NCBI GenBank assembly: GCA_042408215.1
Contig: JAYFMW010000006.1
Span: 800,001 to 864,000 of the forward strand
Reading direction: 5' to 3'
Origin: Microcoleus sp.
GTDB taxonomy: Bacteria; Cyanobacteriota; Cyanobacteriia; Cyanobacteriales; Microcoleaceae
Length of the DNA stretch: 64,000 bases
Shown here: positions 1-64,000 of the stretch, one piece after another
Layout: each line of letters starts with the position of its first letter
Numbering within the stretch: the stretch's first letter is position 1
Notes under the pieces: model-generated
Seen by the model: the letters and a program-made list of their open reading frames with translations, nothing else
What the model was told of the DNA's origin: nothing
Database searches by the model: none
Program-made: the position numbers and the translations under genes

Positions 1-447
1 TAATTCCCTGCTCCAAATTACTTCAATTTCACCTATTTTAGCTAAGTATATTTTTCGGTTTTCTCTTAGCTGAAATCCATTCTCAGTAAATCTTGCTGAT
101 TGCTTGGATCTACGTTTTTTAAATCTAGGCGACTTAACTTTTTTCCCCTTCCGTTTACCTTTACAAGAATTAAAGAAATTAGAATAAGCTCGATCTAAAT
201 GTTTTAAACTCTGTTGCAAAGGTACACTAGAAACCTCTCCTAACCATTCTTTTTCCTCAGTTTTCTTGGTTTGAGTAAGTATTCTACACAAATCACTATA
301 TGATGGTTTTTTCTCTCCTTTTATATACTGCTCTTGGCAAAAAGCTAGGGCATCGTTCCAAACTACACGACAACAACCAAACAATTTGGCTAATTGCCAT
401 TTTTGCTGGTTAGTTGGGTAGATTCGATAGCGATATCTTAATTTCAT
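1..447 (-). CDS. tnpB: RNA-guided endonuclease TnpB (N-terminal part, truncated by window edge)
   Basis: Manual translation MKLRYRYRIYPTNQQKWQLAKLFGCCRVVWNDALAF...SSVPLQQSLKHLDRAYSNFF...PRFKKR, a typical IS605 OrfB N-terminus; not in the ORF track. Confidence 0.9.
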   Translation of the reverse strand, partial: MKLRYRYRIYPTNQQKWQLAKLFGCCRVVWNDALAFCQEQYIKGEKKPSYSDLCRILTQTKKTEEKEWLGEVSSVPLQQSLKHLDRAYSNFFNSCKGKRKGKKVKSPRFKKRRSKQSARFTENGFQLRENRKIYLAKIGEIEVIWSREL

Positions 448-507
448 TGACTTAACTTGCCCTTTGAAATATACTCTAATTATAGAGTTAATCTTAGAAT
501 ATGTCAA
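447..507. promoter_or_regulatory. Overlapping face-to-face sigma70 promoters plus palindromic operator
   Basis: Minus: TTGACA(507-502)-17bp-TATAAT(484-479) toward tnpB. Plus: TTGACT(447-452)-17bp-TATACT(470-475) toward the RHH gene. Palindrome ACTCTA-ATTA-TAGAGT at 473-488. Confidence 0.75.
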
Positions 508-644
508 GAGAAAAAAAGATACAATTTAACGTGAACGAGATTGAATACCAAAGACTTAAAGAATACGCAGCAATTCTTAATGTTTCAATGGCTGAGGTCT
601 TGAGAGACTATATCAAGTCTTTAAACACCAAAAAGCCGTCCTAA
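501..644 (+). CDS. Small ribbon-helix-helix (CopG/Arc-like) DNA-binding protein, 47 aa
   Basis: MSREKKIQFNVNEIEYQRLKEYAAILNVSMAEVLRDYIKSLNTKKPS*: alternating beta strand (IQFNV), helix, S-x-A-E-V-L-R-D-Y-I second helix; below the ORF-track cutoff. Confidence 0.75.
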   Translation: MSREKKIQFNVNEIEYQRLKEYAAILNVSMAEVLRDYIKSLNTKKPS

Positions 645-706
645 AAGGACGGGGCTTTAAACCCAATTTTCTGGTAAAAAAATAGAGACAGGGAAGAAAC
701 AAAATA

Positions 707-730
707 GGGACTGGTTTTCAGGCCAGTCCC
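707..730 (-). terminator. Hairpin downstream of clpC, probable terminator
   Basis: GGGACTGG-N8-CCAGTCCC followed by T-rich sequence on the minus strand. Confidence 0.5.
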
Positions 731-801
731 ACAACATCTCGATCAGTTGTGGAGCAGGCCGGAAAGCCTGCTCTGAGCGTAGCCTAACTCACCACAGCTT
801 T

Positions 802-3267
802 TTAAAGGCTCAAAGCGAATTCAGGCAATTTTGGCTCCGACGAACCATCGGGTAACACCTTCACTACACCGTTTTCATCCACATCTACGATCGCACTTTG
901 ACCGTCTTTCAGCTTACCAGACAACATTTCCTCAGCCAGCACATCTTCCAACAACCGCATAATTGCCCGCCGTAAAGGCCTGGCACCGTAGCTAGGATTG
1001 TAGCCTTCTTTAACTAACAGTTCCTTGAACGCTTCTGTCACCGACAAAGTGATCCCCTGTTCCGTTAAGCGACTGAAAATTTCCTGCAACAAAATGTCAG
1101 CAATCTGCTTGATTTCTTCCTTATTCAACTGGCGGAAGACAATAATTTCATCCAGACGGTTGATAAATTCAGGACGGAAAAACTGTTTCAGTTCCTCGTT
1201 TACCAAACTCCGCACGCGGTTGTATTGAGAGTCTGCGGCACTTTCGGCAAACTCGAAACCGAGGCCGCCGCCGCCTTTTTCAATTACCCTCGAACCGATG
1301 TTTGAGGTCATAATTAACAGCGTATTCTTAAAGTCTACCGTCCGACCTTTAGCATCAGTCAAGCGGCCGTCTTCCAAAATTTGCAGCATCATGTTGAAGA
1401 CATCCGGGTGAGCTTTTTCGATTTCGTCGAACAAGACTACCGTGTAAGGACGACGACGGACTGCTTCTGTTAGTTGGCCGCCTTCATCGTAGCCGACGTA
1501 ACCCGGAGGCGAACCGATGAGTTTAGACACAGTGTGACGTTCCATGAATTCGGACATATCTAACCGAATCATGGCTTCTTCGGAGCCGAAGAAATAAGCC
1601 GCCAAGGCTTTTGTCAGTTCCGTTTTGCCGACGCCTGTGGGGCCGGAAAAGATGAAACTGGCGATCGGCCTGTTGGGATTTTTCAAGCCCACCCGCGCGC
1701 GACGAATGGCCCGAGAAACTGCGCTGACAGCTTCTTCTTGACCGATTAAGCGCTGGTGCAGCGTGTCTTCCATGTGCAGCAGCAATTCCGATTCCGATTC
1801 TGTCAGCTTGCTCACCGGTACACCAGTCCAATTTGCCACGATGTGGGCGATGTCTTCTTCGGTGACGATGGGAGAGGTTTTGATCTGGCTTTTGTTAATC
1901 GTAGCTGCTGCTATTTCCGCTTCAATTTCTAATTCGCGATCGCGCAATTTCCCAGCTTTCTCGAAGTCTTGCTCCCGAACCGCAGTATCTTTTTCTTTTG
2001 TTACTGCCGGCAGTTGCTTTTTGAGCTCTTTAACTTCTGGCGGAGTTTGCGAATTCAGCACGCGCACCCGGGAACCTGCTTCGTCAATTAAGTCGATCGC
2101 CTTATCGGGCAAAAATCGATCGTTAATATACCTGTCTGACAGTGTAGCCGCTGCTTCTAAAGCTGCATCGGAAATTGTCAGTCTATGGTGCTGTTCGTAG
2201 GCCGATCGCAAGCCGTACAATATTTCTATTGTTTCAGCCACACTCGGTTCTCCTACTTTCACCGGTTGGAAGCGCCGTTCTAAGGCAGCATCGCGCTCGA
2301 TGTATTTGCGGTATTCGTCTAGGGTAGTTGCTCCCACACACTGCAATTCACCTCTAGCCAGAGCCGGTTTGAGCATATTCGAGGCATCCATACTGCCTTG
2401 AATTGCCCCAGCGCCCACTAAGGTGTGAATCTCATCAATTACCAGAATGATGTTGCCGGCTGCGCGAATTTCCGCCACGATTTTCGTCAGGCGTTCCTCA
2501 AATTCACCACGGAATTTTGTACCTGCAATCAGCGAACCCATATCCAAGCTGATTACTTGTTTGTCTTCCAAAATTTCCGGGACATTTCTGTTCACAATCC
2601 GCTGGGCTAAACCTTCAGCCAGAGCAGTTTTGCCGACTCCCGGTTCGCCAACCAACACTGGATTATTCTTCGTGCGGCGGCCGAGCACTTGGATGACGCG
2701 CTCGATTTCATTTTCCCGGCCGACTACCGGATCGAGTTTACCTTCGGCGGCTAACTTCGTCAGATTTGTGCCGAACTCTTCTAAAGTCGGGGTTTTGCGA
2801 TCGGTACTTTGACGGCCTCCCGACACCGCCGCCACTTCTCCCACGGCACGAATTACCTGCGTGCGGACTCTGGAGCGATCGATTCCCAAGTTTTGCAACA
2901 CCTTCGCCGCCACCCCTTCAGCGTCCTGAATCAGCCCCAGCAGAATATGTTCGGTGCCGATGTAATTGTGGCCCAACTGCCGCGCTTCATTCAGCGCCGT
3001 CTCAAAAATCCGCTTAACGCGGGGCGTAAAAGGAATTTCCGGCGGTAGAAAACCCGATCCCCTACCGATAATATTTTCGATTTCATGCCGCGCCTCTTTC
3101 AAGTTGAGGCCCATTTCCAGTAAGACTTTTGCAGCGATGCCAGTGCCTTCGCCCACGAGTCCCAGGAGGATTTGCTCAGTGCCCACAAAATTGTGGCCGA
3201 GGCGACGCGCTTCCTCTTGGGCTAGCATTATTGCTTTAATGGCTTGTTCTGTAAAGCGTTCAAACAT
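802..3267 (-). CDS. clpC: ATP-dependent Clp protease ATP-binding subunit ClpC
   Basis: [26 protein letters not shown]lp-N repeats, two Walker A motifs ([16 protein letters not shown]), UVR coiled coil. Confidence 0.95.
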
Positions 3268-3718
3268 ATTTTTTTCCCATCCTACTGACTTGGCGAGGGC
3301 TGTATCGCTGCTGGTGAGGAGCGATTTGGAACATTACACAAATTATATCTGTAAATTTTTGTGTATTTCCTTCAATATAATCTATCGCTGCTGAGGATGT
3401 GCCGACAGTGAGGAGAGCCGAATAGTAGGGGTGTGGTTGCCGTCCGCTCTCGATCGGATATTAATTGAGAATAATAGTAGCAAAGTGGCTTGATTCCATC
3501 AATACTATCATTTTATCTATAAATAGATTCTTGTACGAGTAAATAAAGCCTGATTTTTGTTTACCTAAGTACATGGTTTAATTAAGCATATAACGGTTGC
3601 CCTGTCAAGACTTTTGACGGTTGACGGTGGTCGTGCCGTTAGCCAACAGTCAACAGCCAACAGTCAACAGCCAACAGCGACTCGAATCAGATATTTGTTC
3701 AACTCAGAGGATCGCTCC

Positions 3719-6700
3719 ATGCAATTTCGATCGCAATACCAAATCCACTCCACTCTCCACGAAGGTATCGAAACGATTATTTACCTAGGAAAAATCCCGA
3801 CCCAGCAGCCAACAACCGTACTCAAAATCCTGAAAGCTGAATATCCCACCCTCGATGCAATTACCCGCATCAAGCACGAGTACCGCATTCGGGAAAACTT
3901 AGACGCTCCTGGTCTCGTTAAAGTCCTTAGCCTCAAAACCTACAACAACCGTCTGGGGTTGCTTTTAGAAGACTTTGGTGGCGAATCAGTCGATCGACTG
4001 ATGTCCAGACAAAAGATCGAAATCATTACTTGTTTGAACATTGCGATCGCCATAACAAAAAGCTTAGAATATCTGCATATTCAAAATATTATTCATAAAG
4101 ATATTAAACCCAGCAACATTATTATCAACACCCAAACAGGAATTATTAAACTGACAGATTTTGGCATTGCTTCGCGATTGTCTAAAGAAAATCCCCAAAT
4201 CAATAATTTCAACTCGATCACCGGTACTTTTGCTTATATGTCTCCCGAACAAACCGGGAGAATGAACCGCACCCTCGACTACCGCACCGACTTCTATTCT
4301 CTCGGAGTTACCCTCTATGAAATGCTGACAGGTCAATTACCATTTCCCAGCAACGACCCCTTAGAAATAGTTTACAGTCACATAGCCTCTCAAGCAATTT
4401 TACCCCATCAGTTAAATCCAGAAATTCCACCAGCCATCTCACAAATTGTCATGAAATTGATGGCAAAAAATGCCGAAGATAGATATCAAAGCGCCCCCGG
4501 ATTATTGGCAGATTTAGAAAATTGCTTAAATCCATTAAAAACTACAGGCGAAATTGCTAATTTTACGCCCGGACACTTAGATATATTAAGTCAGTTATTG
4601 CTCCCCCAAAAATTGTACGGACGGGAAAAACAAGTCAGCGAATTACTAGCAGCATTTGAACGTGTAGCTAATCCCTGCGATGAAAATTCTTTCGTTCCCC
4701 AAATCGAACTGATGCTAGTATCTGGTTATTCAGGTATAGGCAAATCGGCCGTAGTCAACGAAATTCACAAACCCATCACCCGACAACGGGGCTATTTTAT
4801 TTCAGGTAAATTTGACCAATTCAAGCGGAATATACCTTACGCATCTTTAATTCAAGCTTTTCAATCTTTGATTCAGCAGTTACTTACAGAAACTAGCAAA
4901 AATTTACAAAAATGGAAAGATCAACTTTTAGCTGCACTAGGCAATTCGGGACAAGTAATTATTGACGTGATTCCTGAAGTAGAATTGCTGATTGGCCAAC
5001 AGCCTGCCGTCGCTGAAATTGCCCCAAAAGAAGCACAAAACCGCTTTAACAGGCTCTTCAAAGAGTTGATTCATGTATTCGCGCAACAAGAGCATCCATT
5101 AGTCATATTTCTCGATGACTTGCAGTGGGCTGATTCAGCGACATTGAAATTAATTGAATTGCTGGCAACCGACCCTGAAACTAAATATTTGTTATTGATT
5201 GGAGCCTATCGGGATAATGAAGTTAGCTCGACACATCCTTTGATTCAAACAGTAAAACATATTCAGCAACATGGAACGATCGTAAATAATGTAGTGTTGC
5301 AACCACTAGATTTAGCAGAGGTAACAAACTTCATATCTGACACATTAAATAACTCAGCATTAGTTCAAAGTTTAGCGGAGTTGCTCTGGAATAAAACAGG
5401 TGGAAATCCATTCTTTTTGACGCAATTGATCGAATCTATTTATCAAGAAAATCTCTTAAAATTTGACTTCTTTAGTGCTTCATGGCAGTGGAATATAGCA
5501 GAAATTCAAGCTATTGGGATTACAGATAAAAGTGTAGTAGAACTGTTGGCAAATCGCATTCAAAAAATGCCAGAAGTAACACAAAAAGTCTTGCAATTGG
5601 CTGCTTGTGTCGGGGACAAATTCACTCTAAATGTTCTCTCTACAGTCAATGAAAAGTCTCCCTCAGTCACCGCGACGGAACTCTGGGATGCTTTGCAAGC
5701 GGGGTTGATACTTCCTTTGAACGAAAGTTACCTTATTCCTTTACTTTTCGATGGAGAAGAAGCAGTTAATTTAACTTTCGATACTTCACGAGTAGGCTAT
5801 AAATTTTTGCACGATCGTGTCCAGCAAGCAGCTTATTCTCTGATTCCCGACAGTCACAAAAAAGCCACCCATCTCAGCATCGGTAAATTGCTCTTGGAAA
5901 GTACGCCCAAGGATAAATTAGAGGAAAATATTTTTGATATTGTTAATCAGTTGAATGTGGGGATTGACAAGATTGATATTCAAGTTAAAAAAGATGATCT
6001 GGCAGAATTAAATCTGATTGCTGGGCGTAAGGCAAAAGCTGCTAATGCTTACGAAGCTGCTGTCAAATATTTGAAGGCGGGAATGTCGTTATTAGCATCT
6101 GATAGTTGGGTTAGTAATTATGACTTGACACTCCAATTATATGTAGAAATGGCAGAAGCAGAATGTTTTAATACTAATTTTGAGCGAGCAGAAGCTTTGG
6201 CTGAAGTAGTTTTAAGTTTCGCAAAAAACCAGCTCGATCGAATGAAAGTATATCAGCTACAAATACAGATTTTTCAAGCTCAAAGCCAGATGCTTAAAGC
6301 TGTTGAAACTGGTGTAGAAGTCCTGAAAAGTCTAGGAGTAAGCTTGTTAGACGAAAACCTGGCACTGCCTAAATTGCCGAGGCTTAATGATTTAGAAAAC
6401 CTGCCAGTTATGAAAGATCCCTATCAACTGGCAGCTTTGCAAATACTGATAGCTATCTATCCTCCTGCTTATATTGCGAAACCAGAAATTGTGTCGCCGA
6501 TCGTCTTGACAATGGTCAATCTTTGTCTTAAAAACGGTCATTCAGCATTAGCCGCTTTTCCCTATACTCTTTATGGCATGATGTTGTGTGGAGTCAAAGG
6601 TGATATGGCATCTGGATATCATTCTGGAATCATTGCCTTAAAACTGTTGGAACAATTCAATGCAAGCCAACAAAAAGCCAAAGTTTATGTAATGTTTAAT

Positions 6701-9040
6701 GGTCACATAAAAATTTGGAAGGAGCCTGCTAAAAATACACTTGCTTCATTTTTAGAAGCCCTGAAATTTGGTGTACAAATAGGCGATATCGAATGGGCTA
6801 TTTATAGTGCTAAGCACTATATTGCCAATCTATCTTTTGTGGGAGAGAGTCTAGAATATGTCGAACAGCAACAAGCCATATATATGCAATTTTTGCTAAA
6901 AAATAAACACGATTTTGCCATAGGTTATGCTAAAATTTGGCAAGTAATGGCTTCAAGCTTAAGAAGCAAAACAGCAGAGCAACTACGGTTAGTTAGCGGC
7001 GGGTTGGATGAAGCTGCTGTGATGTCGCGTTGGCAGAAAGAAAATAATCGAATGTCGCTGTTTGCTGCTTATGTAGCTAAATTGATGATCCTTTACTTGT
7101 TTAAAGATTATGCTCCGGCTGTTGCCAGCGCTAAGTTAGCAGTAGAATATGCAGATGGGGCGATCGGCTTGATAACTGTTGGGGTACACAATTTCTACTA
7201 TTCGCTGGCTCTCCTCGCTCAGTACCCCCAGACAGACCAGACAGAATCTTTAGCTATTGTTGAATCCAATCAGGCAAAAATGAAGCTGTGGGCAGATCAT
7301 GCACCCATGAATTATCAGCACAAGTACGAGTTAGTCGAAGCTGAAAAAGCGCGAGTATTAGGCAACAAGCTAGAAGCAATGGATTATTATGACTTAGCTA
7401 TTAAAGGAGCGGCTGCTAACGATTACATCCAAGAAGAAGCATTAGCTTGCGAATTAGCTGGAGACTTTTATCAATCTTTGGATAAAGAAATAATTGCTAG
7501 AGCTTATCTGGATAAAGCTTATTATGCCTACATACACTGGGGAGCTATAGCCAAAGTTAAAGACTTAGAATCTCGCTATGATTATTTAGTCGATCGCAGG
7601 CGAGAAACCATGTCTAAAAATGTCACAGATGCCACTGTTATAACCACTACTAACAATAGTTATTTTCTTGATATATCAACAGTTGTCAAAGCATCTCAAG
7701 CTCTTTCCGGTGAAGTTGTTCTCAGTCGTTTGTTAGAAAAACTCCTATACATTGTTAGGGAAAATGCCGGGGCTCAGAAAATACTATTTCTTGCCAATAC
7801 AGGTCATCAATTAGCAATAGAAGCTGTACTTGTCGGTGACAAAAATGATGTTACTGTGTTGCAATCTCTGCCAATTGCCGAAGGCGGAATGTTGCCAGTT
7901 TCCTTGATTAACTATGTCGAAAGAACTCGATTTCCCTTAGTTTTAGACGATGCTAGCCTCGCCGAACAATTCAAATTTGACCCTTATATTACGCTCAATC
8001 AACCCCTATCTATCCTGGTATTGCCAATTATTCATCAAGGCAATCTTAAGGGAATATTTTATTTAGAAAATAATCTGACAAAAGGTGCTTTTACTAAGGA
8101 AAGGTTAGAAGTTTTGAAAATGCTGTCTGCACAAGCAGCTATCTCTCTAGAAAATGCCAGTTTTTATACTGTTCTGGAAACGCGAGTAGCAGAAAGAACT
8201 CAGGAATTACAAGCCACTTTATCCGAGCTACGTCGCACTCAAGTGCAGTTAATTCAAAGTGAAAAAATGTCTAGTCTAGGGCAATTAGTAGGGGGAATTG
8301 CTCACGAAATTAATAACCCGATTAATTTTATTTATGGAAATTTACATTACAGCGATCGATATGCTAAAGATTTGGTTGATTTATTGCTTCTCTACCAGAA
8401 ATATTACCCAAATACGGTGCAGGAAATAGTAGAGAAAAGTGAGGAAATAGAGTTAGAATTTTTGATAGAAGATTTTTATAAAATGATTGATTCAATGAAA
8501 GTTGGTGCGGCGAGAGTTCGCGACATTGTGCTGTCGCTGCGAAATTTTTCCCGACTTGATGAATCAGATAAAAAACGGGTTAATATCCACGAAGGTATCG
8601 ACAGCACGTTGATGATTTTGCAGAAAAAATTAAGTGCAATTACAGTGATTAAGGAGTACGCAAACTTGCCTTTTGTGAACTGCTATGCGGGAGAAATTAA
8701 TCAGGTATTTATGAATTTACTCCTGAATGCTATTGATGCTTTGTCTCACGGAATTGGGAACAAAGTTGACCCGACACAGCATCCGACAATTTGGATTTGT
8801 ACTGAAGTCGCGGCAGGAAATCAAGTGGCGATTCGGATTGCTGATAATGGTGTGGGGATGAGTTCGGAGGTGCTGGGTAAAATATTCGATCCGTTTTTTA
8901 CTACTAAACCGGTAGGTAAGGGGACTGGTTTGGGATTGTCTATCAGTTATCAAATTGTGGTTGAACAGCATGGAGGAAAGTTAATTTGCAAGTCGGAACC
9001 CGGAGAGGGAACCGAGTTTAAGATTATGCTTTTCTACTGA
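3719..9040 (+). CDS. Hybrid Ser/Thr kinase - AAA ATPase - GAF - histidine kinase
   Basis: HKDIKPSN and DFG kinase motifs, GYSGIGKS P-loop, GAF, AHEINNP H-box, [21 protein letters not shown] 3719 preferred because the upstream extension is heptamer repeat. Confidence 0.92.
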
Positions 9041-9208
9041 TTTAATTTTTCTTAAATTTCGGAACAGAAGAGCAGATATTGATTCCGGTTGCACTCAGAG
9101 ATGATTGTTGATTGTTGACGGTTGACAGCAAGTCTAAAAAATGAAAATTTCTAGATGTTTAGTGGTAACATAACTCGAATTGGTAATTCCGATGCTAGCG
9201 GATTTGAT

Positions 9209-9574
9209 ATGACAGGTGGTATTCTTGAGCAGGGAGTTGCTTTGATAGCACCGGGAGATGATCGTAGGGTGTTAGAAAAACACGGTTTTGGAGTGCAAAT
9301 TCGCACTAATCAACAGCCGCCAGAAAATTATTGTCGCCCTGCGGTTGATGTGTTGTTTCGATCGACTGCTAAGATTTACCGTGGGGGCGTTTTAGCTTTA
9401 GTGCTGACGGGGATGAACAAGATGGACTTCACGGCTGCGAGGGTATTCGGGAAGCTGGAGGCCAAATTCTAGTTCAGGATGAGGCTACTAGCGTGGTTTG
9501 GGGTATGCTGGGAAGTGTGGCTAATTCTGGGAAGGGCCGATCGAGTGGTATCCTTGGAAGCAATGGCAGGCTAA
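9209..9574 (+). pseudogene. cheB: Fragment of CheB methylesterase C-terminus, frameshifted
   Basis: PENYCRPAVDVLFRS..VLTGM, then in another frame [29 protein letters not shown]; 5' part missing, with a MITE-like repeat (about 9077-9210) in its place. Confidence 0.75.
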
Positions 9575-9725
9575 ATTATCGATCGAGTCAGGCGATTTTA
9601 GATTTTAGATTTTAGATTTTAGATTTTTTTATTTGTTGTTTGTCATTTGTGAGGGGCTACCAATTCCCGATGCCCGATGCCCAATTGCCAATTACCAATG
9701 CCCAATTCCCAATTCCCAATTACCA

Positions 9726-10823
9726 ATGTCTAGACCAACATTATACATCGCTATTACCAATCACGGATTCGGCCACGCTGTTCGCGTTTCATCAGTAGCA
9801 GCAAAAATTCAAGAATTAAATCCAGATATTTTATTGATTATAGCGACAACTGCGCCCCGCTGGTTGTTAGAATCATACATTGGCGGCGATTTTATCCTCC
9901 GCCCGCGCGGTTTTGATGTGGGAGTCGTGCAATCTGATAGTTTGAATATGGATTTAGACTTGACACTGGAAAAATTGCGGGAAATTCGGAAAAAGCAAAA
10001 TTCCCTAATTGCTAGCGAAGTTAATTTTATTAAACAAAATCGGGTGGGTTTGGTACTGGCAGATATTCCCCCTTTGATGACAAGGATTGCTAAGGCTGCT
10101 GGCGTTCCTTGCTGGATGATGAGTAACTTTGGCTGGGATTTTATTTATCGAGATTGGGGCGGGGAATTTGGAGAAATAGTGGATTGGATTGGTGAGTGTT
10201 TCGGAATGTGCGATCGGCTTTTTCGTCTCCCTTTGCACGAATCGATGTCGTTTTTCCCAAATATTGAAGATGTTGGCTTAACTGGTGGCAATCCTCGGTA
10301 TAGTAACGATAAAATTAGGGACTTATTCAGAATCGAAACACCGCCAGAAAAAACTGTATTGTTGACTTTTGGTGGACTGGGTTTGGAGGACATTCCTTAT
10401 CACAATTTACAAAAATTTAGCGATCGCCAATTTATTACTTTTGATGCCGCGGCTCCTGATTTGCCAAATTTGATTAGAGTCAAGAGTCAGGAGTTCGCAA
10501 AGTCTTTCCCAATTTTACCGCGTCCTGTTGATGTGATGCCTGTCTGCGGGCGGTTGATTTCCAAACCGGGATACAGCACTTTTTCCGAAGCTTTGCGTTT
10601 GTCCATACCTGTTGTTTCTATTATGAGAGAAGGTTTTGCAGAAGCTCAGGTGTTGCTCGAAGGGATTCAAAATTATGCAGAACATCAAATTGTGACGGAT
10701 GGGGAGTTTTTTGAGGGGGATTGGGAGTTTTTGCGAAAACCGATGAATCCGCCGCGGTTGTCGGAAAAATTGGATAGAAATGGTACGGAGGCGATCGCCC
10801 AAGCTGTTGTTGACTATTTTTAA
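9726..10823 (+). CDS. Glycosyltransferase (GT-B fold)
   Basis: ITNHGFGHA, SNFGWDFIY, SKPGYSTFSEA motifs; start at ATG 9726 after heptamer repeats. Confidence 0.8.
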   Translation: MSRPTLYIAITNHGFGHAVRVSSVAAKIQELNPDILLIIATTAPRWLLESYIGGDFILRPRGFDVGVVQSDSLNMDLDLTLEKLREIRKKQNSLIASEVNFIKQNRVGLVLADIPPLMTRIAKAAGVPCWMMSNFGWDFIYRDWGGEFGEIVDWIGECFGMCDRLFRLPLHESMSFFPNIEDVGLTGGNPRYSNDKIRDLFRIETPPEKTVLLTFGGLGLEDIPYHNLQKFSDRQFITFDAAAPDLPNLIRVKSQEFAKSFPILPRPVDVMPVCGRLISKPGYSTFSEALRLSIPVVSIMREGFAEAQVLLEGIQNYAEHQIVTDGEFFEGDWEFLRKPMNPPRLSEKLDRNGTEAIAQAVVDYF

Positions 10824-10825
10824 TA

Positions 10826-11045
10826 TAGCAGAAGGAAGTTCGGCAACGGATTCGCTCCACGGATGTAACGGATGTAACGGATGTAACGGAGGTCAGTCAG
10901 AAGGAAGAAAGCCCTTCGACACTTCGGCTTACTTCGACACAACGACTGCGTTTACCCGATCGCGTAGCGGTGCCCGCTCGCGTAGTCGAAGGGTCGAAGG
11001 GCAGTGCGACGCTTCGCGATCGGGTACAAAGAAGTAAGATGTAAC
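10826..11045. repeat. Composite dispersed repeat / nested palindromes
   Basis: AGCAGAAGGAAGTTCGGCAACGGATT plus (ACGGATGTA)n; reverse-complement relatives at about 41308-41356 and 59505-59563. Confidence 0.65.
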
Positions 11046-11106
11046 AATAGGAGAAGATTTCTGCAATAGTCTCATTGAAAATCTAAAATCCAAAATCTAA
11101 AATCTC

Positions 11107-11523
11107 ATGACTCATTACCAACAGATATTCAAAATTAAAACTACAGGTAAGTCTCTGTGCAAAATTACCGATCAGGTAGAAAATGTGGTAGCCAATTCCG
11201 GTATTAAAATGGGACTTTGTACCTTATTTTTGCGCCATACTTCTGCTAGCTTGCTGATTCAAGAAAATGCTGACCCCGATGTACTTAAAGATTTAGCCAA
11301 CTTTTTAGCTAAACTGGTACCAGAGGGTGCAAGCTATATTCACGATGCGGAAGGCCCAGACGATATGCCGGCTCACATTCGCACTGCGTTGACTCATACT
11401 TCCGAACAAATTCCGATCGATCGCGGTAGGTTACTGTTAGGAACTTGGCAAGGAATTTACCTGTGGGAACACCGCCAGCGGGGATACATTCGCGAACTCG
11501 TAGTTCATATCAGCGGTAGTTGA
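11107..11523 (+). CDS. yjbQ: YjbQ/UPF0047 family protein
   Basis: HTSASLLIQENADPDV, HDAEGPDDMPAHIR, LLGTWQGIYLWEHR. Confidence 0.9.
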   Translation: MTHYQQIFKIKTTGKSLCKITDQVENVVANSGIKMGLCTLFLRHTSASLLIQENADPDVLKDLANFLAKLVPEGASYIHDAEGPDDMPAHIRTALTHTSEQIPIDRGRLLLGTWQGIYLWEHRQRGYIRELVVHISGS

Positions 11524-11526
11524 CAA

Positions 11527-11730
11527 AGGGCATGGGGCATGGGGCATGGGGCATGGGTAATTGGTAATTGGTAATTGGTAATTGGTAATTGGTAATTGGT
11601 AATTGGTAACTGCTCATTTGTTATTGGTATCCCCTTACAAATAACAAATAACAAATGACTACTGACTACTGACTACTGACTACTGACTACTGACTACTGA
11701 CTACTGACTACTGACTACTGACTACTGACT
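11527..11730. repeat. Heptamer STRR tracts (GGGCATG, GGTAATT, TGACTAC)
   Basis: Tandem 7-mers between convergent genes. Confidence 0.9.
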
Positions 11731-12255
11731 TCATTTATTAGAAAGATCGATCGGGATTTGCACCTCGCTGATTTTAATTGCTTCCGGCGTCATCGGCGAA
11801 TTATAAAAAAAACGGCGTGGCGGCCCGACTATGGCGTATTCGGGATGCTCTTTCAGCCAATCTTCGAGCTTCTGAAGGTTTTTTTCGTAGCTTTCCCAAG
11901 TGTACGCGCCCTGTATACCAATACTGACAACTGTCATGGGGGGAGTATCTGTGACCGTAACAGCCGAGTTAACGCTGCTGGGAGCGATATTTGGTGCGGG
12001 GTACAGAAAAGAAACTTCTACTTGGGGAACATCTATTTGCCCTGGAATGGCTGTGTAGCGCGCTTCTACGGGCGTTGTCATCGCAATTTGGTTGTTGCTG
12101 ATATGTTGAAATAGGGGATTGAAAGCAACCCCAGTTGCTTGTCGCACATCACCTGCGTGGCTGTAGGTGACAGCGCGGTACTGGGGATATTGCTTAACTT
12201 CTATAGTGCCAATCTCTGCGGGTTCAGGGAATCCACTGGGTAAATAAGCTGACAT
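11731..12255 (-). CDS. SOUL heme-binding family protein
   Basis: IEVKQYP, AFNPLFQHI, IAMTTPVE, FYNSPMTP...SEVQIP. Confidence 0.8.
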   Translation of the reverse strand: MSAYLPSGFPEPAEIGTIEVKQYPQYRAVTYSHAGDVRQATGVAFNPLFQHISNNQIAMTTPVEARYTAIPGQIDVPQVEVSFLYPAPNIAPSSVNSAVTVTDTPPMTVVSIGIQGAYTWESYEKNLQKLEDWLKEHPEYAIVGPPRRFFYNSPMTPEAIKISEVQIPIDLSNK

Positions 12256-12276
12256 TGTTTGTGGTTTAGCATCAAT

Positions 12277-12400
12277 AGGACTTACGCAACTGGCACAGGA
12301 TCATCGACTTGTAGGGTGCTCTACTACTTTGATTTTGAACGGATGATCGAGGGTTTGGGGATAGTAGACCACCTTACTAATTGTGACACTTGCGTCCAGG
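12277..12400. mobile_element. MITE-like element (AGGACTTACGCA end family), degenerate right end
   Basis: Left end AGGACTTACGCA, right end TGCGTCC; same end type as 42627-42734. Confidence 0.5.
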
Positions 12401-12442
12401 ACAGTCAATTATACCTTGCAGGTAGCCGATCGGCTAAACACT

Positions 12443-12481
12443 GCGTTTCATCCCCGGCTTGAAAGTCCGGGGATGAAACGC
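12443..12481. repeat. Perfect 15-bp hairpin upstream of gltD
   Basis: GCGTTTCATCCCCGG-N9-CCGGGGATGAAACGC. Confidence 0.7.
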
Positions 12482-12562
12482 GAAGTATTATAGTTAATTC
12501 AGAAGCCCGCCAGCTTCACCTTTGAGAAACTGCCACAAATAAGTTCTAACCAAAACAGCACT

Positions 12563-14047
12563 ATGGGAAAACCAACAGGCTTTATCGAATTCTTGCGCGA
12601 ATTGCCCTCCGAACTCTCACCAGTCGAGAGAGTCCACAACTGGGACGAATTTCACCTCCCAATGGACGAGGACAAACTCCGCACCCAAGGCGCGCGCTGC
12701 ATGGACTGCGGCATCCCATTTTGCCACACCGGAAACCTGATTAGTGGCATGGCCAGCGGCTGCCCGATCAACAACTTGATCCCTGAATGGAACGACCTAG
12801 TATATCGCGGACTCTGGAAAGAAGCCCTAGACAGACTCCATAAAACGAACAACTTCCCCGAATTCACCGGCCGCGTCTGTCCCGCACCCTGCGAAGGCGC
12901 TTGCGTGCTCGGCATCAACAACCCGCCGGTGACAATCAAAAACATCGAAGCCTCAATTATCGACAAAGGCTGGGATGAAGGGTGGATTACCGCCGAACCA
13001 CCGGCTAAACGCACCGGCAAAAACATCGCCATCATCGGTTCCGGGCCCGCCGGTTTGTCCGCCGCCGCCCAACTCAACAAAGCCGGTCATTGGGTAACAG
13101 TGTTTGAAAGAGCCGATCGCCCCGGCGGCCTGCTAATGTATGGCATCCCCAACATGAAGCTAGACAAAGAACAAGTCGTCATGCGTCGCCTGAAAGTTCT
13201 CGAAGACGAAGGCGTAAAATTCATCTGCAACACCGAAGTCGGCAAAGACTTACCAGTAGAACAATTGCTGAAAGAATTCGACTCCGTTGTGCTCTGTACC
13301 GGCGCCACCAAACCCCGCGACTTAGGCATTCCCGGCCGCGAATTAAAAGGCATCCACTTCGCTATGGACTTCCTCACGGCCAACACCAAAGCAGTTTTAG
13401 ACAAGAGCACCAACGATAACTTCATCTGGGCCGCCGGCAAAGATGTGGTGATTATCGGCGGTGGCGACACAGGAACCGACTGCGTGGGCACCTCCATACG
13501 CCACGGCTGCAACAGCCTTGTACAGCTTGAAATCCTGCCCAAACCGCCCTCGGAACGCGCGGCCAACAATCCCTGGCCCGAATGGCCAAAAGTCTACCGT
13601 CTCGACTACGGCCAAGAAGAAGCCGCGGCCAAATTCGGCGATGATCCCCGTGGCTATCTCACCACCTCTACCAAGTTCGAGGGCGACGAAAACGGCAATG
13701 TCAAAGCAGTACATACTGTTGAGGTGGAGTGGGAGAAAAACGAAAAAGGACAGTTCATTCCCAAACACATCCCCGGCACCGAAAAAGTGTTGCCGGCACA
13801 GCTTGTCTTGCTAGCGATGGGCTTCCTCGGCCCAGAACAGCCCTTGCTGGATGCTATGGGATTGGAACGTGACGCCCGCAGCAATGTGAAAGCGGATCAT
13901 GAAAAATATACAACTAGCATTCCGGGAGTTTTCGCCGCTGGTGACTGTCGCCGGGGTCAGAGTTTGGTGGTTTGGGCAATTAATGAAGGGCGTGGCGTCG
14001 CCCGCGAGTGCGATCTTTATCTGATGGGGAGCACGGATTTGCCTTAG
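12563..14047 (+). CDS. gltD: Glutamate synthase (NADH) small subunit
   Basis: [61 protein letters not shown]. Confidence 0.95.
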
Positions 14048-14099
14048 TTTGTAGGTGTGGGTCGATCGAGATTGTTTGATTTCCGATGATTTGTGGGCT

Positions 14100-14295
14100 G
14101 GTAGGGGCGGGTTCGCCAAGATTTTGATTGAAAAACCCCAAATCTGGTAAACCTGCCCCCAACTTACGCAATAACCGAAATCCTGAGCAATTGGGATGGA
14201 ATTGGGTCGATCGACCGTAATATTTGGGTGGGGTAGGGCGGGTTTAGATAATTTGTCGCTGGGTGTCAGATATTTTGGCGAACCCGCCCCTACAG
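14100..14295. repeat. REP-like GTAGGGGCGGGTT/AACCCGCCCCTAC palindromes
   Basis: Two inverted-repeat units; a related unit lies at about 41210-41270. Confidence 0.65.
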
Positions 14296-14459
14296 TTTAT
14301 AACTTTGATAAATTGTTCAGGTTGCCCGCAACAAATCTACTATACAGATTTCTATTCGATCGCCATTAAGCGAATTGACTTTGAAATGCGGCTAGCATCG
14401 GAATTATTCATCTCTCTATTCTCTTCCTCTGCGTTCTCTGCGTTCTCTGCGGTTAAATC

Positions 14460-14598
14460 ATATCAATTCCGGTTGCAGTCAGACATGATAGAGGAAACGG
14501 CAATGCCGTTTCCCTACCCCAAAATAATATTGTAGGGAAACGACTGTCTTGTCCCTGGCTGTGGGTAATATTAATTCCGATGCAACCGGAATTGATAT
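14460..14598. mobile_element. MITE with 18-bp terminal inverted repeats
   Basis: ATATCAATTCCGGTTGCA...TGCAACCGGAATTGATAT; degenerate relatives at about 9077-9210 and 32768-32890. Confidence 0.75.
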
Positions 14599-14705
14599 AA
14601 CGGAGGACACGGAAATGCCGTTTCCCTACCCCCAAATAATCCTAGGGGCGGTGCCAAGAGTGCCCGCCCTCTGTACAGTGCCCGATCGCACTTTTCCATC
14701 CCCAA

Positions 14706-17327
14706 TCAACCAAAATTCAACGGATCGACATCAATAGTTAAACTAACAGAACGTGGCGTGCGTGAAGCGAAGCTATCCCGAAGGGAATCGCGCAATCCGA
14801 TCAAATCCGACAAATCCACCGACTCATCCAAAGGCAACTTCAGCAAAATCTGCCACCGATACCGATTTGCAACCCGCATAATCGCCGCCGGTGCCGGCCC
14901 CAACAACTCACACCCCGGTACAGACAATCGCTGAATATACTCCTGACAAACAGAGGCCAATTGTACCGCCGTCACCGCAACTTCCGCCGCATCTAAACTG
15001 CTTAAGCGCAACAAAATCAGCCGCGCAGAAGGAGGATAATTCAGCGCCGCTCTTTCTGCTAATTCTGTTTCCACAAAACCTGCATATTCGTGCCGCCTAA
15101 CTGCTTGAATTACCCGATGTTCGGGAGTGTAAGTTTGCATAATTACCCGCCCCGGATCGTCGCCTCTACCGGCACGCCCCGCCACTTGAGTTAAAGTTTG
15201 AAATGCTCTTTCGCTGGCCCGATAATCGGATAAATTTAGCAACCCATCAGCAGAGACAACTCCTACCAATGTGACTCCAGCTAAATCTAACCCTTTAGTC
15301 AGCATTTGTGTTCCCAACAAAATGTCAGCTTCCCCCTCCGCAAATTGCGTTAACAATCTGCGATGATCGCCCTTATTTCTAGTCGTATCGCTGTCAAACC
15401 GAATGGCCCGCAATTCAGGAAATAATCTCGTTAATTCCTCTTCGACTCGCTGAGTGCCACTCCCAAAGTTTTTGAAGTAAGGAGAACTGCATTCTGGACA
15501 ATTTTGAGGGTGTCTTTCCGTGTGGTTGCAGTAGTGACAGCGCAACATTTCTGCTGTGCCTTCGCCGACGTGGTGATAAGAAAGCGAAACATCGCAGTTC
15601 GGGCATTCCATCACATAGCCACAACTCCGACAAGAGACAAAGGTACTGTGTCCTCTTCTGTGAATAAATAGGATACCTTGCTGTTTTCTTGCTTGCAATT
15701 GTTCGAGAGCATTTTGCAGGGGTACGCTAAAAATTGAGCGGTTTCCTTGCCGCAATTCTTGGCGCATATCGACTATTTGAATCGGCGGCATCGGGCGCGA
15801 ATAAATGCGTTCTGGCAATGACAAGTAATGGATAGTTGGTAAGGAGTAATTATTGATTTTAGTTTCTACAAAAGTCTCTAAAGCTGGGGTAGCGGAACCT
15901 AAAATTAGGGGACAATTTTCTAATTCGGCGCGCCATTTGGCAACGGTGCGGGCGTGGTAGCAAGGGGCTGGTTGTTCTTGTTTGAAGCTGGTGTCGTGTT
16001 CTTCATCTAAGATAATTAAGCCAAGGTGAGGTAAAGGTGCAAAAATGGCCGATCGCGTGCCGATGACAATTTGCGGGGTTCCAGTGAGCATCTGACGCCA
16101 TGTATCGTAACGTTCGCCGTCGGATAGGGCACTGTGATATACGCAAATTTGCTCGCCAAAACGGGCGCGGAATCTGTCTGTAAGTTGGGGTGTCAGGCCG
16201 ATTTCGGGGACCAGTACGAGGGCGGATTTGCCACTTGCTAAGATTGGGGCGATCGCCTGTAAGTACACTTCGGTTTTCCCGGAACCTGTAACACCGTGCA
16301 ACAGCACTTGACGAAAACCAGAAAAACTGTTAATGAATCCTAAAGCTGACCGCTGAAAATGAGTTAAAGTTTTGGGTGAATCTGGAAGTTGGGCAATTCC
16401 GCGATCGCCCCTGAGCACTTCCCTTTGGTCAATTACAACACTACCTTTTTGTTCCAAAGCTTTGACAACAGAGGAACTCGCACTGCAAATTTTTAGCAAA
16501 TCGTTCAGCCACATTTCACCGCCGCCGCGCCGCAAAACTTCCAAGACTTCTTGTTGACGCTGGGTTAAATCTGTGACAAAAGCACTAACAATTAATGTGA
16601 CGGCCGGCTTCAGTTTTGGTTTGGGAGGATTGGGAGGTTCTAAATAACTTTCTACCCAACCCCGTTTTAGTAAATCTCGCAATCCCCTGTAAGCACCCTT
16701 AACTTGCCGCTGGAGGTATTGCCAAGTATAATCGCCGTTTTTTTGAGATTGCAATAATTGTAAAATTTGACTGGCTGCGGGATTGAGAAATACTTCGGCA
16801 TTCGGAGAAAGAGCATCCTTAATTAACCGGATTCGGCGCACGGAACGGCTTAACAAACCCGGTGGTAGCGAGGCTCTAATTACTTGAATTAAAGGAGTAC
16901 AATAATAGCTAGAAGTGCGATCGAGCAATTCCCAGTAAGTAGGGGCAAAAAATCCCCGACTCACAACATCTTCGACATCTTTAACCCGCGCGGGTTCTAA
17001 GTCTGGCGGCAGTTGAGAAACAAAACGAATGGCGATCGCCCCCACCTGTTGACTGCCAAATGGTACACTCAGAATATCTCCAGGTTGCACCGTCAGTTGG
17101 GCCGGCAACCGATAGGTAAATAACTTGTTTTCCTCCCCTGGGGAGTCCCCCGCACCCCTGAAAGGAGAGTCAACCAAAACTTCGATCCACTGTGCCCGCA
17201 CCGTGGGGCGACTGGGCGGTCGATCGCTGCCATAAGATGCCCCAGGCTCAGCAGCGGAGGGCGTTGATAAAGCAAAAGTGACAGTAGACATAGGGTAACA
17301 CACCAAACTAGAAAGAGCCGCGGTCAT
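14706..17327 (-). CDS. priA: Primosomal protein N' (PriA)
   Basis: HGVTGSGKTEVY, DEEH, CxxC zinc motifs, GTQMLTKGLD, QVAGRAGR, IDVDP; real start may be ATG 17291. Confidence 0.95.
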   Translation of the reverse strand: MTAALSSLVCYPMSTVTFALSTPSAAEPGASYGSDRPPSRPTVRAQWIEVLVDSPFRGAGDSPGEENKLFTYRLPAQLTVQPGDILSVPFGSQQVGAIAIRFVSQLPPDLEPARVKDVEDVVSRGFFAPTYWELLDRTSSYYCTPLIQVIRASLPPGLLSRSVRRIRLIKDALSPNAEVFLNPAASQILQLLQSQKNGDYTWQYLQRQVKGAYRGLRDLLKRGWVESYLEPPNPPKPKLKPAVTLIVSAFVTDLTQRQQEVLEVLRRGGGEMWLNDLLKICSASSSVVKALEQKGSVVIDQREVLRGDRGIAQLPDSPKTLTHFQRSALGFINSFSGFRQVLLHGVTGSGKTEVYLQAIAPILASGKSALVLVPEIGLTPQLTDRFRARFGEQICVYHSALSDGERYDTWRQMLTGTPQIVIGTRSAIFAPLPHLGLIILDEEHDTSFKQEQPAPCYHARTVAKWRAELENCPLILGSATPALETFVETKINNYSLPTIHYLSLPERIYSRPMPPIQIVDMRQELRQGNRSIFSVPLQNALEQLQARKQQGILFIHRRGHSTFVSCRSCGYVMECPNCDVSLSYHHVGEGTAEMLRCHYCNHTERHPQNCPECSSPYFKNFGSGTQRVEEELTRLFPELRAIRFDSDTTRNKGDHRRLLTQFAEGEADILLGTQMLTKGLDLAGVTLVGVVSADGLLNLSDYRASERAFQTLTQVAGRAGRGDDPGRVIMQTYTPEHRVIQAVRRHEYAGFVETELAERAALNYPPSARLILLRLSSLDAAEVAVTAVQLASVCQEYIQRLSVPGCELLGPAPAAIMRVANRYRWQILLKLPLDESVDLSDLIGLRDSLRDSFASRTPRSVSLTIDVDPLNFG
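14763..14786. mobile_element. 24-bp small dispersed repeat inserted in a HIP1 site, in frame in priA
   Basis: GCG|TGAAGCGAAGCTATCCCGAAGGGA|ATCGC; second copy at 32734-32757. Confidence 0.8.
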
Positions 17328-17601
17328 GCTATTTTAGATTTGAGATTTGAGATTTTAGATGACCCCCGTCAGTCAGCCTGCTTTCGGAATCAATCCGGGG
17401 GCCCCAGACCAAATAGCTTTCGGTCAAAGAGAGTTTTCATTATCGCTCAATTTCTCAAAATTAAACATAAAATACTTGGCTGTTTTATCCCCGACTTCTT
17501 AAATAAGTTGGGCATTTTTCCTGAGCTTATTTGTGCGTAATTTCTCTTCATATTAACTATTAGATTTAGCGAATAAGGAACCACCAATTCCCAATTCCCT
17601 A

Positions 17602-17745
17602 GGGCGTGTTTTCAAACCCGGAGATCCCCCCTAGCCCCCCTTAATAAGGGGGGGACAAGAACACTCAAAGTCACCCCCTACTCCCCTTTTTAAGGGGGAT
17701 TTAGGGGGATCGCCGGATTTGATTGGAAAGTTTGAAAACACGCCC
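17602..17745. mobile_element. MITE with 16-bp TIRs
   Basis: GGGCGTGTTTTCAAAC...GTTTGAAAACACGCCC enclosing CCCCCTAGCCCCCCTTAATAAGGGGGG-type hairpins. Confidence 0.75.
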
Positions 17746-17915
17746 AATGCCCAATGCCCCATGCCCCATGCCCTAGGCCCCATGCCCTAGGCCCATGAGC
17801 ACTTAATTTACCAGAGAAAAGCTACATAACCTGTTTGTGTCGATCGCACTTACACAGCAGCGCCATTTTGTGCTAAGAACTAATACTTGAGCAATTTACA
17901 GTTGGAGAGTATTGG

Positions 17916-18860
17916 ATGTCAGGTAGCGAAGTTCGTGCAGATTTTTGGATGAGCGAGTACATCACCCCTTGGGATATCTACGTTCACGGCATCATCAGCG
18001 TGCTTGCTTACAAGAAAACAGCCTTTCAAGAAATGTACGTGGTTGAAACCGGTACCTACGGCAAAGGCTTAGTATTGGATGGGAAATGGCAATCTTGCAC
18101 AGGCGACGAGTTTCTGTACCACGAACCCCTGGTTCACCCAGCCATGACTATGCACGGTTCACCCAAAAAAGTCCTCGTTCTCGGTGGCGGTGAAGGAGCG
18201 ACAATTAGAGAAGTGCTTCGGTGGAAAACAGTCGAAAAAGTAGTGATGGTTGATATCGACGGCGAAGTAGTAGATGCTTGTCGCGAACACCTACCAGAAA
18301 TGCACCAAAATGCCTTTGACGACCCTCGTTGCGAAGTAGTAATCGGCGATGCTTTAGACTATTTAGATAACAGTGACAACGACTGGGATGTTGTCATTTC
18401 CGACTTGTCAGACCCCATTGAAGAAGGCCCTTCTTTCCAGTTGTTTACAAAAGAGTATTTTGAGAAAGTGCGCCGCGTGATGTCGCCTACGGGATATTTT
18501 GTGGTGCAAGCGGGGCCTGTTTCTCCAGCAGAAATGAAAATGCACGCCCGGATTGTCAATACGCTGAAGTCGGTTTTCCCCAACGTTCAATCTTGCACCA
18601 GCTTTATTTCTACCTACGGAGCTCCTTGGGGTTTTGCTGTAGCTTCAACTCAGGAAATCAACACCCGTCCCGAACCAGAAGTTACGGACAAATTACTCGC
18701 CGATCAAACCATCGGTGGGTTCCGAATGTTCGACGGAATTACCCTGTTGGGATTGATGCAGGTTGCCGGCCACTTGCGAAAAGTAATCGCCGCTGAAACC
18801 GAAGTTTACACTATGGCAGAACCTCCTAAATTTTTCGGGAAAGGCTCTGTTGGTCAGTGA
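17916..18860 (+). CDS. speE: Spermidine synthase / polyamine aminopropyltransferase
   Basis: LVLDGKWQS, DEFLYHEPLVHP, LVLGGGEGA, VDID, DLSDP. Confidence 0.9.
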   Translation: MSGSEVRADFWMSEYITPWDIYVHGIISVLAYKKTAFQEMYVVETGTYGKGLVLDGKWQSCTGDEFLYHEPLVHPAMTMHGSPKKVLVLGGGEGATIREVLRWKTVEKVVMVDIDGEVVDACREHLPEMHQNAFDDPRCEVVIGDALDYLDNSDNDWDVVISDLSDPIEEGPSFQLFTKEYFEKVRRVMSPTGYFVVQAGPVSPAEMKMHARIVNTLKSVFPNVQSCTSFISTYGAPWGFAVASTQEINTRPEPEVTDKLLADQTIGGFRMFDGITLLGLMQVAGHLRKVIAAETEVYTMAEPPKFFGKGSVGQ

Positions 18861-18899
18861 AGTTAAACGGAAAGAGAAAAGTCGTTTGGAGTAACTCAG

Positions 18900-19070
18900 A
18901 TGGGTAATTTAATTCGCATAGTAGCTGCCATTTTTCTTCCCCCACTGGGCGTATTTTTGACCGTTGGGATTGGCACTGATTTTTGGATTAACCTGGTTCT
19001 CACCTTTTTGGGCTTTATTCCCGGCATTGTCCACGCCATTTGGGTGATTGCCAAGCACGATCGAGGTTAA
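18900..19070 (+). CDS. YqaE/Pmp3 family small membrane protein, 56 aa
   Basis: MGNLIRIVAAIFLPPLGVFLTVGIGTDFWINLVLTFLGFIPGIVHAIWVIAKHDRG*; not in the ORF track. Confidence 0.9.
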   Translation: MGNLIRIVAAIFLPPLGVFLTVGIGTDFWINLVLTFLGFIPGIVHAIWVIAKHDRG

Positions 19071-19165
19071 GTTATTTTTGTAAGGTGCGTCGCTGTGAAA
19101 TTTTCGAGTTTATTTGGAGATTGTTGATAGCGACGCACCCTACGATATCTACAAGGTTTTATTGA

Positions 19166-20452
19166 TTATTGCAAATCAAGTTCTTCACAAACCAGTTGAG
19201 CAATTTTTTTCGCCGCCCCAGATTCTCCCCGAACTGCACGCAAACGATCGCCCATTTGTGCTAATTTTTCAGGATGGCTCAAATAGTCGATCGCCAACCC
19301 GGCCACCACTTCCGGTTCCAGCTTCCCAACCAACTCTGGGACAATCTCTGCTTGCGCCCAAATATTCGGCCAAGCATACAGTTTTCGCTTCCCCACTCGC
19401 CAGATTAACCAATTAATCACCGTCGCAAAAACAGAACCAACAAACGGTAAATTTGCCAGCAATCCCGGCAAGCCATCCCAAGCTTTCATCGCATCCAATT
19501 GCTGCGTCGGTAGCAACACAATCATCGGTACAGCTAAAGCACCCAATTCCGCAGTATTCGCTCCCACAGTAGTCAAACACAGACTACATTCTGACAGCAG
19601 ATCGTAGGCTGGTGTCTCAGTCCAAAGTTCTATTTGTAAGCCATTTCCTGTCTGCAAAAATGGCGATTCTGTTAAATGTAGTTCGGCGGCGGAATTGGCA
19701 AATAAATGCAGACAAGGATTTTGTTCTGGGTCTGCAAAACGTGCTAAGGTTTGTAGATCTATGGTAGGTGCAACGGGAATTACAAAGCGAGTTTCTGGGC
19801 GGATGCGATGGATGGATTGGGCGATCGACAAACATAACGGCACGCCTAAAGCTAGTTTCGCAGGTTTGGAGCCTGGTAACAATCCAATTAGTTCCATTTC
19901 CCGTAGGGGCGGTGCCCCCGTGCCCGCCCTGTCCAATTTATCCGTGCCCGCCCTGTCCAATTTCCGATCGCCTACTTCCGCAATTAAGTCTCCGACAACT
20001 GTAAATTTATTAGCATATTTGGGGGGAATTTTATCAAATTTTTCCGGTTTCATGGTGGCAAATTTGTCAATCCAGCGATACCACCGCGCGTCCCATTCCG
20101 CATAAATAACAGTGCGATATTTCAGCCTTTTACCAATAACAACTGTAAAAAATTGGTCGCCGCCTAAAAATAAAACAACTCCTTTTTCATGCCAATCCCA
20201 ATTTTCAACAGTTTTGCTAGATAATAGGAATGGCAAAAAATGCTCTGGTGCTTGCACTCGGTCAACTTCTGGGTAGGAACTGGCGATTTGTGCTTCTTTC
20301 CCGGTGGCGTGGGGACAGGGGGACAGGATAACTGAAATGCGGACTTGAGTGCGATCGCATCCTAAATGTTCTCGCAAAGCTTGGACAACAGGACGTACCC
20401 AGGTTGCTAATTCTCCGGGCCCGTTAGAGAGGACTAAGATATCTACTGTCAT
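19166..20452 (-). CDS. Lipid-A-disaccharide synthase (LpxB)-like glycosyltransferase
   Basis: ILVLSNGPGE, GLLPGSK, TTVGANTAEL, AWPNIWA..IVPEL. Confidence 0.75.
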   Translation of the reverse strand: MTVDILVLSNGPGELATWVRPVVQALREHLGCDRTQVRISVILSPCPHATGKEAQIASSYPEVDRVQAPEHFLPFLLSSKTVENWDWHEKGVVLFLGGDQFFTVVIGKRLKYRTVIYAEWDARWYRWIDKFATMKPEKFDKIPPKYANKFTVVGDLIAEVGDRKLDRAGTDKLDRAGTGAPPLREMELIGLLPGSKPAKLALGVPLCLSIAQSIHRIRPETRFVIPVAPTIDLQTLARFADPEQNPCLHLFANSAAELHLTESPFLQTGNGLQIELWTETPAYDLLSECSLCLTTVGANTAELGALAVPMIVLLPTQQLDAMKAWDGLPGLLANLPFVGSVFATVINWLIWRVGKRKLYAWPNIWAQAEIVPELVGKLEPEVVAGLAIDYLSHPEKLAQMGDRLRAVRGESGAAKKIAQLVCEELDLQ

Positions 20453-20488
20453 GGGATTTAAGATTTTAGAGGATACAAAGGAGAAGTT

Positions 20489-20965
20489 ATGACAGATTTA
20501 ATTAATGCGGCCAAGACTGGTGATGTTTCTACTGTAGAAGCTTCGATCGAACAATGTGCAGATGTCAATGCTAAAGATGAGGAAGGTGCGACGGCTTTGA
20601 CGGCTGCGGCTGAGGCTGGCCATTTTGACATCGCCAAAAAATTGCTCGCTGCTGGTGCGGATGTCAACAGTCACGACAATGACGGCTGGACAGCGTTAAT
20701 GAGTGCCGCTGCTGCGGGACATACAGAGATTGTACAAGTTTTGCTCTCAGCGGGAGCGGATGTGAATGCTAGAACTAATTTTGGTTTGACGGCTTTGATG
20801 AGTGCGGCTGGTAGTGGACGTACTCAAGTTGTGGAGGTTTTGATCGAGAAAGGAGCTGATATTAAAGCTAAGGATAATAATACTTGGACTGCGTTAATTT
20901 GGGCATCTTCTGAGGGGCATAAAGATGCCGTTGAGGTGTTGAAGCTAGCGCGCGATCGAGCTTAA
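20489..20965 (+). CDS. Ankyrin repeat protein
   Basis: Repeated GxTALMxAAxxGHxEIVxxLLxxGADVN. Confidence 0.92.
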   Translation: MTDLINAAKTGDVSTVEASIEQCADVNAKDEEGATALTAAAEAGHFDIAKKLLAAGADVNSHDNDGWTALMSAAAAGHTEIVQVLLSAGADVNARTNFGLTALMSAAGSGRTQVVEVLIEKGADIKAKDNNTWTALIWASSEGHKDAVEVLKLARDRA

Positions 20966-21373
20966 TTATCCGTTGCGATCGGGCATCGTAAGGTGCACAC
21001 TGCGTACCCTACTCAGGAATAACTAATGACCGACAGCAGGAATTATAGCCTAGTAAAATGTAGCCAATGATCGTCTATAATTAGATCGTAAAGCTAACTG
21101 ACTATAACTTTCAAACGTCGATTCACCTGATTAGGAATCACAAAGTAGGTTGGAAATCGCTTCATTGTTCAACGAATCCTATTACAGATGTGGGCGACAA
21201 CTTTACTTGAGATGCACCTTTTTTCCTGCCTAAAATGACGGCATTTTTGTTAGCTAAACAGGCGGGAATCCCCAGATACATTTTTTGAGTAGCGCGATCG
21301 CCCACAAAAACTCAAAAGTCATTAATCATCAGTATGAGCTAATGACCAATGACCAATGACTAATGACCAATGA

Positions 21374-22358
21374 CTAACCAATCATGAAAGTACCATTACC
21401 ATTAGATTCTAGGAAGGTCAAATTCAAACTTGCTCCTCCTTCAATCACGCCGAGCACATCTCCAAAACGCTGGATTGACAAATCGTTTCCAACGGGATTC
21501 AGGCTGTAGCCGTCGCTTAAAGAATTTCCTTGCAGTTGGATCAAATCCTTTTCTATGTCGAAGTTGCGAATAGTAGCTTGACCGTTACCCAAATAGAGCG
21601 GTGTCGGGGCTGGATTCCCGGCTGTAGGCGGAACTCCGAGTACGAATCTATCAACTCCCGGGCTGCCAATCAGGACATCGAAATCATTGGTTCCAAAGCT
21701 TTCATACTGCCGATTTCCTGTGGGAGCGATACCTACTTCCACTCCAATCTCTTCGACATTCCCTACACCAACACCAGTGATGATGTCGTTGCTCGGACTC
21801 CCAACAAAAGTAGCGTCGCGGTCCGGCTCAAATTGCCCAAAACTGAAGAAGTGATCCCGACCGGTTTTCAAGGCTCCAGAGTTGACATACGGCACAATGT
21901 CGGGGTTTTTCTGTATGTATTCCGGTTCTAAAAATGAAGTCCCAAAACGACCTTCTTTTGCCCCGAATTGAACGAAATGCTGGTAGCCTGATTTGAAAGC
22001 TGCATTGGGGCCTATAAACGATCAGCAGATCTGAGTTATTTCGTAAATAAAAATCTTCGTTGAACTCAGGCGATACTTTGTTGCGGCCTTCATCGTAACC
22101 GAACTGGATAAAGTGGTCTAGTCCTGAAGCAAAAGACCCGTTTGGGTTGACTGTGCGGACGAAGGGTGCGAGGTCTGGGTTGTTGGCCAGGTAAGTATCT
22201 TCGTCAAAATAACGCGATACTTTAGTTAGACCGGCTTCTCGACCAAATTTTTTAAAGTGTTCTTTTCCAGATTTGATGATTCCTGCATCAATGGCTGGTT
22301 TGACCCAAGGATATTGCGAAAGGTAGTATTGTTCGTCAAAAAATGTGTAGTTAGCCAT
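21374..22358 (-). pseudogene. Frameshifted paralog of the 23029-24018 gene
   Basis: Two ORF halves (21828-22358, 21374-21895) match the intact copy; one extra base near 22021-22025 (GATCAGCAGATC vs GATTGCAGTTC). Confidence 0.85.
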
Positions 22359-23028
22359 GTTTTCCTCCTAAGATTTTGATGAGTTTGAACGGGAAGACAA
22401 ATTAGCTTTCCATTCACTAGATCTATCGGGAACTTACACAATATAGAGGTTATAACTGGTTTTAAATTCCCGGTAAAATATAAATTATTGTGACACAGCA
22501 ATTATCCGAAGGCTACATTATGACTTCAGAATTTAAGCCTTTCTTCGGTCAGTTAATTGCTCGATCGCCACTTGTATTGGTTCTACAAAAATTGGCAGTT
22601 TTTTCAGGATTTTTTTCAGGATTTTTTTCAGGATTTTTTGCTCAAAGGTTGGTTGATTTTTGATTATTGTTATTTTATACATTACCTTGATATATAGATT
22701 CAGGAATATGTCAAGTAAAATTTTATGAATAAATTTTGGAGTATTTGCTAAAGTAATTTGTAAAAAAATGTAACTAAAAGTAGCAATAAATTTGTCGCTC
22801 TGAGGCGGCTCAAGATGCTGTTGAGGTGCTGAAGGTAGCGCGCGATCGCTAACTCGATAGGGCGGGCACGGAAGAGCATTCAAAGTCACCCTTTTGAATG
22901 GGGATTTAGGGGGATAGATTTGGCGAGTGGCCGGAATAGGAAAGTGCGATCGAAAAAAAGTCATCTATCATCAGCATTAGCTAATACTGATGACTAATGA
23001 CCAATGACTAATGACTAATGACCAATGA

Positions 23029-24018
23029 CTAACCAATCAAGAAAGTACCGTTACCATTGGGTTCTAGGAAGGCCAAATTCAAACTTGCTCCTCCTTCAAT
23101 CACGCCGAGCACATCTCCAAAACGCTGGATTGACAAATTGCTGCCAACGGGAGTCAGGCTGTAGCCGTCGCTTAAAGAATTTCCTTGGAGTTGGATCAAA
23201 TCCTTTGCTATGTCGAAGTTCCGAATAGTAGCTTGACCGTTACCCAAATAGAGCGGCGTCGCATTTAAATTCCCGGCTGTAGGAGGAACTCCGAGTACGA
23301 ATGTATCAACTCCGGGGCTGCCAATCAGGACATCGAATTCATTGGTTCCAAAGCTTTCATATTGCCGATTTCCTGTGGGATCAATACCTACTTCCACTCC
23401 CACGAGTTCGGTACTCCCCACACCAACGCCAGTTAAAATATCGTTGCTGCGGCTCCCGACAAAAGTCGCAGAGCGGGCCGGCTCAAATTGCCCGAAATTG
23501 AAGTAGTGTTCCCGACCGGTTTTCAAGGTTCCAGAGTTGACAAACGGCACAATATCGGGGTTTTTCTTTAAGTATTCCGGTTCAAAGAAAGAAGTTCCAA
23601 AACGACCTTCTTTTGCCCCGAATTGAATGAAATGCTGGTAGCCTGATTTGAAAGGTGCATTTGTGCCTATAAACGATTGCAGTTCTGAGTTATTTGCTAA
23701 ATAAAAATCTTCGTTGTACTCAGGCGATACTTGAGTGCGGCGCTGTCCTTCATCGTAACCGAATTGGATAAAGTGATCTAGCCCAGTCGCGAAAGGTGCG
23801 TTTGGATTGACAGTCTTGACAAAGGGTTGGAGGTCTGGGTTGCCGGCAAGGTAAGTAGCTTCGTCAAAATACCGCGATACTTTAGTTAGGCCGGCGGCTT
23901 CACCAAATTTTTGAAAGTGTTCTAGTCCCGATTTGATGACTCCTGCATCAATGGCTGGTTTGATCCAAGGATAGGAGGCCAGGTAGAATTTTTCGTCAAA
24001 AATTGCGTAGTTAGCCAT
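23029..24018 (-). CDS. Protein with FDExxYLxxNPD...GLxHFxxFG repeats and a Gly-rich RTX/Ca-binding-like C-terminus, probably surface/secreted
   Basis: Four repeat units; NDILTG / DVLIGSPGVDTFVLG and ATIRNFD..DLIQL motifs. Confidence 0.75.
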   Translation of the reverse strand: MANYAIFDEKFYLASYPWIKPAIDAGVIKSGLEHFQKFGEAAGLTKVSRYFDEATYLAGNPDLQPFVKTVNPNAPFATGLDHFIQFGYDEGQRRTQVSPEYNEDFYLANNSELQSFIGTNAPFKSGYQHFIQFGAKEGRFGTSFFEPEYLKKNPDIVPFVNSGTLKTGREHYFNFGQFEPARSATFVGSRSNDILTGVGVGSTELVGVEVGIDPTGNRQYESFGTNEFDVLIGSPGVDTFVLGVPPTAGNLNATPLYLGNGQATIRNFDIAKDLIQLQGNSLSDGYSLTPVGSNLSIQRFGDVLGVIEGGASLNLAFLEPNGNGTFLIG

Positions 24019-24552
24019 GTTTTTATACCAAGGTTTTGATGAGTTTGATCGTGAATACTAATTAGCTTTTCATTCACTCGAACGCCGAGGGGCAAATTAC
24101 ACAGGAACAGACTTTATGAAATGGTTTTAAGTTCCCAGGAAAAAATCAATTCTTGTGAGAAAGCAATTATCCCAAGGTTTTATTCTGCCTTCATAAATTA
24201 TGCCTTTTTCCCTCTGTTAATTCCTCTATCGCAAGTTGGATCTGTTCTCCAAAACTTGGAACTTTCTTCAGGACTTTTTGCTCAAAGGTTGGTTGATTGG
24301 GGATTATTTTTCTTTTATATCTGAATCCTAAGCATGAATTAATCTATATGTCAAGTAAATTTTTGTAAATAAAATTTGGAGTATTTGCTCAAGGAATTTG
24401 TAAAAAAATGTAACTAAAAATTGCCATAAATTTGTCGAATTGTGCGATCGGCAGGCTCAAATCACCTAATGGGCAGCGTTTTCTGGTAAAAATACTTATG
24501 GGGGAAAAAATTCCCGATTCCCGAAAACAGCATTTTAAAGGAGCCTAACCGG

Positions 24553-27500
24553 ATGTTCACTCACGTCAAGCCCACCATTCGCCACGTTGTGCCGGAAAAC
24601 TTGCAGGGGCGATCGCTCCTCAAGGTGGTCTATGTCGTACTCGAACCGCAGTATCAAAGCGCCCTGTCGGCAGCGGTTCGATCGATCAACAGCAAAAACC
24701 CGAATTTGGCGATCGAAATCAGCGGCTACCTGATCGAGGAACTCCGCAGCCCGGAAAATTACGAAGCTTTCAAGCGGGATGTCGCTGATGCCAACGTATT
24801 TATTGCTTCTCTAATTTTTATCGAAGATTTGGCCGAAAAAGTGGTAGCGGCGGTGGAACCAGTACGCGATAGCTTGGATGTCGCCGTCGTATTCCCGTCG
24901 ATGCCGGGGGTGATGCGGCTCAATAAAATGGGCAGTTTCTCGATGGCACAGTTGGGACAAAGCAAAAGTGCGATCGGCGAATTCATGAAAAAACGGAAGG
25001 AAAAATCCGGGAGTTCCTTCCAAGACGGAATGCTGAAACTGCTGCAAACTTTGCCGAAAGTCCTGAAATATTTGCCCCTTGACAAAGCTCAAGATGCCCG
25101 CAACTTCATGCTGAGTTTCCAATATTGGCTGGGAGGTTCCCAAGAAAACTTGGAAAACTTCTTGCTGATGCTGTCACATAAATATGTCTTCAAAGGCCAG
25201 TCACAGCCAACTTTCCAAGAACCAGTTGTTTATCTAGACATGGGGATTTGGCATCCTTTGGCACCGTCCATGTTTGAGGATGTAAAAGCATATCTGACCT
25301 GGTTTAATGCCCGCACAGATATTTCTGCGGATCTCAAAGATCCCCTTGCACCTTGCATTGGTTTAGTGTTGCAGCGCACTCACTTAGTCACAGGAGATGA
25401 CGCCCATTATGTAGCGATGGTGCAGGAATTGGAGGCAATGGGCGCGCGGGTAGTGCCGATTTTTGCCGGCGGTTTGGACTTCTCGAAACCTGTTGAGACT
25501 TTTTTCTTGGAAGTCGGGGCGAAAGGTGTTACACCTCTGCCGATTGTTGATGCGGTGGTTTCTTTGACTGGTTTTGCTTTGGTGGGTGGCCCGGCGAAAC
25601 AAGATCACCCGAAGGCGATCGAATCTTTGAAAAAATTAAATTGCCCTTACATGGTGGCTTTGCCGCTGGTTTTCCAAACGACAGAAGAATGGGAAGATAG
25701 CGATTTAGGCTTGCACCCGATTCAAGTTGCGTTGCAAGTTGCGATTCCTGAGTTGGATGGGGCGATCGAACCGATTATTGTGTCGGGACGCGATGGCGCA
25801 ACTGGAAAGGCGATCGCCCTGCAAGATCGAATTGAGACGATTTCCCAGCGCGCCATGAAGTGGGCAATGCTGCGTCGCAAACCGAAATTAGACAAGAAAG
25901 TTGCCATCACAGTTTTCAGTTTCCCGCCCGATAAAGGCAACGTTGGAACTGCCGCTTATTTGGACGTTTTCGGCTCGATTTACGAAGTATTGAAAGGCTT
26001 AAAAGGCAACGGCTACGACTTGCCAGAATTGCCGGATTCCGCCGACAAACTGATGCAAGAAGTCATCCACGACGCAACAGCCCAATACCAAACTCCCGAA
26101 TTGAATATTGCTTACCGGATGTCCGTAGCTGAGTATGAAGAATTCACTCCTTACTCGGAACGTTTGCAGGAAAATTGGGGGCCGCCTCCCGGACATTTGA
26201 ACAGCGACGGACAAAATTTGCTGATTTATGGCAAACACTTCGGCAATGTGTTTATCGGAGTGCAGCCTACTTTTGGATATGAAGGCGATCCGATGCGGTT
26301 GTTATTCTCTCGTTCTGCTAGCCCCCACCACGGTTTTGCTGCTTACTACACTTATTTAGAGCGCATTTGGGGTGCAGATGCGGTGCTGCATTTTGGCACT
26401 CACGGTTCGCTGGAATTCATGCCAGGTAAGCAGATGGGAATGTCTGGGGATTGTTATCCTGACAGTTTGATAGGCAAGATTCCTAACCTCTATTATTACG
26501 CTGCTAATAATCCCAGTGAGGCAACAATTGCTAAGCGTCGCAGTTATGCTGAAACTATCAGCTATCTGACTCCTCCGGCTGAAAATGCTGGGTTGTATAA
26601 AGGTTTGCAGGAACTCAGCGAGTTGATTGCTTCTTATCAAACTTTGAAAGATACTGGGCGCGCTGTGCCGATTGTGGATGCGATCGTCGAGAAGTGCCGT
26701 TTGGTGAATTTGGATAAGGATATCGCCCTACCTCCCGAACAGGAACGAGGGGTTGCTGCGGGTATGACTGCGGAGGAACGGGATAATTTAGTTGGCTTGG
26801 TTTACCGCAAGTTGATGGAGATTGAGTCGCGGTTGTTACCTTGCGGTTTGCACATTGTTGGGAAGCCGCCGACTGCGGAAGAGGCGATCGCAACTTTGGT
26901 AAATATCGCCAATTTAGACCGGGAAGAAGAGGGATTGAGTAGTTTGTCGCGGATTATTGCTCAAAGTTGCGATCGCAATATTGACGATATCTACACCAAC
27001 AATGACAGAGGCATTTTAGCAGATGTTGAATTGCTGCAAAACATCACCTTAGCCTGCCGCGATGCCGTTGCCGCTTTAGTGAAGGAAAAAACCGATGCTG
27101 AGGGTCGAGTTTCCCTGGTTTCCAAGTTGAATTTCTTCAACATGGGCAAGAAAACACCTTGGATTGAATCCTTACACGCGGCGGGTTACAAAAAGGTCGA
27201 TTCAGACCTGATTAAACCGCTGTTTGAGTATCTAGAATTCTGCTTGCAGCAAGTTTGCGCCGACAATGAATTAGGCGCACTGTTGCGCGCGTTAGAAGGC
27301 GAATATATTATCCCCGGCCCAGGTGGCGATCCGATTCGCAACCCGGATGTTTTGCCAACTGGGAAGAATATGCACGCTTTGGACCCGCAGTCAATCCCCA
27401 CCACAGGGGCGATTAAGTCTGCTAAGGTTGTAGTCGATCGGCTATTAGAAAGACAGCGCACTGATAACGACGGAAATTACCCAGAAACCATCGCCGTTGT

Positions 27501-28549
27501 GTTGTGGGGAACCGACAACATCAAGACTTACGGCGAATCCCTCGCCCAAGTAATGTGGATGGTGGGAGTTAAGCCAGTACCCGACGCTTTGGGCCGCGTC
27601 AACAAACTGGAATTGCTGTCTTTAGAAGAATTAGGACGGCCTCGGATTGACGTAGTAATTAACTGTTCCGGCGTCTTCCGCGACTTGTTCATCAACCAAA
27701 TGAACCTGTTAGATAAAGCCGTGAAAATGGCAGCGGAAGCCGACGAACCTTTAGAGATGAACTTCGTCCGCAAACACGCCTTGAAGCAAGCCGAAGAAAT
27801 GGGAATCAACCTGCGCCAAGCAGCCACCCGCGTCTTTTCCAATGCTTCTGGTTCCTATTCATCTAACGTCAACTTGGCGGTAGAAAACAGCACCTGGGAA
27901 ACCGAAGCCGAGTTGCAGGAAATGTACTTAACTCGCAAATCCTTCGCCTTTTCTTCCGACAATCCTGGAACAATGGAACAAGACAGGCAGATTTTTGAAT
28001 CATCCTTAAAAACTGCGGAAGTCACCTTCCAAAACTTAGATTCTGCGGAGATTTCCCTAACCGACGTGTCGCACTATTTCGACTCCGATCCGACTAAATT
28101 GATCGGTAGTTTGCGCGCAGATGGGAAGAAACCAACATCCTTTGTTGCTGATACAACAACAGCGAACGCGCAGGTACGGACGCTATCAGAAACGGTGCGT
28201 TTAGATTCGCGGACTAAGCTGCTGAATCCGAAGTGGTATGAGGGGATGTTATCGCACGGATATGAAGGCGTGCGGGAGATTTCTAAGCGTCTGGTGAATA
28301 CGACTGGATGGAGTGCGACTGCGGGCGCGGTGGATAATTGGGTGTATGAGGATGTGAACGGTACGTTTATCCAAGATGAGGAGATGCAGAAGCGTTTGCT
28401 GAATTTGAATCCTCATTCTTTCCGCAAGATTGTGAGCACTTTGCTTGAGGTGAATGGCCGGGGTTATTGGGAGACTTCGGAGAGTAATTTGGACCGTTTG
28501 CGTGAGCTTGTATCAGGAGGTGGAAGACCGGATTGAGGGGGTAGAATAG
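24553..28549 (+). CDS. chlH: Magnesium chelatase subunit H, with an apparent +1 frameshift in the last codons
   Basis: [37 protein letters not shown]; open frame stops at 28536, while the conserved [12 protein letters not shown] lies in the shifted frame ending 28549. Confidence 0.95.
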
Positions 28550-28559
28550 GATAGTTTGG

Positions 28560-28579
28560 GGCAGGCTTTCGGGCCTGCC
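28560..28579 (+). terminator. Hairpin after chlH
   Basis: GGCAGGC-TTTCGG-GCCTGCC. Confidence 0.5.
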
Positions 28580-28592
28580 TCTTGACTATTTT

Positions 28593-29993
28593 ATGTCTAT
28601 GTTCAGTCATAACGAAAATAAAATGAATCTAACTATGTATGCTCAACAACTTGAATTATTTGACTTATTCAATCCAAATCCCATTAAAACTGTCCGATCG
28701 CAATTAACGTTCGTAGACTTATTTGCTGGGATTGGTGGCTTTAGAATTCCTCTGGAAGAATTAGGCTGTAAATGCTTAGGGTATTCAGAAATTGACAAAA
28801 AAGCCCTTCAAGTTTATCGAGATAATTTTATTAAATATGCCAATTCAGATGAAGTATATTTAGGGGATATTACCAATCTAAATCTATTCCCTTTTGCCAT
28901 AGATCTATTAGTCGGTGGTGTTCCCTGTCAACCTTGGTCTATTGCAGGTAAATTACAAGGTTTGGACGACCCAAGAGGCAAGTTGTGGACAGATGTATTT
29001 AGGGTAGTAAAAGCTAATCGTCCCAAAGCTTTTATATTTGAAAATGTCAAAGGCTTGACTGAACCAAGAAATATAGAAAGCTTGAAATACATAATTGATA
29101 ATTTAACATCATCTGGTTATGTTGTCAAATACGAGGTGCTAAATTCCTATGATTTTGGACTGCCGCAAGATAGAGATAGAATGTTTATAGTTGGCATTAG
29201 GAATGATCTAGAAAGATGCTGGGGATTTACATTTCCTAAACCCATCGATAGCGCTATAAAGCTTTATGATGTGATACCAGGGATTCAGCGTAGCAATTTT
29301 CGGAAGCAAAAATTTTCACCAACCGTTTTATTTGATGGCAAAATACCGGGTTCCAGAGGCAGATTTCAAAAGCTAGATGAATTAAATGACTTTTTCTTAT
29401 TTACTGATATTAGAGATGGACATACTACCATCCATTCTTGGGATTTAATCGAAACAACTAGCAGGGAAAAATTAATTTGTCAAACGATTATGAAAAATCG
29501 GAGAAAAAATATTTATGGAGAAAAGGACGGTAATCCTTTAGAATTTAAAGTGTTAGCAACACTAATTCCTGAGTTGAAACAAACAGAAATTGACAACTTA
29601 GTTGACAAAGAAATTTTGCGGAATGTAGATGAGAAAGGCTATGATTTTGTGAATTCTAAAATTTCTTCAGGGATTAACGGAATTTCTAAAATTTTCTTAC
29701 CTCATGCGGATGCGATCGCCACTTTAACTGCAACTGGAACTAGAGACTTTGTAGCAACAATCTCGATTCAATGTCAAGAACCCTTAGCATATAAGCAAAC
29801 ATTTATTAGGGAAATTTATGAAAAGAAAAAATTCCAACCTCTAACTGCACAGGATTACGCAAAATTGCAAGGATTTCCCGAATGGTTCAAAATTTCTGAA
29901 AATGAAACTACAGCCAAACATCAATTGGGTAATGCTGTGTCAATTCCTGTGGTTTACCATTTAGCCAAAGCATTACTAGAGATTATTTTGTAA
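28593..29993 (+). CDS. Type II DNA (cytosine-5) methyltransferase, HgiCII/AvaII-like
   Basis: DLFAGIGG (I), GGVPCQPWS (IV), FENVKG (VI), QDRDR (VIII), LQGF/LGNAV (IX-X). Confidence 0.92.
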   Translation: MSMFSHNENKMNLTMYAQQLELFDLFNPNPIKTVRSQLTFVDLFAGIGGFRIPLEELGCKCLGYSEIDKKALQVYRDNFIKYANSDEVYLGDITNLNLFPFAIDLLVGGVPCQPWSIAGKLQGLDDPRGKLWTDVFRVVKANRPKAFIFENVKGLTEPRNIESLKYIIDNLTSSGYVVKYEVLNSYDFGLPQDRDRMFIVGIRNDLERCWGFTFPKPIDSAIKLYDVIPGIQRSNFRKQKFSPTVLFDGKIPGSRGRFQKLDELNDFFLFTDIRDGHTTIHSWDLIETTSREKLICQTIMKNRRKNIYGEKDGNPLEFKVLATLIPELKQTEIDNLVDKEILRNVDEKGYDFVNSKISSGINGISKIFLPHADAIATLTATGTRDFVATISIQCQEPLAYKQTFIREIYEKKKFQPLTAQDYAKLQGFPEWFKISENETTAKHQLGNAVSIPVVYHLAKALLEIIL

Positions 29994-30007
29994 TTGTGAC
30001 TTAAAAT

Positions 30008-30847
30008 ATGACAGCTATTAGCACAAAACAACGAGAAATAATTAAAGGATATCTTGAAGGTTTTATTCAGGGGATTGTAGATGAATATAAAGGTCGGATT
30101 ATTCACAAATCAACTACTGGAATAGAGTACCTGTCGCGCAGTTCAACTAATGGAGAATTAAAACCTTTTCAAGCCGCGTTAATTCCAATAGAATTAATAC
30201 GAATCAATCAATTTGAGCGAGGTTTAAGTACAAGGTTAGGAAACTCTCTTGAAGAATGCGCTAAGTTAATTGCCCTTGAACATCATCAAGATGCACGTCG
30301 AGGATATGATATCAGAGCGGAAGTAAGTATTGCAGCTTTTGAAGAAGCTCAACGTCAGAAAGAATACTATGAATCTATGGATAAAAAAGGACAAACTAAA
30401 CCATCTTTTGAGCAGATGATAACAGCAGTGCTGAATGCTAGACGATCGGATGATTTAGTAACAAAAACTGTACGTGCTGATCTTTGTATTTTTGCTAATG
30501 ACGGAACAGAATACTTATTTGAAATTAAAGCTCCTAAGCCGAATAAGGGTCAATGCTTAGAAGTTATCCAGCGTCTGTTGAGGTTTCATTTACTGCGGGG
30601 TGCAAAGCGTCCGCAATTGCAAGCTTACTATGCGATGCCTTATAATCCCTATGGTGTAACAAAAGCTGTTTATAAGTGGTCTCAGGCCAGAAATTATCTG
30701 CCTTTTGATGAAGCTGTAGTTATTGGAGATGAATTTTGGAATATTGTAGGCGGAGCGACTGCTTACGAGGAATTATTGGAAATATATTTAGAAGTGGGAC
30801 GTGAGAGAAGTAAATATATGATGGATGCTTTAGCCTTTGGGTTTTAA
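30008..30847 (+). CDS. Type II restriction endonuclease (TdeIII/HgiCII-like)
   Basis: Directly after the MTase; FERGLSTRLG, ADL...FEIKAPKPN (PD-D/ExK), AMPYNPYG, IGDEFWNIVGG. Confidence 0.8.
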   Translation: MTAISTKQREIIKGYLEGFIQGIVDEYKGRIIHKSTTGIEYLSRSSTNGELKPFQAALIPIELIRINQFERGLSTRLGNSLEECAKLIALEHHQDARRGYDIRAEVSIAAFEEAQRQKEYYESMDKKGQTKPSFEQMITAVLNARRSDDLVTKTVRADLCIFANDGTEYLFEIKAPKPNKGQCLEVIQRLLRFHLLRGAKRPQLQAYYAMPYNPYGVTKAVYKWSQARNYLPFDEAVVIGDEFWNIVGGATAYEELLEIYLEVGRERSKYMMDALAFGF

Positions 30848-30886
30848 GGAGAGGGAATTTTTGGTAAAGGCGGGGGTTGAACCATA

Positions 30887-31105
30887 ATGAAGTATGAAGT
30901 AATCATATACTGGAGTGAGGAAGACCAGGCATTTATTGCGAATACCTGAATTGCCATACCTGAATTGCCAGGATGTGCTGCGGATGGTGAAACTTATCAG
31001 GAGTCCTTGCAAAATCTAGAGATTATTATGCAGGAGTGGATAGAAACGGCTAACGCACTGGGTCGTCCTATTCCACAACCGAAAGGTCGATCGATGTTTG
31101 CGTAG
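30887..31105 (+). pseudogene. hicB: HicB-family antitoxin with an in-frame stop created by a 14-bp duplication
   Basis: [40 protein letters not shown]...GRPIPQPKGRSMFA*; ATACCTGAATTGCC x2. Confidence 0.85.
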
Positions 31106-31157
31106 TTGAAATAGAATCACAGGCGATCGCCCTGATCTTCCTAAAGTGCGATCGGCA

Positions 31158-31415
31158 TTATTTACCTATCAGCCGATCGTACTCTGCGTGCGTACCAATC
31201 CAAAACCACAAAATACCTGTTTTAATTTCAACACCCAACGCCCGATAAGCTTGGCCAGCCCTTACAGACCAATAGTTACCAACCTTCTTAAAATGCAGAG
31301 AAGGATGAGACGGATCTGCCTTCAGCAAATCATAACATTGATCTGCTGTAGCTTGTACATTAGATGGCAAAGCATTGTAACAATCCCAAAACTTTCGAGT
31401 AGTATAGTGCATCAA
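31158..31415 (-). CDS. RelE/ParE-like toxin
   Basis: FWDCYNALP..Q..A....LL..DPSHPSLHFKKVG.YWSVR....YRALG...WFWIGTHAEYD. Confidence 0.75.
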   Translation of the reverse strand: MMHYTTRKFWDCYNALPSNVQATADQCYDLLKADPSHPSLHFKKVGNYWSVRAGQAYRALGVEIKTGILWFWIGTHAEYDRLIGK

Positions 31416-31612
31416 AATTCTCGATAATTACCACTCTCAAAATCTGCGATCGCTTCCGCGGCTAAAGCATCCAGTTTACCCTCAGCAATATCTTTCTCTA
31501 ACTGAACATCCCATCGCTGGTAATCCAAATTGAGAAACCACTCTAACAACTCTCCAATCTTGTTGGGGGGAAGTTGGAGAATCGCATTTTCTATCTGTTC
31601 AATAGTCAACAT
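31412..31612 (-). CDS. Putative antitoxin paired with the 31158-31415 toxin
   Basis: Small acidic ORF overlapping the toxin start; WDxQLExDIAEGKLDALAAEA motif. Confidence 0.7.
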   Translation of the reverse strand: MLTIEQIENAILQLPPNKIGELLEWFLNLDYQRWDVQLEKDIAEGKLDALAAEAIADFESGNYREF

Positions 31613-31720
31613 AGGCTATCTTAAGTTACACTGAACTTCTTTGATTTTTTAGCTTGTTATTTAATAAACATCTCCCAAAAATACTGTCTTGAACAGGCTT
31701 TCCTACCTGTTCCACAATAA

Positions 31721-31963
31721 TTATGCCAGAGGTCTAATCATCCATTCTTCTCTAAGTTGCAACTGGAATTCCAAAGCATCCACACGATACGGCAAAAAAC
31801 CGCGCCATCGCTTTAAATTTTTTAGAGGCAATTTTTGATTGCTACCCTGAGTCTGGGTTGTTATGCGATCGCGCATCAATGCGGACAATACTTCTAAAAG
31901 TTGCTGTTGCTCCTTTGGTTCAAGTCTGAGAACCTCAGTCAGTACAGTGCTGTAAGTAGACAT
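31721..31963 (-). CDS. Small hypothetical protein, antitoxin-like
   Basis: 80 aa; C-terminal DALEFQLQLREEW motif resembles antitoxins that precede PIN toxins. Confidence 0.5.
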   Translation of the reverse strand: MSTYSTVLTEVLRLEPKEQQQLLEVLSALMRDRITTQTQGSNQKLPLKNLKRWRGFLPYRVDALEFQLQLREEWMIRPLA

Positions 31964-32151
31964 AGGCTTTATGTTCAGATTTTTGACTCGTGTTACTATT
32001 ATATAGCAATTAGAGACTTGGTTGTAAGAGTTTTTGCTGGCTCTATATTATATCTCAATTTACAATTCTCGAAAAAGCGATCGCCCTTAACACCTACTCG
32101 ATCTGCTACAATCGTTAATAAAGGTCGTTTAGCCCGCGATAAAATACCGCT

Positions 32152-32727
32152 ATGACTACCCTCACCCTCAACCTCAACCCCATTATTAAGCTGACAGACG
32201 AGCAGTTTTTCCAACTCTGTCAAGAAAATGAAAATATTAGATTGGAACGCACAGCCAAAGGAGAATTAATCATCATGTCACCAGCAGGAGGAGAAACTAG
32301 CAACAGCAATGCAGGATTAACTGCACAGATTTGGATTTGGAATCAGCAAAATAGACTAGGTAAAGTGTTTGATTCCTCTGGCGGTTTTAAACTTCCTAAT
32401 GGTGCAAATAGAGCGCCTGATTCTTCTTGGGTAAAATTAGAACGCTGGAATGCACTAACTCCCGAACAACAAAAGAAATTTCCCCCCATTTGTCCTGATT
32501 TTGTCGTCGAGTTACTTTCTCCCAGCGATAGTTTGAAAGAAACTCAGGATAAGATGAAAGAGTATCGAGACAATGGTGCTGTTTTAGGTTGGTTAATTAA
32601 TCGCAAATCGCGACAAGTAGAGATTTACCGTCCGAATCAAGAAGTTGAAGTGTTGGAATCTCCAGCCACTGTATCAGGTGAAGATGTTCTCCCCGGATTT
32701 ATTTTGAATCTTGAATCAATCTGGTAA
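32152..32727 (+). CDS. Uma2 family (DUF820) endonuclease-fold protein
   Basis: LERTAKGELIIMSP, FDSSGGFKLPNGA.RAPD, CPDFVVEL.SPSD, LGWLI, LPGF.L.L..IW. Confidence 0.9.
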   Translation: MTTLTLNLNPIIKLTDEQFFQLCQENENIRLERTAKGELIIMSPAGGETSNSNAGLTAQIWIWNQQNRLGKVFDSSGGFKLPNGANRAPDSSWVKLERWNALTPEQQKKFPPICPDFVVELLSPSDSLKETQDKMKEYRDNGAVLGWLINRKSRQVEIYRPNQEVEVLESPATVSGEDVLPGFILNLESIW

Positions 32728-32733
32728 TGTGCG

Positions 32734-32757
32734 TGAAGCGAAGCTATCCCGCAGGGA
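32734..32757. mobile_element. 24-bp small dispersed repeat in a HIP1 site (second copy)
   Basis: AATGT-GCG|TGAAGCGAAGCTATCCCGCAGGGA|ATCGC-ACATT. Confidence 0.8.
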
Positions 32758-32767
32758 ATCGCACATT

Positions 32768-32890
32768 ATATCAAATCCAGCAGCATCGGAATTATGTAGT
32801 GCGAGCGTCTCGCTCGCCGCATTGATAGCGAGCGAGACGCTCGCACTGATATCGTCCAAATATATTATTCCAATGCAACCGGACACGATC
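32768..32890. mobile_element. MITE of the ATATCAAwTCC family with an internal palindrome
   Basis: Ends resemble 14460-14598; internal AGTGCGAGCGTCTCGCTCGC...GCGAGCGAGACGCTCGCACT. Confidence 0.6.
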
Positions 32891-32913
32891 TTACCAAATT
32901 GAATTATCCTAAT

Positions 32914-33960
32914 CTATAGGATTTCCCTCAAAGTTTTAACTAATATTTGATTCTGTTCCTCCGTACCCACAGTAATCCGCAACTTATCTTCCAATCGCGG
33001 CTGCTTGAAGTATCGAATCAAAATCCCCAGCATTTTCAGTGTTTGATAAATCCTTTCTGCATCGCCTTGCGGCGGCCTAACTAACAAAAAGTTGGTTTGC
33101 GACGGCCAAACCTCAAAGCCCAACTGTTTGAGCGTCACTGCTAGTTTTTCTCGCGAAACCTTGATCTTTTCAGCATTGGCTGTCTTGTAATCTCGATCGG
33201 CGATCGCAGCCGCCGCCACTAGATAAGCCAAAGCATCCACATTATAGCTGTCTTTAACTTTATTTAACTCAGCCAGCAACTGCGGATTTGCGATGCCAAA
33301 ACCCAACCTCAATCCAGCTAGTGAATAGCCTTTAGAAAGCGTCCTCAAAACTATAACATTACTGTACTTTTTTGTCAAGTCTAAAGCATTTTGTTCCGCG
33401 AAATCTACATAAGCTTCATCAATCACAAGAAGGCCCGATAACCCCTTAGCCAATGTCTCCAAATCAGCAACAGATATAGCCGTTCCCGACGGACTATTTG
33501 GCGCAGCCACAAAAGTCACAGCACCTTGAGCTGCTATTAGTAAATCAACGGGTAACTGATAGTCTTCGGGATAGGGAACTTCGACAAAATCAGCCTCTTG
33601 AATCTCCGCCAACGTGCGGTACAATACATAGGTAGGTGCGGGACAAACCACCTGTTTTCCCGGTTCGCCAACAGCACGAACAATCAAGTTCAACAAATCA
33701 TCGCTACCGTTACCTGCGATAATCCAATCGCTAGGAACTCCTAAAACTTCGCTAGCTGCGAGGCGAAAACTTGTTGCTGTTGGATCGGGATATCTTCGCA
33801 ACATTTCTCCGTCTATTTCCCGCAGCACATTTAAAGCTTTTGGAGAAGGTGGATAAGCATTTTCATTAGAATTAAGTTTAATAATTTTTGTACCTAATGG
33901 TGGTTGTTCCCCAGGCACATAGCCAGACATTTCGTGGATGCTTGTGCGAAAATAATTCAT
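32914..33960 (-). CDS. hisC: Histidinol-phosphate aminotransferase
   Basis: KLNSNEN, RYPDP, GNGSDD, DEAYVDF, RTLSKGYSLAGLRLG, LRITVG. Confidence 0.92.
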   Translation of the reverse strand: MNYFRTSIHEMSGYVPGEQPPLGTKIIKLNSNENAYPPSPKALNVLREIDGEMLRRYPDPTATSFRLAASEVLGVPSDWIIAGNGSDDLLNLIVRAVGEPGKQVVCPAPTYVLYRTLAEIQEADFVEVPYPEDYQLPVDLLIAAQGAVTFVAAPNSPSGTAISVADLETLAKGLSGLLVIDEAYVDFAEQNALDLTKKYSNVIVLRTLSKGYSLAGLRLGFGIANPQLLAELNKVKDSYNVDALAYLVAAAAIADRDYKTANAEKIKVSREKLAVTLKQLGFEVWPSQTNFLLVRPPQGDAERIYQTLKMLGILIRYFKQPRLEDKLRITVGTEEQNQILVKTLREIL

Positions 33961-34013
33961 CTTTTATCTATCTTTTATCTGCGTTTATCTGCGTTCATCT
34001 GCGGTTAAAAAAA

Positions 34014-34727
34014 TTATATCAAACAATTAGTGACAATTCGCGTTATCCCCAAATCAAGTAACTTTTGCATATCTTCGCGATCGTCCACCGTCCAAGCAAC
34101 AATGTCAACTCCCTGACTGCGGCTTTGTTCAACCAGTGCAGGGTTTTCCAGCAAAACACGATACTGGCTGCTAATCAAATTATCGCGGTTGGCCACAGCT
34201 TTAACCAATTGAGTTTTGTACGCTTCCAGATTAGCAACGATATGTCCAATTAGCAAATAGCCAGATAGTCGCCGCACTTGTGACAAAAAATTATCGTTGA
34301 AAGAAGTAATAACGCATTTCTCTTTGATTCCTGCGTCGTTCAAACTATTGACAAAGTTGGCAACTTCTGCATCAGACCATTCGCAGTGCGGCTTGACATC
34401 AAAGTAGAGAAACTTGTCAACATTTTTGAGAATACTTAGCGCTTCCTCTAATGTGGGAATTTTTTCTCCCAAAAATTCAGCGCCAAACCATTTACCTGCA
34501 TCCAATGACTGCAATTGGGACAAGTTTTGCTCCCTGACTTTACCCGAAACGCCAGTAATTCTATCCAATGTGGCGTCGTGGAAAATCACTGGTACGCTGT
34601 CAGCGGATAGCTGGATGTCAAATTCGATCGAACTAGCTCCCCGGGCGATCGCCAGTTCAAAAGCTGCTAAGGTATTCTCAGGGGCGATCGCCGAAAATCC
34701 CCGATGTGCAATAATTTCTAAACTCAT
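34014..34727 (-). CDS. Glycerophosphodiester phosphodiesterase
   Basis: IAHRG..APENTLAAF, EFD, HDATLDR, WTVD. Confidence 0.9.
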   Translation of the reverse strand: MSLEIIAHRGFSAIAPENTLAAFELAIARGASSIEFDIQLSADSVPVIFHDATLDRITGVSGKVREQNLSQLQSLDAGKWFGAEFLGEKIPTLEEALSILKNVDKFLYFDVKPHCEWSDAEVANFVNSLNDAGIKEKCVITSFNDNFLSQVRRLSGYLLIGHIVANLEAYKTQLVKAVANRDNLISSQYRVLLENPALVEQSRSQGVDIVAWTVDDREDMQKLLDLGITRIVTNCLI

Positions 34728-35578
34728 TGTTTTGTGCTCTCTAAAAATTCTGCTACAGTCTGATTAAAAGTTTCCGGTTCTACCAAAAATGACCAATGAT
34801 TCCCCGGTACTTTGGCAATTACCAGATTTTTTAAGTATGTCTGATAGGGCTGCATTTGCCAAGCCATACGATTGACGCCTTTTTCCGGCTGAATAAACAA
34901 AGTAGGAATATCAATATCTTCAGTTAAACCAGCAACTTTCATCACTTCTGTAAATATTTGATTTCTCGCTGTAATCACAAATTTACTGCCCCAAGTGCCA
35001 TCGGATTTTTGCTCGATTAGGTGATTGAATATCATTTGTTGCACATCACTCCAACCAGCGTATTCTCCTGATAGTTTCGCAGCAGCTTCCGCTTGCGATA
35101 AAGTCGCAAATGGGCCCATACATTTGAGACAATCTAATTTGCGGTAAACAATGGGTAGGGTGAGTTTCAACACAGCGGGCAGTTTGGTGATGAAGATGGG
35201 GTCTACTAAAATCATACTACAAAAGCGTTCGGGATTTTGCCTTGCCCAAATTGGCGCTAGTTTTCCCGTCCAAGAATGTCCTAAAATGTGGGCTTGCGGC
35301 CAGTTGAGATGTGCCATCAAAGCTTCTAAATCTGCGATCGCACTTTCAAAAGTATAGCCAGTTTCAGGTTTGCTGCTCTCTCCGTGTCCGCGCATATCTG
35401 GCGCTACAATATGATAGCGGTTAGACAAGTAATTGCCCAAGCTAGTCCAGACACACGCACTATCTGCTAAACCGTGTAGCAGCAGCAAACGCGGAACTTT
35501 TTCTTTGTCCGTTTCTGGCTTCCATTCTAGGTAAGAAAGTTCGATTTCTGGCAAGTGCAATGTGTTACGAGTTGGCAT
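34724..35578 (-). CDS. Alpha/beta hydrolase
   Basis: LLHG, PDMRGHGES, GHSWTG, catalytic His in PGNH. Confidence 0.88.
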   Translation of the reverse strand: MPTRNTLHLPEIELSYLEWKPETDKEKVPRLLLLHGLADSACVWTSLGNYLSNRYHIVAPDMRGHGESSKPETGYTFESAIADLEALMAHLNWPQAHILGHSWTGKLAPIWARQNPERFCSMILVDPIFITKLPAVLKLTLPIVYRKLDCLKCMGPFATLSQAEAAAKLSGEYAGWSDVQQMIFNHLIEQKSDGTWGSKFVITARNQIFTEVMKVAGLTEDIDIPTLFIQPEKGVNRMAWQMQPYQTYLKNLVIAKVPGNHWSFLVEPETFNQTVAEFLESTKQ

Positions 35579-35636
35579 GATTAGGGTGTTTTCTAGTTGG
35601 ATAAATTTGAGTTTACCTCATTTATACTATTTTTAT

Positions 35637-35883
35637 GAACAGGCAAGATGCCTGTTCCACAAAGAGTGAATTTTATTGTACTGTTTTCATAAACAGGCAA
35701 GATGCCTGTTCCACAAAGAGTGAATTTTATTGTACTGTTTTCATAAACAGGCAAGATGCCTGTTCCACAAAGAATACATCTTCTTGTGGGGTGGGCTTCT
35801 AGCCCGCCCTTATAAACAGGCAAGATGCCTGTTCCACAAAGAATACATCTTCTTGTGGGGTGGGCTTCTAGCCCGCCCTTATG
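35637..35883. repeat. Tandem array of REP-like palindromic units
   Basis: AACAGGCAAGATGCCTGTTCCACAAAGA x4; linkers duplicated pairwise (54-bp and 61-bp periods). Confidence 0.85.
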
Positions 35884-35885
35884 AC

Positions 35886-37145
35886 CTAACCTTTGCCCTT
35901 CAGACTAAACAAAATAAACTGGGTTTTTTGCGCTTCATCAAAATTGTCGTCGCTTACCAAAACTAAACTTTGACTACCGTCTGGCAAACGCGGGCCGAGA
36001 GTCATTCCCTCTAAATTGTACAGCGGAATTCCCAATTCTGTCAAGTCTAGGAGCAACTTTTTCCTGACAGGTTCAACCGCCGATCGCCCTTTGAAGCTAT
36101 TGATTCTCGAAGTATCTGTAGCCGCCCCAACTGCTACTTGATAAATCCGCGCGCCGTATCCCGACAGCCCAAAAGAACGCTCTAAGCTCAAAAACTGGCC
36201 GCCACCAACAGCTACTAATTCTGTTAAACCATTCAAAATACTCAAAGGAACTTGATCGAGCGTGTAAAGATTTTCTGAGACTAATTGCGCTGTTTTATCA
36301 ACGATGATATAATGTAAAAGACGAAGTTTACTTGCCTGTTCCGGGTCTAGGTCTTGCATTAAAGGCGCTTCCGTAGCCACAAACACACGAAACGGATCGA
36401 GGCCGCCCGGACTAAAAGTTTCTGGATCAATTGTCAAAGATTCAAAACCCAAATTATCCAGCACTCCTTGCTGCTGTTTCTCATCGCTAGCATCGGGAAT
36501 GTAGCGCTTTGGTATTGGTAAATTTTCCCGCATTTTGCCAGTTTTTAAGTCAAATTCTCCGACAAAAGGAGGGATACCAACATGAGTAACGCCTTCACTG
36601 GCGATCAAAACGGAATTGCGGGGAGAAAGGGCGATGCCTTCTGGATTTATGGAACCCCAAGAGAAGGTTTCGCCATCTGCTTTTTTGAGGTAGGTAACAC
36701 CTTCAACGGTAACTTTTTTCAGACTAATATTTGGTGAATCAACCGATGTGAGGTCGAGTCTAAGACTGTAAAATCTGGCATCTACATTTTCGCTGGGGTC
36801 GTCGGAAAGAGCGTAAAAGCGATAAGCTTGGGAAGTGACTCCGCTCATACCTTTGGAGTCGTAGGTAATTCCTGATAAGCCGCCGACTGGTGCTCCTTCA
36901 AAATTAATTTTTGGCAATTGATACTCCCCCAAAAATTCTAGGGACATTTCCGGGAAAGAGCGGTCTTTTGCCACTGCGGGAGGTGGAGCACAAGCTGTGC
37001 AAATAGTTAACAAAATTAGGGCTAAACTGCATAAGCGCAAAATACGATCGCCCAGGGTCTTGAAATCCAAATAATTGCTCAGTGCGGTAATTTTTATTTT
37101 GCTGTTCTTGTTCAACTGTTGGCTTTTGTGCCATCTTTGTGACAT
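35886..37145 (-). CDS. Esterase-like activity of phytase family protein
   Basis: GGLSGITY, YALSDD, PEGIA, NLGFESLT, NLEGMTLGP, VLVSDDNF; start uncertain. Confidence 0.85.
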   Translation of the reverse strand: MSQRWHKSQQLNKNSKIKITALSNYLDFKTLGDRILRLCSLALILLTICTACAPPPAVAKDRSFPEMSLEFLGEYQLPKINFEGAPVGGLSGITYDSKGMSGVTSQAYRFYALSDDPSENVDARFYSLRLDLTSVDSPNISLKKVTVEGVTYLKKADGETFSWGSINPEGIALSPRNSVLIASEGVTHVGIPPFVGEFDLKTGKMRENLPIPKRYIPDASDEKQQQGVLDNLGFESLTIDPETFSPGGLDPFRVFVATEAPLMQDLDPEQASKLRLLHYIIVDKTAQLVSENLYTLDQVPLSILNGLTELVAVGGGQFLSLERSFGLSGYGARIYQVAVGAATDTSRINSFKGRSAVEPVRKKLLLDLTELGIPLYNLEGMTLGPRLPDGSQSLVLVSDDNFDEAQKTQFILFSLKGKG

Positions 37146-37220
37146 AATATATACCGTTTTGTAGATATGCAAAACTTGATGTTTCGAGAATGGATGCGGC
37201 ATCGCTGCAACCAAATTTTG

Positions 37221-38501
37221 ATGATGAGAAGTTCTGTCCCCATCGGGTGCTTACTGTTTTTGTGGTTATGTGCTGGTTCTATTGCTAGCGCCCAAACTAA
37301 TCAACCTGGTCTGGATCAATTTTCTCCTAATCCGTTAGAGATTACCACACCAGATCCCCTAACTCCCGCCAGTGAATCTTTGAGCAGCACTCAGCGGGAT
37401 GAATTGAGCGCGGCTTTGGATCAGTTAAATTTAGAAGCTGTGGCTAAACAGCAAGCTGGAGATGGAGTCGGTGCTTTTGAAATCTGGTTTCGAGAATTGC
37501 GACTACGCAGGTATCTCGGCCCGGCGGCGGAAATTGCTGCTTTAAGTCGGGTGGGAAGTGTTGCTTGGAGTAGCGGTAAAACCCTCGAATTAAAGTTTAT
37601 TACCCAACGGCTACAAGCAATTCAAAAACAAGTCAAATCCCAGGTACCAGTTGATACTGAGTTGCTCCCAGCCTTGGCGGCGGCTTTTCAGCAGGTGCGC
37701 GCTAAAGGCCCGACAGTAGAAGTTTATCAAGAAATTCTCGACAATGCACGCCAGCGGGAGGATATTTTGGCTCAAGGTCAGACTTTAAAGGCGATCGGGC
37801 AAATTCATATTAATTGGTTGAGTTACGATAAAGCAGCTCCCGTGTATGAGGAATTGGCAAGTTTAATTCAGGAAAACCGCGCTTTATTTGCTACCAATTC
37901 TGCTGTTACCAATCCTACTGTAACGGCTGGAAATGGCGCACCTCCGCAACCTGTAACTCCTCCAACTGAGGTAGATGCTCTGAGACAATTGGCTTATGTT
38001 TACCAGCAGTCGAAACAGCCACTGAAGGCGATCGCAGCTAGGGAAAAACTAACATCGGTGTATGTCAATCTGCAAAATCCCAGCGCTATACCACCGCTAA
38101 AAATTGCGATCGCTGCCGATTACAAAACTCTAGGTCAAATCAATTTAGCAGCTCAATACTATCAGGAAGCATACAATTTAGCCGTCCCCATTCAACAGTA
38201 TGCTCACGCTAGCGAAGCTTTGGACAAATTAGCTTTACTTTATCGATCGCAAAAGCAATGGGAGCCGACTTTGCGAATTTATCAAATGCAGTTGCTGTTA
38301 GAAGAGCGGGCTTATAATTTCTACGGATTGATGAACGCTTATGACAATATCGGTCAAGTTTATCAGGAGATGAAGGATTATAACAAAGCTTTAGAAGCTT
38401 ATCAAAAAGGCTTGGAAGTGGCTAAAAGGTTGGGACACCGACAAGAGTATTTTGCTAGGAAAATTCAAAAAGTCAACAAGCAATTGGAGAAGAGTTCCTA
38501 A
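37221..38501 (+). CDS. TPR repeat protein with signal peptide
   Basis: Hydrophobic N-terminus ending in ASA; C-terminal TPR helices. Confidence 0.75.
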   Translation: MMRSSVPIGCLLFLWLCAGSIASAQTNQPGLDQFSPNPLEITTPDPLTPASESLSSTQRDELSAALDQLNLEAVAKQQAGDGVGAFEIWFRELRLRRYLGPAAEIAALSRVGSVAWSSGKTLELKFITQRLQAIQKQVKSQVPVDTELLPALAAAFQQVRAKGPTVEVYQEILDNARQREDILAQGQTLKAIGQIHINWLSYDKAAPVYEELASLIQENRALFATNSAVTNPTVTAGNGAPPQPVTPPTEVDALRQLAYVYQQSKQPLKAIAAREKLTSVYVNLQNPSAIPPLKIAIAADYKTLGQINLAAQYYQEAYNLAVPIQQYAHASEALDKLALLYRSQKQWEPTLRIYQMQLLLEERAYNFYGLMNAYDNIGQVYQEMKDYNKALEAYQKGLEVAKRLGHRQEYFARKIQKVNKQLEKSS

Positions 38502-38590
38502 AGAAACCGGGTTTCTCTGAAAAATATTTGCTTTCTCAACTATAGATCTAGGTCGAAACCCGGTTTCTGGTCTCGACGTGCGTAAGTTCT
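38501..38590. mobile_element. AGAAACCGGGTTT...AAACCCGGTTTCT repeat/MITE
   Basis: Relatives at 42627-42734 and about 60745-60842. Confidence 0.6.
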
Positions 38591-38636
38591 GTTGTTACAA
38601 TTATGACAGGGATATATTCTACCATTTTTGCGATCG

Positions 38637-40712
38637 ATGACCATTTCTTCACCAGTAGCAGACACCAAAAACCAACCCCGCCGCGAAACAGACTGGCGGT
38701 TATTCATGAGGTTGGCATCCTATGCAACCCGCAGCAAACGTTTGCTGATTATTTCCCTCGTGCTATTAGTGCCGCTGGCCGTATCGGGAGCAGTTCAACC
38801 CATCTTGATCGGACAGGCAATTTCCCTAATTCGAGCTGAACCTACCTACGAATTTCTGCGGGGAATGCCTTTATCTGCCGGATTAAATATTCTGGCAGTT
38901 ATGCTAATGCTAACTATAGCATTTCGGCTGGGATTGCAATCGGTTCAAGGCTATTTAGTCACGAAAGTAGGGCAAATAATTACTACTGATATTAGAAATG
39001 ATTTGTTCGCCCACGTCACTTCCCTAGCAGTCAGATTTTTCGATCGCACTCCTGTAGGCAAATTGATGACTCGCCTCACCAGCGATGTGGAGGCTTTGGG
39101 AGAGGTTTTTTCTTCTGGGGCGATCGGCATTCTCGGCGATTTATTTTCAATATTAGTAATTGCCATATTCATGTTTACCATGCAGTGGCAATTAGCTTTA
39201 ATGTTGGTGTTGATGATGATACCAATTACGGCACTCATAGTTTATTTTCAGTACAAATATCGGGTAGCAAATTACAAGACTAGAGAAGAACTTGCCGATC
39301 TCAACGCCCAACTGCAAGAAAACCTGACTGGTATTGCTGTAGTGCAGCTATTCCGCCGCGAAAGATTCAACTCACAATTGTTTCGCGTCACCAATCAGCG
39401 CTACATTAAAGAAATTGATGAAACTATCTTTTACGACTCAGCCGTATCTGCTACATTAGAATGGATTGCTTTAGTTGCGATCGCAGCAGTTTTGTGGATG
39501 GGCGGTCAAAGCCTGATGCAAGGTACGATTAACTTTGGTACTCTCTCTGCATTCATTCTGTTTGCTCAGCGTCTCTTCGATCCCCTCCGGCAATTTGCTG
39601 AGAAATTCACCGCTATTCAAGCAGGATTTACCGCCGTTGAACGGATTAGCGATATTCTCAACGAACCGATCGAAATTAAAGATCCAACTAGCGCACAGAA
39701 GGAAGAAGGAAGAGGGCAGAAGGAAGAAGGAAGAGGGCCCTTCGACTTCGCTCAGGGTAAAAAGAGGGAAGAGGAAAAAACGGAATATTATTCACCCCTG
39801 CTGATAACAGGACATCCAGAGGCAATTGCTGACAATTGGTCCCATTTCCATCGAGAATTGGCAGATAATAATCAAAATCCCGCAACTTCTGAATATCGTC
39901 TATTGTCTAATAATTCCAAACTCACCCCCCCCAACCCCCCCTTGCTAAGGGGGGGAGAAAATCCAAAATCGCAGGATTCTGAATCAGGAGAAATCCAATT
40001 TGACAATGTGTGGTTTGCTTACAAACAAGACGAATATGTTCTGCAAAACCTCAATTTCACAATCAAATCCGGCGATAAAGTAGCATTAGTTGGCCCTACC
40101 GGTGCTGGCAAAAGTTCGATTATCCGTCTCCTGTGTCGCCTTTACGAGCCCACCCAAGGACGTATTTTAATTAATCATGTCGATATTCGGGATTTGCCCC
40201 AAGCAGAATTACGGCGACACATAGGTGTTATTATCCAAGATGGCTTTCTATTTGCTGGCGATGTGAAGAGCAATATTAGCCTGGGAGAAAATTACTCGAT
40301 CGAGGAAATTCAAGCAGCAGCAGAAAAGACAAATGTTGCCAGATTAATTGAACAATTGCCTCAAGGTTATGATACGCAATTGCGGGAACGGGGCACTAAT
40401 CTTTCGGGGGGACAAAAGCAATTATTGGCCTTTGCTCGCGCCGCTATTCGCAATCCTAGTATTTTAGTTCTAGATGAAGCAACTGCTAGTTTGGATGTGG
40501 GGACAGAAGCTTTAATTCAACAAGCACTAGAGCGTTTAATGGCGGAAAGAACGGCGATAATTATTGCTCACCGACTCTCGACTATCCGAAATGTCGATCG
40601 CATTTTAGTGCTCAAACGCGGCGAATTAGTAGAGTCTGGCAGCCACGATGAATTGTTGCAGCAAGAAGGGTTGTATGCTAGTTTGTACAAGTTGCAAATG
40701 CTGGGAAGTTAA
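38637..40712 (+). CDS. ABC transporter permease/ATP-binding protein (MsbA/MdlB-like) with a repeat-derived linker
   Basis: TM domain, GPTGAGKS, LSGGQKQ, LDEAT, IAHRLST. Confidence 0.92.
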   Translation: MTISSPVADTKNQPRRETDWRLFMRLASYATRSKRLLIISLVLLVPLAVSGAVQPILIGQAISLIRAEPTYEFLRGMPLSAGLNILAVMLMLTIAFRLGLQSVQGYLVTKVGQIITTDIRNDLFAHVTSLAVRFFDRTPVGKLMTRLTSDVEALGEVFSSGAIGILGDLFSILVIAIFMFTMQWQLALMLVLMMIPITALIVYFQYKYRVANYKTREELADLNAQLQENLTGIAVVQLFRRERFNSQLFRVTNQRYIKEIDETIFYDSAVSATLEWIALVAIAAVLWMGGQSLMQGTINFGTLSAFILFAQRLFDPLRQFAEKFTAIQAGFTAVERISDILNEPIEIKDPTSAQKEEGRGQKEEGRGPFDFAQGKKREEEKTEYYSPLLITGHPEAIADNWSHFHRELADNNQNPATSEYRLLSNNSKLTPPNPPLLRGGENPKSQDSESGEIQFDNVWFAYKQDEYVLQNLNFTIKSGDKVALVGPTGAGKSSIIRLLCRLYEPTQGRILINHVDIRDLPQAELRRHIGVIIQDGFLFAGDVKSNISLGENYSIEEIQAAAEKTNVARLIEQLPQGYDTQLRERGTNLSGGQKQLLAFARAAIRNPSILVLDEATASLDVGTEALIQQALERLMAERTAIIIAHRLSTIRNVDRILVLKRGELVESGSHDELLQQEGLYASLYKLQMLGS

Positions 40713-40803
40713 GAGCTGAATCCGGCTTATTTCTTAGTCCCCCTCTGCTGGGACTTCGTTTGTGTAGTAGCGGTTTCAACCAGTCTTCAAATCTAAAATT
40801 GAA

Positions 40804-41022
40804 TCACCTGCCCGAAGTCATTTTCCAAAGTGTTTCTGGCAGGTGAATTACATACTGAAACAACTGATTTGGCCCGATGCCAAACAATAACTGCATCGTC
40901 AACACAATTACTGCCAGAGAAATCGCCGTCCCGATGCTGGCATTCATTACTTTGAGGGCCCAGTTAAATACCAACCAAGATACAAGTAATGAGGCAATTA
41001 AGATAATTAATTCTATTGGCAT
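40804..41022 (-). CDS. Small membrane protein
   Basis: 72 aa, two hydrophobic segments. Confidence 0.65.
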   Translation of the reverse strand: MPIELIILIASLLVSWLVFNWALKVMNASIGTAISLAVIVLTMQLLFGIGPNQLFQYVIHLPETLWKMTSGR

Positions 41023-41359
41023 ATCACATTTTTCACTCTAATTTAACTATACTTTTTATAGCAATCGCTAAGACTGTTCGGAGGTTGTTAATGGCTGATA
41101 TCGTTTACGGTAGTTTCGGAATGATTAAACCACAGAGGCCACAGAGGGCGCTGAGGAAGAGAAGAGAGAGATGAATAATTCCGATACCAATAAGGGGCTT
41201 TTTTATGGGTGGGGGCGGGTTTATTTAACCTGTTTGCACTCTTTAAGGCTATTGGTGAACCCGCCCCTACAGGTGATTGAGAATGATACAAGACAATATC
41301 TCATTTGCATCCGTTAAATCCGTTAAAAAATCCGTTGCCGAACTTCCTTCTCCTATACT

Positions 41360-42577
41360 TCAAGCAATGCTGCCGCGTTTCCGTGTTTCCTTGTAAGAAA
41401 TTCCGACATTTTTTAAACCTGCTTTAATCATTTCCTGTTCCAACAACGCGAAAAAGCGACCTCTATCTCCTCCTTTTACCACGGCTTGGTTGTGGGCTTC
41501 CGCTAATGTTACTGGATAGCCGCCTCCTTTGTGCACCTGAGCTAGCATCATTCCCAATGCTAAATTTAGCTGGGCTGAATCTTCAACTACCCATTCCGGC
41601 ACTTCTATTCTAGCAATTTCTGTCCCGACGTGAACGTAACAGAAATAGACAGAATTAAGGCCGTACAAGTCTAAGATTCGAGATTGGGATTTCCAGAAAG
41701 GACTTCTTTGTCCCGGTGACAGTATTGTTGCCCACAAAATTGCATCTCGCAAGGGTTCAAATACTTGACAAGGTGCTTTGTCGGCGTAGGATATTGTGGC
41801 GGCAAATCCGACATTGGGGCAATTTGTTATGCAGTCGGGTACTTCGTGGGTGCAAGCTTGAAATCGTAAAAAAGATAAGCTTTCGCTGCTGCGAGAAGCA
41901 CTCAGATATCCTAATAGGGGAATTCTTGCTAAACGCAATTTGTCCCAAGCTTCTAAAATTGGCTGTAAAATTCGATCGCGCGCTTCGCTGGGCAAGGGTT
42001 CTAAAAACCAATAAATCAGGGAACCGTCTACCATTGCCAAAGTTGGCGCCGGCAATTTATTGTTGTTAACTTGCGCCCAATTGCGGCCAATTTCTGCTAA
42101 GGCAATTGCTTCGGAAACTGCGCGCTTATATCCCATCCACTCTTCGGTTCTAATTCCCCACTGTCGGGAAACATACAAGTCTTCTGGCTTGTAAAAAACC
42201 TCTGGTATGCTGTCTAAAACTGGGTGGCGGCTTTGCCCGTAATGGAGCATGACGGTGCCGATGTTTAGCAGGTAGCAGTAGGCTATTTCGTGATGGCTTG
42301 GTGAAATTTGAGAGCCGTCTGTGGCAAATACTGTGTGGGCTGTGGGGGGTGCTGGGATATCAGGGCGATCGGACAATGGCTCGATTGGCGTGGCAGAATT
42401 GAATAAAGTGCGATCGCGCCAACTCTCTTTTAATTCTACCAATTCTTCCTGTCTCGTTGCCGCTTTTTCTAGCAAATTCTGAGCCACTTCTAAACGCTGG
42501 CGAGCCGCCAGAGCCTCCACAGTTAAATGTTGGCTCATTCCCTGCATTGCTTTTGCTGCTTTAGTTAAATCTAGCAT
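41360..42577 (-). CDS. NurA-domain nuclease
   Basis: ATDGSQ, MVDGSL, EIARIE.P.W, GYPVTLAEAHNQAVV. Confidence 0.85.
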   Translation of the reverse strand: MLDLTKAAKAMQGMSQHLTVEALAARQRLEVAQNLLEKAATRQEELVELKESWRDRTLFNSATPIEPLSDRPDIPAPPTAHTVFATDGSQISPSHHEIAYCYLLNIGTVMLHYGQSRHPVLDSIPEVFYKPEDLYVSRQWGIRTEEWMGYKRAVSEAIALAEIGRNWAQVNNNKLPAPTLAMVDGSLIYWFLEPLPSEARDRILQPILEAWDKLRLARIPLLGYLSASRSSESLSFLRFQACTHEVPDCITNCPNVGFAATISYADKAPCQVFEPLRDAILWATILSPGQRSPFWKSQSRILDLYGLNSVYFCYVHVGTEIARIEVPEWVVEDSAQLNLALGMMLAQVHKGGGYPVTLAEAHNQAVVKGGDRGRFFALLEQEMIKAGLKNVGISYKETRKRGSIA

Positions 42578-42626
42578 TTGTTATTAGTTAACTGTTGACT
42601 GTTAACTGATGGCTGTTGACTAATAC

Positions 42627-42734
42627 AGAACTTACGCATCAAGACCAAAGAAACCGGGTTTTTGGCCGTTTCTCAGGGTTGTAACGAGTATTCTCGCAAA
42701 AAACCCGGTTTCTGACCACCCCTGCGTAAGTCCT
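42627..42734. mobile_element. MITE with AGrACTTACGCA / TGCGTAAGTCCT ends
   Basis: Terminal inverted repeats plus an internal AGAAACCGGGTTTTT/AAAAACCCGGTTTCT palindrome. Confidence 0.75.
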
Positions 42735-42760
42735 AGACTAATGACTAAGTAACATCAGCA

Positions 42761-43549
42761 TTACCCTGAAAGCCAATCGGCGAAATCTGCCGAAAACTGC
42801 GACAGAGACAGCAATTGAACTGGTGGATTTTGAGCTACTGATTCCCGTTCAGCCAAAGTATTGTAACCCCAATCAGCCAAAAATAACCTCACCTCAGATA
42901 AATCCGGTTGCTGTTTAACTGACAACAAAGTTTTCAACCTGTCTTCGACAAACCAAATAGTCGAATTCTTGCCAGCCGCCGTCATAAATTCCCGCAAAAT
43001 TTGGTGTTTTGGCTTGTTGTATTCCTTCCCAAAAATTAACTCGGATGGCATTGTTACACCTGCTAGCTGCAAAAGTTCGCGCACAAAACGGCCTTCCTTG
43101 GTAGTGACGATCGCAATTTTTACTCCTCTCCCTTGCAATTTCTGGAAACTTTCGGCTACTCCTGGATAAAAACGGTGCAGAGAAAGCCATCCAGCCAAAT
43201 CTTCAGCAATCCAACGATCGCGCAATCCATCTAACATAGCGCCAACTGACGCAGCTTTTAAACCATTTTCTGTCATTAACTGTGGTACAATGTTTGGCCA
43301 ATCCAGCAAAATTTGCTCTTCCGTAATTCCTGTCAGCAGTGCGCGAATCAGCAGGGGCATTTCCCAACCGGTTTCGATGGCCGGCCGCACTCGGTAAAAA
43401 CTGGAAGCTAAGTCTGAATCTGGCACTGTCTTTGCCGGTTTCCAGATTTGACAATAAGTGCGCCACGCTGTTTGAAAATATTCAATTAGTCCGTCGCAAA
43501 TCACGCCGTCAAAATCAAGAGCTAGAATTGTTGGAAAGTTATTAGTCAT
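42761..43549 (-). CDS. HAD-family hydrolase
   Basis: LDFDGVICD, VTTK, FVEDR, ADWGYN. Confidence 0.88.
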   Translation of the reverse strand: MTNNFPTILALDFDGVICDGLIEYFQTAWRTYCQIWKPAKTVPDSDLASSFYRVRPAIETGWEMPLLIRALLTGITEEQILLDWPNIVPQLMTENGLKAASVGAMLDGLRDRWIAEDLAGWLSLHRFYPGVAESFQKLQGRGVKIAIVTTKEGRFVRELLQLAGVTMPSELIFGKEYNKPKHQILREFMTAAGKNSTIWFVEDRLKTLLSVKQQPDLSEVRLFLADWGYNTLAERESVAQNPPVQLLSLSQFSADFADWLSG

Positions 43550-43594
43550 TGGTAAGTTGTCTGTTGGCGGTACGTCAGGAGTTATGAGTAATTA

Positions 43595-44365
43595 TTAGAA
43601 AGATTGAACCAGGGGTTGATTAGCAATCGAATCAAGCTTTTGGGATTTTAACAATTGCGTCCACTCTGCTGTCAGTTGTGCATCATCAGGAGTTTTGCGC
43701 CGCATTTCAGCTAGAGTAGCGACTGTCTCGTACCAAATCCCATTTTTAGCATAAACACTCAGCCTAGCCATCGGGTCAGGATTTGCCAAATCATTCTTGA
43801 GGCTTGGCTGCGGTGCTATGCGTTCTACAGAACCTGTAACAAACAAATCATTCGATCGATCTCCCGTGTTCTCTCCGGTGTTCTCTCCGGGGCTACAAGC
43901 CACCGCCAGCGACCACTGATACCGCTTACCAACTTCCATAAGCTGCTTGTTACCCCCAGCACCAGGAATGGTAACTGCAATAATCCCAGCATTGTCAACT
44001 TTGAAAGCTGTTTCGTAGACCACTTCATCTGGATCTTTTGTCTCTTTTTCTGTGATCAAACTGAATTGTACTTGTGTCCCAGCATGAGAAACGTAAGCAA
44101 AGAGTGTTGGTGACTCTGATAGTGTTAAACCAACATTACTTTCAGGTATTAAAGGAGTAATAGATAAATCAGCCGGACACTTGGGGCCTCGATGGGTTGC
44201 CCCTTGCCGATTGCCGGGAGCCGTTACATTTGGAGGTTTGAAATTAACATTTTGACTCAGCAAAATCGGTTCAGACTTGACCGGCATCAGTGTCGTCAAA
44301 TTCGGGAAAATGGCTAAGACAAAGACAGCCAATGAAAGTGTAGCAAGATATAGCAAACGTTTCAT
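43595..44365 (-). CDS. DUF928 domain protein (copy 1)
   Basis: Signal peptide, APGNRQGATHRG, GLT...PT.F.YV, L.VGKRYQW, YAKNGIWYE, W..LL.S..L. Confidence 0.85.
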   Translation of the reverse strand: MKRLLYLATLSLAVFVLAIFPNLTTLMPVKSEPILLSQNVNFKPPNVTAPGNRQGATHRGPKCPADLSITPLIPESNVGLTLSESPTLFAYVSHAGTQVQFSLITEKETKDPDEVVYETAFKVDNAGIIAVTIPGAGGNKQLMEVGKRYQWSLAVACSPGENTGENTGDRSNDLFVTGSVERIAPQPSLKNDLANPDPMARLSVYAKNGIWYETVATLAEMRRKTPDDAQLTAEWTQLLKSQKLDSIANQPLVQSF

Positions 44366-44417
44366 TTTTTCACCAAGTTGAGAAATGTTTTATAAAAGAC
44401 TTGAGAAATAGCGAACC

Positions 44418-45151
44418 TTAAAAATACTCAACCAGCGGTTGATTAGCAATCGCCTCAATCTTTTGGGATTGTAACAATTGCGTCCACTCTGCTGTCAGTT
44501 TTGCATCATCAGGAGTTTTGCGCCGCATTTCAGCTAGAGTAGCGACTGTCTCGTACCAAATCCCATTTGTAGCATAAACAATCAGCTTAGCGGGTCGGGA
44601 TTTGCCAAATCATTGTTGAGGGTTGGCTGCGGTTTTATGCGTTCTACATAAGCTGTAACAGCAAAATCATTCGATCGATCTTTAGGGTTGCAAATCACCG
44701 AAAACGACCACTGATACCGTTGGCCAACCTCAAGAGATTTGTTGTCACCCGCAGCAGCAGGAATGGTAACTCCAACTATCCCTGGTTTTTCAATTTTAAA
44801 AGCTGTTTCGTAGACCACATTTTTCCCATCTTCAGTTTGCAAAATAAACTCTATTTGTGCTGAAGTATTAGAAACATAAGCAAAGAATGTTGGCGACTCT
44901 GCTAGCGTTAAACCAATTTTGATTTCTGGTATTAAAGGAGTAATAGATCAATCATGCGGACAGGCTTCGCCTCGATGGGTTGCCTCTTGCCGGTTGCCGG
45001 TTGCGCCGACATCTGGAGGTGTGAAATTCACATTTTGACTGCTCTGAATTAGCACCGACTTTGCCGGCATCGGTGCTGAGAAACTAGGGAGATTAACTGC
45101 GATAGCCACTCCAGCGAGCGACATGGTAGTAAGATGTAAAAAGCGTTTCAT
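44418..45151 (-). pseudogene. DUF928 domain protein (copy 2), disrupted
   Basis: In-frame TGA at 44948-44950 (TTA in copy 1) and a 4-bp deletion near 44590 relative to copy 1. Confidence 0.85.
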
Positions 45152-45291
45152 TTTTCAACCAACTTGTAGAGATTGGACATACTCCGTCTCTATTTTTAGC
45201 CTGGAGTTAAAACCCCCTGGTGCGATCGGCAAAAGTTGTCAATTGCAACCCTAACCAAATATCAGAACAAAGCCTGTAGAGATCGGGAGCC

Positions 45292-46029
45292 TTAAAGAGA
45301 CTTAACCAGCGGTTGATCGGCGATCGACTCAAGCCCTTGAGACTCCAACAATTTCGTCCACTGGGCTGTCAACCTAGAATCCGTTGGTGTCTGGCGACGC
45401 AATTGGGCTAAAGTAGTTATAGTCTCGTACCAAATCCCATTTTTTGCGTAAACGCTGACCAAGGCCATAGGGTCGGGATTTGCCAAATCGCTGTTGAGAT
45501 TTGGCTGGGGTTGAATTCGTTGCACCCACCCTTTCACCACTAAATCCGCAGAGCGATCGTTCTGGTCACAAATCATCGAAAATGACCACACGTACCGCTT
45601 GCCAACCTCAACAGATTTTGGCTTGCCTGTGGCTGGAACGCTAACTCCAACTATGCCTGGTTTGTCAATTTTAAAAGCTGTTTCGTAGACTACTTCGTCT
45701 TCATTTTCGGTTAACAAAGTAAACTCTATTTTGGCCGAAGTTTGAGGAACGTAAACAAAAAATGTGGGCGACTCTGAATTGGTTAAACCAATATTACTCA
45801 CAGGTACTAAAGGAGTCATAGATAAACCCGCCGGACAAGCACCGTTGCCCCGATGCGTCCCCCCTTGTCGGTTCCCCGGGGCGGTGACGTTGGGAGGCTG
45901 GAAATTAACATTCTGACTGCTGGAAATTGGCTGGGATTGTGCCCGCACCGGTACCGGCCAAGTAGGAACAGTAGCTGCGATAGCATATCCGGCCACATAA
46001 AACGCAGCCAGATGTAGAAAACGTTTCAT
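45292..46029 (-). CDS. DUF928 domain protein (copy 3)
   Basis: Same motifs; start MKRFLHL by analogy with the paralogs. Confidence 0.85.
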   Translation of the reverse strand: MKRFLHLAAFYVAGYAIAATVPTWPVPVRAQSQPISSSQNVNFQPPNVTAPGNRQGGTHRGNGACPAGLSMTPLVPVSNIGLTNSESPTFFVYVPQTSAKIEFTLLTENEDEVVYETAFKIDKPGIVGVSVPATGKPKSVEVGKRYVWSFSMICDQNDRSADLVVKGWVQRIQPQPNLNSDLANPDPMALVSVYAKNGIWYETITTLAQLRRQTPTDSRLTAQWTKLLESQGLESIADQPLVKSL

Positions 46030-46360
46030 TTTTTTGTACCTTTCATTATAATATTCCCTGCCACAGATCTTGTCGGCTGGCGACATATATCTTCGAACCA
46101 CTAGCTTTTGCGTAGATAAACACTTTGAACCCTGACATATCAATAACATTAATTAATCCGATCGGCAAGTGGATTCTCGCTCCCAGAAATCTAGCTTTCG
46201 AGGTCGCCAGTATCATTGGACACACTCTCTAATTGCGAACAGTAAAATTTTGTAACAAAGTTCCGAGAATTGGAGGCTGTTCTAATATGGAGAAAGTCGA
46301 GCGCTTGGCTGAGCACTCGTCCACTGCTGTTCCAGAAACGATTCAAACTTTTATACTGGC

Positions 46361-48157
46361 ATGATGAGTAAAATATCTCACAAAATTCTATCTGCAAAAA
46401 CGCAATTGAACAAGCTGTACACACCTTCAGTAGCATTTGCTAGGTCTGTACTAATTGCCAGCGTGGCCGTAACATTGTCATTGATTGCGGTCAGACATCT
46501 AGGAATGTTGCAATCATTAGAATTAGGCGCTTACGACCAGATGCTGAGGTCGCGACCAGACGAAACTCCAGACTCGCGCTTGCTGATTGTCGGCATCACC
46601 GAAGGAGACATTCAGAGACTCAAACAGTGGCCAATATCCGATCGCAAAATAGCTGAAATCTTACAAAAACTCGAAAAAATGCAGCCGCGAGCCATTGGTT
46701 TAGACATACTGCGAGACGTACCCCTAGGAGATGGCCGCCAGGAATTAACCAAAGTTTTACAAAAGAGCGATCGAATTATCGGGGTATGTTTAGTCACCGA
46801 TGGTACGGCCGAAAGTCCAGGTTCTCCCCCTCCCCCCGGACTGCCACCAAACAGTATTGGATATGCTGATTTTGGAGTCGATCCCGGAGGCGTGCTTCGC
46901 AGGGCTTTATTATTCATGAAACCCCCGACAATTGAGAGCAATTCCCCGGTTGAAAAACATCTGTGTAACGACGATTCCCAAGTATTATTTTCTTTCAACC
47001 TCCAGCTAGCACTTCGCTACCTACAAGCGGAAAAAAAATACCCTAAACTCGCCGCAGATCAATCTTTATGGCTGGGTGCAACCGAATTTAAACAATTAGG
47101 AAACAATGACGGAGGATACAAAAATGCCGATGTCCGGGGATATCAAATACTGATCCACTATCGCTCCCGAAGCCAAGTCGCAAACCAAGTCACACTTACA
47201 GATGTTTTAGAAGGCAAAATAGCTCCTAATTTAGTCAAAGATAAAATAGTTCTGATCGGTTACACCACCGAAACTGTTAAAGACTTTTTTTACACTCCTT
47301 ACAGTGCGGGAAAGGACAACAACCAACTCATGTTCGGGATAGTTGCTCACGCACAAGTAGTTAGTCAAATTTTAAGTGCTGTTTTAGACAAGCGACCCCT
47401 GTTTTGGTTTTGGCCAGAATCGGCAGAAATCCTGTGGATTTGGGGATGGTCAATGGTCGGAGGAACCTTAGCTTGGCGGATGGCTCACCCTACGCGCTTG
47501 GCCCTGGCATTTGCAGCCACGCTGGGACTATGTTGCAGCATCAGCTTTGGGATTTTTCTGTTAGCAGGGTGGGTACCTGTAGCCGCGCCTGCTTTAGCAT
47601 TAATTGTAACTGCTGGCAGCATTGTATCAGCAGACAGATTTAATAAAGCAGGATACGGGAAAGTAATTAGCGATCGGGTAAAACAAGTCTTCAAAATCGA
47701 AATAGACCAAGCCCAAAAAGCAGAGCAAGTCGCAGAAATTACGGGGTCAGATTTCTTTAAAGAATTGCAGCAAAAGAAAGATAAACTAAGGGTTGGCAAA
47801 AAAGAACCCTCTCAAACAGAACCGAACCAACCCCAAGAAATAACTGTCGGTTCCGAAGAGCCTGAAAACGCTAAAAGTCAGCCGGAGGAATACTTAGCTC
47901 AGTTGCAGCAAACAGTCAAACAACACAAGCAGCGCACCGCAGTCACTGAATCTGAAAGCGACTCTCAAGCCAGCGTCCCCATTGATGCTAGCAACAGTAA
48001 TACCTGGGCCGAAACCTCGCCCGACGACGAAATGAGTCAATTGCAAGCCAAGGCCAAACAGATGCGGGAACGCAGAAGCGCAGCAAAGAAGATCAAAGAT
48101 CTAGATAGCGAAGATTTGGGGGACAAAGAGGATTTGGGAGCAGATAAGGGAGCATAA
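46361..48157 (+). CDS. CHASE2 domain membrane protein with a charged C-terminal tail and no catalytic output domain
   Basis: LELGAYDQM, WPISD, IGLDILRD, D.GGVLRR, KIVLIGYT, FYTPY, G...HAQ..SQIL, three TM helices. Confidence 0.85.
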   Translation: MMSKISHKILSAKTQLNKLYTPSVAFARSVLIASVAVTLSLIAVRHLGMLQSLELGAYDQMLRSRPDETPDSRLLIVGITEGDIQRLKQWPISDRKIAEILQKLEKMQPRAIGLDILRDVPLGDGRQELTKVLQKSDRIIGVCLVTDGTAESPGSPPPPGLPPNSIGYADFGVDPGGVLRRALLFMKPPTIESNSPVEKHLCNDDSQVLFSFNLQLALRYLQAEKKYPKLAADQSLWLGATEFKQLGNNDGGYKNADVRGYQILIHYRSRSQVANQVTLTDVLEGKIAPNLVKDKIVLIGYTTETVKDFFYTPYSAGKDNNQLMFGIVAHAQVVSQILSAVLDKRPLFWFWPESAEILWIWGWSMVGGTLAWRMAHPTRLALAFAATLGLCCSISFGIFLLAGWVPVAAPALALIVTAGSIVSADRFNKAGYGKVISDRVKQVFKIEIDQAQKAEQVAEITGSDFFKELQQKKDKLRVGKKEPSQTEPNQPQEITVGSEEPENAKSQPEEYLAQLQQTVKQHKQRTAVTESESDSQASVPIDASNSNTWAETSPDDEMSQLQAKAKQMRERRSAAKKIKDLDSEDLGDKEDLGADKGA

Positions 48158-48258
48158 TTGATATCTGCTGGCTGCAAATCCGTTTCCCTCGCCCTTCTGT
48201 TTTTATTGGGAATTTGTAATTGCTTGAAGTAGCCCGCTCTCGCCCTCATAGGTAAATC

Positions 48259-49017
48259 ATGTCTAAAATCATCTCTGTCCACTCCTACCGAGGTGGAACT
48301 GGCAAATCGAACATGACAGCCAACCTGGCATCTATTATCGCTCGCGACGGAAATCGGGTCGGCATTGTAGACACGGATATTCAATCGCCCGGGATTCACG
48401 TACTGTTCGGTTTCAGCGAGCAGAACATGGATCGCTGTATCAATGATTACCTGTGGGGCCGGTGTCCGATCGCCGATACAGCCTACGATGTTAGTTCCCT
48501 GCTGCCAAAATTAGCCAATAATGGCAGCCTCTACCTGATCCCTTCGAGCATTAAAGCAGGGGAGATTGCGCGAGTTTTGCGCGAAGGCTACGACGTGGGC
48601 CTTCTCACCGATGGCTTTCAAGAACTGATCGAGGTTCTCAACTTAGACTACCTATTTATCGACACTCACCCTGGCCTTAACGAAGAAACCCTGCTCAGCA
48701 TCACCATTTCCGACATCCTGCTGCTGATCCTGCGTCCAGATCAGCAAGACTTTCAGGGAACGGCTGTCACGGTGGATGTCGCCCGCCAATTAGAGGTTCC
48801 CAAAATCTTGATGACTATCAACAAAGCCCCTGAATCCCTCGATTTCGACGATTTGAAGCAGCAAGTAGAGACGATCTATAAAATCCCCGTGGCTGGGGTT
48901 CTCCCCCACAGCGATAAAATGATGCTGCTCGCCAGCAAAGGGGTTTTTGCTCTGCACTTCCCCAAGGATCCCCTAACTGCGGTGGTGGAAGGGATTGCTA
49001 AAGAGATTGTCGGCTAA
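48259..49017 (+). CDS. MinD/ParA family ATPase
   Basis: HSYRGGTGKS, VDTDIQSPG, IDTHPG. Confidence 0.88.
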   Translation: MSKIISVHSYRGGTGKSNMTANLASIIARDGNRVGIVDTDIQSPGIHVLFGFSEQNMDRCINDYLWGRCPIADTAYDVSSLLPKLANNGSLYLIPSSIKAGEIARVLREGYDVGLLTDGFQELIEVLNLDYLFIDTHPGLNEETLLSITISDILLLILRPDQQDFQGTAVTVDVARQLEVPKILMTINKAPESLDFDDLKQQVETIYKIPVAGVLPHSDKMMLLASKGVFALHFPKDPLTAVVEGIAKEIVG

Positions 49018-49179
49018 CGCTGGGATCTTCTGAAAATACCCGATCGAGGGTTTGGAGTCCAAGTCCTCCGGCGCGATGGCTCCGGCGGGCTTTAGACTAC
49101 GGGCGATCGAACTTTCTGCTGAAAATATTTGCTTGCTCAGTCTGAAGAACGGCGACAAAATGAGATACAAATAGATTAT

Positions 49180-49497
49180 AAAGAATAGCCTGAAAACCCG
49201 ATCGACTTGAGTCCAGGGATGAAAGGTAGTTGCAGGATAAATCCGGCCTTGATTTACCGATCGTGCCGAATCATGTTAACACCGTGTTTTGGCGTGGTCA
49301 AATAGCACTTGTCAGTACAAGACATTAAAACCTACCCCCGGACAGGGGGAAAGTTACGACCGAGGATCTAGTTGCAAGACTAGGATAGCAGACCGCCATT
49401 TTTGGCAACAGGATTGCGCCCGGAAACCCTAGCAATAGGGATATTAAGGCCGCCAAGTCTTAAGAATCCCCGCCTATGACAGACCGGGGAGTGTCAA
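49180..49497 (+). mobile_element. Non-coding IS200/IS605-derived element (PATE-like) with an omegaRNA-like right end
   Basis: TTAT| then AAAA guide and hairpin; right end AAGAATCCCC...GGGGAGTG-TCAA; no transposase ORF. Confidence 0.7.
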
Positions 49498-49531
49498 GAG
49501 AATTTGTTAAAAAACTTTAGGAGGAGAACTC

Positions 49532-49657
49532 ATGGATTTTGACTTCCGCATACTGATAGTATTGACGCCCCTCTTGTTGGCCGCCGGCTGGGCCGTATAC
49601 AACATCGGCGCTCTTGCTCTCAGACAAGTTCAGAACTTGTTGAACAAGCAAGCTTAG
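49532..49657 (+). CDS. psbY: Photosystem II protein PsbY
   Basis: [50 protein letters not shown]; not in the ORF track. Confidence 0.9.
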
Positions 49658-49700
49658 GAAGAAACGGCATCGGGTTGCGGTTCGCTTCATCTATTTTCTG

Positions 49701-49738
49701 AGCCGACTGTTTCGTGGAATACAAAACAGTCGGCTTAT
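49701..49738 (+). terminator. Hairpin after psbY
   Basis: AGCCGACTGTTT...AAACAGTCGGCT followed by TATTT. Confidence 0.55.
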
Positions 49739-49952
49739 TTGTGCATTGGTTCTCGGAGGCGATCGGCAGATATGGAGAGAGAGGCCAATTTACTACCACA
49801 GAGAGATTAGGCACTGCCGAAAGAAAAATTAGATTGATTTTTGACCATCTACTCAGCATTGGTCAGTTGAGTGCAATCCCAATATTTGCCAAACACATTG
49901 CCGCCTAAAATATGAGACAATCAAAAAAGTGTAATTACCAGGAAAACTATTT

Positions 49953-51559
49953 TCCCGATAATCCCCGACAATCCCCGAAAATTGACATGGGTCACGTCAA
50001 AGTGTGACAATAGTCCATAACCAGAGCGAATTTACACCGATGACTACTGTGACATACTGCAAAGCACTTCCGACACCAATATATGAGTTAAACCCACTGG
50101 GCCAAACTCAGCTAGAAATGTTTTTGAGTGCTTATACCCCAATTTTCCACAATGCAGTATGTGAAACGGTGAACTTTATCCTCTCAGGTGTTGACTTTAA
50201 CCAATCTCAATGGCGAACCCATTTACAAGACAATTACGGGATTAGTGCTCGACACGCCCAGGGCGTTATCTCAGCCGCCAAGGGTGCTGTTGGTAGTGCA
50301 AAAGAATGTCGGATTTTACATATCAAAACCTTAGAAGGTCAAGCCAAATCCTGTGCAGCTTGGTTGAAGAAGGCAGAAAGGAAACTGAAGAATGCTCGGA
50401 AATTTTACGCCGCCCCCAATTGGCGCGAGCGTAAAAAAGGGTGTGTTTTTCCCTTATCCTGCTCTCTCAAATCTCGCCAAACCTCTTGGCAGAATTTACG
50501 GTTTCAAATCCATCACAAAAAGCGTAAATTACACAGATATCAGTCCCAAATATCGGCGGTGCGATTGGCTCCTATTAGGGTGTCAGTCCCCCGACATCAA
50601 GCCTTTGTCGTTGGGTGTAAAAATGAATCTAATGGCAATCAGGTATGTCAATGGGATGGGAATAATTTAAGATTGAGAGTACCCGCCTGTTTGGCATCCA
50701 AAGTTGGTAAGTATGTCGAGTCGAAAATTGGTGATTTTCCTCGCAACATTAACCGATTACCTGCAACAGGGGCTAAAACTTGGCACTTCTATTACAAATC
50801 GGGTAAGTGGTGTGCGGCTGTGAGTTTTACCCCATCAGAAGTTAAGCGAGTATCGAGTTCTGTAGATTATGGATGTATCGGTATTGATCTGAATCCGGGG
50901 TCCATTGGTTGGGCTTATATCGACAAGGAAGGGAATTTAAAAGCTCATAATCAAATACCATTACAAACGGGACTCCCGAAGGGTCAACAACAGGCTCAAA
51001 TTGTTAAAGCTTGTCGGGAATTGGCGAAACTAGCCAGCCATTATCAATGTCCCATTGTGGGTGAAAAATTAGACTTTTGTGCTAAGAAAGAACAACTAAG
51101 AGAACGGGGTAGAAAGTATGCTCGAAGCCTTTCTCATTGGGCTTATTCTCGGTTTTTCAAGTTGTTAAACTCTATTCTTTCTAATCGTGGGATAGAATTG
51201 ATCGCAGTAAATCCGGCTTATTCGAGTATCATTGGCTTAGTCAAATATCTAAAAATGTATGGTTTAGCTAGTGATGAATCAGCGGGTTTAGTGATGGCTC
51301 GTCGAGGGATGAGGCTATCGGAAAAGATACCAGGCTCCTTAACCGCCGCCTTTGAGGTGAACTCAACTAAGCAGGTTTGGAGCCTGTGGAATCAACTTAA
51401 TAAAAAAATCAAGTGTTCTGGTATGGTAACAACTAGACATTGTTACTATACCATCTCTAACTGGGATTTCCTGGCCAACCTCAGTATTGAGGAAGTCTAA
51501 GCACTAGGAAAGAATGCTTAAGAAACTTAAACAGCCTAGTTTGTCTCGATTTGTCGGGA
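49953..51559 (+). mobile_element. IS607-like element lacking the serine recombinase
   Basis: Left: three 10-bp-period repeats CCCGAnAAT (49954-49982). Right: inverted related motifs TTGTCTCGA/TTTGTCGGGA. Only the TnpB-related ORF inside; exact ends uncertain. Confidence 0.6.
50040..51500 (+). CDS. TnpB-related RuvC protein
   Basis: RuvC-I GIDLNP, RuvC-II VGEKLDF, VNPAYSSIIG, RuvC-III SDESAGLVMARRG. Confidence 0.85.
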   Translation: MTTVTYCKALPTPIYELNPLGQTQLEMFLSAYTPIFHNAVCETVNFILSGVDFNQSQWRTHLQDNYGISARHAQGVISAAKGAVGSAKECRILHIKTLEGQAKSCAAWLKKAERKLKNARKFYAAPNWRERKKGCVFPLSCSLKSRQTSWQNLRFQIHHKKRKLHRYQSQISAVRLAPIRVSVPRHQAFVVGCKNESNGNQVCQWDGNNLRLRVPACLASKVGKYVESKIGDFPRNINRLPATGAKTWHFYYKSGKWCAAVSFTPSEVKRVSSSVDYGCIGIDLNPGSIGWAYIDKEGNLKAHNQIPLQTGLPKGQQQAQIVKACRELAKLASHYQCPIVGEKLDFCAKKEQLRERGRKYARSLSHWAYSRFFKLLNSILSNRGIELIAVNPAYSSIIGLVKYLKMYGLASDESAGLVMARRGMRLSEKIPGSLTAAFEVNSTKQVWSLWNQLNKKIKCSGMVTTRHCYYTISNWDFLANLSIEEV

Positions 51560-51668
51560 TTTTTTGAAGCTGTATTCCCTGAAAATCAGCAGAAAAACTG
51601 CGAATTTTAACAGATAGGGAATCTCGGTCAAATTGTCAATGTTTAATCCCTATATCTTGAGATAGATT

Positions 51669-53177
51669 ATGCTTTTTCCCCGTTCGAGCGGTATTCTACT
51701 CCACCCCACATCCTTTCCCAGTCGATTTGGCGTAGGGGACATGGGAATAGAAGCATATCGGTTTATTGACTTTTTAGTAGAGAGCGACCAGCAATACTGG
51801 CAGATCTTGCCGCTGGGCCCGACAGGATACGGCAATTCTCCTTATTCGTGCTATTCAGCAATGGCAGGAAATCCGCTGCTGATTAGCCCAGAACTGCTGC
51901 GGGACGAGCAATTGCTCGCAGATGAAGACTTGGCTAATTTGCCAGAATTTCCCCTCGATACTGTAGAGTTCGAGCGGGCGATCGCGCTCAAATTTCCCTT
52001 GCTCAAAAAAGCCTGCGAAAACTTCAAGGCCAAAGCATCGCCGATCCAGCAAAAAGAATTCTCAGCTTTTTGCAACAGCAAACACACTTGGCTGGAAGAT
52101 TATGCCTTATTTATGGCACTAAAAGACTGCTTTGGTGGTGTTAGCTGGAACAATTGGGAACCAGATATTGCCCATCGAAAACCGGAGTCGCTAGAGAAGT
52201 GGCGGCAGCAGCTAAATGCTGAGATTTATTACTACAAATACGTCCAGTTTGAGTTTTTCCGCCAGTGGACGGAGTTGAAACGCTATGCCAACTTGCGGGA
52301 CATTAAAATTATTGGCGATATTCCGATTTATGTAGCTCACGACAGCGCGGATGTGTGGTCTCATCCAGAAACATTCTGCTTGGATGAAGAGACAGGAGAA
52401 GCAGCTTTAATGGCCGGAGTTCCTCCTGATTACTTCAGCAATACAGGTCAATTGTGGGGAAACCCAGTCTACAATTGGGAGAAGTTGGAAGCAAATAATT
52501 TCCAGTGGTGGGTGCAGCGTTTTGAAGCGATTTTCGATTATGTAGATGTGACTCGGATTGACCATTTTCGAGGATTTGATGCTTACTGGGCTGTGGAGCG
52601 CGGACAAGAAAATGCGATCGAGGGAGAGTGGATTAAAGCGCCGGGAACAGCTTTGTTTGAGGTAATTAACGAGAAGTTGGGCGACCTGCCAATTATCGCT
52701 GAGGATTTAGGGGTAATTACTCCGGAAGTAGAAGCTTTGCGCGATCGATTCGAGTTTCCGGGAATGAAGATTTTGCAGTTTGCTTTTGGCGCTGGCCCTG
52801 GCGATCCTTTTTTGCCTTTCAACTACGTTCGCAACTGCGTAGTCTACACCGGAACTCACGATAACGACACGACTATCGGGTGGTTCAATCAACTGCAACA
52901 CTACGAAAGAGATGAGGTTCTGCGTTATTTGGGCTGCATCGATCCCCAAGGGATTCACTGGTCTTTAATCCGCATGGCTTGGAGTTCTATTGCTAATTTG
53001 GCAGTTGTTCCGTTTCAAGACTTGTTGGGTTTGGGTACTGACGCGCGGATGAATTTTCCGGGGAAAGCAGAGGGAAATTGGGGATGGCGATATCGACCCG
53101 AAGCTTTGAATTGGGACGTGCGCGATCGGCTAAAAACTATCACTTATATCTGCGGGCGCACCCCCCATAAAAATTAA
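51669..53177 (+). CDS. malQ: 4-alpha-glucanotransferase (amylomaltase)
   Basis: RSSGILLHPTS, WQILPLGP, GQLWGNP, RIDHFRG, AEDLG, YTGTHDNDT. Confidence 0.95.
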   Translation: MLFPRSSGILLHPTSFPSRFGVGDMGIEAYRFIDFLVESDQQYWQILPLGPTGYGNSPYSCYSAMAGNPLLISPELLRDEQLLADEDLANLPEFPLDTVEFERAIALKFPLLKKACENFKAKASPIQQKEFSAFCNSKHTWLEDYALFMALKDCFGGVSWNNWEPDIAHRKPESLEKWRQQLNAEIYYYKYVQFEFFRQWTELKRYANLRDIKIIGDIPIYVAHDSADVWSHPETFCLDEETGEAALMAGVPPDYFSNTGQLWGNPVYNWEKLEANNFQWWVQRFEAIFDYVDVTRIDHFRGFDAYWAVERGQENAIEGEWIKAPGTALFEVINEKLGDLPIIAEDLGVITPEVEALRDRFEFPGMKILQFAFGAGPGDPFLPFNYVRNCVVYTGTHDNDTTIGWFNQLQHYERDEVLRYLGCIDPQGIHWSLIRMAWSSIANLAVVPFQDLLGLGTDARMNFPGKAEGNWGWRYRPEALNWDVRDRLKTITYICGRTPHKN

Positions 53178-53179
53178 AA

Positions 53180-53400
53180 ATTGGGAATTGGGAATTGGGC
53201 GAAGCGAAGCTCCGGGATGGGGCATGGGGCATGGGGCATGGGGCATTGGTAATTGACTTTCAAGTAAAAAGGTAAAACTTAAAATAACGCATTTTATCTT
53301 TTCACTTTTGCATTACCAATTACCAATTACCCATTACCAATTACCAATTACCAATTCCCCATGCCCGATGCCCGATACCCGATGCCCCATGCCCCATTAC
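53180..53400. repeat. Inverted heptamer tracts between convergent genes
   Basis: GGGAATT/GGGCATG left; AATTACC/CATGCCC right. Confidence 0.85.
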
Positions 53401-53403
53401 CTA

Positions 53404-54282
53404 TTACCCTTCATTTTTAGGCTTTTCTGAAGGCTTAAGTTCGTCGGCTTTCAAAATAACTTTTTTGACAACTCCAGGGGCTCCAAACAATTCGGCCTGT
53501 CCGTTATTAACAGCAATCATTACCCCGCCGGCGTTGCCAGCTACAAATACCAATTCCTTTTGGGCCTGCCAAGTGCGTACAGTCCCTGAAGGTAAAAGTC
53601 CTTCAAACTCGGTTTTGCCATCGACTTGAATCTGCACCCAGGATTCGGCCTTGAATGTGACGTTAACCATCACCGGTTTATTGCCAGATTTATCTAAACT
53701 TTCATCGGCTTTTGCTGCTTCTAGGGCAGTGTAAGTATCCACCTTCTGATTTTTGGTGGCGTTCAAGGACTTGGCAACTAAACGGGCTCGTTCTTGCTCC
53801 TGCAGGGCGGGGTCTGGCGCACTTGTAACATTCTTTGTTGTCAGAGAACTTCCCATCAACTGAGACAGGCTATTCACAGAAAAGATAATTAGAAATGTGT
53901 AAAACAGGTACAGGTGCATCGGCCGTAACTGGGGCAAATCCTGCCAGGAAACCTTGGTTAGCGATCGAGGTGCTGGTTCGATCGGGAAAAAGTCGGCGAA
54001 CTGAGCGCCGTCGATCCCCATCGCCTCGGCGTAGCGCTTGATCAAACCCTGAGTGTAGACGGGTTCGGGCAGTTGGTCGAGTTGACCCTCTTCGATCGCT
54101 TGCAGCAGATGACACCGAATCCTGGTCACCAGAGCTACTTGTTCCAAGCTAATCGACTGCTGTTCGCGACGTTGGCGGAGTTTAACCCCGATTTCTGCTA
54201 GCTTTTCGGCGCGTTCTGCCTCTTGGGAGTGCAACTTTTTCTTAGTGGTTTTGAAGAATAAAAAAAATAAATTCTTTGTCAT
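53404..54282 (-). CDS. rodZ: RodZ-like protein (HTH, TM, DUF4115)
   Basis: G.KLRQ.RE...SLEQVA..TRI....LQAIEEG...LPEPVY..GLIKRYA; SWV....DG...FEG, AGNAGGV; start overlaps the upstream stop (ATGA). Confidence 0.8.
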   Translation of the reverse strand: MTKNLFFLFFKTTKKKLHSQEAERAEKLAEIGVKLRQRREQQSISLEQVALVTRIRCHLLQAIEEGQLDQLPEPVYTQGLIKRYAEAMGIDGAQFADFFPIEPAPRSLTKVSWQDLPQLRPMHLYLFYTFLIIFSVNSLSQLMGSSLTTKNVTSAPDPALQEQERARLVAKSLNATKNQKVDTYTALEAAKADESLDKSGNKPVMVNVTFKAESWVQIQVDGKTEFEGLLPSGTVRTWQAQKELVFVAGNAGGVMIAVNNGQAELFGAPGVVKKVILKADELKPSEKPKNEG

Positions 54283-55070
54283 ATGCTGTGCTCTTTGACG
54301 TTTACCGGCACATTGATTGATGTTAGGTTGACTAGACTCCATAAAAAAATAATTTCCGAATTTGTAAGGGAGCGGCAGCAGCCCACTGCTAATATTGGCT
54401 CTGACGGCGGCTGCAATTGAATCGAGCCTATGGCTGTGCGGTGCAGGTGCACCACTGGATATCCCAACTGCTCGGCGGTTCGGCGAATCTGTCGGTTTCT
54501 CCCTTCGGAGAGAATGACTTCCAACATGGTTTGGTCGCGGATGCGATCGAGCACTCGAACTTGAGCTGGCATAGTCTTTCTGCCGGACAAGATGATACCC
54601 TGACGCCATGCTTGCAATACTGATTCAGGAGGATGCCCCTGCACCCAAACTTGATAAGTTTTCGATACCGAGTGGCGCGGATGGGTCAAACAAAATGTCA
54701 GCTTACCATCATTGGTGAGCAGCAGTGCGCCCGTAGAATCTGCATCTAAGCGTCCTACTGGGTGGATGCCTTGACCAGAGCGCAGTTGGGGCGGCAGCAG
54801 GTCAAGAACTTTCGATCGATCCCTCGGATCGCTGCAAGTGGAAACTACCCCTGCGGGTTTGTTGAGCAGCAGATAGACTAACTGCGGACGTTCTGTTGCG
54901 GTGACGGGGACTCCATCGACTTCGATGCGATCGCGATCGGGATTCGCTTTTTGTCCTAACTGAACAATATTGCCATTGAGTCGCACTCGTCCAGCTAGAA
55001 TCATCTGTTCAGCTTGACGGCGAGAAGCAATCCCCCACTGGGCGAGGATTTTTTGCAGCCTTTCATCCAT
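54279..55070 (-). CDS. rRNA pseudouridine synthase (RsuA/RluB family)
   Basis: ERLQKILA..GIASRR S4 domain, LNKPAG, PVGRLDADSTG, EGRNRQIRR. Confidence 0.92.
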   Translation of the reverse strand: MDERLQKILAQWGIASRRQAEQMILAGRVRLNGNIVQLGQKANPDRDRIEVDGVPVTATERPQLVYLLLNKPAGVVSTCSDPRDRSKVLDLLPPQLRSGQGIHPVGRLDADSTGALLLTNDGKLTFCLTHPRHSVSKTYQVWVQGHPPESVLQAWRQGIILSGRKTMPAQVRVLDRIRDQTMLEVILSEGRNRQIRRTAEQLGYPVVHLHRTAIGSIQLQPPSEPILAVGCCRSLTNSEIIFLWSLVNLTSINVPVNVKEHSI

Positions 55071-55160
55071 AAGGCATCTTTGCTTCGTAAAGTTGTCGGT
55101 TCGATTGCAGCGCTGCTAAATCTTGACAGGATTTAGCAGGGCTATAGGTACAAATATTAC

Positions 55161-55671
55161 CACAAAATTGGGTGGAGCGTAGCGGAGGTCTAAAGCCCCG
55201 TCCTTATAGGACGGCTTTAATTAAGGGTCTACCTGATAAGCATTCAAGCATTTAATATCTATTTTTCAAATTTCCTTGCATTCTCTTTAAAATAGAGTAG
55301 AATAATAATTCTGCCACAGGTAGAATAACCGCCGATACACATGAGACACTAAGCTCAAACGACGGGTCGGAAAACAATAATGGTTAGTGGGTGGCGAAAA
55401 CCACGAAAAACATAGCTAGGCTGACTAATGTCAGCCCAAATCAGAAAAGTAAATTTTGGGAAGTTAAAACGTACCGTAGGGCATCCGGTAACATGAGAAG
55501 TAATTCTCGAACGCTTGGGGAGATCAAACCCTCTGGGACTAACTAAATTAGGCTCGATCTTTGGTTCCTTTGAACGGATATTTGGTTTAAGTATTGCCGC
55601 AAGGATAGCTAGTTTTAAGGTGTGTCGCTAGAACCAAGAATCCCCACGCCTTGATAGCTGGGGAGTGTCAA
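55161..55671 (+). mobile_element. 511-bp non-coding IS200/IS605 element with internal promoter and omegaRNA-like right end
   Basis: TTAC|CACAAAATTGGG..AAAGCCCCGTCCTTATAGGACGGCTTT (same left end as 1-673); right end AAGAATCCCC...GGGGAGTG-TCAA. Confidence 0.8.
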
Positions 55672-55690
55672 AGGAAGAGTTTGAGTTCGG
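55472..55690 (+). ncRNA. Putative TnpB omegaRNA (scaffold plus flanking guide)
   Basis: TACCGTAGGGCATCCGG...AACGCTTGGGGAGA...GAACCAAGAATCCCC...TCAA resembles IS605 right-end RNA scaffolds; boundaries approximate. Confidence 0.55.
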
Positions 55691-55938
55691 ATGTTTCAGT
55701 TTTCCGTCATAGTCTGGAAACTGGCGATCGGGTTTTCCAGAGCCGGCGAGGTAAAGTTATATTTCCGTGTTTGAATATTAAGGTTAATTCACTCTTCTCA
55801 AATTGTTTATGGCTGTCGATCGCAACTCTCGTGAATTCCATAACGGCTCTGCCGGTGTCTGTCAACTAGAAACTACCAGTCTCGATCGAGGAGTCGCAGA
55901 TACCGCCCTGGGGTCAAGGTAGCCGGATCGCGAGTGCG

Positions 55939-56601
55939 GTGCTGTCTCCGGCGGTGCAGTTGTGGCTACGATCGCAAGTTCAGCAGGTGTCCGAGTTGAG
56001 GGTGAAAATTGAGGGGAGCGATCGACAAATCTTCAGTGGAGCAATCCCCAAAGTAACGGCTGCTGCTCGCGGTGCAGTGTATCGAGGAATGCACCTGACA
56101 TCCGTCGCCCTAGAGGGTGCTGGCATTCGCGTTAACCTCGGTCAAGTTATCAAGGGCAAACCACTCCGCCTCTTAGAATCCTTTCCCGTATTCGGCGTTT
56201 TACGGCTGATTCAAGCCGATCTAAATGCGTCGCTGAAAGCACCTTTGCTTGCGGATGCTTTGAGCGAATTTTTGCTGCCTCTTTTGCCATTGACCGATCG
56301 GGAACAGCCCCTAAAATTGGAAAATTCACAAATCGCAATTGACGCAGGTTTATTGACACTTTCGGCTGTAATTTTGCGCGCTGGCGGTATGCAAATACCT
56401 TTTGTATTGCGGACTGGTTTGCGGATGGCTAGCAGTCACGAATTGATGTTTGAAAATCCAGAAATAGAGTTGTCACAAGAATTAAATAGGAATATTTTAA
56501 AGAGTTTTAAAATTGATTTCGGGCCAGAAGTCGAGATTGAGGAATTAACTTTGAATCCGGGGGAAATAGTTTGTCGGGGCGGAATTAGAGTTTTGCCTTA
56601 G
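55939..56601 (+). CDS. DUF2993 (LmeA-like) protein
   Basis: LSPAVQLWLRSQV, DRQIFSG.IP, AVYRG, NLGQV.KGKPLRLLE, DLNASL; true start uncertain. Confidence 0.7.
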   Translation: MLSPAVQLWLRSQVQQVSELRVKIEGSDRQIFSGAIPKVTAAARGAVYRGMHLTSVALEGAGIRVNLGQVIKGKPLRLLESFPVFGVLRLIQADLNASLKAPLLADALSEFLLPLLPLTDREQPLKLENSQIAIDAGLLTLSAVILRAGGMQIPFVLRTGLRMASSHELMFENPEIELSQELNRNILKSFKIDFGPEVEIEELTLNPGEIVCRGGIRVLP

Positions 56602-57156
56602 TTAGTTAACTGTGGGCTGTGGGCTGTTGACGGTTGGCTGTTGACTGTGGGCTGTTGACTGTTGACTGTTGACTGTGGGCTGTTGACTGTGGGCTGTTGA
56701 CTGTTGACGGTTGGCTGTTGACGGTTGACGGTTGACGGTTGACTGTTGACTGTTTTCATTCCCAAAGCCCAAGGCCCAAGGCCAAGGCCCAATGACCAAT
56801 TACCAATGACCAATTACCAATGACCAATGACCAATTACCAATGACCAATGCCCAATGACCAATTACCAATGACCAATTACCAATGACCAATGACCAATGA
56901 CCAATGACCAATGACCAATGACCAATGACCAATGACCAATGACCAATTACCAATGACCAATTACCAATGACCAATTACCAATGACCAATGCCCAATAACC
57001 AATAACCAATAACCAATTCCCAATAACCAATTCCCAATGACCAATTACCAATGACCAATTACCAATGACCAATGCCCAATAACCAATAACCAATAACCAA
57101 TGCCCAATAACCAATGCCCAATTCCCAATTCCCAATTCCCAATTCCCAATTCCCAA
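56602..57156. repeat. About 555-bp heptamer STRR array
   Basis: TGTTGAC/TGTGGGC, then CCAATGA/CCAATTA/CCAATAA/CCAATTC tracts filling the convergent intergenic space. Confidence 0.95.
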
Positions 57157-58074
57157 TTACCGATTGATTAGATAAGAGTCGATCGCGGGCAAGAGTAAAG
57201 TCACAAAATAGTAGACTAACGGGGCGGTAAAAACATAACTGTCCGTGCGATCGAGAATGCCACCGTGACCGGGGATCAACTGCCCCGAATCCTTAACACC
57301 AGCGTCTCGCTTCATCATCGACTCAGTTAAATCGCCTAACAAACTAGCAACGCCAATCAACAGACCAAAAGCAGCCCCAGTATAGGGCCACCCCGGCCAA
57401 TTCAAATACCAAGACCCGGCTGCTCCCACTGCTATGCTGCCACAAACCCCAAATACCGCACCTTCAACGGTCTTTTTGGGGCTGATGTGGGAAAGGCTAG
57501 TGCGGCCGAAGAATTTGCCGACAAAATAAGCCCCAATGTCGGCGGCCCAGATACAGAAAAAGGCTAGCAGTAGCGAAGTCAATCCCAAAGATATATGATT
57601 GAGGTTTGCCCAAGACAGCGGCGGGTAAATGTGCATCGGCGAATTGCTTGCCACTGCTTGTCCCAATCCGGTTGTGGCTTGATAAACTGGGTCAAGTCCG
57701 ACTCGCAGCCGTATCCAATAGCTGGGCAAATAACCGCCGTAGAATAATCCTAAAATAGAAGCGGCAATATCGGCGATCGTCGATAACTTAGGCTGGAACA
57801 GCAGGTAGAAACAGATGAAGGTTCCCGCTAGGGGAAACATCGCATCTACGAGTTGTGGTGCAAGGGCGGCGGTAATTAGCAGAACTTGACTGACAACTAA
57901 GGTAGTTTTGGCAGCAGGTGCAATCCCCTTAGCACGGGCTAGTTGAAAATATTCTAATTGGCCTAGGTAGACGATGATCCCGAAGCCGATGGTGAAGTAC
58001 CATCCTCCTAAAATAATCATTCCCAAAGCAAGGACGATCGCAACTATTCCACTCAGGATACGAGACCAAGGCAT
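57157..58074 (-). CDS. cdsA: Phosphatidate cytidylyltransferase
   Basis: [50 protein letters not shown]; start MPWSRIL. Confidence 0.93.
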
Positions 58075-58448
58075 AAAATGAATTTCTCTTGCAGACGGCG
58101 GCGGGTTATTCGATTTTGGATTTGGGATTTTAGATTTGGGATTTTTGTAGGGCACGGGTTCTTCCCCCATCGGTCATCCAAATATCTCAAGTCAGGCGGT
58201 CAATCCAGCTATGGTTGCCCTTACTCTTAGTATGAAGGTTAACGGGACTTAAAAAAGGTTAAGAATTACATTTAGTCATTAGTCATTAGTCATTAGTCAT
58301 TAGTCATTAGTTATTGGTGATTAGCTAGAGGCCGGGAAGCCCCACGCCATAAGCTGTAAACCCTCTCGATTCTATCAAGGCTACAGAAAGCCGTCGCATT
58401 TATGCCTAGGGTTGTTTACCCTGATGACTAATGACTGCTGACTACTGA

Positions 58449-59042
58449 CTAATCTATCTTTTCGCCGCTGAGAATAAATATGGGATTGACGGCGGCAAAG
58501 GTTTGACTGAGGCCGCGAGTCTCTAAGCGGTTGACGGCGGACTGGACTACTTCGATGTTGCGGACTTGCAATTCGGCGAACCCTTCGGAAAGGGCGTAAA
58601 GATTCTCTAAATTGCCTGCTGTGGCCACAACTCGACCGTGGGGTTGCAAGTACCCCCAGACTTCTTGGAGAATGGCTTTAATGGGGCGACCTCCTTCGAT
58701 GCAAACTCGGTGTGGGGGTTTTGACAGATTTTTGAGGCATTCCGGGGCGCTACCTTCTATGACTTCTACGTTGTTGAGATCGAAGCGATCGCAATTTCTG
58801 CGAATCAAGTTTGCTACCTCTTCGTCCCTTTCTATGGCGATAACTCGACCTTTGGGACACAGCAAACCTGTTTCTACGGCGATCGTACCAGTACCTGCGC
58901 CAATGTCCCACACCACTGAGTCTGCTTGCAGCCGCAGGTGAGAAATTAACAGCAGTCGGACTTCTCGTTTACTCATGGGAATACCCGGTAAACGTTCAAA
59001 TAAATCGTCTGGGATACCAGGAGTGACGTAGGGCCAAAGCAT
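58449..59042 (-). CDS. cbiT: Precorrin-6Y C5,15-methyltransferase (decarboxylating), CbiT subunit
   Basis: PGIPDDLF..PMSKREVR, WDIGAGTGTI, IEGSAPE. Confidence 0.9.
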   Translation of the reverse strand: MLWPYVTPGIPDDLFERLPGIPMSKREVRLLLISHLRLQADSVVWDIGAGTGTIAVETGLLCPKGRVIAIERDEEVANLIRRNCDRFDLNNVEVIEGSAPECLKNLSKPPHRVCIEGGRPIKAILQEVWGYLQPHGRVVATAGNLENLYALSEGFAELQVRNIEVVQSAVNRLETRGLSQTFAAVNPIFILSGEKID

Positions 59043-59178
59043 AGTTTTATTTTAAATTGAACGAAGAAGGAAGAGGGCAGAAGAAGGAAGAGGGAAGAGG
59101 GAAGAAGGAAGAGGGAAGAAGGAAGAAGGAAGAATTTCTTCCTATGCCTTGACTTTTTCCTATTTCTTTCCTTCATAT

Positions 59179-60705
59179 CTACTGTCGCACAACCTTGAGA
59201 GTTTGGATGTTGGGATCGCTACAACCTGTGATTTTTCCGCCGGCGGCCTGGATTTGTTGCAGGTATTCAAGGGCTTTTGAGGTAATGACTTCACCAGGCA
59301 TTAGGACTGGTATTCCTGGGGGGTAAGGACAGATGAGTTCGGCACTGAGGCGATCGACTGCTTTGTCTGCTGCTACTGTTTCCGTTGGGGAAAAGAAGGC
59401 ATCCCGGGGGGAGATTGGGGAGAGTGGGGGAGTGGGGGAAGGGGAGTGGGGGAGGGAAGGATGGGAAAAATCTTCTTTCTTGCTTTTTGCTTTTTCCTTA
59501 AACATCCATCCATTAAATCCGTTAAATCCGCTACACAATCCGTTGCCGAACTCCCTTCCTGCTAAAAAAGTAAAACCTTTAACTAGATTTTCAATATCTG
59601 ATTCTGTATTTCCCAAGCTGATAATAAATGTTAGATGTTGCGGCATTGGCAATTCTGCGGTGACACCGAATTGAGAGTGCAGAATTTCATCTGCTGCAAA
59701 TCCTGTGATTCCTAAATCTGATACTTTTACTGTTACCCTGGTTTGGTCTAACTCGGCAAAACCCGGTGTATTTAATGGTTCTAAAACTGATAAACCCGGA
59801 ATTTGAGATATGCCCGATCGCGCTTTTTCTGCTAGCTGTAAAGTTTGCGCCATTAACTCTTTGCCGTGGAGTGCGATTTGTTGGCGGGCGGCGTCTAGGG
59901 ATGCTAATAGTATATAACTCGGACTGGTGGATTGTACTAGCTGTAATGCTCTATTTAGTTTTTGGCTATCTACCCTAGAACCCTTAAGGTGTAGCATCGA
60001 TGCTTGTGTCATTGCACCGAGGGTTTTATGGATTGATTGTACTGTTAAATCGGCACCGGCTGAGAGTGCTGGTTCTGGCAAGTTTGGATGAAAGTTAAAG
60101 TGCGCGCCGTGGGCTTCATCTACTAATAATGGTATGTTGTATTGATGGGTAATTTTGGCGATCGCCCGCAAATCTCCACAAACCCCGTGATAAGTTGGGT
60201 AAACCACCATGACTGCTTTCGCATCGGGATGTTGTTTTAATGCTGCTGCTGTGGATGCGGCTGTGATGCAGTTGGCAATATCCCAATCCGAGTTGTACTC
60301 TGGATTGACAAAAATTGGAATTGCGCCGGATAAAATCAAACCAGAAATTGCCGATTGATGGATATTTCGAGGTAGGATAATTTTATCTCCAGGCCCGCAA
60401 GTCGCGACAATTGCCGCGATGATTCCGCAAGTCGAACCGTTGGCTAAAAACCGAGTATATTCGGCTCCAAATGCCTCAGCAGCTAGATTTTGAGCTTCTG
60501 CAATTACGCCCTCTGGATTAAAGAGATTATCTAATTCTGGTAATTCTGGCAGGTCCGATCGAAATACTGCGGCCCCCAACAAGTCAACCAGCGGCCCAGA
60601 TATTCCTTGGCCGCCTTTGTGTCCGGGGGCGTAAAATGGGGAGTGAGGGTGATTTGTGCGATCGCGCAAAGCATCTAATAAAGGCGTGTTTGTTTGAGAG
60701 TTCAT
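59179..60705 (-). CDS. Arginine/lysine/ornithine decarboxylase (PLP, fold I)
   Basis: PGHKGG, NGST, PRNIHQS, VDEAHGAH, QSIHKTL, STSPSY, PYPPGIP. Confidence 0.88.
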   Translation of the reverse strand: MNSQTNTPLLDALRDRTNHPHSPFYAPGHKGGQGISGPLVDLLGAAVFRSDLPELPELDNLFNPEGVIAEAQNLAAEAFGAEYTRFLANGSTCGIIAAIVATCGPGDKIILPRNIHQSAISGLILSGAIPIFVNPEYNSDWDIANCITAASTAAALKQHPDAKAVMVVYPTYHGVCGDLRAIAKITHQYNIPLLVDEAHGAHFNFHPNLPEPALSAGADLTVQSIHKTLGAMTQASMLHLKGSRVDSQKLNRALQLVQSTSPSYILLASLDAARQQIALHGKELMAQTLQLAEKARSGISQIPGLSVLEPLNTPGFAELDQTRVTVKVSDLGITGFAADEILHSQFGVTAELPMPQHLTFIISLGNTESDIENLVKGFTFLAGREFGNGLCSGFNGFNGWMFKEKAKSKKEDFSHPSLPHSPSPTPPLSPISPRDAFFSPTETVAADKAVDRLSAELICPYPPGIPVLMPGEVITSKALEYLQQIQAAGGKITGCSDPNIQTLKVVRQ

Positions 60706-60842
60706 CGCTGATTCGCTTCATCCTGATTGGATTATTTTATTCCTGGACGCATAGGGGCTCAGAAACCGGGTTTTTATCGAATCTACGGGCTGCAACAAGT
60801 ATTTTCGCAAAAACCAGGTTTCGAGGTGTCAAAGTGCGTCCA

Positions 60843-62114
60843 TTAAGCTAATACAGGCTTCCCAGTCAATATAACTTGTTCGATAATATCAGCAGCTTTC
60901 TTGACTCCGCCCGATCGCACAATTGCCTCTTGCATCTCGATCGCCCTTTGTTTATACGACTCTTGGGTGAGCACTTTCACAATTGCCGATCGCAATTTAG
61001 TCACACTCAATTCCTTCAAAGCAACCACTTCACCCACACCCGTATAAGCAATGCGCGCCGCCACTCCCGGCCCATCATTCATCACAGGAATTGCCACCAT
61101 TGGGACTCCATTGCTCAAAGATTCCAAAGTTGTATTCATCCCGGCGTGAGTAATCGTGAGAGTGGCTTTTTGCAGCAGTTCTAATTGCGGTGCATAGCCA
61201 ACAACGAGCGGATTTCCGGGCAAGGGCGGCAAGGATTCGGGAGTCGCACCTGCGCCGAGAGATATTACCAATTGGGCATCTAATCCTTCACAAGCGGAGG
61301 CGATCGTTTGAAAAAATTCCGGCAAGCGATTTATAATTGTTCCCATTGAGGCATAAATCAATGGTTTGTCAGTTAATTGTTCAAATGGAAAAGGCACTGG
61401 TTTGCGAGTAGCTGGATTGTGATAAGGGCCCGTGAAATGGAAATGTGGGGGTAGTTTTTGCCTGGGAAACTCGAATTTAGCCGGCTGCTGGCTGATTTGA
61501 GCCAGTTTAGAGTAATAATCATTCCGGTTAGAGTACAGAGGTAATTTCCATTGGCGGCGAGATTCGGCGATCGTCTCTCGAATCGGCTTGGTAAGCAAAT
61601 TGAGTAACTGATAGCCGATTTGGTTGCGTAAGCGCCCTTTCCAAGTTGGACTATATTGCCAAGTAGTAACAATAGGCGGAATGTTTGGTTCTCGATTTAA
61701 GAGCAACGCACTGCAAACTGTGATAAAAGGAATGTTTAGAAATTCTGCAATTGTTCCTCCTTCAAGTGAAATTTGGTCTACGAGTAGAGCTTCTATACTA
61801 GCTTTTTTAATAGCGGTTGGCGCGTCTCTGAGAATAGCAGCTAATCTTTTATGACCTGCTTTAAGACTATATTGCAAGGCAGCCAGTCCGCTGAGTTTTC
61901 CTCGTTGGGTAAACTCTTCTGCGTTTGAGCCAACGGGAAATTCATCTTCAGCGAATGGCTGGAATTCTAATCCGCTGGCTAAGGTGGTGACTTGAGCATC
62001 GAGGAAGCCCAATACTGTAACTCGATGGCCTCGGCGAAGCAGTTCGCGGCCTAAAGGTATCATGGTGTTGAGGTGGCCGGTGCCGGCTGGACAAATAATG
62101 CCGAAGTGTGTCAT
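60843..62114 (-). CDS. UDP-glycosyltransferase, MGT family (CrtX-like)
   Basis: GHLN, YASMGT, APQLELL, ITHAGMNTTLESL.NGVPMVAIP. Confidence 0.88.
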   Translation of the reverse strand: MTHFGIICPAGTGHLNTMIPLGRELLRRGHRVTVLGFLDAQVTTLASGLEFQPFAEDEFPVGSNAEEFTQRGKLSGLAALQYSLKAGHKRLAAILRDAPTAIKKASIEALLVDQISLEGGTIAEFLNIPFITVCSALLLNREPNIPPIVTTWQYSPTWKGRLRNQIGYQLLNLLTKPIRETIAESRRQWKLPLYSNRNDYYSKLAQISQQPAKFEFPRQKLPPHFHFTGPYHNPATRKPVPFPFEQLTDKPLIYASMGTIINRLPEFFQTIASACEGLDAQLVISLGAGATPESLPPLPGNPLVVGYAPQLELLQKATLTITHAGMNTTLESLSNGVPMVAIPVMNDGPGVAARIAYTGVGEVVALKELSVTKLRSAIVKVLTQESYKQRAIEMQEAIVRSGGVKKAADIIEQVILTGKPVLA

Positions 62115-62361
62115 GAGTAAAGGCTCCGCGTGAGGTTAATTTTTTTTATTGTAGTCGGATGAGTGGTTTGTATTGGGCGTTGGGCGATCGATCTTCTTCG
62201 TGAGAGCTTACTCTTGTGAGACGTTTAAATTATGTTTTAATTGAAAGCTAAATTTAAGATTGTTTGTGAGGTCGATCGCAAAAACCGAGTTTCCCCAAAG
62301 TCCCCAATCTTTTTGATGAATATGGGACTTAAAAAAAACTGGTTTTTGTGTAAATTATCAA

Positions 62362-62718
62362 TTAATTGAAGTTGAGCGCAGTCTCTTTACAAACGTTAAC
62401 AGCATCCAACTCTGTGTATTTCCCGTCAGAGTATTCGGCCCTGACATCAAAAATACAGCCCGCATCCGAGCCACCGTAGTCAGCTTGATTCCACTCAAAG
62501 TCTTCTTTTTCCCGATCGGGAATGGGGCCGTCTAGCTCGTTTTGTCCCCAAGTATCCTTATCGGGAGGAGACATAAAAACGGCTGTCATCGTCTTACCGC
62601 TGTTGTTAACTACGGAAATTTTGATCGTCTGAGCGAAGACGCTAGCTGCTGTCAGCGCCACCAGGGGCAGCGACAGCCCCGCAGCGATCGCTACTTTGCT
62701 TAACAACTTGTTAACCAT
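62362..62718 (-). CDS. Secreted hypothetical protein
   Basis: Signal peptide ending VFA; V.NNSG...VFMSP...WG...C.FDVRAEYSDG...NVC. Confidence 0.7.
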   Translation of the reverse strand: MVNKLLSKVAIAAGLSLPLVALTAASVFAQTIKISVVNNSGKTMTAVFMSPPDKDTWGQNELDGPIPDREKEDFEWNQADYGGSDAGCIFDVRAEYSDGKYTELDAVNVCKETALNFN

Positions 62719-62835
62719 TGAGCCATCTACCTCAAGTTAGATATTTATTCAAGCTTAGCTTTAGAAGTGAGAAAGGGCAAGTTCAGATACAGCGTATTCC
62801 AGGTTGAGCAAGTAGGGACTTAGGCAATGCCCATA

Positions 62836-63046
62836 GGTGTCAACAACCAGGCTAAAACCCTTGAAAAATCTCGTTTTCACGCCGAGTCTAGATCCCCCTA
62901 AATCCCCCTTAAGAAGGGAGTAGGGTGTGAGTAGGGGTTGACTTTGATCTATTTCCGGTTCCCCCCTTCTTAAGGGGGGCTAGGGGGGATCGAGGCCTAA
63001 TCGTCAAAGAGTAGACAGGTATTACGTTTGACGTTAAGTTGACACC
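62836..63046. mobile_element. MITE with GGTGTCAAC/GTTGACACC ends
   Basis: 9-bp TIRs, internal CCCCCTAAATCCCCCTT hairpins, flanked by GTAGGGAC...GTCCCTAC. Confidence 0.65.
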
Positions 63047-63136
63047 AATAAACTCTTAGAGTGTCCCTACAGGGATTAATCTGTATATTGCTATTGCTTA
63101 TGATATTTTGATACAGTTATATGTTTGTACATAGCT

Positions 63137-64000
63137 ATGCTTACCGCCGGAATTGTCGGATTGCCTAATGTTGGCAAATCTACCTTGTTTAATGCTTTGG
63201 TTGCTAATGCCAAGGCGACTGCTGCTAATTTTCCTTTCTGTACGATCGAACCAAATACGGGTATCGTAGCAGTCCCTGACGATCGCTTGAAGGTGCTCAG
63301 CAAGATTTGCAATTCCGCGCAAACAGTGCCGACGCGGATGGAGTTTGTGGATATTGCGGGTTTGGTAAAGGGTGCGAGTCAGGGAGAAGGATTGGGAAAT
63401 CAGTTTTTGTCTCATATTCGGGCCGTAGATGCGATCGCCCACGTTGTCCGCTGTTTTGACAATGATGATATCATTCACGTTGCGGGTTCTGTCGATCCAG
63501 TCCGAGATATTGACATCATCAATCTCGAATTAATTTTAGCAGATTTAGCTCAAATTGAACGCAGGCTCGATCGCACTCGCAAGCAAGCCCGCAACAATAA
63601 GGAAGCTCAGGCAGAAGTAGACGTGCTCGAAAAATTGGTCGCGGTTTTGAATGCGGGTAAACCAGCGCGACAGTACAGTTTTACTGATGAGGAAGCTGAG
63701 TTAGTTAAAGGTTTGGAATTACTAACAAACAAACCAATTATCTATGCTGCCAACGTGTCTGAGGACGATTTGGCAACAGGAAATAGCTATGTCGAACAAG
63801 TGCGAGAAATAGCAGAAGCAGAAAATGCTAAGGTTGTCATAGTTTCGGCGCAAGTTGAGTCAGAATTGGTGGACTTATCAGAGGAAGAACGGGCGGATTT
63901 CCTAGAATCTCTGGGGGTGAAAGAAGGTGGCTTAAAATCTCTGATTCGAGCTACTTACGAATTATTGGGTTTGCGGACTTATTTTACTAGCGGGCCAAAA
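63137..64000 (+). CDS. ychF: Redox-regulated ATPase YchF (runs off window)
   Basis: MLTAGIVGLPNVGKSTLFNAL, ANFPFCTIEPN, DIAGLVKGASQGEGLGNQFL; not in the ORF track. Confidence 0.95.
   Translation, partial: MLTAGIVGLPNVGKSTLFNALVANAKATAANFPFCTIEPNTGIVAVPDDRLKVLSKICNSAQTVPTRMEFVDIAGLVKGASQGEGLGNQFLSHIRAVDAIAHVVRCFDNDDIIHVAGSVDPVRDIDIINLELILADLAQIERRLDRTRKQARNNKEAQAEVDVLEKLVAVLNAGKPARQYSFTDEEAELVKGLELLTNKPIIYAANVSEDDLATGNSYVEQVREIAEAENAKVVIVSAQVESELVDLSEEERADFLESLGVKEGGLKSLIRATYELLGLRTYFTSGPK

Follow-up and report, generated by a model that had tools for sequence, protein, structure and literature searches.

What does a 47-aa gene do when it occupies the place of tnpA in an IS605 element and diverges from tnpB across 53 bp that hold a predicted promoter in each direction? 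The element lies at the start of the window (the whole 64,000-nt stretch of DNA analysed here; G000:C6:800001-864000). An earlier note had read the gene, which we call arc, as that of an autoregulatory ribbon-helix-helix (RHH) repressor controlling tnpB. The repressor reading finds support in the predicted RHH fold, in selection on the ORF and in conservation of a palindrome between the two genes. The novelty that it implied does not stand, as Moon et al. have already shown repression by an RHH protein, 'Arc', at a bidirectional IS605 promoter in clostridial elements, and the window locus is a further, cyanobacterial, case of the Arc-IS605 kind described in 2023-2026. The newer part is that relatives of the same Arc brake also precede protein-free mini-elements that apparently encode only structured RNA.

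Table 1. Features of the element in window coordinates.
Feature	Position	Strand	Remarks
tnpB, 5' part	1..447	-	HTH_OrfB_IS605, OrfB_IS605 and TNB domains; 414 aa in full at G000:C6:799203-800447
Predicted arc promoter, TTGACT-17-TATACT	447..475	+	Inferred start ~482
Palindrome ACTCTA-ATTA-TAGAGT, candidate operator boxes 1 and 2	473..488	.	Over both -10 boxes; conservation
Predicted tnpB promoter, perfect TTGACA-17-TATAAT	479..507	-	Inferred start ~472; -35 within arc codons 1-3
Third candidate operator box, TAGA(A/G)T, in tnpB promoter spacer	495..500	+	12 bp from box 2; conservation
47-aa Arc-like ribbon-helix-helix protein	501..644	+	Strand K5-V11, helices 13-26 and 30-42
IS605 left end with subterminal hairpin 636-652	630..673	-	Hairpin z -2.75; 154 look-alike hairpins in genome
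TTAC target tetranucleotide, just outside left end	674..677	-	Similarity to other copies ends here

The element is a non-autonomous IS605 of 1,509 bp, in the order TTAC, left end, 47-aa gene, 53-bp spacer, tnpB and right end TCAA. Its extent had been given as 1..677; the element is indeed found there, but its left end starts at 673, 674-677 being the TTAC target outside it, and tnpB and the right end run beyond the window start to ...GTCAA, with the last base at G000:C6:799165. The 3' part of tnpB, the omega-RNA region and the right end thus fall outside the window. The left-end subterminal hairpin sits 3' of the TT-rich tetranucleotide TTAC (677-674), as expected of IS200/IS605 elements, and the right-end hairpin (z -2.43) ends in TCAA, beyond which the copies diverge. 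As had been noted, the 47-aa gene is the only one between the left-end hairpin and tnpB, and its TAA stop (642-644) lies inside the hairpin. The tnpB gene is intact (ATG at 447-445 on the minus strand) and its product has a canonical D-E-D catalytic site (RuvC D196, E280 and D362, with the zinc finger also present), Pfam matches above cut-off (PF12323, PF01385, PF07282) and an NF040570 score of 376.6 bits vs a cut-off of 100. In agreement with the claim of a non-autonomous IS, tnpA is absent in cis and Y1 tnpA is found elsewhere in the genome: among 12 tnpA-like loci, 2 share the left-end type of the window element, both without an RHH gene, and their tnpA ends in the same KPS-stop hairpin frame as the 47-aa gene. 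The genome holds three copies of the element that are 80–82% identical, differ in their flanks and have the operator in common, one of them with a premature stop in arc.

The AlphaFold model of the 47-aa protein (pLDDT 78.5) gave structural matches that are nearly all RHH, with PutA52 at the top (Z 6.1, rmsd 2.4, 43 aligned) and P22 Arc at Z 5.5, and Foldseek gave a TM of 0.77 to 3ft7 (E 0.26). All structural Z values lie under 8 and the Foldseek E lies above 0.001, modest values that are expected for 47 residues. Modelled as a homodimer, the protein scored 0.52 vs 0.00 for the best of 3 controls, with strands paired across the chains, at least 96% agreement in contacts between runs and a pLDDT of at least 78 (the mark for this score was reached by 20/30 solved pairs and 1/23 single chains); as RHH dimers have already been solved, the model is a likeness and not evidence of binding. 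Pfam (E ≤ 0.05) recognised RHH_1 in 20/46 and a NikA-like domain in 44/46 homologs. The query alone stayed below the Pfam cut-offs (NikA-like E 0.013), its NCBIfam match to a RelB antitoxin was weak (E 0.0025, far below the cut-off), and no RHH turned up when it was compared by sequence with solved structures. A word search returned 48 proteins including the query (60–100% identity), several annotated 'ribbon-helix-helix protein, CopG family'; cluster representatives yielded 274 relatives at E ≤ 0.001, and the A1 profile had matches in 38/401 cyanobacterial genomes. Between the window gene and 30 intact homologs, pN was 0.16 and pS 0.87, giving a ratio of 0.18 that involves saturated synonymous sites and is biased down because the homologs were chosen by protein similarity. 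The gene is broken or start-altered in 7/38 homologous loci. The claims of an RHH fold and of a conserved ORF under selection are both borne out, and sequence and model together indicate that the small protein is a real ribbon-helix-helix.

Both promoters are where the earlier reading had placed them. The perfect TTGACA-17-TATAAT on the minus strand (507-479) has a -35 that overlaps the ATG of arc by 2 nt, the TTGACT-17-TATACT on the plus strand (447-475) has a -35 that overlaps the tnpB ATG by 1 nt, and the spacer between the genes spans 448-500. Start sites were placed from the usual distance between the -10 box and the start. With predicted starts at ~482 (+) and ~472 (-), the transcripts would diverge without overlap, and 'face-to-face' is therefore the wrong term for what is an overlapping divergent pair. 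The perfect tnpB promoter is the sole one in the 64-kb window vs 0.03 expected, and 3/100 shuffles contained a perfect promoter. The weaker promoter, that of arc, is not significant alone, because a promoter scan of 1-3000 at a threshold of 9 of 12 found 3 sites vs 3.6 expected. Across 38 homologous loci, its -10 positions are 76–97% conserved, and its -35 is kept in 10/14 loci that face tnpB, 3/17 that face an RNA region and 0/7 others. Where the tnpB -35 runs through arc, codon 2 ends in A in 29/31 intact homologs and the Arg3 codon is AGA or AGG in 31/31, vs 23/31 for Arg35, which indicates that the -35 inside codons 1-3 is under a constraint of its own.

The palindrome between the genes can be read directly in the sequence and overlaps both -10 boxes, as had been claimed. 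It is not significant alone, because 403/5000 shuffles of the spacer contain a 6-bp inverted repeat; its support is conservation. For this we used 38 loci, no two of them identical, whose strand reads K-(I/M)-Q-F-N (65 matches minus 7 truncated or partial ones gave 58, from which duplicates, loci with <60 nt upstream, loci with N and other strand types were removed). Across them the palindrome is kept, together with a third TAGA box and the -35 in codons 1-3, and positions 470-488 are conserved at 55–100%, vs 34–66% for 448-469. Outside both -10 hexamers, C476 (97%), T477 (95%) and G485 (82%) are conserved, as is A486, and in the third box T495 is kept in 71% and A496, G497 and A498 in 84% each. 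Conservation of C476, T477, G485, A486 and the box at 495-500 therefore indicates three TAGA-type sites, the last of which had been overlooked.

The operator also goes with the DNA-reading strand of the protein. Between one and three TAGA-type boxes lie within 35 nt before the start in 34/34 distinct upstream regions with a K-x-Q-F-N strand and in 4/35 with other strands (one of the 4 being a frameshifted member of the same family), counts that are support and not a statistical test because kin are not independent. Several other strand types carry palindromes of their own. In these upstream regions the operator changes along with the beta-strand, a link that could be partly shared descent, again since kin are not independent. 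According to the available part of PMC12645479, P22 Arc reads a TAGA box via Gln9, Asn11 and Arg13; its Gln9 and Asn11 resemble Q8 and N10 in the strand of the 47-aa protein, which also has K6. Perfect copies of the palindrome number 4 in the genome vs 0.17 expected, at 2 arc elements, 1 arc-less tnpB of another clade and 1 further site. In the arc-less tnpB (L177:484-1850; G000:C6:~420283-421650, minus), the palindrome lies 12 nt from the ATG, the same distance as for arc in the window, which makes this gene a candidate trans target or captured promoter.

How close this comes to known systems can be judged against three of them. Arc-like genes beside tnpB were first noted in 10.1101/2023.11.20.567912 (as far as its available text goes), and Arc in arc+tnpB and arc+tnpA+tnpB IS605 elements was described by Moon, Zedaveinyte, Wiegand and Sternberg (bioRxiv 10.64898/2026.09.24.754181). 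By ChIP-seq, reporters and mutants in clostridial elements, Moon et al. found that Arc binds the bidirectional promoter and represses the tnpB promoter; elements with arc and tnpB only were tested too, autoregulation of arc was proposed only, and certain homologs lacked specific binding (10.64898/2026.09.24.754181). Their Arc is a small RHH protein (some ≤50 aa) inside IS605, divergent from tnpB across a bidirectional promoter with a motif on the promoter boxes. The window Arc is likewise a stand-alone RHH under 200 aa inside the element, divergent from tnpB, with repeated motifs on the promoter boxes. Moon et al. place 362 proteins in a transposon-associated clade. The DNA-contact residues differ (N5/N7/T9 in the homolog that they modelled, K6/Q8/N10 here), as do the hosts, the main-text examples being clostridial ('cyano' occurs 0 times there, though the supplements may list cyanobacterial members) and the window element cyanobacterial. 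Moon et al. also include arc+tnpA+tnpB elements, whereas in the family of the window Arc tnpA was found in 0/58 loci.

The cyanobacterial type V-K CAST proteins Arc_1 and Arc_2 (Ziemann et al. 2023, PMC9938897; 2025, PMC12416283; available text) are RHH proteins of 53-72 aa whose genes lie upstream of, and reversed to, a TnpB/Cas12-family effector gene, as in the window; the likeness is one of arrangement. They belong to a Tn7-like transposon with cas12k, tracrRNA and array, and in those parts of the two papers repression was tested for CvkR (MerR type) and predicted for Arc. The partner in the window is an IS605 TnpB and not cas12k, and we do not assign the locus to this type. Archaeal RHH/MazE-TnpB loci (Altae-Tran et al. 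2023, PMC10691335; available part) also have a small RHH gene beside tnpB, but are described there as non-mobile, with tnpB downstream of the RHH gene and a rearranged catalytic site, and are proposed to be toxin-antitoxin pairs. This type was rejected too for the window locus, where the genes are divergent, the D-E-D site is canonical and the IS ends are intact.

We propose that the element is a non-autonomous IS605 that would depend for its movement on a Y1 TnpA supplied in trans from another locus of the genome, its tnpA slot being taken by an Arc-type repressor cassette. RNA polymerase would start from either of the two overlapping divergent promoters, and Arc dimers would sit on two or all three of the TAGA-type boxes (473-478, inverted; 483-488; 495-500). 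As these boxes lie over both -10s and in the tnpB promoter spacer, both directions would be blocked, and since arc is itself under the operator, the result would be a negative feedback circuit: on entry into a naive cell, a new copy would first produce TnpB and omega-RNA in a burst and then settle at a low steady level. Sister copies that carry this operator may be controlled by Arc in trans as well; the operator that the three genome copies share (one with a broken arc) and the arc-less tnpB with a perfect palindrome bear on this. We are fairly confident in this picture, from Arc dimers lying over the two -10 boxes and the spacer of the tnpB promoter to repression of both genes and an effect in trans on sister copies. 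What we observe at the locus and its relatives is the sequence anatomy, the likeness of fold, selection, conservation of the operator and its change with the beta-strand. Binding, repression, autoregulation, start sites and the burst are what we infer, from the work of Moon et al. 2026 and from the general biology of RHH proteins.

Other roles for the protein have to be weighed against repression of tnpB. It could bind the operator but mainly repress its own promoter, or activate the tnpB side by excluding polymerase from the arc side, with TnpB not lowered. In favour of this, box 1 and the arc -10 overlap, each promoter sterically excludes the other and certain RHH proteins are activators (Moon et al., introduction); yet box 2 overlaps the tnpB -10, box 3 lies within its spacer and the homolog tested by Moon et al. 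repressed the tnpB promoter, which leaves such a role unlikely. We give still less credence to a NikA/MobC-like transposition accessory that aids TnpA at the left end, with the promoter palindrome incidental. The conserved boxes are located at the promoter, the homologs adjoin several unrelated left-end types and most elements in the genome are without an RHH gene, all of which count against it, even though Pfam and NCBIfam match the family best to mobilisation proteins (NikA-like and MbpA) and the gene always adjoins the left end.

An antitoxin or inhibitor that binds TnpB itself, as proposed for archaeal RHH/MazE-TnpB, has a precedent in the complex modelled by Altae-Tran et al. 2023 (PMC10691335, available part) and an echo in the RelB match mentioned above. 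This reading is weakened because many homologs face RNA regions without tnpB: 17/38 close homologs keep protein and operator with no tnpB in cis. The protein moreover has no C-terminal extension past the RHH, its gene is divergent and not co-transcribed with tnpB, and the TnpB catalytic site is canonical; we regard direct inhibition as very improbable. That the ORF arose by chance, or survives without selection as a remnant of a decayed tnpA, seems scarcely credible given its pN/pS of 0.18 (with saturated synonymous sites), its predicted RHH fold, its 274 relatives and the lack of tnpA similarity in all 58 loci, despite its end in the KPS-stop hairpin frame of tnpA and the broken state of certain copies.

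Among the 38 loci, arc faces tnpB in 14 and a non-coding region of 300-360 nt without tnpB in 17; the other 7 face neither or are truncated, the classes being hand-assigned. The right end is visible in 10 of the 17 RNA-facing loci, the others being cut by contig ends or interrupted. In an Arc tree (44 columns, poorly resolved), the starred branches force 2 changes between RNA and tnpB payloads and the bootstrap trees 5-8; we read this as at least 2 payload changes, probably 5-8.

The non-coding payload regions fall into several families. In family A (23 full-length sequences), 64 pairs are predicted, 41 with two-sided changes, and 95.5% of cells are paired; 0/500 shuffles scored as high and slid controls reached 28–44%, in a comparison that favours the structure because this alignment also served to derive it. 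The case for RNA structure rests on covariation, as the 5' parts mostly fold weakly when taken one sequence at a time (z +0.8 to -3.3). The last ~135 nt of family A resemble the 3' ends of one tnpB clade, and neither blastx nor blastn links the 5' part to any of the 224 tnpB loci of the genome, the neighbouring mini-element apart. On that ground a deleted tnpB was rejected as the origin of the payload. Rfam gave no family at gathering score in the payload RNAs (20 loci; 17 loci), the best weak match in 7 loci being RAGATH-18 (E 2.3) on the 3' part of one; with Rfam below the gathering score and an adjacent nuclease ORF absent, IscB/HEARO RNA and group I introns were rejected as well.

A model of the family A 5' domain has matches in 69/150 genomes of the order, up to 14 per genome (E-values rough) and mostly without Arc. 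Among the 30 best loci (2 of them used in building the model), 7 have a clear RHH gene upstream and 1 a broken one, with at least 4 strand types; among 20 weaker, hand-chosen loci, none scored for RHH and one retains an arc start. As far as the contigs reach, 0/50 of these loci have tnpB or tnpA inside the element. Standalone omega-RNAs (PMC10691335, introduction) and PATEs with omega-RNAs (Meers et al., 10.1101/2023.03.14.532601, available part) consist of IS605 ends and an omega-RNA without a protein gene and are used in trans. Family A has this anatomy, with IS605 ends, no tnpA or tnpB inside and an omega-RNA-like 3' part at the right end, and differs from PATEs, as described in that part, in having its own promoter, a covarying 5' domain of ~140-190 nt that is absent from the tnpB loci of the genome and, in a minority, its own Arc. 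By sequence, it resembles a standalone guide RNA that carries a further domain at its 5' end. This domain may extend the scaffold, or may serve processing or stability in place of the trimming by TnpB of its own mRNA (processing of mRNA by TnpB: PMC10278001, available part).

We lean slightly towards a wider reading, in which arc and the two-way promoter form a portable cassette swapped between IS605 payloads. One common payload would be a promoter-driven structured RNA of 300-430 nt that joins the 3' module of a TnpB omega-RNA to a covarying 5' domain not described before. The arc+RNA mini-transposons would then amount to standalone guide-RNA genes under repressor control, with both TnpA and TnpB borrowed in trans. 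A literature search that covered few subscription journals found no description of arc+RNA-only elements or of the family A RNA, and the main text of Moon et al. does not mention Arc before an RNA-only element, though their supplementary tables may list such loci; in the available part of a 2026 review (PMC13565253), the terms 'Arc' and 'standalone' are absent.

The finding at the window locus extends the 2026 Arc result to a cyanobacterial lineage and offers a clean, testable candidate operator: three TAGA boxes that a K-Q-N strand would read, for which nature also supplies variants of the strand-operator pair. The RNA side result matters more than the Arc finding, if true. A repressor under selection in RNA-only elements would then imply that the guide RNA is the thing rationed, the purpose of standalone omega-RNAs would become directly testable in a widespread, multi-copy family of standalone TnpB guides that have a promoter and a 5' domain of their own, and such RNAs could supply natural guide scaffolds.

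Several individual payload loci may be recorded here. The genome has one family A element without arc and one arc+RNA element of another family. The former is a mini-element (L087:1377-1780; G000:C28:~257876-258278, minus) with left end, promoter, an RNA of ~310-330 nt and right end, as also seen in L127-L176, most copies having no protein gene; the latter belongs to family D (L090, G000:C8:~297040-297610; also L120 and L125), with arc and a different non-coding payload of ~360 nt between IS605 ends, without tnpB. Further unrelated payloads of 300-430 nt face an Arc-like gene in families B (L029, L062, L064, L071), C (L043, L066, L099), E (L106, L109) and F (L108, L117; this family does not end in TCAA) and in L116. 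G000:C10:~148000-148430 contains arc, the promoter and, adjoining a tRNA-like sequence, a truncated family A RNA that lacks its 3' part and the right end. In several Nostocales (L036-L039), close homologs with the operator, whose IS ends and tnpB are not in view, lie directly upstream of a conserved 425-aa host gene and are possibly domesticated.

RHH genes of other kinds occupy the tnpA slot as well. A broader profile gave 13 matches above 14 bits in this genome; 10 RHH ORFs end at a left-end hairpin, with differing strands, and 9 of them face tnpB. At least 7 other RHH-like lineages were seen in this slot with different TnpB clades (G000 C3:136796, C17:9115, C20:612647, C6:442922, C6:410304, C5:427415, C6:120904 and C6:785352), their kinship resting on the HMM scan; this variety suggests repeated recruitment or exchange. 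The IS605 load of the genome is very high (154 left-end-like hairpins and about 224 tnpB-like loci); many elements are tiny, with just some 70 bp between their two ends, and there are left ends that a short repeat interrupts.

As for the insertion itself, the element lies downstream of a clpC-like gene (window 802-3267; name read from domains). Apparently the same insertion is found in one other genome of the genus, split across two contigs, and in another assembly, where the small protein at this site is identical, tnpB is frameshifted (L022; also L052 and L053). At the clpC loci of relatives, the far-side gene follows 0.1-1.2 kb after clpC in 6/18, shorter than the element length. No base-exact empty junction was found: in relatives the intergenic DNA is too divergent, contigs of 4 runs contained no junction spanning the element, and a 14-nt flank search gave chance-level matches only. 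A tblastn search against plasmids gave no match. Pieces of the element occur in three metatranscriptome runs, with one contig spanning the spacer and arc; these contigs carry no information on strand, start or level and could derive from DNA. Two GC-rich inverted repeats, one of them terminator-like for clpC, lie at window 707-768, between clpC and the left end, and are shared only with the nearest genome; window 3614-9040 encodes a 1808-aa protein that by eye resembles a Ser/Thr kinase-AAA-GAF-histidine kinase hybrid.
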